64,000 nt of DNA, from positions 145,390,001 to 145,454,000 of the forward strand of contig OZ024742.1 of NCBI GenBank assembly GCA_964016885.1. The letters are read 5' to 3'. A program made the position numbers and the translations under genes. Shown in pieces: positions 1 to 64,000 of the stretch (position 1 is its first letter; the number at the start of each line of letters is the position of its first letter). The stretch comes from Eledone cirrhosa. Lineage: Eukaryota. Under the pieces are notes generated by a model. That model was given only the letters and a program-made list of their open reading frames with translations, had not been told where the DNA came from and ran no database searches.

Positions 1-1308
1 CGGCTCCTCGGAGGACTTCGCCTCCCTGTCCGAGAGACGCGGCAGGCCGTGGAGGTATGGACAGAAGTCCACTTCCCCAACCGGTTCCCCGCCCATTCCG
101 AACAATCTGGCAAAGTGCTTTTGAAAAGCCTCGCACATCTGCTTAGGTTCAAGGATCACCCGTCCATCTTGGTCTCGCAAAGACCGGATAGTGGATCTAC
201 TCCCTCTTTTGGCTTCTGTCACGCGGGCCCAGCTAACAGCTTTGGTCCCCTCGTTTTCCAGGGCACGTATTTTGCTTCGGACGATGCAGCCTTCGTGTTT
301 CGCGACGAAGAACTGGCCCAGGGCCGTTCTCGACGCTAGCACTCTGGCCACGTCGCCGCTTCTAATTGCCTCTTCTACATTATCTACCAACTCCCTTTCC
401 TTCCTATTTCTATTTGAGGCTACTAAATTCTATAGAGACTACTCTAATCTCTCTTTTGAGAGATCCCCACAACCTGCTGTTGACGAAGGCACCCGTCAAC
501 CGCTCCTTAACTAAAGTGTTAATCCGGTCCCTGTAAGCCTTACTTGCCGGTAAGGACAAGTTGAGCTTCCAGTAACCGGGTCCCTGTCTATGCGTTCTGT
601 CAAGGTTGACTATGCAGGTCACTAACTTGTGGTCTGAATAGCCAACCATGAGCATTTTTGGACAACTTAAAAAGTCCTTATCCTTATTTCTAACTAAGAA
701 CCTATTTAGGTACGACCTAGATGATCCGCTGAGGTTTGCCCAAGTCCAGGTTGGCGCAGTCGGAAAATCTAGTCGATATCTATCGGCCAGGTCAAATCGA
801 CCGATTAACCCTTTGAGGCTGTTACACCCCTCTCTATCGGGACAGGCCCCTACGTAGTCCCAACGTGCATCTATGATACCATTCCAGTCCCCACTAATAG
901 CAAGGAGCGGGACGTCCCTAGAAAAGTCTCCAGACGATGGAAGAAGTCCGGCCGCGTTGACTCAAAATGGCCGTAGACGGCTACCAGCCTAAACGCTCCG
1001 CCTTCACCACTGTCAAGGTCCAGAACCACTAGTCGACCTTCCGGGTCCAAATGTACCGTCTGTGTTGCGAGACCCAGATGTTTTTGCAGCAGAACGACAA
1101 CCCCACCCCCACATCCGGGCTGACAGAGAGATGCATGCATCTCAAAGTCATCAAAGGTGGGGGCCAGCTGTCGCACGTTGCTGATCCGGGCCTCGCAAAT
1201 AACCATCACATCTATACGTTGTGACCTGAGGTCATTTAGAAGCATTGCTTGCTTCCAAGTTGAGCCCAGGCCACGCGCATTTAGACAGCTTACTCTTAGC
1301 ATAGCCAT
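1..1308 (-). pseudogene. LINE ORF2 N-terminus (AP endonuclease and linker), frameshifted
   Basis: MAMLRVSCLNARGL...VICEAR...GGGVVVLL...LVAVYG, then SDHKLV...YWKLNLSL in the next frame. Confidence 0.85.
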
Positions 1309-1332
1309 GTTGGTGGTGAAGAGAAAAAGCAC

Positions 1333-3080
1333 TTACCTCTCTGCGTCCCGGGTATCGGGCTGCACAATTTCCATGAGGGTGGGGGATGGGTTGTTGGGTG
1401 GGGTAGTGGTTTGTGGAAGTGTAGGGGCATCAGTGTGTTGTGTGGTTGGGGTGTTTGGAGTTGTGTGGGTGTTTGAGGAGGGGGTGGGTAAGTTTTTTAG
1501 GAGGACGCGGTTAATGGGCCCGACGCAGGGGGGGGGGGGGGGCACGTCCTCTTTAAAGTTGTTTTTTTTTAGTGTTTTATATGTGTCCTCTGGGGCCTTA
1601 ATTATTTTGAGGTGGGAGAAATCCCCTGCCTGGGTGCAGTTAGGCCCTTGGGTTTTTACTAAATTGTTGTTGTATACAATGTTTAGCAGTTTTTTATTTC
1701 TTGTGTTTATGTATGCGTATGCATGTTTTTGTTTTTGTGTGGTGTTTTTGTTTGCTGTTGTTGTGTGCTCTTTTGTGTTGGTGTCTGTGTTATGTTTTGG
1801 GGAGGGGTTGTTTTCATTTGTGTGTCTGAGGTGTTTTCTTTTTTTTCTTTTGATTGTGTGGAAGTGCTCCTCCTCGTCTGACGTCGAACGAGGGTCATCT
1901 TCCGCGTTGGAGGGGAGGGGTAGATTTTCGGGTTGTGTTTGCGGTGCGGGTGTTTTGGAAATTGTTTTTTTTTTTAGGGGGGGGGGGCAGTGTTTTGTTT
2001 TGATTTGAGCTGTGGTTGTTGTTTTTGTAGTGGTGGTTGTGGTGATTGTGTTGGTTGTGCAGTTGTTGGTGGTGTAGGCAGGATTGGGGTTTTCTTTTTA
2101 AGTTGAGGACAGACAGCCCTCAGGTGACCTCTGGCTCCACAGAGGTAACACGAGGGCCGCCTACCCTCAACGGTAATGTTGATAAAAGTTTGATCATGCA
2201 GTATGACACGTTCAGGGATCTGAGCGATGCTTTCGGGCCTCATTTGAACTACAAGTTCGAGGCCCGTTCCACTGAACGCGTCACCCGATACCTTTCCCAT
2301 GGATATTAGTATCATCGTCTAGGTCCAGGAAACCTGTCAATACCCACCATATGTCCATAATCGGAAGGATGGCGTGAATTTTTATTTTTTGTGACCTTCT
2401 ACCCATGTACGTAGGGTCGAAGGTGTATGCGGTGGATGTGATTGGTTTTATTGACAGTTTCGCTGCTGTATCCCTGTCCTTCATGAGAATGGATAGACTC
2501 CCGTAGAGTCTATCCTTCTGAATGAATATGATGTCTTTCATGACATCTTTTAAAACCAGCTCTATCTCACTCTATGATGGTTTTTTGCTTTTGTTTGAGA
2601 CTGTCCTAAACATGACAGTGTTTAGAAGTCTCTGGCTTTTTAGTTCCGGGAGGGGGGAATCGAAAATGATCCATTTTCCCAGTACACTATGTATTTTTTG
2701 GCATCTGCCAGTAGCTCCTTCGCTTTGCTTTTATCTACTGGCAGATAGTCGAGGGTTTTCCTTGCCGTCTGGGCGAAGGAGACCTTTTCCTTGTTTGTGT
2801 TGCTATTGTAGTTGGTGGTGTTGTTGTTATCATTGTTGTTGTTATCATTGTTGTTTTTGTTGTCTTTATTGTTGCTGTTGTTGTCGTTGTTGTTGTTTTC
2901 AGTTTCTTGTGTCGTTGTGGTTACATCAAGTTGTCGGTCAGCAGGTGGAGAAAGTTCTACCTCTGGCTGACCTCTGCCTTTGGCATCTGCTGCTGTGTCA
3001 GTGGCAGGAGGAAGCTGTGAGTTTAGCTTCCCTTTTCTTTCTTTGAATGTTGGTGAAGCTGCTTCAGCCATTTTTATCAA
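1333..3080 (-). pseudogene. LINE ORF1 (gag-like zinc-knuckle protein), frameshifted
   Basis: ORF fragments 3080-2640, 2541-2281, 2315-1974 (ITVEGRRPSCYLCGARGHLRAVCP), 1898-1707 and 1545-1333; some breaks lie next to G/T homopolymers. Confidence 0.8.
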
Positions 3081-3287
3081 AGAAGGAAATTTTTCGATAG
3101 ATAAAAATGTTTTTTTTTCAACACAATTTCGCCTAAAGGCGTAGAATAATTTGAGAGACTGACTAGATCAAAATTTGACCTGGGTGTCCCTCTACAAAAT
3201 GGTACAAAAATTAAAGTTTACAGTTTGGAATTTCTATGTAAATTTAGGCAGAACTTACCCTGCAAGTTTTACGCGTGTGTCCATCCC

Positions 3288-3405
<118 letters not shown>

Positions 3406-5299
3406 CAGACAGACAGAAATAGACGGATAAATGGATGGGTTTTGGTTTGGGAATATATATATATATAAAAAAAAACTTGAGAAGAAAGAAGAATATTGCG
3501 TGGTTGCAAATGGGTTATATATGATAAAAATAGTCCTTCGTCAGTGATTTTCCAACCATCATTGGTATTTCATCGCATTAAAAATCAGATACCTCAGGTT
3601 GGTGCGAGCAATAACTAAAAAAAGTTATTGGGACCAGTAATTCGCGTAAAGCGAGGGGGACAAGTAAACAACATAGAAGGATAAAAGCAAACCGAAGATA
3701 GGAAAATAAACAAGCAACATGGTTGTCCGGTCAGCATAAGCTGGGTGGATTTCATAAGCGAGAGAGGTACAGACCGCCCGATGTGTGTGAGGTGTAAGCA
3801 AGAAGAGACCCAATACAAGCCAAACGGGAGGAAGTGAGAAGGGGAGAAACAGAATATATATATATATATAAGATAGATGGATGAATAGATATTAACATGA
3901 TGCTGTTGATGAATACACTCCAGTTTCTGGACCTTATATATATGTTATCTTCTCACTCTACATTTCCTATTGCTACTTATTGGCATCTGCTACCTGAGCT
4001 GGTTGGTTTTGTGTCACCTCTACCTATATTATGTTTACTCCCTTGAAAACTTCAAACTTACATCTAGTTCTTCTCCCACAGAAGATACTTTTGGAATCCC
4101 ACTTTTCCCATTTTTCTTCTTGCTCAAGAAGAACATGGACTACACCGACCTCACAAGAGTTTGGGGAGCCTACGAAAGCTATGGGAACAGCCTCTTCTTC
4201 TTGATTAAGCTTTAAAGAAAAAGAAATGTGGGTAGGAAGGAACTGCGAATTTGATAATTTTTATAGGGATTTAACAGAGAGGTGGGGAGAATGGGGGACA
4301 GATGTAAGGGAGATAGAGAAAGTGGGTGAGAGAGATAGAGAGAAAGAGAGAGGGGGACCAGTTATTGTAATGTTTTGGTGACTGATTAAATGAGGTCTTG
4401 TCAATCAAGTGAATGCGGTTGAGTGGTGTCTTCTATACATCCACTACCGGTGTCATAACCAAGTTCCTCCTCCAGCTCACTCTGTACAGCATTGCCCTTT
4501 GAATTTCTCCTGCCTTCAACCCGGTATCCTTTTCAAGAACATCATTCAGTGTGATGCACTCATCAGGTTTTCCAGAAAAGGACTACCTTAATTATCTTTG
4601 AAAAATGAAGTTAAAAGAAATAAAAGTTTAGCTTCAAGATTGGATTTGCTCACCCACCTACTTTCTTCACTTCCCTCTTTCTTATCATTTCTTTCTCTTT
4701 CTTCTCTCACTTCTATTTCCTGACATCTTTCTCACATTGTTTCTTGATCATTCTGTCATATGGACAGATAGCATTAAAAGAATTATAAATAAAGGCACAA
4801 TATTTACCCTTGCACAACATTTTCTTCCATTCGAACAATTAGTTTGTGGTCGTCTGGCACTGTAGGAACCAAAGGTTCGGGCGTCCATTCCTGTACGATT
4901 TGTTCTTTCTCCTTGAAACAATAAAGACTGCATTGAAATGTATCATAATTATTGTTTTCTCAGATTAGCATAAGATTGTATACTTATGGGGTAGGGTAAA
5001 ATCCGGGATCTGTAGAAACTGGTAATATTCTGAGCTGGCAGCAGTTTCTTTTCCTGTATTTATCAGTAGACATAGCAAAATATAAGATATAAGCTCCTAA
5101 TTTGGAAACACAAACTCCCTATCTGATATAACAACTACCAGTTTGATGTGTATATTGTTCAGTTCTTTGTTTTAGCCATCACGGCCAAGGTCAAATATAG
5201 AGACAATTGTCTTGTACTCTTCATTGCGTATTGAGAAGAAGAGGCATTGCACATCAAACTCTAAACTTCTACCGTTATGTCACTCTATTAAGACCGATA

Positions 5300-5700
5300 C
5301 ACTTGACATTCTGTTTAAAAGTCTGTAGGAAGACGTTTGCAGAAGAAATACGTCAATGGAAAGGAAATTCCGACTAGAAATCCTGGAGAAGATAACTGGG
5401 CAGAATATGAGTTTAGACAATGTAAAAATAACAAGAGAAAAGAATGTGAGAAGAGAGGTCGTGTCAGTTTAGATAGAGGGGCTATGAAGAAAGCTAAACT
5501 TGTGGTCGTGTGTGCGTAGTAGAAGAGCAGAGCCAGTGCATCAGTGATGAGCAAGGGGTTGCAATATTTTGATGATGAGTGTTAAATAGAACCTGTGTGG
5601 TTAGTAGCAACACCATCTCACATATCCGAGGCAGTATTATGTCTTATTTGAACTTTTTTGTTGAGGTGGAACGTCAGCAAATAAAGAAGAAGAAGAGTTT
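5300..5700 (-). mobile_element. Decayed LINE 3' remnant (CR1/L2/Jockey-type C-terminus)
   Basis: Minus translation LLFYY...APLSKLTRP..SH...YSAQLSSPG resembles the post-RT tail of CR1/L2-type ORF2; heavily degraded. Confidence 0.4.
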
Positions 5701-6184
5701 TTTTAGGTATAGTTTTGGCAATATTACATTCATGAAGTCGCTATGAGAAATCATTAGCTATAGCCCGGTCAATCCTTTATAACAACTTTATAATAACTTA
5801 TCTCTGGGCTGGATTTATCTTACTAAATCTAAACTATAATATCATTTAATGAAAGCTAGTTGTGAACATTATCAGTGGAAAAGGTGAGTCCTGCTAAATA
5901 AGACTCAATTTCGATTCTTGATGGATTTCTAGACCTGCTCGACATACTAGCATCAGCAGCCGAACCTCCTCCTTCGAATCCTACCCTACCATCTTTAAAA
6001 AGAGGTAAAACACTTAAGATATCCATAAAATCTGCTTGAACAACAACAAAATGTCTTGACTATGGAAACAGTATAGTGCCTGTGACAGGATTTGGACCTC
6101 GAATGGCAGACATATAATAGTTCTTTATGGGGTTAACTTTGTCATTCATCATTTTGAAGTCAATAAAATAAAGTACCCATCAAA

Positions 6185-7269
6185 TACGAGGGGACTTCAA
6201 AACGTTCGTGGAAAAAGTACATAGATAAAGGTCATATCCAAGGATTTTGATCTCAATGCACCTGTGCCAGGACAAACATCAAATTGATGGTGAAGTTAGG
6301 GTGGAAGAGCAGCAAATCATGGGACAATGCCCCAAAGAAATCCCCGCAGTGGCAGGCCATCCACGCCAGTCTGTGGAAAACATCGATGCTGTTCGCGGCT
6401 TAATTGAAAAGGATAAGCGCATAACCACTGGATCAGTAGCCGACACGCTCAACATCTCTTTGGGTTCTGCGTGTGCAGAACCCAAAGTGATGTTGAGGCT
6501 GAGCATGCTTTCCACTTGATGGGTCCCAAAGCTGTTGCGTTCAGATCAACAGCACACAAGGGCAGATCTTTCGGTGGAAATTTTGAATAAGTGTGATGAA
6601 GATCCTGAAGCCTTTCTGCAGAGAATTGTTACCGGGGATGAAACGTGACTCTACCAGTACGATCCCGCGGACAAAACTCAATCGAAGCAGTAGCTGCCCA
6701 GGGGTGGAAGTAGGCCAGTCAAGGCAAAATCGGAGCGTTCAAGAGGGAAGGTCATGGCTATTGTCTTCTGGGATGCAGAGGGTATTTTGCTGGTTGACTT
6801 CCTCGAGAACAATTACAGTTGCATAGTATGAAGGCATTTTGAGAAAACTGGCCATGAAAATCGCGGAAAACCCCCCGGGGAATCTGCATCGCCGCTTTCT
6901 CTTCCACCACAACAATGCGCCCGCTCACAGCGCTCGGCAGACACGAACTGTGTTACGCAAATTACAATGGAAAATCATCCGATACCCGCCTTACTTTCCC
7001 GATTTAGCCCCTTCCGACTGGTTTCCAAGCCTGTTTCCAAACCTGAGAATCTCATTGAAAGGTACTCATTTTCCATTTGTTGAAGATGTAAAAAAAGCTG
7101 CTTTGATATGGTTTAAATCGCATGACCCTTAGTTTTACACAGATGGACTTAAGGGCAGGTATCAAGGCTTGCAGAAGTGTATTGACCTAGATGTTGAAAA
7201 ATAAACATCATAACCTAAACCGTTTTTTCAACTGTCCTTTTTCCACGAACATTTTAAAGCACCCTCGTT
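6185..7269 (+). mobile_element. Mariner (DD34D) DNA transposon, internally deleted and defective
   Basis: ~30 bp imperfect TIRs: acgaggggacttcaaaacgttcgtggaaaaa and the reverse complement of tttttccacgaacattttaaagcaccctcgt; TA at the left end. Transposase motifs WVPKLL, RIVTGDET, HHNNAPAH and YPPYFPDLAPSD are broken by stops and frameshifts. Confidence 0.93.
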
Positions 7270-8334
7270 CTAGATTGATTTATATTCCTATAATTCATAT
7301 TAGATGTGGATGGAATTATAATAAAAACTGTATTCGGTATTGCCTAAGTAATATTATATGAGCCATCAATATAAAACAGTTGAACACCCACTGAACCTTG
7401 GTTAAGAAATATAACTTGTGTGAGAAGCTCATTGATATACTTACCTCTTCGGTAAGCCGAAGTTTTCGGCTCTTCAGAAACAGTTTGACGAGCAAACCAA
7501 CCAGTATTATTTCGAAACATAGCCGCAGGGTTATGACCTTTAATTCGTAAGAGAAAAAATATGGCATATATTAATACACTCCAGTTTCTGACTTCAGTAA
7601 TTTCTTCTGCAACATTTATACTACACGGCTCAAAACAATCCGAAAATGTACACACTCTCACCGACAAGCCAAGGAGCATCTACAAAACAAACCCTCCCAT
7701 ACATAACAGTCTTCTATCTAACACCATCAATAACTCAGAGGATAGAAAATCAATTTCAAAATATACGATGACATAAACACATAAACGAATGGGCTAGCCA
7801 CTCGTTATCTGTTGTTTACACGATAACTCATATTGGATTAAAAAAAAAAAAGGAAGGCGATTAGCTAGTCAGCATATCCATGGGGTCCTACGTTGGGGCT
7901 GGGGTAATCGATCTCGATAGTTTATTTATCTTCGACACTTTAAAAGAACGCACGCATCCATTTAATTCATCCCTGCACAAGGATGATAGCCTAGATGTTA
8001 GGTAGATAGATAGCTAGGGAGGTAAATAGGTAGGTGTGTACGTAGATAGGCACGAAGACAAACAGACAGGTAGACAGATAGAATTTTTATTCTGTTTTAT
8101 TCACAGCTGTATAAAAAATATAATATAATGCTTACAGAACGAAAACACAAACAAATATAATATATACGAAGAAAAGGGAAAGGAAAAAAAAGCAAGAGGA
8201 AAATAAAGATAAAAACACACAAGCAGGACCACATACAACAAAGGGCAGGTGAAAGGGGTGGACAAACGAGCCACTACCAGAGCAAAAGATTAAAATATCG
8301 CGAGGAGCACACACAAGGAAACCTCTCTAACAAA

Positions 8335-9065
8335 ATAGAGTGAGGAGATTGACAGAGAGAGGTATTGATAAATATAGAGAGGGGGAGAGTTTGGTAGTCA
8401 GGGATAGAGTGAGAGGGAATGAGAGAGAGTGTTGTATGATAGATATAGAAAGGGGGATAGTTTTGTGGTAATTGATATATAGAGGAGGTTTGGGAGAGTG
8501 TGTTATATATCAGATATAAAGAGGGAGAGAGTTTGGTGTTAATTAGTAGATATAGAGAGGGGGAGAGTTTGGTGTAAATTGATATAGAGAGGGGGACTGG
8601 AAGAGAGTTCCGTGTAGTATATATAGAGAGGAGGAGAGTTTGTTGCTAATTGATATAGCAAGGTGGGTTGGAAGAGAGTTCTGTGAGGTACATATAGAGA
8701 GGGGAAGAGTTTGGTGTTAATTGATATAGAGAGGAGGATTGGGAGAGAGTGTTGTATGGTTAGTGTAGAGAGGGGAAGAGTTTGGCAATGATGGATAGGG
8801 TGGTAGTGATGGATAGGATGGTAGTGATGGATAGGATGAGAGAGAGTGTTGTATGGTAGATATAGAGAAGGGGATGGTTTTGTGGTAATTGATATGCTGA
8901 GTGGGGTTGGGAGTGTTTGTTGTATATTAGATATAGAGAGGGGAGAGATTGATGTTTATTTATATAGAGAGAAGGATTGGAACAGAGTTCCGTAGAGTAG
9001 ATATACAGAGGGCAGAGTTTGGTGTTACTTGATATAGAGAGGTGTAGTGGAGGAGAGTTCCGTGT
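8335..9065. repeat. Degenerate purine-rich tandem repeat (tgatatagagaggggagagtttggtg-like units)
   Basis: Recurrent gatatagagagg...gagagt motif roughly every 35-45 bp. Confidence 0.75.
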
Positions 9066-9299
9066 TGTAGTGTGTTTTGGTAGTTTTTCCATAAACTACC
9101 AAAACGCTCATCTATTTGGATATGTGCTACGATTTATGTACATTTTGTGTTTATCGTACATCGAAGTTTTCTGACCATTTTAGAGTACAAAGAGCTAAAC
9201 TAATATCACTACAATTAAATTGACCAAATTTCTTCCTCTCCCCACCGTATTCAGGAATGACTCCATCGCTCCTTTACACACATACACAAGGTCCGAACA

Positions 9300-9580
9300 C
9301 AAAAGAACCAAACTCCCACTGTCACTGCCTCCGTCTCTCCCGCTCTCCCCATCTCTCACTGTTATGGGCAAATGGCGGCCTACGCACTGGTCGCCTCATG
9401 GCTCCGACGGACAGCACGGAGAAGGCGTTTCTCCCGAGGTTGGTGAGGGAGACGCGCTGGAAGAGCCAGTCAAGCCTGCAGGTAGCCAACTCTATGCCGA
9501 TGGTGGTGAGCAGGGAGGTGGCTCTAGGGCCAAGGATACCAGAAGTCTCCACTGCCACAGGCTCGACCACAAACCTGTTG
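9300..9580 (-). mobile_element. CRE-like non-LTR retrotransposon 3' fragment (family A)
   Basis: VEPVAVETSGILGPRATSLL...WLFQRVSL...GRNAFSVL, the C-terminus typical of CRE restriction-like endonuclease domains. Confidence 0.75.
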
Positions 9581-9583
9581 TAA

Positions 9584-9657
<74 letters not shown>

Positions 9658-10002
9658 ATATTTTATACATATATGTTGACGTCAAAGAGAAAAAATTACT
9701 TTTTACTTTTTACGCTAACATTCTTCACTGTCAGCACATGCGCACTTACTTCCTGGTGCACAGGCGGTTGTCACGTGACGAATAAAAAGTTGACGCGATA
9801 AAAATAAATTTAAGACAAACTTCAGTGACCAGAATTTGTGAAAAAGAAATGCAGAGTGGAACATTAAATTTTAAAAATGCCTCTGGAGAAAATCACTGAT
9901 TAATGATTAAATAGTGAGGCAATAGTGGTAGATTTATATAAGTTTGGATGTATATACATTTAAAATTTAAAATGTACACAATGCTTCTTAAGTCAACCGC
10001 TT

Positions 10003-10089
<87 letters not shown>

Positions 10090-10167
10090 GGTAATTCCAA
10101 AGGAAAAGCAAAGGAAAAAAAGAGTGCTCTATGTATAGAACAGAGCTATTTAATTTGAACGTGAACG

Positions 10168-10240
10168 ACACAAAATATAACTACTCCATTACCAAAGGTT
10201 TCTGGATCACATACGGTAATGGAGTAGTTGTATTTTGTGT
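10168..10240. repeat. Inverted repeat, 26 bp arms with 21 bp loop
   Basis: acacaaaatataactactccattacc ... ggtaatggagtagttgtattttgtgt (one mismatch), followed by (TA)n. Confidence 0.9.
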
Positions 10241-10241
10241 T

Positions 10242-10295
<54 letters not shown>

Positions 10296-10298
<3 letters not shown>

Positions 10299-10453
10299 CG
10301 GTAAATTGGCAGTATCGGTAGAGGGTTGGGTGCCATGCTTTGATGCATAGAGTTACGGCCCTTGCCATTCTGAGTTCAAATCCCGCCGAGGTTAACTTTG
10401 CCTTTCATCCTTACTGGGTAATTGCTGGCCTTGTGCCGAAAGTAGAAACAATT
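10296..10453 (+). mobile_element. tRNA-derived SINE (family 1)
   Basis: A-box-like ttggcagtatcgg and B-box gagttcaaatccc; shared body gccgaggttaactttgcctttcatcc...ggccttgtgcc..aagtagaaacaatt is seen many times in the window. Confidence 0.85.
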
Positions 10454-10461
10454 ATATATAT

Positions 10462-10499
<38 letters not shown>

Positions 10500-10503
<4 letters not shown>

Positions 10504-10807
10504 AAGAAAGAAGAGTAACATGGTTGGCTGTACAATAAGTGCTTTATTTAAAGTACTGACAATTGTTTCGTTGATCATGTGGTTCTAGAGTTCGCTAATC
10601 GCTTGATGTTGCGTTATTCGATCTCCAATACATTATTCATCTATGGTCAACATAGGTGGTCCATAGGTGAATAATGTATTGGAGATCGAATAACGCAACA
10701 TCAAGCGATTGGCGAACTCGAGACCCACATGATCAACGAAACAATTGTCAGCACTTTAAATAAAGCCCTTATTGTACAGCCAACCATGTTAATCTTCATT
10801 CTTTAAC
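10500..10807. repeat. Long hairpin/palindrome (147 bp arms, 14 nt loop) in (TA)n; inverted Penelope pseudo-LTR-like sequence
   Basis: Arms 10500-10646 and 10661-10807 are reverse complements with about eight mismatches. The right arm has GAAACAATTGTC followed by aataaa. Confidence 0.9.
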
Positions 10808-10843
<36 letters not shown>

Positions 10844-10944
10844 ATTATATATATATTATATATATATATATATTATATATATATATTATATATATATATT
10901 ATATATATATATTATATATATATATTATATATATATATTATATA

Positions 10945-10995
<51 letters not shown>

Positions 10996-11000
10996 ATATA

Positions 11001-11596
11001 TAGACCCACTCTAGACCCACATGATCAACGAAACTATAGCGGAGAACTAGCGGTGTATGAATGTAACAAGGAGACATGGTTTGTGTGTATAATATTTAAT
11101 CAACAATTTAACAGTATAGTTGACATGTCAATGAATAGACGAAAGAATTAGGCAAAGTTAGTAGTTACCGTTTTGATTGCCAGGCAAACGCAGGCTGGCA
11201 GAAGACGCCTGGCGAAGGCCAGGCGCCGGAAGGGCAAAATGAGAGAGTGAGAACTTAAAGTTGTTAGTTTTATAGGGTTCTGACCGGAAGTTACAGAAAG
11301 GGTTCTACTTCCCGTCTAGATGTTGTTAATCTATTGGGGTTGTGAGTCACAACAAGGGAGGCAACTGCCACAAAACAATTGTCAGTACTTTAAATAAAGC
11401 CCTTATTGTACAGCCAACCATGTTAATCTTCATTCTTTAACTATTATTACTCCAAGTATAACCTGCATAAAAATTACCGCGAACTCGCTGCATAACCATG
11501 GAAGCATCTTGTTGAGTCAAAAAAGGCCGTGCGTTAAAACTATCCACGACGCAGAGCACTCACAACCTCTAACTTATAACGATAACTTGTTATCCC

Positions 11597-11597
<1 letters not shown>
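11001..11597 (+). mobile_element. Second copy of the same pLTR-like sequence, interrupted by a solo LTR
   Basis: ctagacccacatgatcaacgaaac|insert|aattgtcagtactttaaataaagcccttattgtacagccaaccatgttaatcttcattctttaacta matches ~10720-10809; flanked by (TA)n. Confidence 0.8.
11035..11372 (-). mobile_element. Solo LTR related to the LTRs at 40817 and 42447
   Basis: 4 bp TSD AAAC (11031-11034 and 11373-11376); long near-identity (atgtaacaaggagacatgg...gaagggcaaa) to the LTR pair at 40.8/42.4 kb. Confidence 0.9.
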
Positions 11598-11627
<30 letters not shown>

Positions 11628-11916
11628 CAAATAACGAAACGAAATTAAATTTCGTTTCATTTGTAACTCACTTTTGTATGACTGACGCTTAAACAATTAA
11701 GTTAAAGATGTACATCCATATATGTATACTGAAATACTAGTATGTATATGAATACACACACGTATACATATGTAGATGTACCAAGTTTTTTCACTGGTCA
11801 CTTTACTGTGAGTGGCCAGCTATTCTGTATGTAAACACGCAGACAAACCGGTTTTTAGAGTCATACTGGTTTTTGAGGAAACACCTTTCCTCTATTCTCC
11901 AGAAAGCCAGACAAGG

Positions 11917-11961
11917 AATATTGAACTAGTTTCGTTGTTGTTACAACTCATCAGCAATATT
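11917..11961 (-). ncRNA. Type I hammerhead ribozyme, array unit 1
   Basis: Minus strand AATATTG-CTGATGA-GTTGT aaca ACAAC-GAAA-CTAG-TT-CAATATT: 7 bp stem I, full core, 5 bp stem II, palindromic stem III ACTAGT, GUU cleavage triplet. Confidence 0.88.
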
Positions 11962-12384
11962 TACCTATCTTCCGGCCTCTCTAGAGAATCGTAAAAGCAC
12001 ATATCGTTATATGCTTTTTCTATGAAAATTAGTAGTGGGCTGACTAATTTGCATAGAGTGTGAGTAAGTACCGGTTCAACGGAGACGATAAAAACAAATA
12101 ACGAAACGAAATTAAATTTCGTTTCATTTGTAACTCACTTTTGTATGACTGACGCTTAAACAATTAAGTTAAAGATGTACATCCATATATGTATACTGAA
12201 ATACTAGTATGTATATGAATACACACACGTATACATATGTAGATGTACCAAGTTTTTTCACTGGTCACTTTACTGTGAGTGGCCAGCTATTCTGTATGTA
12301 AACACACAGACAAACCGGTTTTTAGAGTCATACTGGTTTTTTGAGGAAACACCTTTCCTCTATTCTCCAGAAAGCCAGACAAGG

Positions 12385-12429
12385 AATATTGAACTAGTTT
12401 CGTTGTTGTTACAACTCATCAGCAATATT
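12385..12429 (-). ncRNA. Type I hammerhead ribozyme, array unit 2
   Basis: Identical to the unit 1 motif. Confidence 0.88.
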
Positions 12430-12851
12430 TACCTATCTTCCGGCCTCTCTAGAGAATCGTAAAAGCACATATCGTTATATGCTTTTTCTATGAAAATTAG
12501 TAGTGGGCTGACTAATTTGCATAGAGTGTGAGTAAGTACCGGTTCAACGGAGACGATAAAAACAAATAACGAAACGAAATTAAATTTCGTTTCATTTGTA
12601 ACTCACTTTTGTATGACTGACGCTTAAACAATTAAGTTAAAGATGTACATCCATATATGTATACTGAAATACTAGTATGTATATGAATACACACACGTAT
12701 ACATATGTAGATGTACCAAGTTTTTTCACTGGTCACTTTACTGTGAGTGGCCAGCTATTCTGTATGTAAACACACAGACAAACCGGTTTTTAGAGTCATA
12801 CTGGTTTTTGAGGAAACACCTTTCCTCTATTCTCCAGAAAGCCAGACAAGG

Positions 12852-12896
12852 AATATTGAACTAGTTTCGTTGTTGTTACAACTCATCAGCAATATT
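12852..12896 (-). ncRNA. Type I hammerhead ribozyme, array unit 3
   Basis: Identical to the unit 1 motif. Confidence 0.88.
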
Positions 12897-13318
12897 TACC
12901 TATCTTCCGGCCTCTCTAGAGAATCGTAAAAGCACATATCGTTATATGCTTTTTCTATGAAAATTAGTAGTGGGCTGACTAATTTGCATAGAGTGTGAGT
13001 AAGTACCGGTTCAACGGAGACGATAAAAACAAATAACGAAACGAAATTAAATTTCGTTTCATTTGTAACTCACTTTTGTATGACTGACGCTTAAACAATT
13101 AAGTTAAAGATGTACATCCATATATGTATACTGAAATACTAGTATGTATATGAATACACACACGTATACATATGTAGATGTACCAAGTTTTTTCACTGGT
13201 CACTTTACTGTGAGTGGCCAGCTATTCTGTATGTAAACACACAGACAAACCGGTTTTTAGAGTCATACTGGTTTTTGAGGAAACACCTTTCCTCTATTCT
13301 CCAGAAAGCCAGACAAGG

Positions 13319-13363
13319 AATATTGAACTAGTTTCGTTGTTGTTACAACTCATCAGCAATATT
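13319..13363 (-). ncRNA. Type I hammerhead ribozyme, array unit 4
   Basis: Identical to the unit 1 motif. Confidence 0.88.
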
Positions 13364-13785
13364 TACCTATCTTCCGGCCTCTCTAGAGAATCGTAAAAGC
13401 ACATATCGTTATATGCTTTTTCTATGAAAATTAGTAGTGGGCTGACTAATTTGCATAGAGTGTGAGTAAGTACCGGTTCAACGGAGACGATAAAAACAAA
13501 TAACGAAACGAAATTAAATTTCGTTTCATTTGTAACTCACTTTTGTATGACTGACGCTTAAACAATTAAGTTAAAGATGTACATCCATATATGTATACTG
13601 AAATACTAGTATGTATATGAATACACACACGTATACATATGTAGATGTACCAAGTTTTTTCACTGGTCACTTTACTGTGAGTGGCCAGTTATTCTGTATG
13701 TAAACACACAGACAAACCGGTTTTTAGAGTCATACTGGTTTTTGAGGAAACACCTTTCCTCTATTCTCCAGAAAGCCAGACAAGG

Positions 13786-13830
13786 AATATTGAACTAGTT
13801 TCGTTGTTGTTACAACTCATCAGCAATATT
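13786..13830 (-). ncRNA. Type I hammerhead ribozyme, array unit 5
   Basis: Identical to the unit 1 motif. Confidence 0.88.
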
Positions 13831-14252
13831 TACCTATCTTCCGGCCTCTCTAGAGAATCGTAAAAGCACATATCGTTATATGCTTTTTCTATGAAAATTA
13901 GTAGTGGGCTGACTAATTTGCATAGAGTGTGAGTAAGTACCGGTTCAACGGAGACGATAAAAACAAATAACGAAACGAAATTAAATTTCGTTTCATTTGT
14001 AACTCACTTTTGTATGACTGACGCTTAAACAATTAAGTTAAAGATGTACATCCATATATGTATACTGAAATACTAGTATGTATATGAATACACACACGTA
14101 TACATATGTAGATGTACCAAGTTTTTTCACTGGTCACTTTACTGTGAGTGGCCAGCTATTCTGTATGTAAACACACAGACAAACCGGTTTTTAGAGTCAT
14201 ACTGGTTTTTGAGGAAACACCTTTCCTCTATTCTCCAGAAAGCCAGACAAGG

Positions 14253-14297
14253 AATATTGAACTAGTTTCGTTGTTGTTACAACTCATCAGCAATATT
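14253..14297 (-). ncRNA. Type I hammerhead ribozyme, array unit 6
   Basis: Identical to the unit 1 motif. Confidence 0.88.
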
Positions 14298-14529
14298 TAC
14301 CTATCTTCCGGCCTCTCTAGAGAATCGTAAAAGCACATATCGTTATATGCTTTTTCTATGAAAATTAGTAGTGGGCTGACTAATTTGCATAGAGTGTGAG
14401 TAAGTACCGGTTCAACGGAGACGATAAAAACAAATAACGAAACGAAATTAAATTTCGTTTCATTTATATATATATATATATATAGGAACAAGTAAGACCC
14501 CGACGGCTGAGCTCAAGCCGTTTCGACGG

Positions 14530-14591
<62 letters not shown>

Positions 14592-16395
14592 TATGTGATT
14601 CAGTGAATTACTGGTGGTGGTGCCAAAACGAGCACTCGATGCACAGAGTGTATATATTAATAAAAACGATACAGTTTCGTTTACATGTATTTAGTTGTTT
14701 TTTTTATCGTGTATCGACATGTTACACGCGTTTCGCAGGGGATTGGCGCTTGTTTAAAATATCTGCTGTCACTGAAAGACTTATAAAGACTTGGTCAATC
14801 ATCATCATCATCGATATAACAGAAAGTACGACGATTTCTAAAACATATTCCAAGGAGACAGTCTGTTTACTCTTCTGTTTACTTTGGTGCTAAATCCACT
14901 CTGCTTTTGTAAATGTTAGCTAGAGTCCACAACAAGAAGAACTCAAACTGTCTTTTTTTACTAATCTAAACTATAAACATATAGAATAGTAAGAAACAGC
15001 TGGATGTAATGCCATTTTCAAGTGATATATGGATGTAATTTAGACTTTTGGGCCATGTTCTGGCCTGAAAATAAATTGTATCCGAAGTCATAAAAACTTT
15101 CTATATGTCAAACAATCTCATTTGTTCTTTTTTTATGTCTATATCTGAAGATTTATATCTATGTAAACAATTAATATTTATAATGTTCTATTGTCAAAGG
15201 GGAGATGAAATATAGGGTTGAACATTGGTGGCGTTTGCATCAACATCGACTGATTTTAATTATAGATTCTGGTGGTTAAAAAGTTTTCTTTGTAATTCTA
15301 TGGTTCTGTATTCGATCCTACTACAGGACGCCTTGACCAAATGTCTTCTACTATAGCCCACCTTCAAATTAAGCCTTGTGAGTGAAATTAATTAGACGGA
15401 ATTATACCAAAACCCATTGGATATTCTGTAGCTGCTCTAGTGTATCATATTTAATCAGTCACCTGGTTTAATTTCTCATTTTAACCTTTGAATGCCTTTA
15501 GGTGAATCTGACGCGAAGTTTTGGGGTTGTTGTTAAACACGACAAATACCAATAAATCTTGTTGAATATATAACTTTACTTCACTTCAGCAAAAAGGAAA
15601 AAAATAGGATTACTTCGAATCGTAAATATAAAGTTTGATTATAGTATTCACAAATGAATATAGTGTTCAAAAAGGGCTTCTGTAGTGTGCTGGAGTCTCT
15701 GTGTTTAATATGCCATGTTCGATTAAAAAGTGACAAGTTGTAGTCAGACAGTATGTGCCAGCATAAGTAATAGTAAACTCACAGTGGAAAGGAAGTTGTG
15801 TTGTCTATATGAGTGTGGTTCAAGTGTCAATGGAAGAATGCTGTCGAGCCCTTGTCGAAAGAGCCGGAATTTTGGGGATCTTTTTGTTTTGTGTTTTTGC
15901 TACGTGCTACATCTAGCTACTTGCTTGAGCAACTCGAAGTGATCCTTCTCTTTCTAGGAACCAGAGTGGGATAACCCAAAGAAAAACTTATCTCATTTAA
16001 CCTCATGTTGGTCAGCCTCTCCATATCACTGATGCCAACCCGAGATAAAGAGAAATAGCACCCAGATGTCACACGGGGGTCAGTAAGTGCGAAGAAATTT
16101 CGCTACAAATGAATATAACATGAGTCATTATTTCTTCTTCCTTTTCCCCCAGCTAGTTACAAAAGCCTAGCTAAAGGTCATAGCCACTTAACTTCCTCCC
16201 AGAACTAAGTTTCACGAATAAGTAAGAGAAGGTGACAATCACTCTACGTAACTTGAAACGAGTAAATAAATGAAAAATTAGATTTCCTGCACATTAACTT
16301 AGCAAATATTGAGTTGGAAATGAATCTTTGAAAAAGTACTCGAAATAATTATAGTATTTCATGTGACTCTAAGAGTAGTTTAGCAAACAGACATG

Positions 16396-16988
16396 TGTAG
16401 CGAAATCTGTCCACGCTTTGAACCGTGGGTGACACCTAGAGGTCAAACTCTAGGTCACCACCCTTTTGGTGTGAACAGGTTCATGCGTGGGCTATCCCCT
16501 CAAGGTGGGAGACAGAGAGCGACAGGTATATAAAGCCTATATTTTCCCACCTTACATACAGGGAGATCGGAGCACTACGATACAGACCAGCTATGTAAGG
16601 ATTCGCCGCTATCTACAGGCCACAGTGGTCTACAGTCAATTACAGACCATTACCTCCACCACCCCACCCCCCACACCCCCCTCTCTCTCCCTCTCTCTCC
16701 TGGTCGCAGACTAAACCAGACTCACGACGAGAACTACTACCACGGACTACATCCACCAACAAACTTTATCTGGTCGCTCGCTGTTTTCACTTCAACAACA
16801 AAATAACATTGTCAACCTTCGCAACTCGTGGTAACTTGATTATTGTTCTTTTTGACTCGTGTTTATTCTTCATTTTGACTCAAGTGAAGTAAACCTTTAT
16901 ATATAAACTAAATCATTTATTCTTGTTAAATCGTCTAATAAAATTGTTAATCCATTTAACGATTTCTTTACTAATACCCTTCGTTAAA
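16396..16988 (+). mobile_element. Solo LTR (593 bp)
   Basis: 4 bp TSD CATG (16392-16395 and 16989-16992); termini TGTAGCGAA...TTCGTTAAA; internal TATA-like ggtatataaagcc and AATAAA near the 3' end. Confidence 0.75.
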
Positions 16989-17149
16989 CATGTATCAGAA
17001 AAAACACTTCACGTATGTATGTATAGATAATGGATTATAATGAATGCGTTTATATATCCCGGTGTAGATAGTGATATAAACTTTGATAACGGAAAAAAGT
17101 AATATACTATATATGTGCGTGCATAATAATAGATAATAAAAGTAAATGA

Positions 17150-17408
17150 TAAAGTAGAAAATCAAAGTTTCCAGTTGTTGTCTTCCTGTTTCTTCTACAA
17201 CAACTACAACGGTACGCGATGGGGCCCACCCACAGCCCCGGCGGACAGAATGGAGAAGGCGTTTCCCCGGTGGACGGCAAGGGAGACGCGCTGGGAAAGC
17301 CACTCCAACTCGCGGGGTCACACCTGCGGCTGGCCAGCTCAGCGTCTATGGTGGTAAGTAAGGATGTAGCCCTGGATCCGAGGACACCAGAAGTCTCCAC
17401 TGCCAGGT
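17150..17408 (-). mobile_element. CRE-like LINE 3' fragment (family A)
   Basis: VETSGVLGSRATSLLTTIDAELASRRCDP; homologous to the 9300-9580 and 24400-24610 segments. Confidence 0.75.
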
Positions 17409-17427
17409 GTATGTGTGAGGGAAAAGC

Positions 17428-17497
<70 letters not shown>

Positions 17498-17607
17498 AAT
17501 GAATATGCTATAGCTTATCTTGAATTACCAATGACAAAAAAAACCTCTTAACAATTACCAGACATAATTTTGCTCCTTTCGGGCAATTAATTATTGGCAA
17601 GTAACTA

Positions 17608-18106
17608 TATACATATATACGTACATACATTCGTACATACATACATACATACATACATACATACATACATACATACATACATACATACATACACACACAC
17701 TGACACGCATACATGCATACACACATACATAGATACATACATACATACATACATACATACATACACACACTGACACGCATACATGCATACACACATACAT
17801 ACATACATACATACATACATACATACATACATACACACACACACTGACACGCATACATGCATACACACATACATACATACATACATACATACATACACAC
17901 ACACTGACACGCATACATGCATACACACATACATACATACATACATACATACATACATACACACACACTGACACGCATACATGCATACACACATACATAG
18001 ATACATACATACATACATACATACATACATACATACATACACACTGACACGCATACATGCATACACACATACATACACACACGCATACATACATACACAC
18101 ATACAT
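17608..18106. repeat. (TACA)n microsatellite with ~60-75 bp higher-order unit (cacactgacacgcatacatgcatacacacatac)
   Basis: Six recurrences of actgacacgcatacatgc separated by variable TACA runs. Confidence 0.9.
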
Positions 18107-18821
18107 GTTATCGAGTGTGGCCATTGCACGATATAATATTCAGTAATACACTGGGTAATTGCTGGCCTTGTGCCTAACGTAGAAACAATTATTAACAACT
18201 ATCAATTAACTATCGTGCAATGTCTGTGCGTGAAGATTTTTTTCAAAGTGAGGTTAGACTGTGCACTGAGCCAATCCCACTCTCTGAGCGACAGTAGCTA
18301 TACCCGAAAAGAAGAAAAGATCAACATCATCGGTAACTACCGAGCCGCAGGTTTTATATCGGAGTTATCCCAGCTTCCTGAGTTGCCTTCTCCTAGAGGA
18401 ATGCCCTGACAAAGGCTAGGGCTCCTTCACTCCCAGTGGTTTAACCGCACGATCGGGTATCCAGTCCGTTTATTTCTATGTCCCCGTACATATACATACA
18501 CAAGCATACATGTATATACATATTTACATAATACATATATATATACATACATATATACTCATGCATATATGTATACACATACATACATACATACATACAT
18601 ATATACACATATATACATACATACATATATACACATGCATACATGTATATACATGCATACATATATACATATACATATATATATATATATGTATATGTAG
18701 GAGGTGAGTTTTATTGTAGTACAATAAAGCAATGCAGATATCGGATAAGAAGCACTCTACAGTTTGTAGGACTGGAGTATACATAATATAAGATCAAAAG
18801 ATGGTTAAAGGAGTTCCATGT

Positions 18822-18890
18822 ATTTTATTATGCGCATTTCAAAAACAAACATCATCATGCAATAATATTTGTGTTTTCATCAGATAAAAC
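18822..18890 (-). ncRNA. Type I hammerhead ribozyme (mirror copy, left arm)
   Basis: Exact reverse complement of 19011-19079. Confidence 0.85.
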
Positions 18891-19010
18891 AGGAGAACAT
18901 GATATGAAGGCTAAAAAACACTTGTGGATAGTGCAGTTTTAAATCAATATATGTTGATTTAAAACTGCACTATCCACAAGTGTTTTTTAGCCTTCATATC
19001 ATGTTCTCCT

Positions 19011-19079
19011 GTTTTATCTGATGAAAACACAAATATTATTGCATGATGATGTTTGTTTTTGAAATGCGCATAATAAAAT
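19011..19079 (+). ncRNA. Type I hammerhead ribozyme (right arm of palindrome)
   Basis: GTTTTAT-CTGATGA-long imperfect stem II (aaacacaaatatt...atgtttgttttt)-GAAA-TGCGCA-TA-ATAAAAT; palindromic stem III ATGCGCAT, AUA triplet, overlapping AATAAA. Confidence 0.85.
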
Positions 19080-19180
19080 ACATGGAACTCCTTTAACCAT
19101 CTTTTGATCTTATATTATATATATGTATATATACATGTATGCATGTGCATATATATACACATGCATACATGTATATATAC

Positions 19181-19240
<60 letters not shown>

Positions 19241-19516
19241 GCATACATGTATATACATATTTACACATTTTTGGATGGCCGGTGACTCTTATGAGTTCTT
19301 CCGCTCTTTGTAAGGTTTTGTTTTTTGTCCTGCAGGGTGTCTAAAATCACCCCCCTCACCAAGTAAACTTGCTGGGGTTGCCGGTTTAGTCGCCGACAAC
19401 CCGACCATGCGACATACACACATACACACACACACACTCATACATACATACATACATACATACATACATACATACATACATACATACATACATACATACA
19501 TACATACATACATACA

Positions 19517-19924
19517 TGGTGGCTGCCAACTCGTTTTCGAGTACGGCCACTACTTTATATCCATGTAGGAGGACCCCTACCGATGCGCTGAACGAGTGTG
19601 GCTTTTTAGTCCAGCCAGCGACTTGAAAACTCTGGTACAAACACTACACTTGTGACAATTATTGACACATAGTGCTGGGCCCATGGTACCATGTGACGAC
19701 AAGTGCAGAAAGATCTCCAGATATAAAGCAGTGCCTGTGCCGTGAAGCTTTTATAGTGAGCAAAGGCACTGCACAAAGCCAGTCCCACTCTCTTAACCAA
19801 GATGATATTTACCAAAAAGAAGGACAAGTCAACATCATTGGATACCATCAGGGTTGCAGGTGTTATATCAGAGTGTTCCTTCTCCTAGAATTCTGCCTTG
19901 ACAAAGGCTAAGGGGTCATCTCTC
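19517..19924 (-). mobile_element. ~600 bp structured element, truncated copy between (CATA)n runs
   Basis: Near-identical to 29838-30245. Confidence 0.85.
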
Positions 19925-20002
19925 ATACATACATACATACATACATACATACATACATACATACATACATACATACATACATACATACATACATACATAC
20001 AT

Positions 20003-20190
20003 GTGGATTGGCAGTATCGGTATAGGGTCGGACACCATGCTTTGACGCATTGAGTTACGGCCCTTGCCATTCTGGGTTCAAATCCCGCCGAGGTTAACTT
20101 TGCCTTTCATCCTTACGGGGGTCGATAAAATAAAGTACCAGTAATACACTGGGGTAATAGCTGGCCTTGTGCCAAAAGTAGAAACAATTA
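20003..20190 (+). mobile_element. tRNA-derived SINE (family 1)
   Basis: ttggcagtatcggt...gggttcaaatcccgccgagg...gtcgataaaataaagtaccag...agtagaaacaatt. Confidence 0.85.
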
Positions 20191-22352
20191 TATAGGACAT
20201 ATTTCGGTCTATTTGATCTCATCAACATAGTATTGATTGTCCTTTCACCAGGCATGTAAATAAACTTGAGAATACTGGGTTTCTTGAAATTATCATTTGA
20301 GAATTGTTAAAAATTTCATCTAGGTTTTGTTTTCTTTCTACTACAATGTTGTGCTTTCGTGACTGTGTCAGTTGTGTTTGGTCACCCTTAGGTAGACAAA
20401 GTGGGAATTTGGGGGTTATATGGGGAAAGTCACAAAAGAAACACTAATTCCAAATTTCTGTTTTAAATATTATGCGAGAGTATACGTTTACGTAACATAC
20501 CATATAAACGCCACATCACTCCATCACATTACACATGATCACATCATAACCATTCTATTAATAAAAGGTTAAAGTCTTTCTTATAGGTGGCGAATTGGCA
20601 GAGTCGTTAGAATGCCGGATAGAATGCTTTGCAATATTCGTTTCGACTCTCTAAGTTCAAATCCCACCCAGGTTAACTTTTTTTCTTCACTCATCCGAGG
20701 TCGATAAAAAAGTACCAGTCAAGTACTGGGTGTCGATCCTTCCTCTATATCTCTTTCTCACTTACATTCTTTCACTCGTTATCTTTCTCTGGAAGAAATC
20801 TGCTGTATTGAGACCTGGGGAGAAGATGGGTTCCACCAGATTTTAAAATATCCTAGAAATACCGTATGTCAATACGGTATCGCTACAACTCTATCATGAG
20901 TTACGGGACCATGCATGCCATGCAAAAAAAAAAGGTCTTTCATCAGCTAAGAGGATCGTCAGGCCAGAACTTGTCATGATTTTATATGGAGTTAAATGGT
21001 TGTGAGGTCAACTCCCTTACATGGGACTCCAATCCGTTAGAAAATTAACATTTAGCTGTTGCTGTTGTCGCCGATACTCATTTTTGTTTTAACTGAGTAG
21101 ACTGGATCAACATGGAACGAATACCGTAAAACATTCTATCCGACGTTCCAACGATTTAACTAATTCACTGCCTATAACCTGGAACTATCAACAATAACAA
21201 TACCACCATACTACACTGTACTTCAACAATTACATACTAACCCGTAATAATTACTTCAGTTTTCATCAAGCAGTTGTCAAAAGTTGGTGGAGCGCTGAAC
21301 TAAATAAAATGCCTTGAGTTCAAATCCCACATGATTTTTATCAACTCTGAAGCAAGTAAATAAAATAAGTACCAGTTATATATTGGAAGACCATTGACTG
21401 GCTATGCTTCTTTCTCTCCTAACAGTAACTGGTATTGTGCTAAAGAAAGATGAGCAAAACACAAAGAACGACAGCAGTGCCACTAGGATCATTACCTCTT
21501 CTACCACTACTAACGCCGCCACTAGCACTATCAAGGCGCATATAAAAGTAGCTACAACTGCAACGAGGTAAAGAGGGAGCCCCTACATGATCACGCAATC
21601 GACTAGAAATAGCTCACAAATCTCTCTCAAATCATATCTTACCATCTTAAATAAATTTTTAAAAGTCTATGCGACTCAACGAGTGAGCTCCAATGCGGTG
21701 ATTCGACCTGCTAGAAACAGTAGCCAAATCATTTCAAAACATACCACATCGTCTTTAAAAAAGGAAGCATACATTGACCGATGTAATCTTAGATATACAA
21801 AAAGACGTAAGCCTGCTAAATGGGGAGTGATTTGGGGAAAAACAACAACGACAACAACAAAGAAGTCTACATTGGACAATATATGGTCTGATGAAACAAA
21901 GAGGTGGTATCTCACGGGTGTAAAACGTTTAATCATCCATCAGCTGCAATAAAACTAACCGGTAGCTAAACACAACAGTAACAACGAGAACGTTCAATGC
22001 ATTAGGAATTAGAAATAAGACTTACCTGGGATATAGTTGGAATAGACTTGGCTGTTAACAATGCTATTATATCACTGGCCATGATGTTTGTGGAAGTTTG
22101 GAGGAACGAGCAGTCAGTGCCAAATAGGCCACGATATCCGAAACGCGTTGCTCCGTTGTGGCACAGTAACAGCACGTCAAAAGAGAAGGTCACAGACGGG
22201 CTTACAGATGTGTGTCAAAGTCCATAATATGCCAATATTGCTGTACGTCATAACATTGTCGTTGTATAAGCTGTTAAAAACAGTCCTGTTACTTATCAAA
22301 GCAGACCTTCGAAGTGGATTTTGAAAATAAGCAGACAATCGAAAATGTGTAA

Positions 22353-22389
<37 letters not shown>

Positions 22390-22411
22390 GCACACGCACA
22401 CATACACACAC

Positions 22412-22472
<61 letters not shown>

Positions 22473-22527
22473 ATCTATATATACATATTTACCCTCTCTT
22501 CTCACATTCTGTGTACGAGTATGCATT

Positions 22528-22572
<45 letters not shown>

Positions 22573-22573
22573 G

Positions 22574-22647
<74 letters not shown>

Positions 22648-22683
22648 GTGTGTGTAAGTGTGTATGCGTGTGTGTGTGTGAAT

Positions 22684-22860
22684 GCGCGTGGCCTAGTGGT
22701 TCGGGTATACGGTTCACGATCGTAAGGTCGTAAGTTCGATTCCCGTCAGCGTGTTGTGTTCTTAAGCAAGACACTTCATTTCACGTTGTTCTAGTTCACT
22801 CAACCAGCGCAGTGTCTTTGGAATACTCAGCCACTTGCATGTTAATAAAATAAACTAGAA
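22684..22860 (+). mobile_element. tRNA-derived SINE (family 2)
   Basis: A box tggcctagtgg, B box gttcgattccc, then gtgttcttaagcaagacactt. Confidence 0.8.
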
Positions 22861-23104
22861 CACTCATCGTCATAACCAACGGAGTGCCAGATATGCATGT
22901 ATGTATGAATAATTTTCCCTTATATAACCCTACCCAATAACAAAATACAATATTCCTAAACCAGCCAAACCATACCATAAAATACAGAATTATCCAGTTA
23001 AATAAAATTAATATTAAAACCATAACAGAAAAATCTTCCATACATAGAAAGCAAATTTTTTGTACACAACGTCACGCAAGTAAAAACGTTTACTGGCCGG
23101 ATGA

Positions 23105-23200
23105 AATGATGTTGCAAAGCTAAGCAGTTCCTCAACAAGAAGAGGGCTGGATGGGCATCATGCGGTCGAATAAGCAAACTCGAATCAAACAGTGGTAAGC
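23105..23200 (-). mobile_element. CRE-like LINE small fragment
   Basis: DAHPALFLLRNCLAL is homologous to DAHPTLFLVWNCFAI at ~23600 (+). Confidence 0.55.
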
Positions 23201-23444
23201 TAATGGAGATGGAACTCAAAAAACTCTAATAATCCAGCGATATAGGTATGATGAGGCTAGTCTTTGCTGGTCTGAGAAATTTACCATTAATGTGCCAACG
23301 ACTAAAATCATTGCAACGAACGCTTTTCTTGCAAAAATAACAAATAAAAAATTAAGATTACGAGCGTATTTTTCACTTTACAGGAAATGTTTGTTCTGTT
23401 AGAATTTATCTTGATAACTTGATGATTGTTAAATAAATTTATAC

Positions 23445-24632
23445 TCTTCAGGGCTCTGCAGCCTCCGTCTCTGACGTACAGGTACCCCCCGAAGAGGATG
23501 TCCTTGTCCTTGGGTCGCCGATCCTCCCGCCGGCCATTTCTCAACCTTCATATTCAGGCTCCAGCAGCTCACGACACTCACGAGCTGACTGAGCTTGATT
23601 GATGCTCATCCAACCCTCTTCCTGGTGTGGAACTGCTTCGCCATATCGAAGCTCATTTACACATTTCGTAGTGTTCCTTGCTACAGCCACGCATCTCTTC
23701 TCACTGACCTCAACACTTGTATCCGAGTGGCAGCTGAGGGGATATGCAACGTCAGGTTTGACGATTTGGGATGACAACAGGCCACCTTACCTGTTAGAAA
23801 TGGTGGCCTTAGTCTCCAATCTCCGATCTCGTTGGCTTTGCCGACGTTTCTTTCGTCAGTAACCTCTTGCCATGTCCTCATAAACAAGGTTCTCCATAAC
23901 ACAACAGAACCCACTGTGATAGAGAAACGCGAGGCTCTCTGCGAGACTTGGAAACGGCTCGGACTCCGCCCTGTATGCGTCAAATTCTCCCAGTGCACCA
24001 GCTCGACCAGCACCGTCTCGCGTGTTTTCGCTAGGCTTCGCAACCCCACAGCGGTACCTGGCTCAATTCCTTACCCTCTTTTTCGACTGGCACACAACGA
24101 TAGCCTGTGAATCGGGGTTTCCTCCGGATCTGCGAGCCACATAAATGTCACTGCGGATCCAATGTAAACTCTTTCGGTCTTCACCCGCTGTCCTCTTGCT
24201 ACAGTGCCCGGTTGCGTTCCTCGCCTTGCTGCTCTCAACGAGATCATAAAGGAGGGCTTTGATGCCGCAGGCTCTCCTTCTCAGCTCGAGCCGGTGGGGA
24301 TGAACCGGGGGGGACGGCAAAAAGCCAGACGGCATGACCATCTTCCCGTTCTGCTGTGGTAAACCCCTGATCTAGGATGCCACATGGTGCAGTCTGTGAC
24401 TAATCCAGGCTCTGCTGCACTTCGGGCTGAGAAGGCTAAACTCTCCAAATATCGGTCGCTCTCCAACGGGTCTGCGGTCGAGCCCGTAACAGTGAAGACT
24501 TCTGGTGTCCCTGGCCCTAGGACCACCACCCTACTCACCACCATCGGCACGGAGTTGGCTACCCGCAGGTGTGAGCCCCGCGAGCTGGAATGGCTCTTTC
24601 AATGCATCGAGTGGGCTCCCATTTGCATATAA
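23445..24632 (+). mobile_element. CRE-like non-LTR retrotransposon, post-RT to RLE domain, frameshifted (family A)
   Basis: Across frames: LGSPI, DAHPTLFLVWNCFAISKLIY, QATLPVRNGGL, ALPTFLSS, ICEPHKCHCG, LNEIIK, RGDGKKPDGMTIFPF, VEPVTVKTSG, WLFQ. Confidence 0.85.
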
Positions 24633-25387
24633 TGATGAGAGATGGGGAGAGCGGGAGAGACCAGGGTAGGGAGTTAAAAAGAGAGAACATCAACACACAC
24701 ACGCACTGGATAAAACAAAGAAAGTTGAAACCATCCACTTGTATCAGTGTTAGTTGCTGTTGTTAATGATATACAGAAGACCCCGATATTCGCGTTCCTA
24801 GAGCACCCGCGAAGAGTGAAAAAACGCGAATATTGGACGTGGTCCATAAAAATGCCTATAAGCGTCAAAACATAACGTAAAATATAATAAAAAAGAGGGA
24901 GCATCTTATGGGAGGGGGCGTCTAATAGGCCAGTAAATATAGTACATTGTTATTAATAATTTAGCGTTAAAAAAATATATATATTGCCAAGAAAAAAGCC
25001 ATTAAATAATCGCGGAAAATATTTACGGATCCGCAGTGATTTCCACGAGGAATTATTAGTTAGGTTCTAAGGAAAATTCTGCGAATAACCGGGACCGCGA
25101 ATGCCGGGATACACTGTATATCAAGTAAGATAAAACGATAAATTAAATGGTATTATTTTCTTTCTGATTACTTAATCTTGTATTTACTGTAGAATTATTG
25201 CATTGCTTTTATGATATGAATTTAGTTTTATTTATACTTTTAGTTTTATTAATTTTAAAAGAATACTTTGAGTGTAGCTTTCGATATTGGTTGAGGATAT
25301 AGAAACAATGTAATATGCAAATAAAGTTTGTACATATGCTGCAACACTGGCTTCAATTTTAAAGATATATATATGTGTGTGTGTATG

Positions 25388-26001
25388 GGTCACTCTCGAG
25401 TGCTACTGGTAACATGTAACCCAGTACAACCTGTCGCATGGTCGGGTCGTCGGCGACTAAACCGGCAACCCCACCAAGTTTACTTGGTGAGGAGGGTGTT
25501 TTTGGATACCCTACAGGACAAAAACAAAACCTGACAAAGGGCGGAAGAGCTCATAAGGGTCAACGGCCATCCAAAAGTGTGTAAATATGTATATACACAT
25601 GTACATATGTATGTATATGTGTATATACATGGGTGCATGTGTATGTATATGCGCGGGGACATAGAAATAGTCGGGCTGGATACCCGATCGCGCGGTTAAA
25701 CCACTGGGAGTGAAGGACCCCTAGCCTTTGTCAGGGCATTCTTCTAGGAGAAGGTAACTCAGGAAACTGGGATAACTCCGACATAAAACCTACGGCTCAG
25801 TAGTTACCGATGATGTTGATCTTTTCTTCTTTTCGGGTTATAACTACTGTCGCTTAGAGAGTGGGATTGGCTCAGTGCACAGTCTTTCCTCACTTTAAAA
25901 AATATCTTCATGCACAGACATTGCACAATAGAATTAATTAATAATTATTAATAATGGTATATCGTGCAATGGTCATACTCGATAACGAGGGGGCAGCCAT
26001 C
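25388..26001 (+). mobile_element. ~600 bp structured non-autonomous element, apparently full copy
   Basis: Homologous to the reverse complement of 29838-30446; contains ctaggagaaggtaactc, a motif I recall from RTE-type 5' UTRs; microsatellite flanks. Confidence 0.8.
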
Positions 26002-26099
26002 ATATATATATATATATATAGCTCTGATACTGAATTAATCTAATCCATTCGGATTATTTTGTCTCAGTTATTCATAGAGCAACATCGGTGAGGTTGGCA

Positions 26100-26599
26100 C
26101 CACAAATTCAGGGATGTATGTGGATATATTCATGTATATGTATGTATCCGCATGTATCTGTGTATTTCTTTATATTGTTTATAACTCCCTATGGTAGAGT
26201 AACCATTGAAGTGTAGTGACTGCTGGAAAGCTATCATTACTTATACTTCTCGCTATCCTAGCCATCTCTTCTACGGCTTTGATATAAATACCCCCACGCA
26301 TTTTGTGGTATTTTTTCTTGGTTGTAAGAGGCTTAGCTCTGTTTCTTGACCGCTGTATCATGTGATTGACTCCCCCTCCGCCTTTCGGGATTCTATCTCG
26401 TGTTCTACGGATGTGTTTTGAAACTCTTAATGAGGTATCCTCTTGATAAGTCGGCAAACCTCACAAAAATTACTATATCTCTGTGATGTAGTGTTTTTGC
26501 ATAATATGCCACGAAACTACGTAGTCGAGGACTGGTGAAGGAATTTGGGTATGGTATATCTTATTAATTATATCTAATGTTTCTTCTTTCTTTATAATG

Positions 26600-26635
<36 letters not shown>

Positions 26636-26950
26636 TATCGAGAATCGGAATCTCGGCCCACGAAATAACGAAACACAATCTTCGAAATGCGTGGCAAAGG
26701 GCTCAATAGTTTGGATAAACCAGAGCTATAACTAACGTTTAAATACCAACACACGGAGACAATGCTTAAAATCATTCGCACAGCCGAAAAAACGACCAAG
26801 AAAATTCGGGTCAGACAAATAATAATATAAATGAATGAAAAATCTTTACCCGGACCCACTAGAAGGATGGTAAATTCCAGCATTTTGGTTTCTGCGGCTC
26901 CTAAATTAGTTACCGTCAGCTTACATAAAAAATATCCGGCTTCTGGTAGA
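26100..26950 (+). mobile_element. Probable Penelope-like element 5' remnant (pLTR with decayed hammerhead plus ORF N-terminus)
   Basis: gtg...cac-GAAA-CTACGTAG-TC-gag at 26479-26529 with a mutated CUGAUGA box; downstream MLKIIRTAEKTTKKI...NEKSLP resembles PLE ORF N-termini. Confidence 0.5.
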
Positions 26951-26951
26951 A

Positions 26952-26992
<41 letters not shown>

Positions 26993-26995
26993 TGT

Positions 26996-27069
<74 letters not shown>

Positions 27070-27146
27070 CCCTTATCGAGTCCTCTCTGGATTTTGGTGC
27101 GTATATTTATTATTACTACATGCATACAAACATACATACATACATA

Positions 27147-29469
27147 ATAAGTGAGGGTACCCTTGAGACTGTGATAGGAAAACTCCAAGATAAGAAAACA
27201 CCAGGAAGAGACATGATTGTCGGCTACTGGTACAAAAAACTGAAATTCTATCGGAGGTATCTTACTGACCTCTACCAACAAGTTCTTAAGGGAGATACAC
27301 TTATACCAGAATGGTTGACATTAGCACAAACATTACTGGTCCCCAAGAACAAAGACACCCACTTGACAAAAAACTACCGACCCATTGCATGCCACAACCT
27401 GATGTATAAGATGTATACAGCCTGGCTGAACCTATTCCTCCAAGATCACTGTGAAAATAATAACATCATCACAGATGAACAAGCAGCTGGAAAGAAAGGG
27501 GTTTGGGGATGTGCTGAACAACTCCTAATCAACAAAACTGCGATGTCGGAGGTGCGACAACTTAGGAGGAATATGGCTACAGTCTGGCTGGACTACAGGA
27601 AAGCTTTCGATTCTGTTCGCCACTCTTGGATGATAGAGGCTCTCCAACTTGCTAAAGTCCCAGACATTATTGTCAGAGCCATAGAAAGGCTATCTTCTTC
27701 TTGGGCTACTCTCCTAAGGTTAAAGACAGAGAGGGAGGACTCTATTTTCACTGATAAAATAAAATATTGCAAGGGTATATTTCAGGGGGACAGTCTCTCT
27801 GTGATATTATTCATCTTGTCATTAAACCCCTTGTCCTTTCTGCTCAAGAAATGTGAGGGATACATCATTGGCTCACAGGAGGACAGAAATACGAACCTAA
27901 CCCATAATTTCTTTGTGGACGATCTGAAACTCTATGCCAAGAACATGGATGGGATGAAGAAAAATCTTGACCTGGTTACAACGTTCTCAAAGGATATAGG
28001 AATGGAGTTTGGCCAAGATAAATGCTCATATATAACTCTAAAGTGGGGAAAAACAACAACCCAATCTAGCAACATTGTCATCAATGGCATAACTGTTTCA
28101 CCGATATCTGATGAGGACTGCTACAGATACCTGGGGATAGATGAGAACATATCCTATAATGGCATCTGTAATAAAGAACGCGTAACCAGGAAATACTACA
28201 CCCGATTAAGAAAGATCTGGTCATCGTAACTCTCTGCGCAAAACAAAACAGTGGCTCTCAATGTGTTTGCTGTGTCTGTCCTAACACCAACGTTTAGAAT
28301 ACTCAATTGGGCGATAGACGAAATCCGAGCAGTTGATGTTGGAACTCGAAAAATACTAAACAACACCGGAAACTTCCACATCAACAGTGACATAGACCGC
28401 CTTTACTTGAAACGTAAGCAGGGAGGAAAAAGCCTAACATCGGTCCAGACAACATTTGAATGTCGCATCATATCTCTCCGACAATATCTACGAACCTCGA
28501 AGCGTAGGAGCCCGTTTCTATCTGCATGAAACAGATAAGATCATGAGAGTTGGGAAGGAACTTCTCGAGAGATATTCCCTGTGTGATAATCAAAAACTCA
28601 CACCCAGGGATGTCGCTCAGCAGTATCGCAGTGACTCCATGGATGAAAAACTGCATGCTTATCAGCAAAAAAATCATGCATGGATATGTTGCCAGGAAGC
28701 TCCAGAGTGAAAGTAATATAGATAAGGAAAGTAGTCTATGGTGGACCAACAACCGCTATATTGGCTCCCACTTTGAAGGATACGCTTTTGCAATCCAAGA
28801 ACAGGAGATTAACACGAAATACCTGATTCACAAAAGAGATAGGGATGCAGGCAAAACACCTAAATGTGATAACAAGTGCAGACTCTGCAGAACTAACATC
28901 GAGGATATCACCCATGTCATCAGCAGCTGTCCAAAGATGTCATCGCGGTACTATCTACCTATGAGGCATGATGTAGTGGCCAAAACACTGTACAATGCAG
29001 TTCGTAAAAAAGATAGGCCCGATAATAAACACATTAAAAGCTACAGCAATGTGGAAGACATAATGTACATAATATGAAAGAGTACTGGTGGAATGTTCCA
29101 GTAAAAACCTCAATAAAATGCAGGCATAACAGACCAGATATTATGATATGGGACAGGGAGAAGAAAGCATGCACAGTAGTGGAAATTAGCTGCCCAGCAG
29201 ATGCCAATATAATATCAAAGATTAGCGAAAAGGAGAATATTTATGCAGAACTGATGAGAAATCTGCAGATACTCCACCCTGATTACACCTTCAGATTTAT
29301 GCCTGTGATTATTGGGGCACTGGGGTATGTTAGTAACTGCTTCAATACAAATCTTGAGAAGCTAGGCTTCACAGGAACAGAAAGAACACAATTAGTTAGG
29401 AAATTACAAGTACAATCCATTAATGGAACAGTAAAAATATGTAAAACATTCCAAAAATGTTGCATCTAA
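27147..29469 (+). pseudogene. Reverse transcriptase / zinc knuckle / restriction-like endonuclease ORF, disrupted
   Basis: In-frame stop at 28227-28229 and frameshifts near 28525, 28670 and 29075. Confidence 0.9.
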
Positions 29470-29708
29470 TAACTGCATATACACATGTACAGATGCAAAG
29501 CATATACACATGCACACATACAACTCAAAACATACACATCCACACATGCAATAACATCCATATCTACACATGCAGACATGCAGACATAATCTACCTAGTT
29601 GATGTTGTGTAAATTCCAATGAGAGAGTCTTGTGTCTATGTTAGAAACCGACTCTCTCTCTCTATTGGAAAACATTTATGAAATTATAAAACCAGAAGAA
29701 CAGAAGAA
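27147..29708 (+). mobile_element. R4/Dong-like RLE non-LTR retrotransposon, 5'-truncated, between (CATA)n runs
   Basis: RT motifs NYRPIAC, WLDYRKAFDSV, GIFQGDSLS, FVDDLKLY and YRYLG; RLYLKRKQGG; CRLC..EDITHVISSC knuckle; RHD; NRPDI...VEISCP RLE. Preceded and followed by catacata. Confidence 0.92.
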
Positions 29709-29837
29709 CATACATACATACATACGTACATGCGTACACACACACATACATACATACATACATAGATGCATACATACATACATACATACATACATACATA
29801 CATACATACATACATACATACATACATACATACATAC

Positions 29838-30446
29838 ATGGTGGCTGCCAACTCGTTTTCGAGTACGGCCACTACTTTATATCCATGTAGGAGAACCCCT
29901 ACTGATGCGCTGAACGAGTGTGACTTTTTAGTCCAGCCAGCGACTTGAAAACTCTGGTACAAACACTACACTTGTGACAATTATTGACACATAGTACTTT
30001 ACCTTTGGTACCATGTGACGACAAGTGCAGAGAGATATCCAGATATAAAGCAATGCCTGTGCCGTGAAGCTTTTATAGTGAGCAAAGGCACTGCACAAAG
30101 CCAGTCCCACTCTCTTAACCAAGATGATATTTACCAAAAAGAAGAACAACTCAACATCATTGGATGCCATCAGAGTTGCAGGTGTTATATCAGAGTTTTC
30201 CTTCTCCTAGAATTCTGCCTTGACAAAGGCTAAGAGGTCATCTCTCCCGGTGATTTTGGATGGCCATTGACTCTTCAGAGCTCCTTTGCCCTTTGACAGG
30301 TTTTGTTTTTAGTCCTGCAGGATGTCCAAAGTCACCCTCCTCACCAAGAAACCTCGGTGGGGCTGCCAGTTTAGTCGTCAACGACCCGACCATGAGACAG
30401 GTTGTACTGGGATACATGTTACCAGTAGCACCAACTGGTGACCTGA
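29838..30446 (-). mobile_element. ~600 bp structured non-autonomous element, full copy between (CATA)n runs
   Basis: Multi-copy in the window; strand assigned only from the ctaggagaaggaaaactctg motif. Confidence 0.82.
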
Positions 30447-32164
30447 CATACATACATACATACATACATACATACATACATACATACATACATACATACA
30501 TACATACATACATACATACATACATACATACATCGCGAGAGGGAGGGTGTGTTTGAGAGAGAGACAGAATTGTGATAGTGAGAGTGGGAAATTTATTGTA
30601 TTTTACATGTTCTCTGTTACTTTGGTGGTGTTTCCTCTTTTCTGTGCCCTATAGCGAGATGTTTGCGTTGCGTGAGAAGTGACAGCTCATACCACCATTC
30701 AGGAAAGTCAAGTCAATGCATCAGCTGCAATGGAAGGCTAACATTTTTTGAAAATATATCGTCTGTTTTCTGTGTCCCAAAAAAGATTTTTTATTTATTT
30801 TATTATCAGTACATCCTGTAAAGTGGTTGGTGATAGCAAAGGTAGTCAACTGTAGAAAGCTTGTTAAAAAATGTGATAAGGAGACTTTTCAGTTGTGTCA
30901 ATGGCACGACAATACCTCTAGTGTTGACTCGATTAAACACACACAGTATACTCTGTAAAATGGTTGCTGATAGGAAGACTATCCAGCTATAGAAAACGTG
31001 TCAAACAACGTGTTGTTATCTTAGTGAGTAAAATGTCTATTTATACATTGATAAATTAGCTTTAGGAAATGGAAGTGGATCAACTATTTCCTTCTTTTAT
31101 AGCAAGTCCACAGAGTGGCAGTGAAAGAATTAGTGGGATCGTTGTATGAACGGTCTTTTTTTTTTTCTTTTTTTTTTTGTCCCTTCAACGTAGGTGATTC
31201 AGGGAATGAGAGAGCGAGAGAGAGAACGGGGGGAAATAGCCATAGTACTTGATTAGGACTATATTTATCGACACCGAAGGGGTGAAAGACAAAACTAACC
31301 TCAGCAGGAATTGAACTCAGAGCATAGATAGCTGGAACAAATACCACGAAGTATTCTATCCGACACTCTAACGACTCTGACTTTAAAATATCTATTGCTA
31401 AGTACAATCCATAGTTAACTTAACTGGTTGTAAAACATGAGAAACCTTGTATCTATTCGCTGTTTTATCAACGGTCTTGTTCTGAACTGTTTGGTTACTA
31501 TATTAGACCAGACGAGTGTTTCCGTCTTACCACTGCTGAGATTTAAAACAATTCTTATCTCATTTCTAATATGTTTTATCATTTAAGCTTATAATATGTC
31601 GAGTCCTTTACAAAGTTTCAACTGTGTTTTAGTGCATCACTTCACAAATGTAACAAAGGAATGATATAGTGTCTACTTTTTTCTCTGTAAATGTATGGCC
31701 CAATTTTCTTGCAAGGGACTAGTAAAAGCTTGATCTGTTTTGTTTTCTATTTATAAATATTGTTTGACCAGTCCTGAGTAGTTATAAGCTTGAGACAACT
31801 TACGTTCATCCGTAAACTCTCAATTACATGAACTAAAGGTAAATGGAATGTGACTGTAATTGCGAAATTTTGAATTATATGTAATTGCAGTTGGTATATG
31901 ATGTGATTATAGTAATTGTAGTGGTTTGATTGTTGCTACAGACGTGTGTTGCCTTTCATCCTTCCGAGATCGATAAAAAGTGCCGTGTCGAATCTTCATC
32001 CATATCTCTTTATCACTTCCCCTCTATCACCCTCTTTCTTTACTCTGGAAGAAATTGGCCGTATTCAGATCTGGAGAAGGCATTGGTTCCGCCAGGTTTA
32101 AACAAAATGCCCTAGAAACGTCGTTTGTCACTAAAGCACTCCTACGATTCTACCAGGAGCTACA

Positions 32165-32514
32165 TGTCCATCCATCCATCCATCCCTGCATACATACCTA
32201 CATACATACATACATACATACATACATACATACATGCATACATACATACATACATACATACATGCATACATACATACATACATACATACATACATACATA
32301 CATACATACATACATACATGCAGACATACATACATACATACATACATACATACATACATGCATACATACATACATACATACATGCATACATGCATACATA
32401 CATACATACATACATACATACATACATACATACATACATACATACATGCATACATGCATCCATCCCTGCATACATACATACATACATACATACATACATA
32501 CATACATACATACA
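32165..32514. repeat. (CATA)n microsatellite
   Basis: Long CATA run with CATG variants. Confidence 0.97.
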
Positions 32515-33197
32515 AAAGAGGAGGGCCAGCAGCTGACAATAAATGTAGGTTATGTAAAACAAAGATCGAGGATGTAAGCCACATTGTTGCCAGCTGCGAA
32601 AGAATGTCATCTCGCTACTACCTCCCCATGAGACACGATGGGATAGCTAGAACCATCTGGAACGCACTTCGGAAAACAAAATTAACAACAAACGAGGAAG
32701 AATATATTGAGACAGATGGCACTAAGGAATACTGGTGGAACCTGAAAATAAAAACTGCCACCAAATTAAAGCACAACCGGCCTGATATTGTTGTTTGGGA
32801 CCACACATTGAAAACGTGTTCTGTTGTGGAGATCAGCTACCCACTTGAAGTAAACGTTGTCAGAAAAATACAGGAGAAGGAGGACATCTACGGACCATTG
32901 ATGAGGAGTTTACAAATCCAGTATCCAAGATACACCTTTAGCTTCATACCCATCATTATTGGAGCTACGGGTTATATACCAACCCGCTAAGACCAAAGTA
33001 TGACTGAACTTGGATTTGCGGACAAAAAGCGCAGCTCCCTAATTCATAGTCTACAAATGGCTGCGATAGCTGGCACCTTCAAAATTTGCAAAACATTCTT
33101 GCGATTCAAGGGATGACAATTTCTTTTCTTTTACAACCTTGCCACCAGGAAGGTGGCCGGTCAAAAAAATATACTCGAAATGAAGAGAAAGAGATAA
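32515..33197 (+). mobile_element. R4/Dong-like LINE 3' fragment (second subfamily) in (CATA)n
   Basis: DNKCRLCKTKIEDVSHIVASC..MSSRYYLPMRHD...HNRPDIVVWD...VEISYP; flanked by CATA on both sides. Confidence 0.9.
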
Positions 33198-33840
33198 CAT
33201 ACATACATACATACATACATACATACATACATACATACATACATACATACATACATACATACATACATGATGGCTGCCAACTCGTTTTCGAGTACGGCCA
33301 CTACTTTATATCCATGTAGGAGAACTCCTACCGATGCGCTGAACGAGTGTGACTTTTTAGTCCAGCCAGCGACTTGAAAACTCTGGCACAAACACTACAG
33401 TCATACCCATCATTATTGGAGCTAAGGGTTATATACCAACCCGCTAAGACCAAAGTATGACTGAACTTGGATTTGCGGACAAAAAGCGCAGCTCCCTAAT
33501 TCATAGTCTACAAATGGCTGCGATAGCTGGCACCTTCAAAATTTGCAAAACATTCTTGCGATTCAAGGGATGACAATTTCTTTTCTTTTACAACCTTGCC
33601 ACCAGGAAGGTGGCCGGTCAAAAAAATATACTCGAAATGAAGAGAAAGAGATAACATACATACATACATACATACATACATACATACATACATACATACA
33701 TACATACATGATGGCTGCCAACTCGTTTTCGAGTACGGCCACTACTTTATATCCATGTAGGAGAACTCCTACCGATGCGCTGAACGAGTGTGACTTTTTA
33801 GTCCAGCCAGCGACTTGAAAACTCTGGCACAAACACTACA
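32944..33840. repeat. Local tandem duplication (~450 bp) of LINE 3' end, (CATA)n and one end of the 600 bp element
   Basis: 32944-33399 is repeated at 33401-33840. Confidence 0.9.
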
Positions 33841-34579
33841 CTTGTGACAATTATTGACACATAGTGCTGGGCCCATGGTACCATGTGACGACAAGTGCAG
33901 AGAGATCTCCAGATATAAAGCAATGCCTGTGCCGTGAAGCTTTTATAGTGAGCAAAGGCACTGCACAAAGCCAGTCCCACTCTCTTAACCAAGATGATAT
34001 TTACCATACGTACATACATATGTACATAGAAATATGGCAGTAATTGTTATAGTACTGTGGTAGTTGCAATAGATGTGAGATGGGGATTGCTGTAATGCTG
34101 TGGTAATAGCAATAAAAATGAAGTGGTGCATACGGTATTATGATAATTGTAATAGCAACCATGTTCATAGTGACGTGATAGCTGTTACAGAGGTATTTGG
34201 TAGTAATAGCAAACGTGGCCTTAGTAGAGTAATAATGTGACTACTCCATTATAGATATGGAAAATATTCAATAATTTAGATACTGAGCAACCTCTGCCCT
34301 TTGTATATTACTGAGCAGATAAGCACAGAAGTATACGACTCAACGATGTATTACTAAAATGTGTGGACACTCACCTATAGTTTAATGCTCTACGGTGTTG
34401 TGATGAACTCGGTGGTGAAGTACTGAACTAAAATCTTAAATGTATTGGTCAGTCTAAGACTATATTTACCATGTGCACCATGCTGTGTTGATTTAGCACA
34501 GAACCATGTGGATGTTGAGAATTCTTCCTAATCACACAGCCATGTCTGGTCTGTACCATATGTGCATAACAGCTCTATG

Positions 34580-35221
34580 CAGGGCTGGGTTTATAGCGGG
34601 GCGGATGGGATACCCCCCCACACACACACACACACACACCCCCAGCTGGAGGCTCTATCGGTGGGGGTGAGACCTAGTAAGATAGATGTGCCCTGGGACA
34701 GCCAAAGGCATACCCCCTGATGGGCTTTTTGATTTTATATTTTAGACACGCCAGAACAATACTTTTTTTTATATACTTAATGTCAATCCTGTGGTCAATT
34801 CCTCGAAATGTCTTTACTTACCAGAATAATATTTAATAAAAAAAAAAAATACTTATGAATTCATTAAAATATCTCTATTGGGGTTGTAGAAGGTAAGGGG
34901 ATGTGATCGTCTAGTTTTATGCAAGAATATAGTATATGTGCATGTATGTATGTGTGTGGGTGTATTTATAACTACATATTTTTGTGTACGTGTGTGTACT
35001 TGTGTGTTTCTAACCACATTTAAGTGTGGAAAGTGCACTTAAAATGAAGGTGGCCTGATTTTTGTCATTCCACGTATGTATGTATAACTTGACATATCCA
35101 ATTGCATGCGCCAAGCCGACTTTGAAATGTAAACCTGGGGGCCGTTGTGTATGAGGGGGCCCCCTCGAACCTGATGTGCCCCCAGACACCCCCCCCCCCC
35201 CAAGTTCTAAGTCAGGCTTTG
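34580..35221. mobile_element. Non-autonomous hAT-like element (MITE)
   Basis: 8 bp TSD GCTCTATG (34572-34579 and 35222-35229); degenerate TIRs cagggctgggttta / taagtcaggctttg. Confidence 0.75.
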
Positions 35222-35355
35222 GCTCTATGCATCAATCAATTAATTAATATATCAATTAATCATCCTCATCCTCAACGTACTTCTGTCTCCTCTACCTCCT
35301 CATCCATCTTCACCTCCACCACCTTATCCATCTCCTCATCATCATTATCACCACC

Positions 35356-35389
<34 letters not shown>

Positions 35390-35397
35390 TCATCATT

Positions 35398-35670
35398 CTA
35401 AAATATTTTTTTCATCCTTACTGCTCTTTCAATCATTTGTATTGTCACCACCTTGAGATGCAACATTTTTTCAATTTCAATGAACAAATCTTTATATTTT
35501 ATGAGCTTTGGTTTGTTAGCTTTAATGGCTCTGTTTGTAGGAAAAGGAAAATCCCAAAGGATCGTTACATTTTGTCGCTCAGTTACACTTTCAGGGTGAT
35601 GGTTATACCACTTGTCCGCAATTTTGATTTTATAATGCCGACATATTAACTCTGTTATGCCTTGGTGCTT
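35398..35670 (-). mobile_element. Older R4-like RLE fragment
   Basis: ICRHYKI...KWYNHHPESV...ILWDF...AIKANKP..KYKDL. Confidence 0.7.
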
Positions 35671-36400
35671 ATTATTATTGTTGACTACTGAGGTAGAAGC
35701 CACGCTTCATATCGGCTCCGGAAATCTTTCAATCCTTCTACCCGCCGCAGATCTCAGTGACGAAGGCGGAGTGTTGGGAAAAGCCGATAAAAGTAGCTGA
35801 AATATGGGAGAGAGTGACTACACACCGATACACAGACACAGACATACTCTATGGTTTTTTCCTGTATCGTCCTGTTTTCTTAATGTAAACCCTTTGTGAT
35901 GAATAAAGAAATCATTATTATTGTGCCGAGGTTAACTTTGCCTTTCATCCTTATGGGGTCGATAAAATAAAGTACCAGTAATATACTGGGTAATTGCTGG
36001 CCTTGTGCCAAAAGTAGAAACAATTATTATTGTTTTTATAAGGGTGGTGGATTAGCCGTTTCAGTAGAGCGTCGCACAACATGCCTTGCAGCATATAGTT
36101 ACGTCCCTTTGGCTTTGTCTTTCATCCTTACGGGGTAGATAAGATAAAGTACCAGTAACACATTTGGGTATATTTAATCACCCCCCCCCCCTCTCCCAAA
36201 GGCTATCAGATACTTTGAAGTATATTGTCACTATTAATAGTAATGAATATTATTTTGCAAGTTTTCTGCATTTGTTACATAAACTTATACGCATACGCAC
36301 ACACGCACACACACACACACTCACTCACATCACCATTTAATGAATACGAAAGTTAAATGATGATGATATGTGTGTGTGTGTATGTGTGTGTGTGTGCATG

Positions 36401-37500
36401 TGTGTATGTGCGTGCAAGTGTGTTTATGTGCGTGCAAGTGTGTGTATGTGCGTGCAAGTGTGTGTATGTACGTGCAAGTGTGTGTATGTGCGTGCAAGTG
36501 TGTGTATGTACGTGCAAGTGTGTGTATGTGCGTGCAAGTGTGTGTATGTGCGTGCAAGTGTGTGTATGTGCGTGCAAGTGTGTGTATGTACGTGCAAGTG
36601 TGTGTATGTGCGTGCAAGTGTGTGTATGTACGTGTATGTGCGTGCAAGTGTGTGTATGTGCGTGCAAGTGTGTGTATGTGCGTGCAAGTGTGTGTATGTA
36701 CGTGCAAGTGTGTGTATGTGCGTGCAAGTGTGTGTATGTACGTGCAAGTGTGTGTATGTGCGTGCAAGTGTGTGTATGTACGTGCAAGTGTGTGTATGTG
36801 CGTGCAAGTGTGTGTATGTACGTGCAGGTGTGTGTATGTGCGTGCAAGTGTGTGTATGTACGTGCAAGTGTGTGTATGTGCGTGCAAGTGTGTGTATGTA
36901 CGTGCAAGTGTGTGTATGTGCGTGCAAGTGTGTTTATGTGCGTGCAAGTGTGTGTATGTGCGTGCAAGTGTGTGTATGTACGTGCAGGTGTGTGTATGTG
37001 CGTGCAAGTGTGTGTATGTACGTGCAAGTGTGTGTATGTGCGTGCAAGTGTGTGTATGTACGTGCAAGTGTGTGTATGTGCGTGCAAGTGTGTTTATGTG
37101 CGTGCAAGTGTGTGTATGTGCGTGCAAGTGTGTGTATGTACGTGCAAGTGTGTGTATGTGCGTGCAAGTGTGTGTATGTACGTGCAAGTGTGTGTATGTG
37201 CGTGCAAGTGTGTGTATGTGCGTGCAAGTGTGTGTTTGTGCGTGCAAGTGTGTGTATGTGCGTGCAAGTGTGTGTATGTGCGTGCAAGTGTGTTTATGTG
37301 CGTGCAAGTGTGTGTATGTGCGTGCAAGTGTGTGTATGTGCGTGCAAGTGTGTGTATGTGCGTGCAAGTGTGTGTATGTGCGTGCAAGTGTGTGTATGTG
37401 CGTGCAAGTGTGTGTATGTACGTGCAAGTGTGTGTATGTGCGTGCAAGTGTGTGTATGTGCGAGGCAAGTGTGTGTATGTGCGTGTAAGTGTGTGTATGT
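36401..37500. repeat. 20 bp minisatellite (tgtgtatgtRcgtgcaagtg)n, about 54 copies
   Basis: Directly visible; embedded in (TG)n. Confidence 0.97.
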
Positions 37501-37550
37501 GCGCGTGTGTGTGTGTGTGTGTGTGCGCGTGTGCGTGTGTGTGTGTGTGT

Positions 37551-37589
<39 letters not shown>

Positions 37590-37605
37590 GGGGGGGTCTG
37601 TGTGT

Positions 37606-37676
<71 letters not shown>

Positions 37677-37726
37677 TGTGTGTGTGTGTGTGTGTGTCTG
37701 TCTGTGTGTGTCTGTGTGTGTCTGTG

Positions 37727-37759
<33 letters not shown>

Positions 37760-37762
37760 CTA

Positions 37763-37822
<60 letters not shown>

Positions 37823-38109
37823 CTGATTATTAAATCAGACCAAGGAAACAACGTTTCCATTGGTTTTTCTGTTGCTGACACTATCTGCTGGTCACCATTC
37901 ATGGCAGAAGGAGGCGGGATTTGAACTCAGGATAAATCAGATACCGCAAGCATCCTGTCCAACTCTTTAACAATTCTGCCAATCCATCACTCCCCCTTGA
38001 TTGGTAGATTATCTATTGACACCGATACATGCATGTATATCGCATAAGATAGATGCACGAGTGTATAAGTGCATATATATATATGTGTATGTGTGTGTGT
38101 ATTGTTATG

Positions 38110-38715
38110 CTTTGGGAGGGTCATGTTGCCAATGAAAACACACGCACCTGTTAAATTTTCTGTTGGTTGGTTAGTTCGATAGCTGGAAGGTTGTTTATAT
38201 ATTGTCAAAGCTCTTTCGTCACACATTCTGTGACCTCCTCATGGACTAGGTTGTTATTTTGTGTGTCTCTCCTTTGTTCTGTAGTGTTCTTTGTTCTGTG
38301 GTGTAGGACACCATCTTGTTTTCGTGTGTTGTTTGTTGTGTGCTTAGTTTGCGCATGCGTTACATCCGGGTGTGTGTTTTTATTTATTTATTTATGCGTT
38401 TATTTATTTGTCACTAGTTGGTTGTTTGTTCTATCTGTGTGTGTCTGATTTGTTTTGTTAGTTTGGTTTTTGTGTGTGTCTGTATGTCTTCATTTTGTCC
38501 TTAATTACTAGTTGTGATGTTGCTATTCCTTTCATGGTTTCTGTTTAATTTTGGTTGGAGTTCGTTTATGTTTGTCGCCTCTGTGATTTGTCTAAGCATT
38601 GCATCTTTTCTGTGTGTGGATATAATTTTTATCTCTATGTTCTCTAATGTGCCCCTATGTTCTATTTTGGCATTTTGGTGGAGTACTGATGAGTTTTTCC
38701 CATCCTGGAAACATG
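38110..38715 (-). mobile_element. Penelope-like element 3' fragment (GIY-YIG C-terminus plus pLTR with decayed hammerhead)
   Basis: SSVLHQNAKIEH...IKII...LRQITEATNINELQPKLN fits the PLE endonuclease C-terminus; downstream gtccATGAGGAg-gtcaca gaatg tgtgac-GAAAGAGCTT-tgac at 38246-38204. Confidence 0.7.
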
Positions 38716-38807
38716 CGCCCCCCCCCCCCCCCCCCCCCAAAGTATAACAATATCTGTTTCAACACACGTTTTCAGATAAGAAATCTTGCAAAACAAATTC
38801 GAAAATG

Positions 38808-38871
<64 letters not shown>

Positions 38872-39239
38872 GGTGTCCCAAAAAAAACATCTGCACACTT
38901 CAACATTCTAATAAATATCTATATACATCTTTTGGGGACATCTTATATATATGTGATATATATGTGTGTATGTGTGTGTACATAAGCTTACGTATACTTA
39001 CACATATCAACGATACACAAAACACACATACACATACATACACAAAGGAGAAGTAATGCACATCCACGAAATGCACTCCATCTGCACACACCTAAATGTA
39101 CCTGTGACACACCTGTACTCACCATCTCGGCCCCACACACACACACACCGGGCTATTCGCCTGCTCTTCTCACCCATCTTAAATAATTGTTTATTTTTTC
39201 TCTCCAGCCTTCCAACTTTCTCTCTCTCGGAATGTTACT

Positions 39240-39277
39240 CTTTCCTGAAGAAGGACTTATGTCCAATACGTTGAAAG
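39240..39277 (+). ncRNA. Decayed type I hammerhead (probably inactive)
   Basis: ctttc-CTGAAGA-a-ggac ttat gtcc-AATA (for GAAA)-cgtt-gaaag. Confidence 0.5.
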
Positions 39278-39365
39278 ATATATTTACTTCCTTCATCTTC
39301 ATTCTCAAGTGTGAACCTAATAAGACTGTGTTTTTGCATCTCTGTGTTTGTTTCGTTTATTCTTT

Positions 39366-39367
<2 letters not shown>

Positions 39368-39449
<82 letters not shown>

Positions 39450-39485
39450 GTGTCTGTGTGTGTCTGTGTGTGTCTGTGTGTCTGT

Positions 39486-39519
<34 letters not shown>

Positions 39520-39591
39520 CTGTCTGTCTGTGTCTGTGTGTGTCTGTGTGTGTCTGTGTGTGTCTATGTGTGTGTATGTGTATGTGTGTGC

Positions 39592-39635
<44 letters not shown>

Positions 39636-39786
39636 GTCTGTGTGTATATGTGTGTGTGTCTGTCTGTGTGTGTCTGTCTGTGTGTGTCTGTGTGTGTCTG
39701 TGTGTGTCTGTGTGTGTCTGTGTCTGTCTGTGTGTGTCTATGTGTGTCTGTGTGTGTCTGTGTGTGTCTGTGCCTATGTGTCTGTG

Positions 39787-39817
<31 letters not shown>

Positions 39818-39844
39818 ATCTATGTGCGTGTGTCTGTATGTGTG
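39368..39844. repeat. (TG)n/(TGTC)n microsatellite
   Basis: Directly visible. Confidence 0.97.
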
Positions 39845-41148
39845 ATCTGCACGATAACCGTACCTTGTACATTCTTTAAAGTGTTTGCTGTCATAAAGTG
39901 TCGGGGGGACTTTTTATGTGTAAATGACATGACACTTCCTTCCCCGCTAAGTGTTGGTCACATGATTAAATGCATTCAGTAGAGTACAAGGACGATCCAT
40001 CTGGGAGGTCAGTAGCTAGCCTTGAGTACTGACTTGGTCTGATATAACTCACTATACCCCTGCTAACACGGAAAATGGACGTTAAATGATTATGATAATG
40101 ATGATGATTCCATGTGCATGAATACTGTAGTTGAGCATGTACATATGAGTGAGTGTGTACAAGTATGTATATTATCATGAAGTTCCTAGTTAATGGCAGC
40201 GCTGACCTAAAACCTATATACGTAGAGTAGTTCTATGTGTCAGATATCGCAACCCCCATCACTATCACCACCTGTATTACAACCACAACTCTTATCACCA
40301 CAATTACCACCTACTATAATCACAATTACACCTTTATCACTCGTGCACCACTACTATCACAACCACACCATCATCGCTACCACTACCACCATCTGACGAT
40401 CACACCAGCACTACCTCCACCACCGCAATCACCGCCACCGCAACTATCACTATCACTACCACCAAAACCATTCATGTCAGATGTAATCAATGAAAAACAT
40501 TGACGAAGTGGTGCTGTTCATAAGATTATTTGTATGTTATATTGATAAGATAATTAGTGTGCTATTGTGATAAGAAAATTGGATGTTATTGTAATACAAT
40601 AGAGAAGGAACATTCACCATGTCTCCTTAAAACAAATGGTTTTCAACCATTTGTTTTAACCTATGGACCTCTTGGATTCCTATTTTACTCACGTAGACCT
40701 CTATATCCATTCAAGGTTTAAAAAATCCTATTGCATTTGTATAATTAAACAAAACAGCGGTGGATTGGCAGCAGCGGTAGAGCGTCACACAACAAGCTTT
40801 GCGGCATAGTTATGGCTTAGCGAAAATACTGGGTTGTGTAAATGTAACAAGGAGACATGGTTTGTGTGTATAATATTTAATCAACAATTTAACAGTATAG
40901 TTGACATGTCAATGAATAAACGAAAGAATGAAGCAAAGTTAGTAGTTACCGTTTTGATTGCCAGGCAAACGCAGGCTGGCAGAAGACGCCTGGCGAAGGC
41001 CAGGCGCCGGAAGGGCAAATGAGAGAGAGGGAACTGAAAGTTCTTCGTTTTATAGGGTTCTGCCGGAAGTGATAAAAAGGGTTCTATCACCCCGACGGGA
41101 AGCAACTCCAACTACTTCCCGTCTAGAGAGCGTGACTCCTGCTACATA

Positions 41149-41160
41149 ACCTCCCGCCAG
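41149..41160 (-). promoter_or_regulatory. Polypurine tract
   Basis: ctggcgggaggtta immediately precedes the 3' LTR start TGTAGC on the minus strand. Confidence 0.7.
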
Positions 41161-42426
41161 AATTTTAGAATATAAAAATCGAATGAAATATGTATGTAGC
41201 AGGTTGGCGAGAATGTTGTAACGGGCATGAAAATTACGAAAAAAAAATAATGTTTGCAAAAATCAATGATAGAAATCAAGGTAGCCAACCGCTCTTGGCC
41301 AGAGAACGACTGGACATCTATCTATCCATCACCCAAAGATACAATGTAATAAAGTAAGAGAAGAGCTCAAAGTTCAAATGTACAAAATATAGTTCACAGG
41401 TGTGCAATCACATGACAGCAGGAAAGAAAGTGTGTTCCAGAGAATGAATGCAGATGGTTTCTGTTCTGTGGTATATCGTGAAATTTCCAACCTCCGAATG
41501 GATTTTCTCGCAGGAAGAGTGCTGCAAAAATAAATTACTGGCTTGTTCTGCTGGTTTTGGTTGTTGATTAAGCTGTGTTGCTGTTGATGTTGTTTCTTGC
41601 GGTGTGAGCGTATTCGGTGTTTAAATTCACAGTAAAAAAAAATGTTTCAAGAAAAAAATGAGTTGCGCAAAGTGCTAGAAATAACAGCCGAAGTTGATGG
41701 TCGATGTTGAGAATGCGTTGACCTGGAAGGGTCAAGAGGCCAGCGACCAAAGAAATAAGCATTCTGAATAAATGCGCAGTTTTCAACGGCAAATTTACGT
41801 GGTAAATTTTTAAACCGGCAAATAGGAGAATATAGCTTAAGGCTGAAGAAGCCTTGGCGAGAAACGTTATCTCTGGCGTGCAGCTATCTCTGTGAGTCGA
41901 GAATTTGTGCTGCCTACACGTGCCAATACAAGATTAAGTTAGGTTTAAAAAATAATATTTCTAACGCGCGAGAAAATGATAGTGCAAGTGTGAAAGTGAC
42001 AATGATGAAAAAGAAAGGCTTCACTTAGCATAATTATTGGTGTGAACTTTGGAAAAAAAAAACTTGAACGATGAAGAAAACGATGAAATAAAAAAGGCAA
42101 TGGTTCATCGAAAATAAATGTTCCTGTTAAAATGTTTCTAAAAAAAAATATCAAATTTCTTTTTTTTTTTTTTTTTTTTTGAAAGTGTTCGTTGTAAGAA
42201 ACGAGAAACATATATATATATCGTGAAATACGACAGTTAGTTGATGCGTGAGAGAAAAAGTCTGTCTGTGCGAAAATTTCACATGTGCGTGGTGTGTTCG
42301 TTTCTTTGACTGAGTATTTTCATAGTTTGTCAATAAATTTGCTGTGTATTCATAATGTTACTCACACAACACCAGATTCTGCTATTTTTTTCTTTTTTAG
42401 GGGTGACCACTTATAGCGATGAACGT

Positions 42427-42444
42427 ATCACGTCGGGGTCACCA
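42427..42444 (-). promoter_or_regulatory. Primer binding site complementary to tRNA-Trp
   Basis: Minus strand TGGTGACCCCGACGTGAT is the 18 nt complement of the tRNA-Trp 3' end (ATCACGTCGGGGTCACCA), just inside the 5' LTR. Confidence 0.92.
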
Positions 42445-43137
42445 ATTTAGCGAAAATACTGGGTTGTGTAAATGTAACAAGGAGACATGGTTTGTGTGTA
42501 TAATATTTAATCAACAATTTAACAGTATAGTTGACATGTCAATGAATAAACGAAAGAATGAAGCAAAGTTAGTAGTTACCGTTTTGATTGCCAGGCAAAC
42601 GCAGGCTGGCAGAAGACGCCTGGCGAAGGCCAGGCGCCGGAAGGGCAAATGAGAGAGAGGGAACTGAAAGTTCTTCGTTTTATAGGGTTCTGCCGGAAGT
42701 GATAAAAAGGGTTCTATCACCCCGACGAGAAGCAACTCCAACTACTTCCCGTCTAGAGAGCGTGACTCCTGCTACAGCCCTTTATAGCCTGAGTACAAAA
42801 TCCCGCCGAGGTTAGCTTTGCCTTTCATCCTTACGAGGTCGATAATCGATTTTCCCCTGCCCAAAATTGCTGGCCTTGTGCCTATAGTAGAAATCATAAT
42901 TAGATATTATTGGGTTTGTATAAAAAACAAATTGTATTGTAGAAGTATAACCAATTTATTGCACATGAATTTTAACAACTAACTAAATTCTATGGAAAAT
43001 GAATGTTCACTAGTAAAATAAGTCATAAATATACAAGGACATGTTGATTTAACAAAGATACTACTTTGGTACTACTTTATTCAATACAAGCCTTGTGATT
43101 CATGCTGTTCAGATAATCTTGCAATATTCTATCCAAG

Positions 43138-43353
43138 GGAAGTGGATTGGCAGCATCGGTAGAGTGACGGACGCCATGCTTTGCAGCATAGAGTTAGGGC
43201 CCTTTGCGTTCTGAGTTCAAATCCCGTCGAGGTCAGCTTTACCTTTCGTCCTTACGGGGTCGATAAAATAAAGCACCAGTAATACACTAGGGTCGATTTA
43301 ATCGACTTTCCCTTCCCCTAAATTGTTGGCCTTGTGCCTAAACCAGAAACTAA
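43138..43353 (+). mobile_element. tRNA-derived SINE (family 1)
   Basis: Same A/B boxes and body as the 10296 and 20003 copies; further copies at ~20586, 31240 (-), 35925, 36043, 45226 and 49953. Confidence 0.85.
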
Positions 43354-43354
43354 T

Positions 43355-44490
43355 ATTCTGCTCCATCGTTATCAATGATTTTCGAATATCACCTCTTTGT
43401 ACAATGTCGAAACGATTACAAGCTTTTAATCGTGAATTGGAGACACGATTGAAACCAGATTCAACAAAGTAAAAATGAAAGAAATAGAGTAACGTACAAC
43501 TGTGCTTTCTTCCAGTGTAGTGGATATCTTTTAGTAGTGTCACTTTTTCTCCATACATTACACCTCCCATATTTGAATCTTGTTTGGAATATTTCGTCAC
43601 TTTGCAATTCAATATGATTCTCCTGTATACAGATATGTGGTAAATTTAACTTAACTAGGTCGTTAAACCAAGCAAGTTTTTCAATGTTCTGCATACACTG
43701 CAAGGTTATCATCGTGCAGGTTACTGCTAATCGATTCCAAACTAGGAAATTGTAATAATGCACCACCTACGATATTCATTTTCCAAGGTTGTCGACCAGA
43801 AATGAGACAATAGAGTCCCAAAGTATAACATAACGACGTAAACAATTACTTTTTGATAACCATCTTACTTCTGTATGAATTACAATGCGTTCAAACTCTT
43901 CTCTGTTTTCATTACAGAATTCATTAGTTTGATTTAATGTGGTTAACCTCATTTATTACAATATTAAAGACATCATACAGACGTCCATTTAATTGTTTTG
44001 CAACTAAGTGTCGCCGGTGTATCACACAGTGTGTTTGCAAAATACTTCAGGCACAGCGTTTTTAAATACGCGATAAAGCCTCTGCATCTGCCTATCATCG
44101 ATAAAGCACCATTATTAGCACAAGCCATTATATTTTTTAGTAGAACATTATCATCCACGAAATAAATGATGTATTTAAAGATTATTTCGCCTTTACTACC
44201 TGTTTTGATACTTCTGGCAAAAAGCATTTCCTTTCTGAGACCATTATCATCCAAATATCGAACATATGCCAATAAAATAGCTATATTATTTTTCAGGGCA
44301 GATTGATCCAGTTTCTTTGCTCACAATTTAACTACTAGTTATTTTTCTACATCCTCAGCACCATTAATGCACCGCGACACTGATGAGTTGCTTAAGAAAT
44401 GATACTAACAATTTCACTTCCATTTGATTTCATAACTGTTAAAATTATAACAGATACTGCTGGAAAAATTACAGTTTCACCAATATTATA
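43355..44490 (-). pseudogene. hAT transposase remnant (ZBED8/SCAND3-like)
   Basis: LAYVRY...EMLFA...KGEIIF...ACANNGALSMIGRCRGFIAYLK; C-terminal FVESGFNRV...NRFDIVQRGDIR. Confidence 0.8.
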
Positions 44491-46026
44491 TTAAGATGCC
44501 AGTAAACCATAATCATTTTTACATACTAAGTAACTGACGCACTTTTTCTCTTGCTTGAAATGCACCGTGTAGCTCTCTAAAGTATTCTATTTAATTCAAA
44601 AGAGTAATATTCACAGTTGTATAAATAACATTACAAATATTTTGAAATATATACATAAATATATACATAAATGACATTACAAATGCGTAAATAATATTAT
44701 GAATTACTCGCAATTCGTTGTTTTTATTTTGTTGGTTTGTTTTTTGTCTGCTTCGTCTCTAAATGGACTTTAAGCTTCATGTTATAATTTTACAGTACAT
44801 CCATATATATGAAACATTGGTTTCGCTTCATTCTGTGGTTTCTTTCTCTAATGCTTAAGATATTTCAATATAGTAAAGTTCCTGCTTTTATTTGGCTAAG
44901 TAAATAGTGTAGTGATATTTGTATTTATTTGGCTAAGTAAATAGAGTATTGATATTTGTATTTATTTGAAATTTAATTTAGGTATTTCAACATTTATATA
45001 TTGCAAATTTAGCTTTTATTGTTTGTATTATTTCTTCAAACCTTTTATATTATTTTGATTTAAAACTATTTATATTTCCAACTTAAATCTTTAAGTTATA
45101 TTTATTTTTTGTTGCAAAATTAATATTATTCAGACCTGTGAACTCTCCCCGTCCAGCGGGGAGATCTCCCACCCAAATTGGGTTGGTGAGGAATGTGTTC
45201 TCTTGTGAAAATGAGTATAGCTTTCTAGAGGGTTGGACGCCATGCTTTCCAGCATAGTTACGTCCCTTTACGGTCTGAGTTCAAATTCAGTCGAGGTTAA
45301 CTTTGCCTTTCATCCTTACGGGGTCGATAAAATAAAGTACCAGTAATGTACTGGGTAATTGCTGGCCTTGTGCCAAAATTAGAAACAATTATGTAAAATC
45401 TCCCCATTTTGTCTCATTTCTCCCCGTTTTGGGGCACTCCTTTTCATGGTGCTCCCCATTTGGATTTTTAAAGGTTGGCAGGCCTGAGTATTAATTATAA
45501 TTGTAGTTATTAAGAAAGTTTATTATTAAACGGCATGTCATATTTGTGTAATTTCATTTATATCTTACCAGATTACCCATAACTCTTCTGACTACAAAGA
45601 CAGTATCCCGTTCAGTATCTGGAGCGAAACAACTAGGTTGCTTTCTCTGACGCTTAAGATATTTTCTTGCAATACGCCTAAATCAAAATGTGTTCACGGA
45701 CTCCTGAAATATTACCATGGACCCTCAGTTTGCTTATATGGATCTCCATGGGTCATATGGACCCCGTTTGCGAACCACTGCCTTAGATCGTCCAACACTT
45801 TCCACATACACATAGAAAGTACCGTAGATCCCTAACTCAGTAAGGAAGCCCCTATTTTGCATTCTGTCCACAGTTCTGTATTATGTTTGCACATCTAGTT
45901 GGAAGTCGGCACCACCAACGTTTTACTGTGTCTATAATCAGGATATTTAACCCTCAATGATCCAGTCCACTTAGTTAAAAGTAGGTCCCATCAGCTCGAC
46001 ACTATGTCCAAGGCTAAAACACTTTA

Positions 46027-46251
46027 CACTTTTGATACCAAACTGTTTGAAACCGTCCCTGCTTATACAATACGTGGTTGTTTGTTTTATAAGGGATATA
46101 TTTATCTAAAAAACCTAAGTTTATATCAGAACATTTAAGTTATGCTTCAAACATCGGTTTAATAATGAGAAAGTTAGTTATAATACTAAATCCCTCCAAA
46201 TCTTGAAAATCAGAGGCAATGTCTTTGATTAGAAATATGGTATCAAAAGGG
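46027..46251. mobile_element. piggyBac-like MITE
   Basis: TIRs cacttttgatacca / tggtatcaaaaggg followed by TTAA; the left TTAA is decayed. A similar left end occurs at ~63003. Confidence 0.6.
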
Positions 46252-46629
46252 TTAACTTTAATCAGTCAAGTACATGAAACTGTAAATACACACCATAGCG
46301 TTGCACTATATACACATTTAACCTTAAACAGCCGCGTCTTTAAGCAGGTACGATTCAGTGCTGCACAGTGCTGCACTATCTCTTTCTTAGCACTTAACTG
46401 TCCAGTACACCTTGTTGTTCTCGTAAATATTTGTGTCGCTGCACATAGTCATATCTAACTGTAATTAGTTATCACAATTTTCAACCACTCAGCATACTTA
46501 ACTGTAGCATGCACCATCATTATCACAGCACCATCACCATACCCAAGATATTTAACTGTCTATACCTAAGTTACTGTATATCCTCGGAGTCAGTCCTTGT
46601 TCCAAATTCTCAGGAGACTGAGCTGATGC

Positions 46630-47060
46630 TTTTTCCTGTTGCCAGGTGGCCTGCTCAGTCTGAATGGGCTCCACATATCCTTTACTCTCATAGTTGGAGC
46701 TGATGTTTGTGAGTAACTAAATACCAATGTAATAAGTCCCTTGATTATATGGGTTTTCATGGATTGTCATTTCATTTAAATGCAGATCTCTTTACTCATC
46801 ACATTGAATTGAACAGAATAATGAAGCGGGCCTTAACCAAAGTCAATATCCCCTCAATTCTGAAGCCAACTGTTGGGGAAAATTACTCTTCTCCCATATG
46901 CCGCATATGGGAGGTCACATTTTGCTACTTCTCACATCTTGTGGTTACATACGGAGCCAAACGGAACAAAATGTTGAAATACTATGAACTATTGGCAAAC
47001 TTTTCTTTCAGCCTGTTGGATTCAAGATGTTTGGGGAAACTGGACTGCTAACAACGAGCT
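46630..47060 (+). mobile_element. CRE-like LINE fragment (family B), decayed
   Basis: GFHGLSFHLNA...HIELNRIMKRALTKVNIPSILKP is homologous to ~52300-52420. Confidence 0.7.
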
Positions 47061-47144
47061 GTTTTGTTAGTTCTAGAACTCAGAGCTTTGGACAATTTAC
47101 AGTCAAAGTATATTTTATTTTCGATTCTGTTTTTAATCAATCAG

Positions 47145-47800
47145 ATCAACTCTACAGTGATGCCTGGCTCAACGCAGTTCCATCGATTGCGACAGGCACT
47201 CAGCTGGACAGCAACTGCTTGCGCATCGGTGTTTCCAAGAGGTTCGACCTCCGGATAAGTGAGCCTCACAAATGCCATTGTGGTTCCACTGTGGATTCTT
47301 TCGGTCTCCACCCACTGTGATGCCGTTATAGTGCTGGGTGCCTCCCACTGCATGCTGCTTTCAACGAGATTATAAAGCATGGTCTGGACGGCATAGGCTT
47401 CGTTTCCCAGCTTGAGCCTGCGGGGCTGGACCAAGGGGACAGAAAAAGGTCAGACAGCATGACAATCTTTCGGTTCCGCGGGGCTAGACCTCTCATCTGG
47501 GATGCTACATATTGTGACACCTTCTCTAGCAGCAACCTGGTGCGTTGGGCTACCAGCCCAAGCTTTGCTGCCCGCCGGGCCGAAGAGGGCAAAAGTATTT
47601 GCCGCTCTCTGATAGGTTGAGCCTGTAGTGTGGAGACTTCTGGCGTCCTTGACCCCCGGACCACATCCCTACTCACTGCTATAGGGTCGGAGTTGGCTGA
47701 CCGCAGAGATGGAAAGGCTGTTCCTGCGCCTCTCCCTCGCCATCCTCCGGACCAATGTCTTCTCCATCCCTTCGACCGGGGCCACAAGGCGGACGACATA
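47145..47800 (+). mobile_element. CRE-like LINE RLE fragment (family A)
   Basis: SDAWLNAVP...LRIGV..R..LRISEPHKCHCG...FNEIIK...LEPAGL...LIWDATYCDTF...VETSG. Confidence 0.85.
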
Positions 47801-48504
47801 TTAGAGTAGGAGTAGGATGGCAATCTTCAGAAGGATTAATAATGTTGATACATACACTCACACACATCAGCCTATGTGATATAAATTCCTGTATTTTAAG
47901 AATTATTTTGTAATGAAATAATAAATATTATCAACGCATTGACACACACAAATAAAAACAAGACAAACACAAGGTGTCGCTTACTTTCTGCAAAAGCTAA
48001 ATTATCCGTTGCGTGCGAGGACAATCAGTAGCTTACTTAGTCCGGATGAGCTCCGTATCTCCATCACTCAAACTATCGGGGTCGATGTATGTGGAGATTG
48101 AAGTATCAATGTGGTAACCCCAACACCCAAGGGCGGTGGAAGCATTAATTCTCAATTGGGGGTGACAAATTTTGTCAATTTAGTTGTGGTGATTAGTTTA
48201 GCTCTTTGCACTTTAATATGGTGAGAAAACTTCGATATGCGATAAACATAACATGTGCATAAATTGTAGCGCATATCCAAATAGATGTGTGTTTTAGTAG
48301 TTTGGGGAGAAAAATATAATTATGGGGGGGGGGGGGGTGCATGATCCTACACCTACCCAACACCCACCCCCGCCCCGCTGGCCCTCCCCAGTTTAACCAC
48401 CCTTCATAAATATATATATATATATAATGAAGGAGTTGTGGTAAGGAACTAGATGGACCATAACGCACCAGAGTACTCAATAATTAGGGTAGTAGAGTGG
48501 GTAA

Positions 48505-49557
48505 TAGGAAAATGTATGACCCCGACTGCAGAGCTCAAGCCATTTCGACGGCTATTTCTGGACTAAATTAGAATTTTTAGCCTGGTAAATAAATAACCGA
48601 ACTTTTTAAGGGGTACTTCCTTATATGGGAAGATTGTAGTTGTCAAGAGGATTGGTCAAAATTTCTTGTAAACACAATTAAGTCTATCATGGCAGTGGGT
48701 GGAAGGTGGGGGTGGCTGAACTTGCCTGTAGAACAATGAGGGAGTGGGTGGAGCCGGTCAAGCGTTGAAAGTGAAATCTATACAGCAAATTCTAAGGATT
48801 GTGTATGAAACTAGGCCAGAGGAAGTAGGCGAAAAAGGATTCTGGAGAAAATAGAGAAGGGACGTTATAGAATAGGTAAATCAATTGAGATTAGGAGATA
48901 ATAAAAAAAAATTTTAAAAATAAGAGAAGAAAATATAAAAATATAAAATTGGATAGTAAGAAGTGATAAAAAAAACTGTAGAGTCTAAAACAGCTGCTAT
49001 ATTTAGTTGGTGTTGCGTTTTCGGCCAATGCTATAGAATAGGTTAATAATTTGAGAATAGAAGATACTAAATAAGAATTTTTGAAATTATAGAATTGGGT
49101 AGTAAAAAGTAATACAAAATCTCTGGGGTCTAACACAGCTGCTATAATTAGTTTGTATTGCGTTTTCGGCCAATGCTATCTTTAATTTACTGGGGTGGCG
49201 GTACTGAGGCTACAGAGGCCCGATGAGTTGCCTCGGGGTAGGCGAAAGGAGAAAAAGGAAGAGGAAGAAGATAGGGAGTGGAAGGAAGTGATGGGAGGAA
49301 ACAAAGGGAAGAAGAAAACAGAAAGGAAAAGAAAAGAGGTACATCTACCTATGTAAGCTGGGGTTTCCCCTATCTTATTCGGCAAGTGGGATGCTGCAGC
49401 CATTGTCTACCCACCCGGTTTACGAAGGACCAACTCCTAAACAAAAAAGACGAACTGGTAACTGCATGCAAACACCGATTGCGTAGGAATTACCTCGCCC
49501 TCAAACCCTCTAATGACCCGGGTGGGTAGACAATGGCTGCAGCATCCCACTTGCCGA
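48505..49557. mobile_element. Penelope-like remnant with inverted 3' segment
   Basis: Perfect 40 bp inverted repeat (49379-49418 / 49518-49557) around LLNKKDELVTACKH, resembling the PLE C-terminal LLNKRSEL..KCRH motif. Confidence 0.65.
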
Positions 49558-49619
49558 GTTTTTCTCCATAAATTATATCACTGATTTAAAATCAATCATC
49601 CTTTTCTTACAAAAAAAAA

Positions 49620-49656
49620 TGTGTGTAACGCAGGAATGCGCGGGTAATTCGGCTAG
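49620..49656 (+). mobile_element. Helitron-like 3' terminus
   Basis: Hairpin cgcaggaatgcg followed after about 13 nt by CTAG|T. Confidence 0.55.
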
Positions 49657-49679
49657 TTATATATATATAATCGATCGAC

Positions 49680-49872
49680 TTTCGTCAAATCGGACCGAGG
49701 AAACAATGTTTCCGTTGGTCTTTCCAGTTGCTAGTACTATCTATCCAAGTAGAAGGAGCAACGTGAAATAAAGTGTCTTGCTCAAGGACATAACGCATCG
49801 CCTGGTCCAGGAATCGAACTCACAACCTCAAGATTGTGAATCCAATTCTCTAACCACTCAGCCACACGCCTT
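49680..49872 (-). mobile_element. tRNA-derived SINE (family 2)
   Basis: Minus strand tggctgagtgg A box, gagttcgattcc B box, gtccttgagcaagacactt. Confidence 0.8.
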
Positions 49873-50329
49873 CACATATAATTTATGGAGAAAAACTCTG
49901 CATTTCAATATTACTCAATGTAAAATGTAATGCATGAAAAATTGGAAAACATTATCGGTAGAGGGTCGGACGTCATGCTTTCCAGCATAGTTACGTCCCT
50001 TTACGATCTGAGTTCAAATCCCGCTGAGGTTGACTTTGCCTTTCATCCTTACGGGGTCGATAAAATAAAGTACCAGTAATGCACTGGGTATTTGCTGGCC
50101 TTGTGCCTAAAGTAGAAACAATTATTTTTTGTAATATATTAAATCAAAATTACATTATTAAATCTTATTCTTATTTTGTTTCTTGTAAATAATTTTTTTC
50201 AAAATATCAATTCAAACTTGATCATTTCATTTTTGTATAAAGCATTATTTTCAAATTAGAAATTCAAAGTTTAATTATTTATTTTTTAACATAATAAATA
50301 CATGAAAATATATTTCATACTTTCTCCTA

Positions 50330-50562
50330 ATGAAGAACTTCAGGGTAAACAACATTTCTTGATTGGCTAAAATGTGGAGATTTTTTGAAGTTCCAGTCTT
50401 TGAAACAGCCACATAAAACATGCCATGACTGAAACATGGGTTTGTCAGATCTATACCAATAGTTTTGAAAGTTTGACCTTGACTCTTATTGATGCTCATG
50501 GCAAAGCATGGCAAAGCATGGCCTCACTGGGAACTGCAGCCTCTTAAATGTAAAGGCGGGAA
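50330..50562 (-). pseudogene. Helitron RepHel PIF1-like helicase C-terminal remnant
   Basis: PAFTFKRLQFPVRPCFAM(PCFAM)SINKSQGQTF..IGIDL.NPCFSHGMFYVAVSK. Confidence 0.88.
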
Positions 50563-50689
50563 ATTCCAACTGTGACCGTTTTTGTTTGTTTCTTTTGTTG
50601 CTTATTTGCATATTTAGTCGATTTCCAAGTTGTATTTCCTCAGAGTTAGTCCCTATTACAAATCCTGTCGTCTCTCTTAATATTCAGTG

Positions 50690-51555
50690 AGCTTGAGGAT
50701 TTGGTCAATGTCAGATTCTCTTCAGAGTCCTGTAACCAGGCTACTTTGCCAAAACAGTTTGGAGGTTTCATCTGCGTAAATGCTCGTTTTTTCTCTACTT
50801 TGCTTTCTTTTCTCGATCCACGCTTGCTCCTCTTTAGTGGGTGACATCCTCTCCTTTCCAACATGGACTAGTTCCACCGGGGAGGTGGCTGAAACTTTAA
50901 TACAGTGGAAAGAGTTGGGTTTGTCAGTTCCCGATACTGATGAAGATACACGGAAGCAGAGAGTATGGGACAATCTGCATTCGAACAAAACTTTAAACTG
51001 TCTTTGATCATTCTGATCAATTTTTTAGATACTCTTACTTTCTGTAAGCACAATGTTCTCGGGGAACTGGATTGATGCCCTGTCTGTGACCAACATTGTG
51101 GTCCTCTAAGTCAAGACGAGCTCTGCATTTCCATTGCACTCAGGGTGGGAGCCGATGTCTGTGGGAATCTGAGATGTCGCTGTGGTAGGTCTCTCGGAAA
51201 TACCAGGAACTATCAAACAATTATTTTTTCCACCATGTGACATTTGAGACGTTTGGCGGAGTTGCGCTATTCACAGCGAAGTTCTTGTCATCGTTGGCAG
51301 CTCGCCTTATCGAGGTGTTGGGTGGTGTTCATGAGGTTGCCTAGTTGTTTCAGCGCCTTAGCCACGTCATCGCCCATGGTAATGCTGCGAGCTGTTGGCT
51401 TGTCTCAAAATATTCTGTTGACCTGTGTAATGTACAGCTGATTGTTGCACTTGGTGGTGAATTGGTGGTCGTTTTTGTTTTTATTTCCTTTTTTTTCTTT
51501 CTCTCGCTTTGGTCATATATTTTGGTGCGTTATATTAGTGAGGTTCCTAGTATTA
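50690..51555 (+). mobile_element. CRE-like LINE fragment (family B)
   Basis: Homologous to 51780-52900 (LVNVRFS.ES..QATLPKQFGG, WKELGLSVP..ED.RKQRVWD, LFQRLSHVIAHGNAAS). Confidence 0.8.
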
Positions 51556-51649
51556 GTTAATTGTTTTTATTATATGCGTTTATATTTTCATTCTTAAAGA
51601 ATTGTGAACAATTTGTCATGTTATTTATACAACTGTTGATAAAGCCTGT

Positions 51650-52922
51650 TCCACATTGTCCAATGTAGGTTTCTTCATACTCAGGAACTACCTGTCTATT
51701 CCTAAGCTTCTGTATCTGCTCAGGGTCAGCCCCTCTCACAGATTTCCGTCCTGCCTCCAACGCTTCGACGACCTAATCTTCGAGAGACTCGAGTGTCTGG
51801 TAAATGTTAGACTCTCTCCGGAGTCCCGCGATCAGGCTGCGTTGCCCAAGCGATTTGGGTGTCTTGGTCTTCGTAAGTGTTCGTCCCTCTCTCTCCCCTG
51901 CTTCCTTTCCTCCACCCACGCTTTCTCCACCCTGGTGAGCAGCATCCTCTCCTCTCCAACATGGACTAGTTCCAACAGGGAGTTGGGTGAAGCTCTCCAG
52001 CGATGGAGTGAGTTGGGATTGTCTCTTCCTGAGAAGGTGGAGGACAGTCGAAGTCAGAGAGCTTGGGACAGCATAAGTTCGAAGGCCACCTTCCACTCCC
52101 TCTTCGTCCAGTCAGATCAGTTTGCAAGGTGCCGCTTACTATCTGCCAGCGCCAAATACTCAGGCGACTGGGTCGATGCCCTACCCGTGGCCAACGTTGG
52201 TGGCCTACTCAGCCTGGACGAACTTCGTGTCTCCATCCGCTTCAGAGTGGGAGCTGACGTCTGCATGGGTTTGAGGTGCCGATGCGGCAAACTCCTCGAC
52301 TCTACAGGCCTCCACGGTCTTTCTTGCCGCCTGAATGCCGGCCGCTTCGCGCGTCACACGGAGCTTATCCTCATTCTGAAGAGAGCTTTGGCCCGGGCGA
52401 ATATCCCCTCAGTCTTGAACCATCTGGGTTGTCCAGAAATGACGGTAAAAGTACCCTGTGCCCCTGGTCGAGAAGCAGGTGCCTTGTCGGGGACGTCACT
52501 GTTAGTGACTCTTTTGCTCTTTCCCACATCCTGGATGCTGCGGTTAGGACGAGAGCCACAGCTTCTGCAGCCGAGCGGAGTAACACCCTAAAATACTCTG
52601 ATCTGTCGGCCAGCTACATTTTTCAGCCTGTGGCTTTCGAGACGTTTGGGGGGGGGGGGAGTCGGACCACTGACTGCGAGGTTCCTTTCCTCACTGGCGG
52701 CTCGCCTAATAGAGGTGACTGGCGAATCTCGCGAGGGTGCTTGGCTGTTTCAGCGCATCAGCCTCGCCATCACCCGAGGCAACTCTGCGAGTGTGCTGGC
52801 TTGCCTAAAAAATCATTAGAGAGGTTGCCCAGTACTCGCGATGTTGCTGTCTTTTGCTCTGGTGTTGGCTCCGTTGTTCACCCCTTTCTTTACATTTTCT
52901 TTAATATAAAAAATAATAATGA
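51650..52922 (+). mobile_element. CRE-like LINE 3' portion (family B), best preserved copy
   Basis: 311 aa ORF (FFILRNYLSIPKLLYLLR...SGDWVDALP...CRCG...GLHGLSC...RH), then LEPSGLSRNDGK...PWSRSRCLVGDVTVSDS...KYSDL..YIFQPVAFETFG, WLFQRISLAITRGNSASV. Confidence 0.9.
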
Positions 52923-52924
52923 AA

Positions 52925-53310
52925 TTATTGTGTAAAGTGCTCAGGTGCACTACAACTCGTCAATATAGTACATAGAATAATACACAAATGCCAGGGAAGT
53001 ACATGTTTGTATGTGTTAGCTGTAGTGTTGGCGGATCTCGGGAAGCATGGAGGCCTTAAAGGATGCAGTGTCTCGACAGCTAACAACTGATGCAGGTAGT
53101 TTGTTCCATGCTTCAGCAACTCTGAGCGTGAAAAAATGTTTCCGAAAGTCATGGGAACTGTGCTGTTTTGTTACTTTGTGGGCATGTCCACGTGTGTTAG
53201 ACACATGGAAATCGAAAAGGCACTCAGGGTTGTTGTTGGCAACATGGTTAACAATTTTGTGGGTGTTTACCAAGTCAGTTGCCAGGCGTCGGAGCTTCAA
53301 TGAAATATTG
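52925..53310 (-). mobile_element. CR1-type LINE 3' fragment
   Basis: LRRLATDL...KI...TRGH..K...RKHFFTLRVAEAWNKLP...SFK. Confidence 0.85.
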
Positions 53311-54959
53311 TAGCATTGAAGGAATATATCTTTCCTTGTATCATCCTTTGTAGTGTTACCGAGGCATTTGTAATGTTATTTATGTATATATTTAAAACAT
53401 ATTTGTTATGTTATTCTACTGTAAATTTATTTATATGCTCTGTTTATATTTCCATTCTGAAGGAATTGCAAACGATTTGTAATGTTGTTTTCTTTTTATA
53501 AGGTAGATGTAATTTGAGTAAGATTTGACTATTATTTCTAGCCGACAATACAATTGCCTAGAGGCTCCTTCGTTGGTGAGGATACATAACTCATTTTGTC
53601 AGAGAGGGCTTAACGGTTAAACATTTTGGAATAAAACTATTTTGCAAAATTTATTATTTATAAATAACATTTATTGTTGATTAAACTAAGACAGAACAGC
53701 GTGTGTACACATGTTGATAATTTTAAACGATTTAATTCACCTTTCAATGTTCCGGGGTCGATAACCTAAGTACCAGTTAGGTACTTGAGGTCCATCTAAT
53801 CGACTCAAAAGTTGAGGCTTTGTGCTTCTGTTTAAAATCAATTTTTAATTTTATTTTCATCTATTGTCTTCGTTGGAAAGTTACTTCCCCTGAAAAATAG
53901 TTATCTCCCTTAGTTTTGCCTATAATTCTTTTATAGTATCCAAAATGGCGAAGGAACCCTTGGTGAACAACTTTGAAGTACCATCCTGGTTAGTAGATAG
54001 CCTTCTTCTTCGTTTTACTTCGTCATAGCGATGCTGCATTAGAGTTGTTGCAAAACATTCTGCGTTGTGAGGAACTCTATTTACATGCTTGCTGAATACG
54101 TTTCTTGTTCAACACATTTACCGGTCATTCAACAACTTGTATATGCATATGTATGTTTGTGTATACACAGTTACTCTCTTATATATATATACTTATGTGC
54201 GTGCATAGTGGTGTCTTGAATTATTATTGATCGCTCTGTTAGATCTCTGTTATGATACTCTCTATATTGTATACACTTCAAACATACATGCAACGTAAAG
54301 ATGTACATGTTCCCGCTTGTTTTCTTCTATTAATAACTTCAGTGAAATATGTGTGGCCAGTTCTACCCTATAATGTTTGTTTACACTCACTCGGTACGAA
54401 CTTCTCCAATCGCCAGCAGATGCTCGATTATTTCCTGATTTGGGGGCAAGCATCTGTCTCAACTCCTTTCACTCTGATATAATTATCTTCCATGACTTCG
54501 GTGATTTTAATGCATACAACTTCTCTGGGCTCTGGTGCACAGAGATCGCATCGTTTGGTAGTCTGTATTATCTTGTCGTTAGTCCTTGTTATTTACTCGT
54601 ATCCCTTGACCGATACACTTTCCAACTTTCCTCACTGCCAAACGCAACCATACCTATGCCCCATCGTATCACCTAACCAGTACCTAAACCAAGAAAACAC
54701 GCCAGATCTTACAACATTACTCCATGTATATATGAAAATGCTATGCTGCTCAGTCCAAGAAAACTAAGCGGGTAACGGAAACCACTTTCCTCAATATGTC
54801 CTTTTCATTCCTCACACAGCCACAACCACAACCTTAAAAGATACTTAGTGGGTTACTCACTCTTGCAAAGCTGAAGAATACTGCTTACAAATCCCAGATG
54901 AAGTTTATAATCACATTTGAAGTGCTTAACCACCATCACAATGCCTACCAAAAGCAAAA

Positions 54960-56216
54960 TATGTTTCCATGCGTTGTGAGGCCTGAATGTTCCCTTGTCT
55001 TATAGATTTTAGGAAACTAGGAGTAGGTAAGTGGCTTGTAAGGGTTATACAAGCCATGTACAGAAGTGCAGTCTGCAAAGTGAAAGTTAACAATGAGTAC
55101 AATGTACAAATGGGAGTCCACCAAAGCTCTGTCCTCAGTCTCTTCTTGTTTATTATAGTCCTCTAGGGCATAGCAGAGGAGTTTAAGACTGACTGCTTAT
55201 GGGAACCCCTGTATTTAAATGACCTAGTTCTCATAGCTGAATCTGCAAAGGAACTAGAAAATAAATTCCAGTCTTGAAAGATCTGGAATCAAAGGCCTCA
55301 AAGTCAGCTTAGCTTAGACCAAAGTCCTAGTAAGTAGGGAAAATGACAGGGTCTTGATTCCATCAGGGAAATGGCCATGCTCAATATGCAAAAAAGGATC
55401 CAAATAGAAATTCCATACAATGTACAAAATGTAATCAATAGTTACACAAGAGATGTATTGGTATTTTGAGCAGATTAACAAGGCTACATATGTGGTAGGT
55501 GCCCTGGAGCAATAAGCAGCAAGCACTCCCATAAAATAAACACTATCAAATGCTTACTAGGCTCTCTAGAAGTAGTTGACAGCTTAATTAGCAGTAGCAG
55601 TAGTTCTGAAAGTACAATGACAAGAGGGAGAACTAGGTGGGAAATATTTAGGGACCTGCTATCCCTGCTGACTATTCAGGGTTTCTTTCTCATGAGGAAA
55701 GGCATAGTATATGATACCTGTGTGTGTGTGGACTGCAATGCTGCATGGAAGAGAGACTTGAGCCCTGAATACAAGATTGGAAAGAATAAAGTGAGCATGC
55801 TTCAATGCATGTGTAATAAGCAGTGTATGTGAACAATGAAGCATTAGCAAACTAATAAAAATCGAGCATAAGAATGATTAGATACAGTCTACTAGAGCAA
55901 GGGTTCTCAACGGGGGGCATATGTCCCCCCACCCACCCACCACCCCGGGGGGGGGCGTTTCTGCCCTCGGGGGGGGGGGGTGAATATTGAGGGGCGCTGG
56001 AAGCCCCTTTAGTTTGGTAAGTTTTATAAGTCATATTTGTACGTCTCTTAGACAGCCAGTGTGAATCCATTTGAATGAAGAAAACGAAGAAAATAAATAA
56101 AAGAAGCTTGTCAAAGAACTCCCTAGGGAGATCAAAGAAAATGAACATAAGGTCGTCAACTTTGACAACAGTTACAAGAACAACTTCAACAGCAATGGTA
56201 ATACACACACATGCAT

Positions 56217-56247
<31 letters not shown>

Positions 56248-56960
56248 GGCCTGCGTTAGTGTTTGATGATGTTGAGAACCAGAGCTGTGGTATTTAATCT
56301 TAATCTCCCTAGGTAATAAAATCTGGAGACAGAATTTTCTCTGTACCCCAAAAAAAAAACATAAATAATCATGTCAACATCCTTACACATTTAAATATAA
56401 ATGCACGTATATATACAAATGTATAAATGCATAGCTATATACATACGTAAATGTATGTATGTATATATATGTGTGTGTGTGTATATATATATGTATATGT
56501 GTGTGTGTGTGTATAATATATATATATAATACACACACATATATATATGGGGTTATTTGGCGTTGTTGAGAAGAGCAGTGCCCTTTGACCTGGCAATAAA
56601 AACTGGAGACAAATTCTTTCTGTACCAAAACCAAGGCACACACACACAAGTTTGTGTGTGTGTATCTATTTATATATATATAAGGGATACAGATATGGCT
56701 TTCTCACTGTCTCCAAGCTTCTCAATTCATTTGTTGCTACTAAGTAGTTTATTTTGCTACGAGGTATATTATTTTGCAAGGTACTATTTTTCCCCTGAGT
56801 TTGTGATTTCAGAGAAAGGTAAGAAATACTTCATATTTTGCATCTTTTGTATTTTGACTTTACAGTTTCAATTGTAGAATTGTCTATCCACTCAAAATAT
56901 TACAACAGCTAACAGTGAAATATAGAATTTAAAAAAAAAACTTTTTCAACTGAGATCAAA

Positions 56961-56991
<31 letters not shown>

Positions 56992-57427
56992 TTTGAAATA
57001 GCTTGCTTTTGTTTTGGACTGAAACTTTTTGTATTTAATTTGTGCCGAGTATTTTTTAAAGATTCTAAGATAACTTTATTTGGCCCAGTAATCTACTGAT
57101 ATCAAAATCAGTAGTATATTGAAAAATGAAAAAATAGGGAGGGGGGGTCATGATTTCGAGGGACAAAAGGGGGCGTTTGGCCGAAATGGGTTGAGAACCT
57201 TTGTACTAGAGAGAAGACTACACATGTGATACACTTTGAGAATGACACCTGCAAATAGTGGAAATTGTGAATGTGGTAGACCAAGGAAAACTTGGGATGA
57301 AGTGGTAAAGGCTGACGTCACAAAGCTGAACCTTATGAAAATGACACAGGATCAAGTCAACTGGTGATAGGTTGTGTTACAGAACCCATGCTAGCGTGGA
57401 AGATGGACGTTAAACGATGATGATGAA
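54960..57427 (+). mobile_element. RTE-type LINE, decayed, interrupted by a hAT MITE
   Basis: RKLGVGKWLVRVIQAMY...GVHQSSVLSLFLFIIVL...LYLNDLVLIAES; 3' end GRPRKTWDEVVK and tail ggacgttaaacgatgatgatg. Confidence 0.8.
55898..57203. mobile_element. Non-autonomous hAT (Buster-type) element
   Basis: TIRs caagggttctcaac / gttgagaacctttg; perfect 8 bp TSD TACTAGAG (55890-55897 and 57204-57211). Confidence 0.93.
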
Positions 57428-58099
57428 GATTCACCTTCCCACTTGAACAGGATGAAACAAGTATGGAGATAAATGGTGATAAAAAGCAGAGAGGTGTAGT
57501 GATATTCAGGTTCCCATTCCACTACCAAATATGCCCCCTTCCATCTCCCTACCTTATTATCTAACATCATCCTTCTCACACACATGATCTGCACCCTCTT
57601 CTCTTCCACTACCTTAGTCTTCCTGCCCATTCACATCCCTGAGTCCTCCTTTCCTCTCCAAATCATGCGACCCTGAAAAAACGGATGTACCCTCACAGTG
57701 TACTACCAGTAGTCATTCTCTCTGTCACTTAACAGTATGTAGGTTCCCTTTCCTTAGCAATATGATTCCTCCATCTCCCTCATGTCACTATCTAACCTCC
57801 CAGTCTTTTTCTCCTACACACATACTTGATCTCCTTTTCTGCCACCTTAATATTTTCCTCCTCCCTGTTCTTCTGTTCCTAGTTCAACCATACCAGTATA
57901 GAAAGTTGGGTGCGTGCACCCTACAATGTACTGCCAGAGGCCACCTTGACCTCTCCCCTCCTCCTACGGCAAGCAACTGGTTGCTCCTTGCTCTGTTCCA
58001 CACCTCACACCCCTAGCCCTATCAATGCCTCCCCACACTGGCCAAGGACACAACGATCCCCTAATGTTGAAAATGGTAATGCTAATGCCACAATAAATG

Positions 58100-60735
58100 C
58101 ACCCAGTACACACTGAAGTGGTTGTCATTGGGATGGGTATCCAGTCATAGAAGCCATGCCAAAATGCCGTCATCTAACATGTCTGGCCTCAGAACGTGAC
58201 AAAAAATCTAACCCATGTGAGCATGGAAAATAGACTTAAAACAGTCATAAATTCCAGTCTTAAATAAAATTTCTCACAAGCTCTTTCTTCACTTCCTATT
58301 TCTCATTAACATGTATACAGTTGTCTATCGTTATAATTTTGATGATATACCTACCATTACCCTCACTGCCAGATGTAGACTTGGAGAAGCTCTAAGCTTT
58401 ATAAAGCTTGGAGGCAGACCTTTTGATAAATTTGCCCTAAGCTGTCACTTATTTAGCATAAGCCTAAATTTGGCACTTGATTACTCTCAAACAAGACACT
58501 CCAGAGCTAGCTTCTATCCTCACCAAATTCTTCAAGGGATTTAATACAATCTGTGGAAGGGCATCCAGCCATAGAAAGCTTGCCAAACAAAGGGTTGGAA
58601 GGACCTTTTAGTTGTGTCAAAGTCATGACCACCTCTCTTGTGCTGGTGCACTCATTAGAATGTAAAACTGTTCAAAAGCGAAATGCAGATCCATAACCTG
58701 ACTGAGGTCAGAAGCCCCACTTCAGTACTGACATGGTCTATGAAGACCCATCTAACTCTTGCTCGCAGGGAAAGCAAAAGTTAAATGATGATGATGATAT
58801 GCAGATGTTGTGTGCAGTAGAGAAGACTGCATTGGTGTGGACGTGTGATGTGCATAGATAATGATTATTAGATGTAGAATTGCCAAAAAATCCAAGTTGA
58901 AGGAAGCCACAGTAGAGGATGAACAGTGGTGAGAGCTGATCTCAAATCACTGAATCTCACTAGAAATGACAAAGGATCACAAGTGGAGAGATGATGCACT
59001 GAAAAGGACCCATCCAACTCATGCAAGCATAGAAAAGCATTTGTAAAATGATGATGATGATATGGAAATGTGATGGCATGTCTTATTTTCAAGAAGGGTA
59101 ATCTCTGACTCCATCAATTACTGTCATATCATCTAAAAAGTGGTGAAAGCTACTATAAACAACTATCACCATCATCATTGTTGAGTCTTTCCCTTCTCAA
59201 TGACGACCTGCTAGACTTCATATGATGATTTCTCATTGGTGATATCATATATATTACATTGCCAAATCTGCACTCCAAACACTAGACTCCCATTTCATTG
59301 TCAGATATACTTCATCTCTGAACAGTTGCTGAACCTCATAAAGAGTAAGAGCATTGCTCATGTATCTGGGAACAATGCTACTACAAACACAAAATTCTAG
59401 ATTGTATAGAAAAAAAAATAACATTAAACAAACCATTCAGCTGATTGGCAAAGACTCACTCATAAAGAATTCTACTCTAAATTATCACACTGATGTGGTA
59501 CGTCTATTTGCCTCTTCTCATAGTGTCAAACATGAAATTATGTATTTTCACCCATCAATGATAGATCAGTCAATTATATAGGAGAATAATATGAGGGTGC
59601 TGGATTGGATTAATGATAGTTTTTTAGGTCTTCTTGATCTGCTTATATGGAGATTGTAGTTTGTGAATTGTGAAATCTAATAAAACTCATATGAAATTTA
59701 TCTAATTTATTATTATTAAATTGATTACATACTTATTTCTAGATGTATCTGTTATTATAGTAAAGGAAGGTTAATTCTCTTCCATATCAACCGTATCATC
59801 ATCACCGTTTTACATCCATTCTTCCACGCTAGCATGGGTTAGATGCGTTATCCTGTTGTGGGCAATGCCAGGTCGGGTGACCATGTCTTTCCCATACGGG
59901 AACTGATTTTGGCTCGATTTCTACAGCTGGATGCCCTTCCTAACACCAACCTCATTTACAATGAGTGCTGGGTGCTTTTTTACCGTGGTGCCTACACAAC
60001 CACTTTACAGTGTGGACTGGGTGCTTTTTTTGTACTCTGTAAGAGCATAATATAAAATAATTCAATTCTAATAAAAAATTATATGTAATTTCTACTTCAC
60101 TTTTGATAGTTTAGTTAAAGATTAACCTGTTGTGACCATAGTGATAGTACAGTAATTTTTAAAAAATTATTATTTGGTCCATTAAATCTGAAATCTGTAA
60201 AACTGGGGTCTGTTAAACTGAAGGTTTACTGTATATACACCCCAAACCACCACCCTTTCTCTGTAAAGTTATGTTGGTACCACAACATCCAGTCCAAAAT
60301 AAATGGTTGTGTAGGTGTCACGACAAAAAAACACACAGTCCATACTGTAATGTGGCCGTGTAGGTAACACGGTAAAAACCTCCCAGTCCACACTGTAAAT
60401 GTGGTTGGTGTTAGGAAGGGTATCCAGCCGTAGAAAACCTGCCATACAGTCCTATACGAGCGAGACACGGTCACCCGACCAATCTTGCCTCAAGTGGGAC
60501 AATTCCCGTCTAACCCATGCTAGCGTGGAAGATAGATATGATGATGATATATGTGTGTGTGTATATATATATAACCAGTCTACCCTATAAGGTGGTCACA
60601 TTTGTGCGATGATAAAAAGCACTCAATCCACCCTGTAAGATGGTTGTGCTAATGACACAGCAAAACAAAACTAGTCCACCATGTAAGGTGGTTGGCATTA
60701 GGAATGACATTCAGCTGTAGAAAACCAGACTAAAA
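58100..60735. mobile_element. Cluster of decayed SINE/RTE-tail fragments (ggttggtgttaggaagggcatccagccgtagaaa family)
   Basis: The motif recurs at ~58120, 58555, 59920 (-), 60402 and 60690, often with a cccatgctagcgtggaag...(gat)n tail shared with the RTE 3' end. Confidence 0.65.
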
Positions 60736-61079
60736 TGGATCATGTGAGCAAGATGTAGTCACCTGACCTGTTTGGCCTCATAGTGTGACAGTTTGTCTAA
60801 CCCAACAGTCTCAAATTCATGGCCTGTGTAATATATATATAAGATTGGACATTTATTGACATAAGGAAGTAAAATTGTTTGAAATAAGACTGAAATTTGT
60901 TTGGTGTTGTCTTTAGTATGTATCAGGAAAATGGAAATATCAATCATTGATTAATATTGTTTTTTTTCCACCCATCACATTTATTTTTATTTAATTCTTA
61001 AATGCTACCTGCATTAATTTTGTAATGTTACCTTACATATTGTTTTTCACTTGTATTCCTTTGTTATTTTCTTTATGAT

Positions 61080-62300
61080 GTTAATCAGCCTGAGATCAGC
61101 TTTCACCACTTGTACCCATGTCTGCCTTGGTCTTCCTATTCTGCAGCTTTCCTCCACTTTACTCAACTATCATCATTCATATGTATTATATGCCTGTACC
61201 AGTGCAGTCTTCTCTCTTGCATGCAATAGCCACTCCTCTTACACCAGATAGAATCAGCAATGGAAAGACTAATGAAAACATTGTTTTCTTGGTCTTCTCT
61301 AATGACCAATTTCTTTCCTTTTCCTTGTTCCTGAATTGTTTAATCTTATGTTTTATATGTTAAAATTTTGGTATTGCATTGATGCATGCCCCTAGACAAA
61401 TTATATTATTCTTTGACTTGCAACCAGATTAGGGTTTCTTAAAATTTAGTTTTATTAATTGCTGAAGCCGAGCTAATCCTGTTGTTGGGCCTACTTGGAG
61501 TGGTCCCTTTCTCTTATGCATTCTCATTGTTCAGCAACCTCTCTTAGTTTTGCAATCTAGTACACCTCGTACCTCTGATCCTCTTGTTGCAGAACATTGG
61601 CAAGCTTCTTACTTTCTGCTTCTCTTCTTGGTAAGTATATTTCATAGCTAGCTTCTCTTCATGTTACCTTATATCGTGTGTGTATCTGAGGTTAATCTGA
61701 GTATGGGTGTTGCTCTCACTATCGAGTTTGAGTAACTCTCTAAAGTAGTCCTCCATCCCTGCCTGACTTTGTTGTCCTCATAGAAAGAATTGCCATATCA
61801 GTTATTTATCATGAAAGTAGAGTTAAAAGGTTCATCTCTTTGTTGCCTGGCTTTGACACTTCTGTGACGATTACTTGCAGAGTTCACTCAACTCCTCTCC
61901 ATAGCTGTTCCAGGAGGCATCCTTTGGAGGGTTTCTCTGAAGACGTGTCACTTCATCTGCTGTCATGTTAATAGTATCCTCATTCTCCAGTCTCTCTGTG
62001 ACACTCCTCCGAGTATCTGCTGAGATGTCTATGCTCCTCTGGAATTTGTACAAATAAATATTCCTCTAGTGCTGTCTTCTTTCATGGTTTTCTTTTTAGT
62101 GATCCACATCACAGCTGAATTACCCATAACTGAAAGGTTTTGCTGGAATATAAACTCATACCACAAATGTTTCCACATTACTATTTTATCTAGCCAAGTT
62201 CATTTTCCTTATCTATTTTCATGTTGTTTTCTATTTCATTCACCCATTTCCTTCTTTCTTTGTTTTCTGGAGTAATTTGTCATCCACTGCTTGACAACAG
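61080..62300 (-). mobile_element. Highly decayed RTE-type LINE remnants
   Basis: Minus strand KKLANVLQQEDQRYEVY.IAK and GRPRQTWVQVVKADLR, with many stops. Confidence 0.55.
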
Positions 62301-63751
62301 CTTCACCAGAACCGTTTCAAGGATGGAAATTATTGCTCTACTTTATCTGTTAACATACATCAACCACGATAAGAATGGAAAGCAGGTTTGGAATTTGGGA
62401 AGCAAAGGTTTTATAGTGCAACTAATTTGCTTCAACAAGATGCAGTACGGGTTTCTGCCAGGATGAGATACATCTGATACCCTCTACTTTCACAAGCAAT
62501 GCAGTGGGATTATAGGCATGCTGATAGAGAAGAAAGACTTTTCATATAGAGCAGCAGTAGTGGTAGCACCATATAGATTCATTAGATGCTTATGTTTTGT
62601 TATTACTAACATATCATTACTTTTCATATGAATTCTTCTCATACCAACCTGTCTGAGACCACTTATAACACTTTAATTCAATCCTACCTATTTTTAAATA
62701 TTTTTTTAGTTTCAAATAAAACCTTCCATCATAGTTTTATGTAAGAACCTCTTGTTAATTTCCAAATACAAGCTTAATATATTATACAAAAAATGCAAAA
62801 TATTTTCATAAATTCTTTCAAATTCCTGATTATTTTCAAATGTATTGAAAATATGGTTATGAAATAGTTATAATTTGCTGGCAACAAAATACAACCATGA
62901 TGTTTTCAATTTATTATTTTGTTTTTTTTTAAATGAAACCTCTTTTGACATTGATTTTCTTAATACCTCTCTGCAAGAGATATTTCCAACAATTAATATG
63001 CTTTAATCTTTTTGATACCAACCCAGCCAAAAATTGCCTTGCTGTTTAAATTAAAATCTCCTTACATAATTTTATTTAATTAACCACTTGTTAAGTTACA
63101 GTCTTAGTAATGAATAATTGATAATTTTAATAAATAGGGGGAACACACTTTTGTATTTGAACTTCATTTAACCTGTTGTGAAGCCAAACCTTCTCAAACA
63201 TGATCGTAAGTTTCATACTGTGTGTCCCTTTATTATTGTCTACAGCAAATTCCTTATTTCTACTGCAACAAGATAGATATCTATGGTGATATCTACCTGT
63301 CTCTCACACAGTCTCTCTCTCTCTTAACATTTCATGTCGGAAAAGAAGTTTTGGTTTACAAACATTTTGGGTGACAATTGGCTTTCAGGAATGAATTAAG
63401 TTTGTGAAATGAGGTCCATTGTGTATGTATATATATATATATACATATATATATGCAGTGGCAGACTAATCAGATCGTCAGCTTGCCTGATAGCAAGTGA
63501 GCACCTCTGGGCCCCACAGTAGTATTTTAGGGGCCAATACAAAAGATTTGCTTTCAAAGAATATATCAGAAAGTCCTGTAAAAAGAATAAAGATTAAAAA
63601 AATGAAATAAAACAGTTAAGCAAATCACTTGGTCAAACAATTCCCCAGGGAATTACTAGAAATCAAACTATATACTTAAGACAGCCAGAATCAATGCATA
63701 CATACAAAAAAATACTTGATTTGACCTACACAAACGAAATTTTATTTATTT

Positions 63752-63833
<82 letters not shown>

Positions 63834-64000
63834 AGTATGCATGTATACGTACATACATATATGTATACAGACGTACAGTAGCATGCACATATATATATAT
63901 ATATATACATATATACATACATATGCATACAGGTACACATACATATATGCACGTATCAGTTTAGCGGCGCTAACGTCGCTTTGTTCGTTTGTAAACAAAC

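What the first reader, a model, noticed from the sequence alone, without database searches (positions are those of the whole stretch)
11621..14465. Candidate retrozyme: near-identical 467 bp tandem units, each with an intact hammerhead ribozyme
Seen: six full units plus 42 bp, about three variant sites in 2.8 kb, (TA)n on both flanks, no credible ORF, and one complete type I hammerhead per unit on the minus strand. Known: metazoan non-LTR retrozymes (and newt satellite 2, Schistosoma SMalpha) are tandem repeats of a few hundred bp whose multimeric transcripts self-cleave to monomers; retrozyme monomers circularise and are thought to use Penelope-like machinery. Inference: a young family producing 467 nt linear and circular RNAs. 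The unit is longer than the roughly 170-400 nt I recall for described metazoan examples, and I do not know of one described from this lineage.
Basis: partly seen in the sequence, partly recalled or inferred. Interest (0 to 1): 0.9.

Follow-up and report, generated by a model that had tools for sequence, protein, structure and literature searches.

The report
Cephalopod retrozyme with twin-primed insertions
This is one copy of a young, abundant repeat in a cephalopod genome whose 467-base units each carry a hammerhead ribozyme motif and whose insertions mostly form two inverted arms starting at two fixed points about 70 bases apart, the footprint of Penelope-like retrotransposons, so it likely spreads as a self-cut RNA circle copied by their enzyme.

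Summary
Observation confirmed: six 467-468 bp units plus 42 bp, three variants, (TA)n flanks, one type I hammerhead per unit (minus strand). Its cleavage triplet is GUU, not GUC. The family has at least 9,461 hammerhead copies in this 3.0 Gb cephalopod (likely octopod) genome.

They sit in (TA)n, with 12-16 bp target duplications where readable. An autonomous Neptune-type Penelope-like element (PLE) family in the same genome has the same short-end/long-end geometry (7 of 9 inverted pairs, 63 nt offset). Units within a locus, even across opposite arms, share one haplotype (0.74 differences versus 3.80 between loci). Arms run through the cleavage site for up to about 31 units.

Best reading: a non-LTR retrozyme whose circular monomer is likely copied rolling-circle from two coordinated priming sites by PLE machinery. 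Expression, cleavage, circularity and the partner family are not shown. A 467 bp unit is not unusual (51-972 bp reported).

The parts
11621..14465 (.). Single-armed tandem array: 6 units (467, 468, 467, 467, 467, 467 bp) plus 42 bp. The + strand is the inferred cDNA strand; the - strand is the hammerhead-bearing RNA strand.
11597..11622 (+). Left (AT)13 target microsatellite; its last bases overlap the element start (inferred priming microhomology at start site 1)
11621..11694 (+). 'Tail' of unit 1: the interval between the two fixed outer ends of the family, site 1 (unit position 1, 11621) and site 2 (positions 69-76, 11689-11696). Repeated in every unit.
   Evidence: (TA)n loose ends at both sites in run X1
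11633..11661 (.). Near-perfect hairpin inside the tail (also 12100-12128, 12568-12596, 13035-13063, 13502-13530, 13969-13997, 14436-14464). The array ends at the end of the last copy.
11917..11961 (-). Type I hammerhead, unit 1; predicted cleavage after GUU between 11924 and 11923
12385..12429 (-). Type I hammerhead, unit 2; predicted cleavage 12392/12391 (Rfam HH9 match 12369-12440)
12852..12896 (-). Type I hammerhead, unit 3; predicted cleavage 12859/12858 (Rfam HH9 match 12836-12907, with extended stem I)
13319..13363 (-). Type I hammerhead, unit 4; predicted cleavage 13326/13325
13786..13830 (-). Type I hammerhead, unit 5; predicted cleavage 13793/13792
14253..14297 (-). Type I hammerhead, unit 6; predicted cleavage 14260/14259
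12392..12858 (-). One predicted 467-nt monomer RNA, cleavage site to cleavage site. Six hammerheads would release five monomers (11924-12391, 12392-12858, 12859-13325, 13326-13792, 13793-14259).
   Evidence: fold -155.1 kcal/mol linear, -150.8 circular; z -8.9
14466..14485 (+). Right (AT)10 target microsatellite. The second, inverted arm seen at most sister loci is absent here or reduced to about 4 bases (inferred).

Best explanation
This array is one insertion of a young non-LTR retrozyme family whose minus-strand transcript is predicted to self-cleave into 467-nt monomers that likely circularise and are likely copied into (TA)n sites by the enzyme of a Penelope-like element (PLE). Steps: (1) Multimeric transcription of the hammerhead strand (inferred; promoter unknown). 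(2) Hammerhead cleavage after GUU, probably slow and helped by the double-hammerhead form through the palindromic stem III (structure shown, activity inferred). (3) Ligation to a circle by a host RtcB-type ligase (from PMC7229834, not shown here). (4) A PLE GIY-YIG/RT protein, most likely a Neptune-type dimer, nicks both strands of an AT-rich target about 12-16 bp apart (duplications shown, enzyme inferred). (5) Each freed 3' end primes by TA microhomology, one at unit position 1 and the other at position about 70-75 of the same RNA (fixed ends shown, same molecule inferred). (6) Both cDNAs run round the circle a variable number of times and are joined head to head by 0-4 nt of microhomology, giving an inverted two-armed array with a tail at one end only (architecture shown). 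In this window the second cDNA likely aborted, leaving one arm of 6.1 units.
For: Copy number: exact 18-base hammerhead motifs occur 6,193 times with GUU and 3,268 times with GUC; reversed-pattern controls give 1 and 0. Architecture: of 58 arrays in 57 stretches, 41 have one arm at site 1 and the inverted arm at site 2, 1 has both at site 2, 5 are other two-armed exceptions, 9 are single-armed (all starting at site 1 or 2) and 2 were not fully fetched; mixed versus same-site is 41 of 42, p about 1e-11. Genome-wide short inverted joins: 70 places site 1+2, 11 places site 2+2, 8 places site 1+1. Both sites are kept in subfamilies at 87-96% identity and at homologous positions in a second family at about 62-75%. 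Target duplications of 12, 13, 13 and 16 bp at four loci with non-repetitive flanks. The genome holds RT plus GIY-YIG ORFs with the Neptune/Nematis CxxxxCxxC linker. One such family has 13,570 pLTR-hammerhead motif hits, ends in (TA)n at two sites about 63 nt apart, and has one short and one long end in 7 of 9 inverted pairs. PMC11167929 shows in vitro that a PLE protein cuts and extends both strands and that the tail is the distance between two RT start sites on the hammerhead-sense RNA; polarity here is the same. Single-monomer bottleneck: mean substitutions are 0.74 within loci, 0.97 between opposite arms and 3.80 between loci, with a minimum of 3.36 over 1,000 permutations (181 units, 37 loci). 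Arms pass the cleavage site in 93 of 98 cases and only 1 of 98 ends within 5 nt of it. Arms reach 15.7 units among fetched loci and about 31 in a listed one. Hammerhead stems covary: score 0.309 versus 0.125 shuffled, 0 of 500, slid controls 0.10 or less. The monomer's minimum-energy fold contains the hammerhead.
Against: No RNA evidence was obtained. The triplet is GUU in all 181 full units of this subfamily examined; from recalled knowledge it cleaves more slowly than GUC. In the 2026 preprint 8 of 9 predicted Xenopus retrozyme dimers did not cleave in vitro, and in PMC11167929 hammerhead cleavage was dispensable for insertion. The Rfam score is below the gathering cut-off. No convincing sequence homology was found between the unit and any pLTR in 50 GIY-YIG loci, so the partner family is not identified; the tail (about 70-75 nt) is longer than those of two local Neptune-type families (about 63 and about 55 nt). 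Majority haplotypes of the two arms matched in only 9 of 12 loci with full units in both arms, and L027, L037 and L052 are mosaics. The covariation test used 12 related sequences and a hand-drawn structure, and its shuffle ignores relatedness. The second set of 20 loci was picked from listed hits with a preference for multi-hit loci, which inflates the share of two-armed arrays. Some short joins are internal junctions, not outer ends. This window's own array has only one arm.
Confidence: 0.66

Rival explanations
1. Same PLE enzyme and same two start sites, but the template is a linear, largely uncleaved multimeric transcript of an existing array. The GUU hammerhead is then a weak or dispensable passenger and circles play little part.
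For: Unprocessed RNA was the dominant substrate for the anole PLE and hammerhead mutants inserted normally (PMC11167929). The triplet is GUU. A homogeneous parent array would give homogeneous daughters. The alternating haplotypes in L027 and L037 could be copied from a heterogeneous parent. No RNA holder was listed, so circles are unseen.
Against: A linear template can only give daughters as long as the parent or shorter, yet arms reach about 31 units. Locus-private variants are fixed in every unit of both arms (for example L041, L043, L053, L055, L056), which needs a one-unit bottleneck somewhere in the ancestry. Hammerhead stems are conserved with compensatory changes, and the fold closes the two monomer ends in stem I.
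Confidence: 0.2
2. A retrozyme, but mobilised by another enzyme (a Poseidon-type PLE or a LINE with L1-style twin priming) rather than a Neptune-type PLE.
For: No pLTR homology to the Neptune-type families sampled. A PLE ORF without the CxxxxCxxC linker is also present (L134). LINE RT fragments lie in the window. Only 150 of 10,597 GIY-YIG candidates were scored.
Against: A tail at one end of inverted insertions is described as PLE-specific, and microsatellite bias is attributed to the Neptune/Naiad linker (PMC8557442), which also reports Naiads as long inactive in cephalopods. The local Neptune-type family shows the same target and the same end pairing. There is no poly(A) or 3' simple-repeat tail, and both ends are fixed; in L1 twin priming the second site is variable (recalled).
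Confidence: 0.08
3. A DNA-level satellite: arrays grow by unequal crossing-over or extrachromosomal-circle amplification, and inversions arise by fold-back at hairpins. The hammerhead is a relic of a pLTR.
For: The 2026 preprint proposes local tandem amplification after a pLTR lands. Arm ends are enriched in the hairpin-bearing first 50 bases (20 of 98, p 0.003), and L028 and L042 invert at the hairpin.
Against: It does not explain outer ends fixed at two positions, the one-of-each pairing, (TA)n targeting, 12-16 bp duplications, or 23-49 bp stubs that join site 1 to inverted site 2. Fold-back would give arms with matching ends, whereas inner ends of the two arms differ and arm lengths are uncorrelated (rho 0.00, n 41).
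Confidence: 0.04
4. A non-autonomous Helitron-type rolling-circle DNA element whose tandem copies happen to contain a hammerhead-like motif.
For: Tandem arrays, AT-rich targets and a hairpin near an end resemble Helitron derivatives (recalled).
Against: Target duplications are present. The ends are not TC...CTRR. Two-armed inversion and a covarying hammerhead point to an RNA intermediate.
Confidence: 0.02

Closest known systems
Metazoan non-LTR retrozymes (Acropora, Mytilus, axolotl; PMC7229834; bioRxiv 10.64898/2026.07.22.740005)
   Same: Dispersed tandem units of a few hundred bp, one type I hammerhead per unit, GC under 50%, no ORF, long target duplications, a self-paired monomer with the hammerhead free to form, and co-occurring PLEs. 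The palindromic stem III resembles the axolotl and newt dimer-type ribozymes.
   Different: Most multi-unit insertions examined are two inverted arms with fixed starts about 70-75 nt apart in (TA)n. A term search of the main text found 'inverted' 0 times in PMC7229834 and once, in a reference title, in the preprint. The majority triplet is GUU. The host is a cephalopod, for which searches listed no such report. RNA was shown for those families and not for this one.
Penelope-like elements, Neptune/Nematis type, and the anole Poseidon element PAc (PMC8557442, PMC3846280, PMC11167929)
   Same: Tandem plus inverted 5'-truncated arrangement, a tail at one end only, two RT start sites downstream of the hammerhead on the hammerhead-sense RNA, AT-rich or (TA)n targets, and target duplications of about 8-16 bp.
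   Different: No RT or endonuclease ORF. A full type I hammerhead with extended stem I instead of a minimal one. The tail is about 70-75 nt against 30-40 nt in those papers (about 55-63 nt in local Neptune-type families). Arms are many exact rounds of one short unit.
Non-autonomous Chlamys elements such as MRC1 (PMC8557442)
   Same: [quoted passage not shown]
   Different: They share 3' sequence with autonomous families and mostly lack canonical hammerheads. Here no such homology was found and the hammerhead is canonical in shape.
Newt satellite 2 (as summarised in PMC7229834; promoter detail recalled)
   Same: Tandem hammerhead repeat with a short palindromic helix III.
   Different: The snRNA-type promoter recalled for satellite 2 found no support here.

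Membership tests
Non-LTR retrozyme | [quoted passage not shown] | tested here: met
   463-471 bp units, at least 9,461 hammerhead motifs on many chromosomes
Non-LTR retrozyme | Type I hammerhead in every unit | tested here: met
   6 of 6 units; Rfam HH9 E 1.1e-7 but below gathering score; covariation; triplet GUU
Non-LTR retrozyme | No coding capacity, GC under 50% | tested here: met
   longest ATG ORF 30 aa, GC 0.35
Non-LTR retrozyme | No LTR, PBS or PPT | tested here: inconclusive
   No LTR in the locus maps; PBS and PPT were not searched for
Non-LTR retrozyme | Target duplications longer than 4 bp when visible | tested here: met
   12-16 bp at L038, L040, L049 and L080; the other 20 of 24 loci tested lie in TA-rich repeats where a duplication cannot be told from the repeat
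Non-LTR retrozyme | Highly self-paired monomer with the hammerhead free to fold | tested here: met
   z -8.9, 0 of 100 shuffles as stable; stem I pair probabilities 0.66-0.98, stem II 0.89-0.99
Non-LTR retrozyme | Self-cleavage of the transcript | not testable with these tools
   needs in vitro transcription
Non-LTR retrozyme | Expressed as linear and circular monomers | not testable with these tools
   no RNA holder listed; laid runs were contigs of unrecorded kind or DNA reads
PLE-mobilised element | Inverted 5'-truncated copy with a tail at one end only | tested here: met
   41 of 47 two-armed arrays with both ends seen; tail longer than the published 30-40 nt
PLE-mobilised element | AT-rich or (TA)n target | tested here: met
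PLE-mobilised element | Young autonomous PLE with the same target and end geometry in the same genome | tested here: met
PLE-mobilised element | Sequence homology to the pLTR of an autonomous PLE | tested here: inconclusive
   none convincing in 50 GIY-YIG loci, a small sample of 10,597 candidates
Autonomous PLE | ORF with RT and GIY-YIG endonuclease | tested here: not met
Helitron-type element | No target duplication; TC and CTRR termini (recalled) | tested here: not met
Newt satellite 2 type (snRNA promoter, recalled) | Octamer and proximal element shared with host snRNA genes | tested here: inconclusive
   The unit has an octamer at position 427, but 0 of 5 U2 upstream regions carry one within 320 bases and no shared proximal element was seen; the octamer lies in a conserved RNA stem

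The most novel reading that the evidence does not exclude
The genome records a two-headed rolling-circle reaction: a dimeric Neptune-type PLE protein holds one 467-nt circular ribozyme RNA and copies it from two fixed sites about 70 nt apart into both strands of a cut (TA)n target. That would be direct genomic evidence for which enzyme moves animal retrozymes and would explain the PLE tail and inverted copies as one coordinated twin-priming event. The GUU ribozyme, which outnumbers GUC copies about two to one, would be a detuned form that keeps circles closed long enough to be copied. A bolder extension that the data do not exclude (about 0.04): the circle also persists as RNA in other animals, since near-identical units appear in runs labelled as other organisms.
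Probability: 0.55. Interest if true: 0.8.

Novelty: new variant of a known kind. Interest (0 to 1): 0.63.

Why it matters
How animal retrozymes get back into the genome is an open question. A 2020 review states that their repeats show no conserved motif that could reveal the helper retrotransposon (PMC7761336), and the 2026 preprint links them to PLEs only by co-occurrence and pLTR similarity. The origin of PLE tandem/inverted structures is also called undefined (PMC8557442). Here a young, high-copy family carries the PLE integration footprint to the base: two start sites, one of each per insertion, target, duplication size and junction microhomology. Private variants also tag the template of each insertion. 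With the in vitro PLE assay of PMC11167929 this gives exact predictions: a 467-nt circle, a (TA)n duplex and a local Neptune-type protein should yield multimeric cDNA starting at positions 1 and about 70-75. A target-primed RT that writes multimers from a small circular RNA would also interest genome-writing work. The class itself is known, the architecture may prove general once looked for, and nothing at RNA level is shown, which caps the score.

Tried and rejected
(1) Rfam at gathering thresholds over the whole window: 0 matches. The miRNA and sRNA hits at relaxed E-values are far below their cut-offs and were treated as chance hairpin matches. (2) Expression: no RNA holder listed among 24 runs; this is no evidence either way. 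Run X14 (organism A, second sample, 88 million letters) covers the unit, but its kind is not on record. (3) Organism D's Hi-C run X21 gave 0 laid reads from about 1 in 100 of the run, which the tool marks as no test. (4) Junction check of this very array in run contigs: the tool skipped the repeat stretch 14435-14599, so the right junction was not bridged. (5) snRNA-type promoter: not supported. (6) Partner PLE by pLTR homology: only 12-30 base AT-rich resemblances, rejected. (7) Pfam PF26215 is not in the searchable library; PF01541 was used instead. (8) Template jumps at the cleavage site as the source of multimers: arm ends are not enriched there, and the haplotype switches readable in L037 and L052 fall elsewhere in the unit (read by eye, few cases). 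(9) The first automatic end classifier missed real ends and was replaced. Dropped before counting: a false (TA)n hit in L027, a partial older copy in L040, and a 36-bp stub in L085. (10) Whole-monomer RNAalifold on 9 subfamily members gave little covariation (4 of 146 pairs with double changes; term -1.16): too little divergence and stem I misaligned. (11) Unconstrained cofolding of two hammerhead fragments gave a different intermolecular duplex, so the double-hammerhead form is supported only by the palindrome (8-bp duplex, -6.6 kcal/mol); one folding script crashed. (12) A search for papers on GUU activity listed one paper, not read; the GUU statement is recalled. (13) No earlier findings for this genome.
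Full report
Observation. The array is as described: 11621-14465, six units of 467-468 bp plus 42 bp, three variant sites, (AT)13 and (AT)10 flanks, no ORF over 30 aa, GC 0.35. Each unit has a type I hammerhead on the minus strand. Rfam gives Hammerhead_HH9 37.7 bits, E 1.1e-7, below the gathering score of 52; nothing in the window reaches a gathering score. Stem I has 7 bp, followed by a bulge and a long extension. Stem II has 4-5 bp. Stem III is 2 bp within the palindrome ACUAGU, like the weak helix III of axolotl ribozymes that work as dimers (PMC7229834). The cleavage triplet is GUU. The monomer cut site to cut site folds at -155.1 kcal/mol (z -8.9, 0 of 100 shuffles) with the hammerhead formed; the opposite strand gives -130.4 (z -6.8).

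Host. The window lies on contig C3 of a 3.0 Gb, 1,796-contig genome. A hemocyanin unit from it scores 658 and 648 bits against PDB chains 4yd9_C and 1js8_A, against 459-502 for the matching units of 8tnv and 3j32. That the first two are squid and octopus and the others gastropod is recalled. The genes show seven units each, which from recalled knowledge fits octopods rather than squid or cuttlefish. So the host is a cephalopod, likely an octopod.

Family size. The DNA search scored 40 of 120 candidates and returned 281 matches, 150 listed, falling in 37 loci. Exact 18-base motifs at the cleavage site occur 6,193 times with GUU and 3,268 times with GUC; controls give 1 and 0. That is about 4.4 Mb or 0.15% of the genome. 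Scaling from the first 100 rows of each list (26 and 32 loci) suggests roughly 2,500 loci; this is an extrapolation. GUC subfamilies have 463-471 bp units at 87-96% identity. A second family at about 62-75% identity has a GUA triplet and the same stem III palindrome. Across 12 hammerheads from both families the stems covary: 92.8% of cells paired, score 0.309 versus 0.125 shuffled (0 of 500), slid controls 0.10 or less. Pairs with double changes number 6 versus 4.2 shuffled (38 of 500), which is not significant, and the sequences are related. A contig in run X4 differs from the window by 5 bases, among them U17 to C and a compensatory pair in stem II.

Architecture, the main new result. I fetched the 36 other loci listed and 20 GUC loci chosen from the listed C1 hits with a preference for multi-hit loci. 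With the window that gives 58 arrays. In 41, one arm begins at unit position 1-8 and an inverted arm begins at 69-76 (L082 scored 88, 75). One array has both arms at site 2 (L052). Five two-armed arrays have one irregular start (L023, L047, L051, L079, L088). Nine are single-armed and start at site 1 or site 2, this window's among them. Two ran off the fetched stretch. Mixed versus same-site pairing is 41 of 42 (p about 1e-11). Genome-wide, short inverted joins number 70 places for site 1+2, 11 for 2+2 and 8 for 1+1, where independence predicts 2:1:1; some are internal junctions. One join is a 23-bp insertion in (TA)n consisting only of the two starts. Outer ends abut (TA)n or AT-rich DNA with a few bases of overlap, and run X1 shows (TA)n loose ends at exactly these two positions (X1 may be the assembly's own sample). 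At four loci with non-repetitive flanks the target is duplicated over 12, 13, 13 and 16 bp. Inner junctions mostly overlap by 0-4 nt and fall throughout the unit; 1 of 98 arm ends lies within 5 nt of the cleavage site, and 20 of 98 lie in the first 50 bases (p 0.003). Arm lengths within a locus are uncorrelated.

Comparison with PLEs. An inverted 5'-truncated copy with a 30-40 bp tail at one end only is the PLE hallmark (PMC8557442, PMC3846280). PMC11167929 showed that a purified PLE protein, modelled as a dimer, cuts and extends both strands of AT-rich DNA and starts at two internal sites on the hammerhead-sense RNA, the tail being the interval between them. Here polarity is the same: the sites lie about 230 and 303 nt downstream of the cut on the hammerhead strand. 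The genome has 10,597 GIY-YIG candidates, 150 scored. Of 20 long ORFs read, 19 are of the type with a CxxxxCxxC linker before a C-terminal GIY-YIG (the linker altered in some copies), which marks Neptune and Nematis in PMC8557442. Copies within one family are about 97% identical in protein. That family has 13,570 hits to its pLTR hammerhead motif, ends in (TA)n at two sites about 63 nt apart, and shows one short and one long end in 7 of 9 inverted pairs among 30 loci; one pair had two long ends and one was interrupted (classed by eye from the printed ends). A second family has ends about 55 nt apart. No convincing sequence homology links the retrozyme to a pLTR in 50 loci, so the clade is inferred from target and geometry and the family is not identified.

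Template. Among 181 full units in 37 loci, mean substitutions are 0.74 within a locus, 0.97 between opposite arms and 3.80 between loci; 1,000 permutations never went below 3.36. Private variants are fixed across both arms in L041, L043, L053, L055 and L056, and the window's six units share an allele at position 421 that 168 of 181 units lack. The arms' majority haplotypes match in 9 of 12 testable loci. L027 alternates two haplotypes, as a dimer circle would, and L037 and L052 are mosaics that suggest template switching. Arms cross the cleavage site in 93 of 98 cases and reach about 31 units. A one-unit bottleneck followed by many rounds is what rolling-circle copying of one circular monomer gives. 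A linear multimer from a homogeneous parent explains homogeneity but not array growth or the origin of private haplotypes. It remains the main rival because hammerhead cleavage was dispensable for PAc and GUU is probably slow.

Mechanism. Shown from sequence: hammerhead shape and covariation, dispersal, two fixed starts paired one of each, target, duplications, junction microhomology, haplotype sharing, and the same geometry in a local PLE. Inferred: transcription, cleavage, ligation to a circle, the identity of the enzyme, and that both arms use one molecule. In this window one cDNA ran 6.1 rounds from site 1 and ended at the tail hairpin; the second likely aborted. My estimates: hammerhead retroposon of the retrozyme class 0.93, PLE machinery 0.85, circular template 0.7, whole model 0.66.

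Literature seen. PMC7229834: parts 2-4 of 6 and a term search; its supplement could not be read and may show other invertebrate retrozymes or insertion structures. PMC11167929: parts 1-2 of 4. PMC8557442, PMC3846280 and PMC7761336: passages only. All others: search listing only. Searches behind the statement that this architecture and host are not in print in the held library: retrozyme+hammerhead (49 papers, 40 listed), Penelope-like+pLTR+inverted+tail (8), hammerhead+octopus+tandem repeat (2), retrozyme+twin priming (0), cephalopod+hammerhead ribozyme (4), Penelope+non-autonomous+hammerhead+tandem+inverted (6). Subscription journals and repeat databases were not searched, so the family may already have a database name.

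Verdict. A real, young non-LTR retrozyme family in a lineage with no report found. Its value lies less in the unit than in the integration footprint, which ties retrozymes to PLE twin priming and makes that step testable. Novelty: new variant of a known kind. Interest 0.63.

Noticed in passing
window 14486-14530: A 45-bp piece of another repeat sits between the right (AT)10 flank and a (TA)29 run. Its 20-base motif occurs 20,266 times in the genome, usually as short inverted pairs 60-120 bp apart. In L051 the same sequence starts the left arm of a retrozyme insertion, which may be a template switch or a nested insertion. Its nature was not determined.
   Followed up: partly
L134:7798-9499, L135:120-361 and 2924-3455, L116:2641-3264: A second retrozyme family of about 480-510 bp, 62-75% similar, with a GUA triplet, internal (TA)n expansions, inverted arms and start sites at homologous positions about 55-60 nt apart.
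   Followed up: partly
runs X4, X5, X6, X7, X9 (organisms B, C, D, E, G): Near-identical units (about 98-99% in the longest pieces) occur at low depth in runs labelled as five other organisms. X6 and X7 share one haplotype, and X6 has a 343-nt contig with a head-to-tail join at depth 188. Several of those variants are majority alleles in organism A's run X1, so cross-contamination is the plain reading; related hosts or RNA-level presence are not excluded. Run kinds are not on record.
   Followed up: partly
L047:3189-3318, L088:4289-4417, L048:2904-2951: Three arms or fragments begin at unit position 338-346, just upstream of the hammerhead's 5' stem I strand: a possible minor third start site.
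   Followed up: no
L122, L123, L124, L125, L128, L140, L141: At least six PLE families with RT and C-terminal GIY-YIG ORFs of up to 938-1,096 codons; several carry a variant minimal hammerhead in the pLTR, one with a U-A pair in place of C3-G8.
   Followed up: partly
window 125-3167, 26955-29469, 31977-32990, 51608-52935: Broken LINE-type retrotransposon fragments (endonuclease and RT pieces; RVT_1 E 1.5e-24 at 26955-28226); no host gene was evident among ORFs of 120 aa or more.
   Followed up: no
window 18883-19065: The same hammerhead-core-like stretch appears once on each strand (19018 +, 18883 -), indicating an inverted repeat; stems were not checked.
   Followed up: no
G000:C3:307349256-307453739: A tandem cluster of about 40 U2 snRNA genes with a 2.2 kb period; no octamer within 320 bases upstream of the 5 copies read, 3 from this cluster.
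   Followed up: no

Follow-up and report, generated by a model that had tools for sequence, protein, structure and literature searches.

A tandem array of predicted type I hammerhead ribozymes in Eledone cirrhosa and its relation to metazoan non-LTR retrozymes

Metazoan retrozymes and the Eledone array

As described in PMC4209133, most type I hammerhead ribozymes of metazoans have a helix III of 1-2 bp closed by a palindromic loop of 2-4 nt, act as dimers where they are repeated in tandem, and are believed to escape cleavage in monomer circles. For example, the axolotl motif HHR_Amex1 has one pair and a palindromic tetraloop at this position and cleaves much better as a dimer (PMC7229834, Cervera and de la Pena 2020). 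The same paper reports retrozyme circles in axolotl and their ligation by RtcB in vitro, and leaves open how such circles escape recutting. Retrozymes have been related to the pLTRs of Penelope elements in a preprint in which no product was obtained from eight of the nine Xenopus dimers (bioRxiv 10.64898/2026.07.22.740005), and Penelope-like elements are described as having (TA)n targets and tails of 30-40 bp (PMC8557442). Cleavage as a dimer together with protection of the circle is the published standard model for metazoan type I hammerheads, and the original prediction for the locus described here, which proposed both, restates that model and is not a new inference.

The locus is an array at 11621..14465 on the minus strand of a 64-kb window, by which we mean the whole stretch of Eledone cirrhosa DNA that was analysed. 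Judged by its sequence, it very probably consists of type I hammerheads in a non-LTR retrozyme array, and it is a further member of a retrozyme class already described. Its period is 467, with 6.1 copies present as units of 467, 467, 467, 467, 468 and 467 bp plus 42 bp, and sequence differences among the six full units are confined to three columns, each affecting a single unit. Every unit carries one hammerhead, all six copies being identical and on the minus strand, so that covariation analysis is impossible. The copy examined most closely (copy 6) is the 3'-most in the transcript; the other five lie within 12362..14325 on the same strand, with C3 at 12422, 12889, 13356, 13823 and 14290 and predicted cuts after 14260, 13793, 13326, 12859 and 12392, and the monomers running between predicted sites would measure 467, 467, 467, 467 and 468 nt. 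The preprint recognizes a retrozyme by a hammerhead in at least two consecutive tandem units, and here a complete type I hammerhead is found in six of six. The unit is small and non-coding (34.9% GC, thus below 50%, with one ATG open reading frame of 30 aa), it has a pure head-to-tail layout without an LTR-type arrangement, and the array is the sole such locus in the window.

The two ends of the array are readable. A 42-nt terminal redundancy, comprising a 13-bp hairpin and a U-rich tract, stands at the 5' end of the minus strand (14424..14465) and recurs at the 3' end (11621..11662), where it adjoins (TA)n. The (TA)n run on the left (11597..11623) is the presumed target, and another lies on the right (14465..14484), with a second run beyond it at 14531-14588. 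Because both flanks are (TA)n, a target-site duplication, which in non-LTR retrozymes exceeds 4 bp when there is one, is unreadable. Between the two right-hand runs there is a short non-TA piece (14482-14533) that is 88% like 48504-48555 and could be a tail that some other insertion left behind.

These features are largely those of the metazoan non-LTR retrozymes described in PMC7229834, such as axolotl Rtz_331 with HHR_Amex1 and newt satellite 2: tandem non-coding units of less than 50% GC with one type I hammerhead each, no LTR/PBS/PPT layout, a self-paired circle fold, and a one-pair helix III with a palindromic tetraloop. The unit exceeds the 150-450 bp given there, although 467 nt falls within the 51-972 bp range of the preprint, and 450-bp tandem repeats with such motifs in Drosophila willistoni (Figure S5A of PMC4209133) are a precedent for its size. 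Also different are U17, a stem I of about 28 pairs, insertion into (TA)n, and the 42-nt terminal redundancy. Hammerheads in Penelope pLTRs (PMC4209133) share the palindromic 15.2-16.2 and loop 3 segment as well as a frequent U17, and their Adineta vaga (1) motif (Figures S3 and S5B) has the same C-UA-G helix III but C17. Unlike those motifs, the Eledone hammerhead has canonical helices (6-7 bp for stem I, 4 bp for stem II), lacks an extra base after A9 and retains loop 1, and the units form head-to-tail 467-mers with no RT/GIY-YIG open reading frame attached. With Penelope-like elements generally (PMC8557442) the array shares the (TA)n target, and their tail of 30-40 bp may be set beside the 42-nt hairpin at the array ends. 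It is the combination of canonical helices and U17, a long stem I and readable ends that is less usual here.

An autonomous Penelope-like element was rejected, there being no open reading frame for RT and GIY-YIG between pLTRs among the frames scanned. The window contains 125 stop-free frames of at least 90 aa, of which 74 were scanned, those mostly within simple repeats being left out; no Penelope RT/GIY-YIG frame was found among the 74, and none lies near the array. A tRNA-derived (SINE) head was likewise rejected, since ARAGORN found no tRNA in the window. No relatives of the unit were found in the phages or plasmids searched. An exact-pattern scan of prokaryotic genomes returned five loci, which we rejected because they match the unit over no more than the 12-14 nt of the pattern, have no Rfam hammerhead, and lie mostly inside long frames. 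Three of these five are homologous Pseudanabaena loci (L001:590-721, L002:115-326 and L005:516-649), 76-94% identical, with a core-like motif that lacks convincing stems and is not matched by any Rfam hammerhead; two are inside long frames.

The array represents a further young retrozyme family in a class that numbers thousands of copies across many animal genomes. Its six identical intact units and readable ends make it a clean test case for three disputed points, namely whether cleavage occurs in monomers or in dimers, how circles escape recutting, and whether such arrays are the product of rolling-circle reverse transcription, with Penelope machinery, or of DNA amplified locally.

Hammerhead anatomy and support beyond chance

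Positions within the hammerhead follow the standard numbering scheme. Copy 6 extends from arm to arm over 11894..11989 on the minus strand. Its catalytic core C3-A9 (CUGAUGA, 11948..11954) is intact and conforms to C3-U-G-A-N-G-A9, and the second core segment G12-A13-A14-A15.1 is GAAA (11933-11930), within a stretch (11924..11933) that also holds stem III and U17. Stem II and loop 2 occupy 11934..11947, with strands 11947-11944 and 11937-11934 forming 4 bp that include G10.1:C11.1 around a 6-nt loop (UAACAA) with a terminal A at 11938, which can be closed by a fifth U:A pair. The open end of the hammerhead is at stem I. The proximal 5' strand of this stem (AAUAUUG, 11955..11961, with G2.1 at 11955) forms seven unbroken pairs with 11923-11917; GG:CC and a middle helix follow, and finally a distal helix (11989-11978 with 11905-11894), so that the 3' arm as a whole covers 11894..11923. 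The distal helix has, as originally described, 12 bp with two G:U pairs, at 11983:11900 and 11979:11904 on the minus strand (pair probabilities 0.6-1.0). Its 5' strand (11978..11989) contains a 10-nt palindrome at 11987-11978; the strands of stem I also hold self-palindromic 6-mers at 11961-11956 and 11922-11917.

The palindromic stem III ACUAGU without a real loop is present at 11930-11925, as first reported, and it can be redrawn with equal validity as a single A15.1:U16.1 pair under a CUAG tetraloop. Since A14 and U17 are complementary, the palindrome is in fact 8 nt long (11931-11924). The motif therefore shows the 1-2 bp helix III and palindromic loop of dimer-type hammerheads. Cleavage had been placed after GUU between 11924 and 11923, a position that agrees with the assignment of U17 to 11924 and C1.1 to 11923 as the predicted scissile bond (11923..11924).

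The triplet GUU had been singled out. It is present and fits the NUH rule for hammerhead cleavage triplets (PMC3884650), and GUU is listed among cleavable triplets (PMC3138052, PMC9217987), but as a novelty it was rejected: in the 56 rows of Figure S3 of PMC4209133, counted by eye, 24 of these Penelope-type motifs have U at position 17, 25 have C, 6 have A and 1 has G. Decay of CpG as the source of U17 is not applicable to the Eledone motif because the next base is C, and in the published rows G comes next in 18 of 24 U17 motifs versus 12 of 25 C17 motifs (p 0.08).

The original prediction also had stem I continuing past a small bulge. The helix does continue; the bulge is probably loop 1, the tertiary docking loop. 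Its 5' side (GG, UA and A2.7, 11961..11965) stands opposite U1.7 and CC (11917-11915), and U1.7 at 11917 and the A that ends loop 2 at 11938, the partners of a Hoogsteen contact of natural hammerheads (PMC11875169), are both in place, which makes this site the likely meeting point of loops 1 and 2. The pair A2.7:U1.7 has a probability of only 0.63 and so is cheap to open, and +6.4 kcal/mol is needed to impose the loop-1 register of HH9 exactly.

That an AT-rich satellite full of hairpins merely resembles a hammerhead by chance might be suspected from the many foldbacks in the window and from the Rfam search, which gave no match at gathering level over the window, but this explanation is effectively refuted. 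A descriptor requiring the core, a stem I of at least 6 and a stem II of at least 4 matched six times in the window versus none in 300 windows obtained by dinucleotide shuffling of the whole window and searched on both strands. A second descriptor, set after a motif at 19018 (see below) had been seen and admitting that motif, matched in none of 600 shuffled windows. Rfam Hammerhead_HH9 (RF02275) aligns over its full length at all six copies with 37.7 bits and E 3.1e-7. The fold of the 115-nt motif has z = -4.05, none of 200 shuffles being as stable, and the same region reaches -35.0 kcal/mol on the minus strand versus -20.5 on the plus strand. The core, the stems and the minus-strand hammerhead architecture therefore stand as first proposed. 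Membership in HH9 itself was rejected: the Eledone motif shares with this family the core, the sizes of stems I and II, the UA in loop 1 and an A-rich loop 2, but five stem III/loop 3 positions are deleted and the score lies below the gathering threshold of 52. No other ribozyme and no plus-strand hammerhead were found in the unit, and its other Rfam matches are low-scoring hairpin families.

Single and double hammerheads

Double hammerheads in which two copies share a stem III are known from ASBVd and newt (Forster et al. 1988, as cited in PMC4209133 and PMC7761336). The Eledone motif could share this arrangement, and differs from those cases in being genome-encoded and of one polarity only. 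The anatomy agrees with the double-hammerhead reading given at the outset, and the energy models, which omit tertiary contacts, support it in part. A single active fold is uphill by +8.5 kcal/mol whether the motif is folded in isolation or as part of the circle, and by +7.6 to +11.3 kcal/mol across every context computed. In the inactive fold of both, C3-U4-G5 pair with G, A and U of loop 3 (p 0.92, 0.92 and 0.72, C3:G16.2 having 0.92). In an arm-trimmed dimer, by comparison, the unconstrained minimum is the swapped double form, with the palindromes paired over 8 nt, A14:U17 paired with p 0.35, and both cores active at +3.0 kcal/mol.

Across 11 folding windows, the double form with one core active is always cheaper than the single active form, by 0.7-9.5 kcal/mol, and with both cores active it is cheaper in 6, equal in 2 and dearer in 3. 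However, swapped stems beat local stems in only one of the 11, the arm-trimmed construct, the order being reversed in the 10 others. With native flanks, the margin of the double form with one core active falls to 0.7-1.7 kcal/mol in 7 of 11, because other hairpins can also swap between repeats (16-32 long-range pairs in the three folding windows examined). When spacer helices are fixed within their own unit, the double form lies at -1.8/+3.4 and the single form at +7.6/+10.2 under two dangle models, the double form thus being 6.8-9.4 kcal/mol cheaper. With its weak third stem, the ribozyme probably cleaves mainly when two copies pair.

That the tandem arrangement is functionally required, as had been suggested, is a stronger statement than these results support. 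Although the energies favour double over single, local stem I arms form first in a transcript growing from the 5' end of the array (p 0.94-0.95 at six of six lengths tested), and with an arm duplex of -31 kcal/mol strand exchange may be slow, and each copy may be held in its local fold by the long stem I. Two stem I 5' arms can also pair with each other at -16.6 kcal/mol, and this pairing might be either an aid to strand exchange or a competitor of it. The silent Xenopus dimers mentioned above likewise give it no support, nor do axolotl monomers that cut to 6% and 22% in 1 h (PMC7229834).

It is in this light that a different reading of the same retrozyme has to be weighed, in which each hammerhead cleaves mostly alone, if slowly, its core held well enough by the long stem I and a contact between loops 1 and 2, and the tandem layout is a by-product of rolling-circle copying. 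The axolotl monomers suit this reading, and newt and salamander monomers cut when given looped helix I extensions (PMC6155905); moreover, the local stem I is the first to form and very stable, U1.7 and the terminal loop-2 A are available for the contact described in PMC11875169, and it is tertiary contacts of this kind that the energy model leaves out. We nevertheless consider it unlikely, since the single active fold is uphill in all contexts computed, HHR_Amex1, the closest described motif, is far better as a dimer (PMC7229834), and a perfect palindrome would have no role in a monomer.

Within the preferred double form, the contribution of U17 can be explored by replacement in silico. With U, C or A at position 17, the double active fold costs 3.0, 2.4 and 1.4 kcal/mol, differing by at most 1.6, and the probability of C15.2:G16.2 across copies is 0.48, 0.07 and 0.26, respectively; U17 would thus help pairing rather than activation.

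Predicted circle fold of the unit and a possible replication route

The minus-strand unit folded as a circle reaches -150.8 kcal/mol (z -11.4, none of 60 shuffles as stable) with 67% of its nucleotides paired, and is thus highly self-paired, as in retrozymes; the plus-strand unit reaches -124.7 kcal/mol (z -5.8, again none of 60). In the minimum-energy circle the stem I arms close the molecule, and a second ACUAGU, in the spacer, lies in the 10-nt loop of another hairpin, where it was considered as a decoy. We counted 11 internal G:U pairs in the circle of the minus strand as against one A-C mismatch (binomial p 0.003), a test biased towards the minus strand because the fold was derived on that strand. 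The G:U excess could reflect selection at the RNA level or A-to-G change in an RNA phase.

The route that we favour would begin with read-through transcription of the minus strand, giving a multimeric RNA. One copy alone would be a poor ribozyme, because its stem III consists of one pair capped by a 4-nt loop and, in the models, C3-U4-G5 of its core are taken up in pairing with UAG of loop 3. Two copies might then swap stem I strands, bringing their ACUAGU palindromes together as a common stem III of 6 bp. This helix would be nucleated as an 8-bp duplex in which A14:U17 is also paired, a pair that has to open again afterwards; loop 2 would dock on loop 1 via U1.7, and both cores would be able to cut after GUU. 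In the released 467-nt monomer the long stem I would hold the two ends next to each other, and ligation, by analogy through a host RtcB-type ligase, would give a circle that should be slow to recut because it holds one hammerhead copy only. A Penelope-like RT/endonuclease targeting (TA)n would then travel round the circle about 6.1 times while copying it into a new site, with copying that starts and ends at the 42-nt hairpin. The anatomy is visible in the DNA and all later steps are inferred; we regard the whole chain as somewhat probable, and a recently inserted metazoan non-LTR retrozyme is the best explanation of the array.

The terminal hairpins and the circle fold also bear on an account in which the repeat is catalytically negligible. 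Here a unit derived from a Penelope pLTR would have been amplified at the DNA level by unequal crossover into a minisatellite, its ribozymes trapped in the local inactive fold. Such local amplification is modelled in the preprint, where most of the dimers stayed uncleaved, Penelope-type motifs are slow even as dimers (PMC4209133), and the predicted sequestration of the core, the A14:U17 pairing in the dimer and the restriction to a single locus in 64 kb all fit. The core is, however, intact in six of six copies, with helix sizes that are canonical rather than minimal; compact circular folding and a minus-strand G:U bias extend over the entire unit, beyond the ribozyme; and the array ends cleanly at one hairpin inside (TA)n. 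We judge this account improbable, slightly more so than cleavage by single copies.

A more specific version of the preferred retrozyme reading would join several of these features. The circle would be kept from recutting by pairing of the core CUG with the palindromic loop 3, together with a stem I of about 28 pairs that bars exchange between circles; the 8-nt palindrome completed by U17 would start dimer formation in the nascent multimer alone; the 42-nt end hairpins would be the recognition or priming site of a (TA)n-targeting Penelope RT; and the array would be the footprint of 6.1 rolling-circle rounds. Taken jointly these proposals are decidedly speculative and we hold them to be quite unlikely to be correct in full, but if they are, U17 would serve to promote dimerisation, and its frequent occurrence in dimer-type hammerheads could be explained in this way. 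Circle protection by loop-3/core pairing and a long arm, as suggested by a secondary-structure model, would address the point that PMC7229834 leaves open, and may already be in print.

Neighbouring sequences

A hint of Penelope-type activity in this genome comes from a second, unrelated hammerhead-like motif with a palindromic stem, located in a near-perfect foldback (18778-19123; 173-nt arms, 99%) flanked by TA/TACA microsatellite repeats. The motif is present on each arm, with cores at 19018 on the plus strand and 18883 on the minus strand. At 19018 it has an 8-bp stem I, a long stem II (-9.1 kcal/mol), an 8-nt palindromic stem III and an AUA site at 19072, and was matched in none of the 600 shuffles, the descriptor having been set after the motif was seen; it has no G10.1:C11.1, no Rfam hammerhead match and a fold z of -0.3. 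The foldback looks like an inverted Penelope pLTR remnant.

Other insertions embedded in (TA)n cluster around 10500-11444. A foldback in (TA)n at 10500-10807 has arms that are about 93-94% complementary, and a related copy at 11003-11444 is interrupted by a 254-bp repeat found also at 40835 and 42465. The foldback carries a half motif, GAAA followed by a palindrome and UC, with no CUGANGA upstream, and we read it as a MITE or a truncated Penelope-type insertion. Nearby, 10305-10455 is a dispersed SINE-like repeat with further copies near 19949, 43146, 45226 and 49939, in which ARAGORN found no tRNA and which may resemble cephalopod SINEs. The only clear match among the 74 frames scanned is a reverse transcriptase domain (RVT_1, E 1.5e-24) at 26955-28226 on the plus strand, with which a protein search gave 613 matches; a weak zf-RVT lies downstream, and the whole region (26955-29074, plus strand), which is split over several frames, is probably LINE-like.
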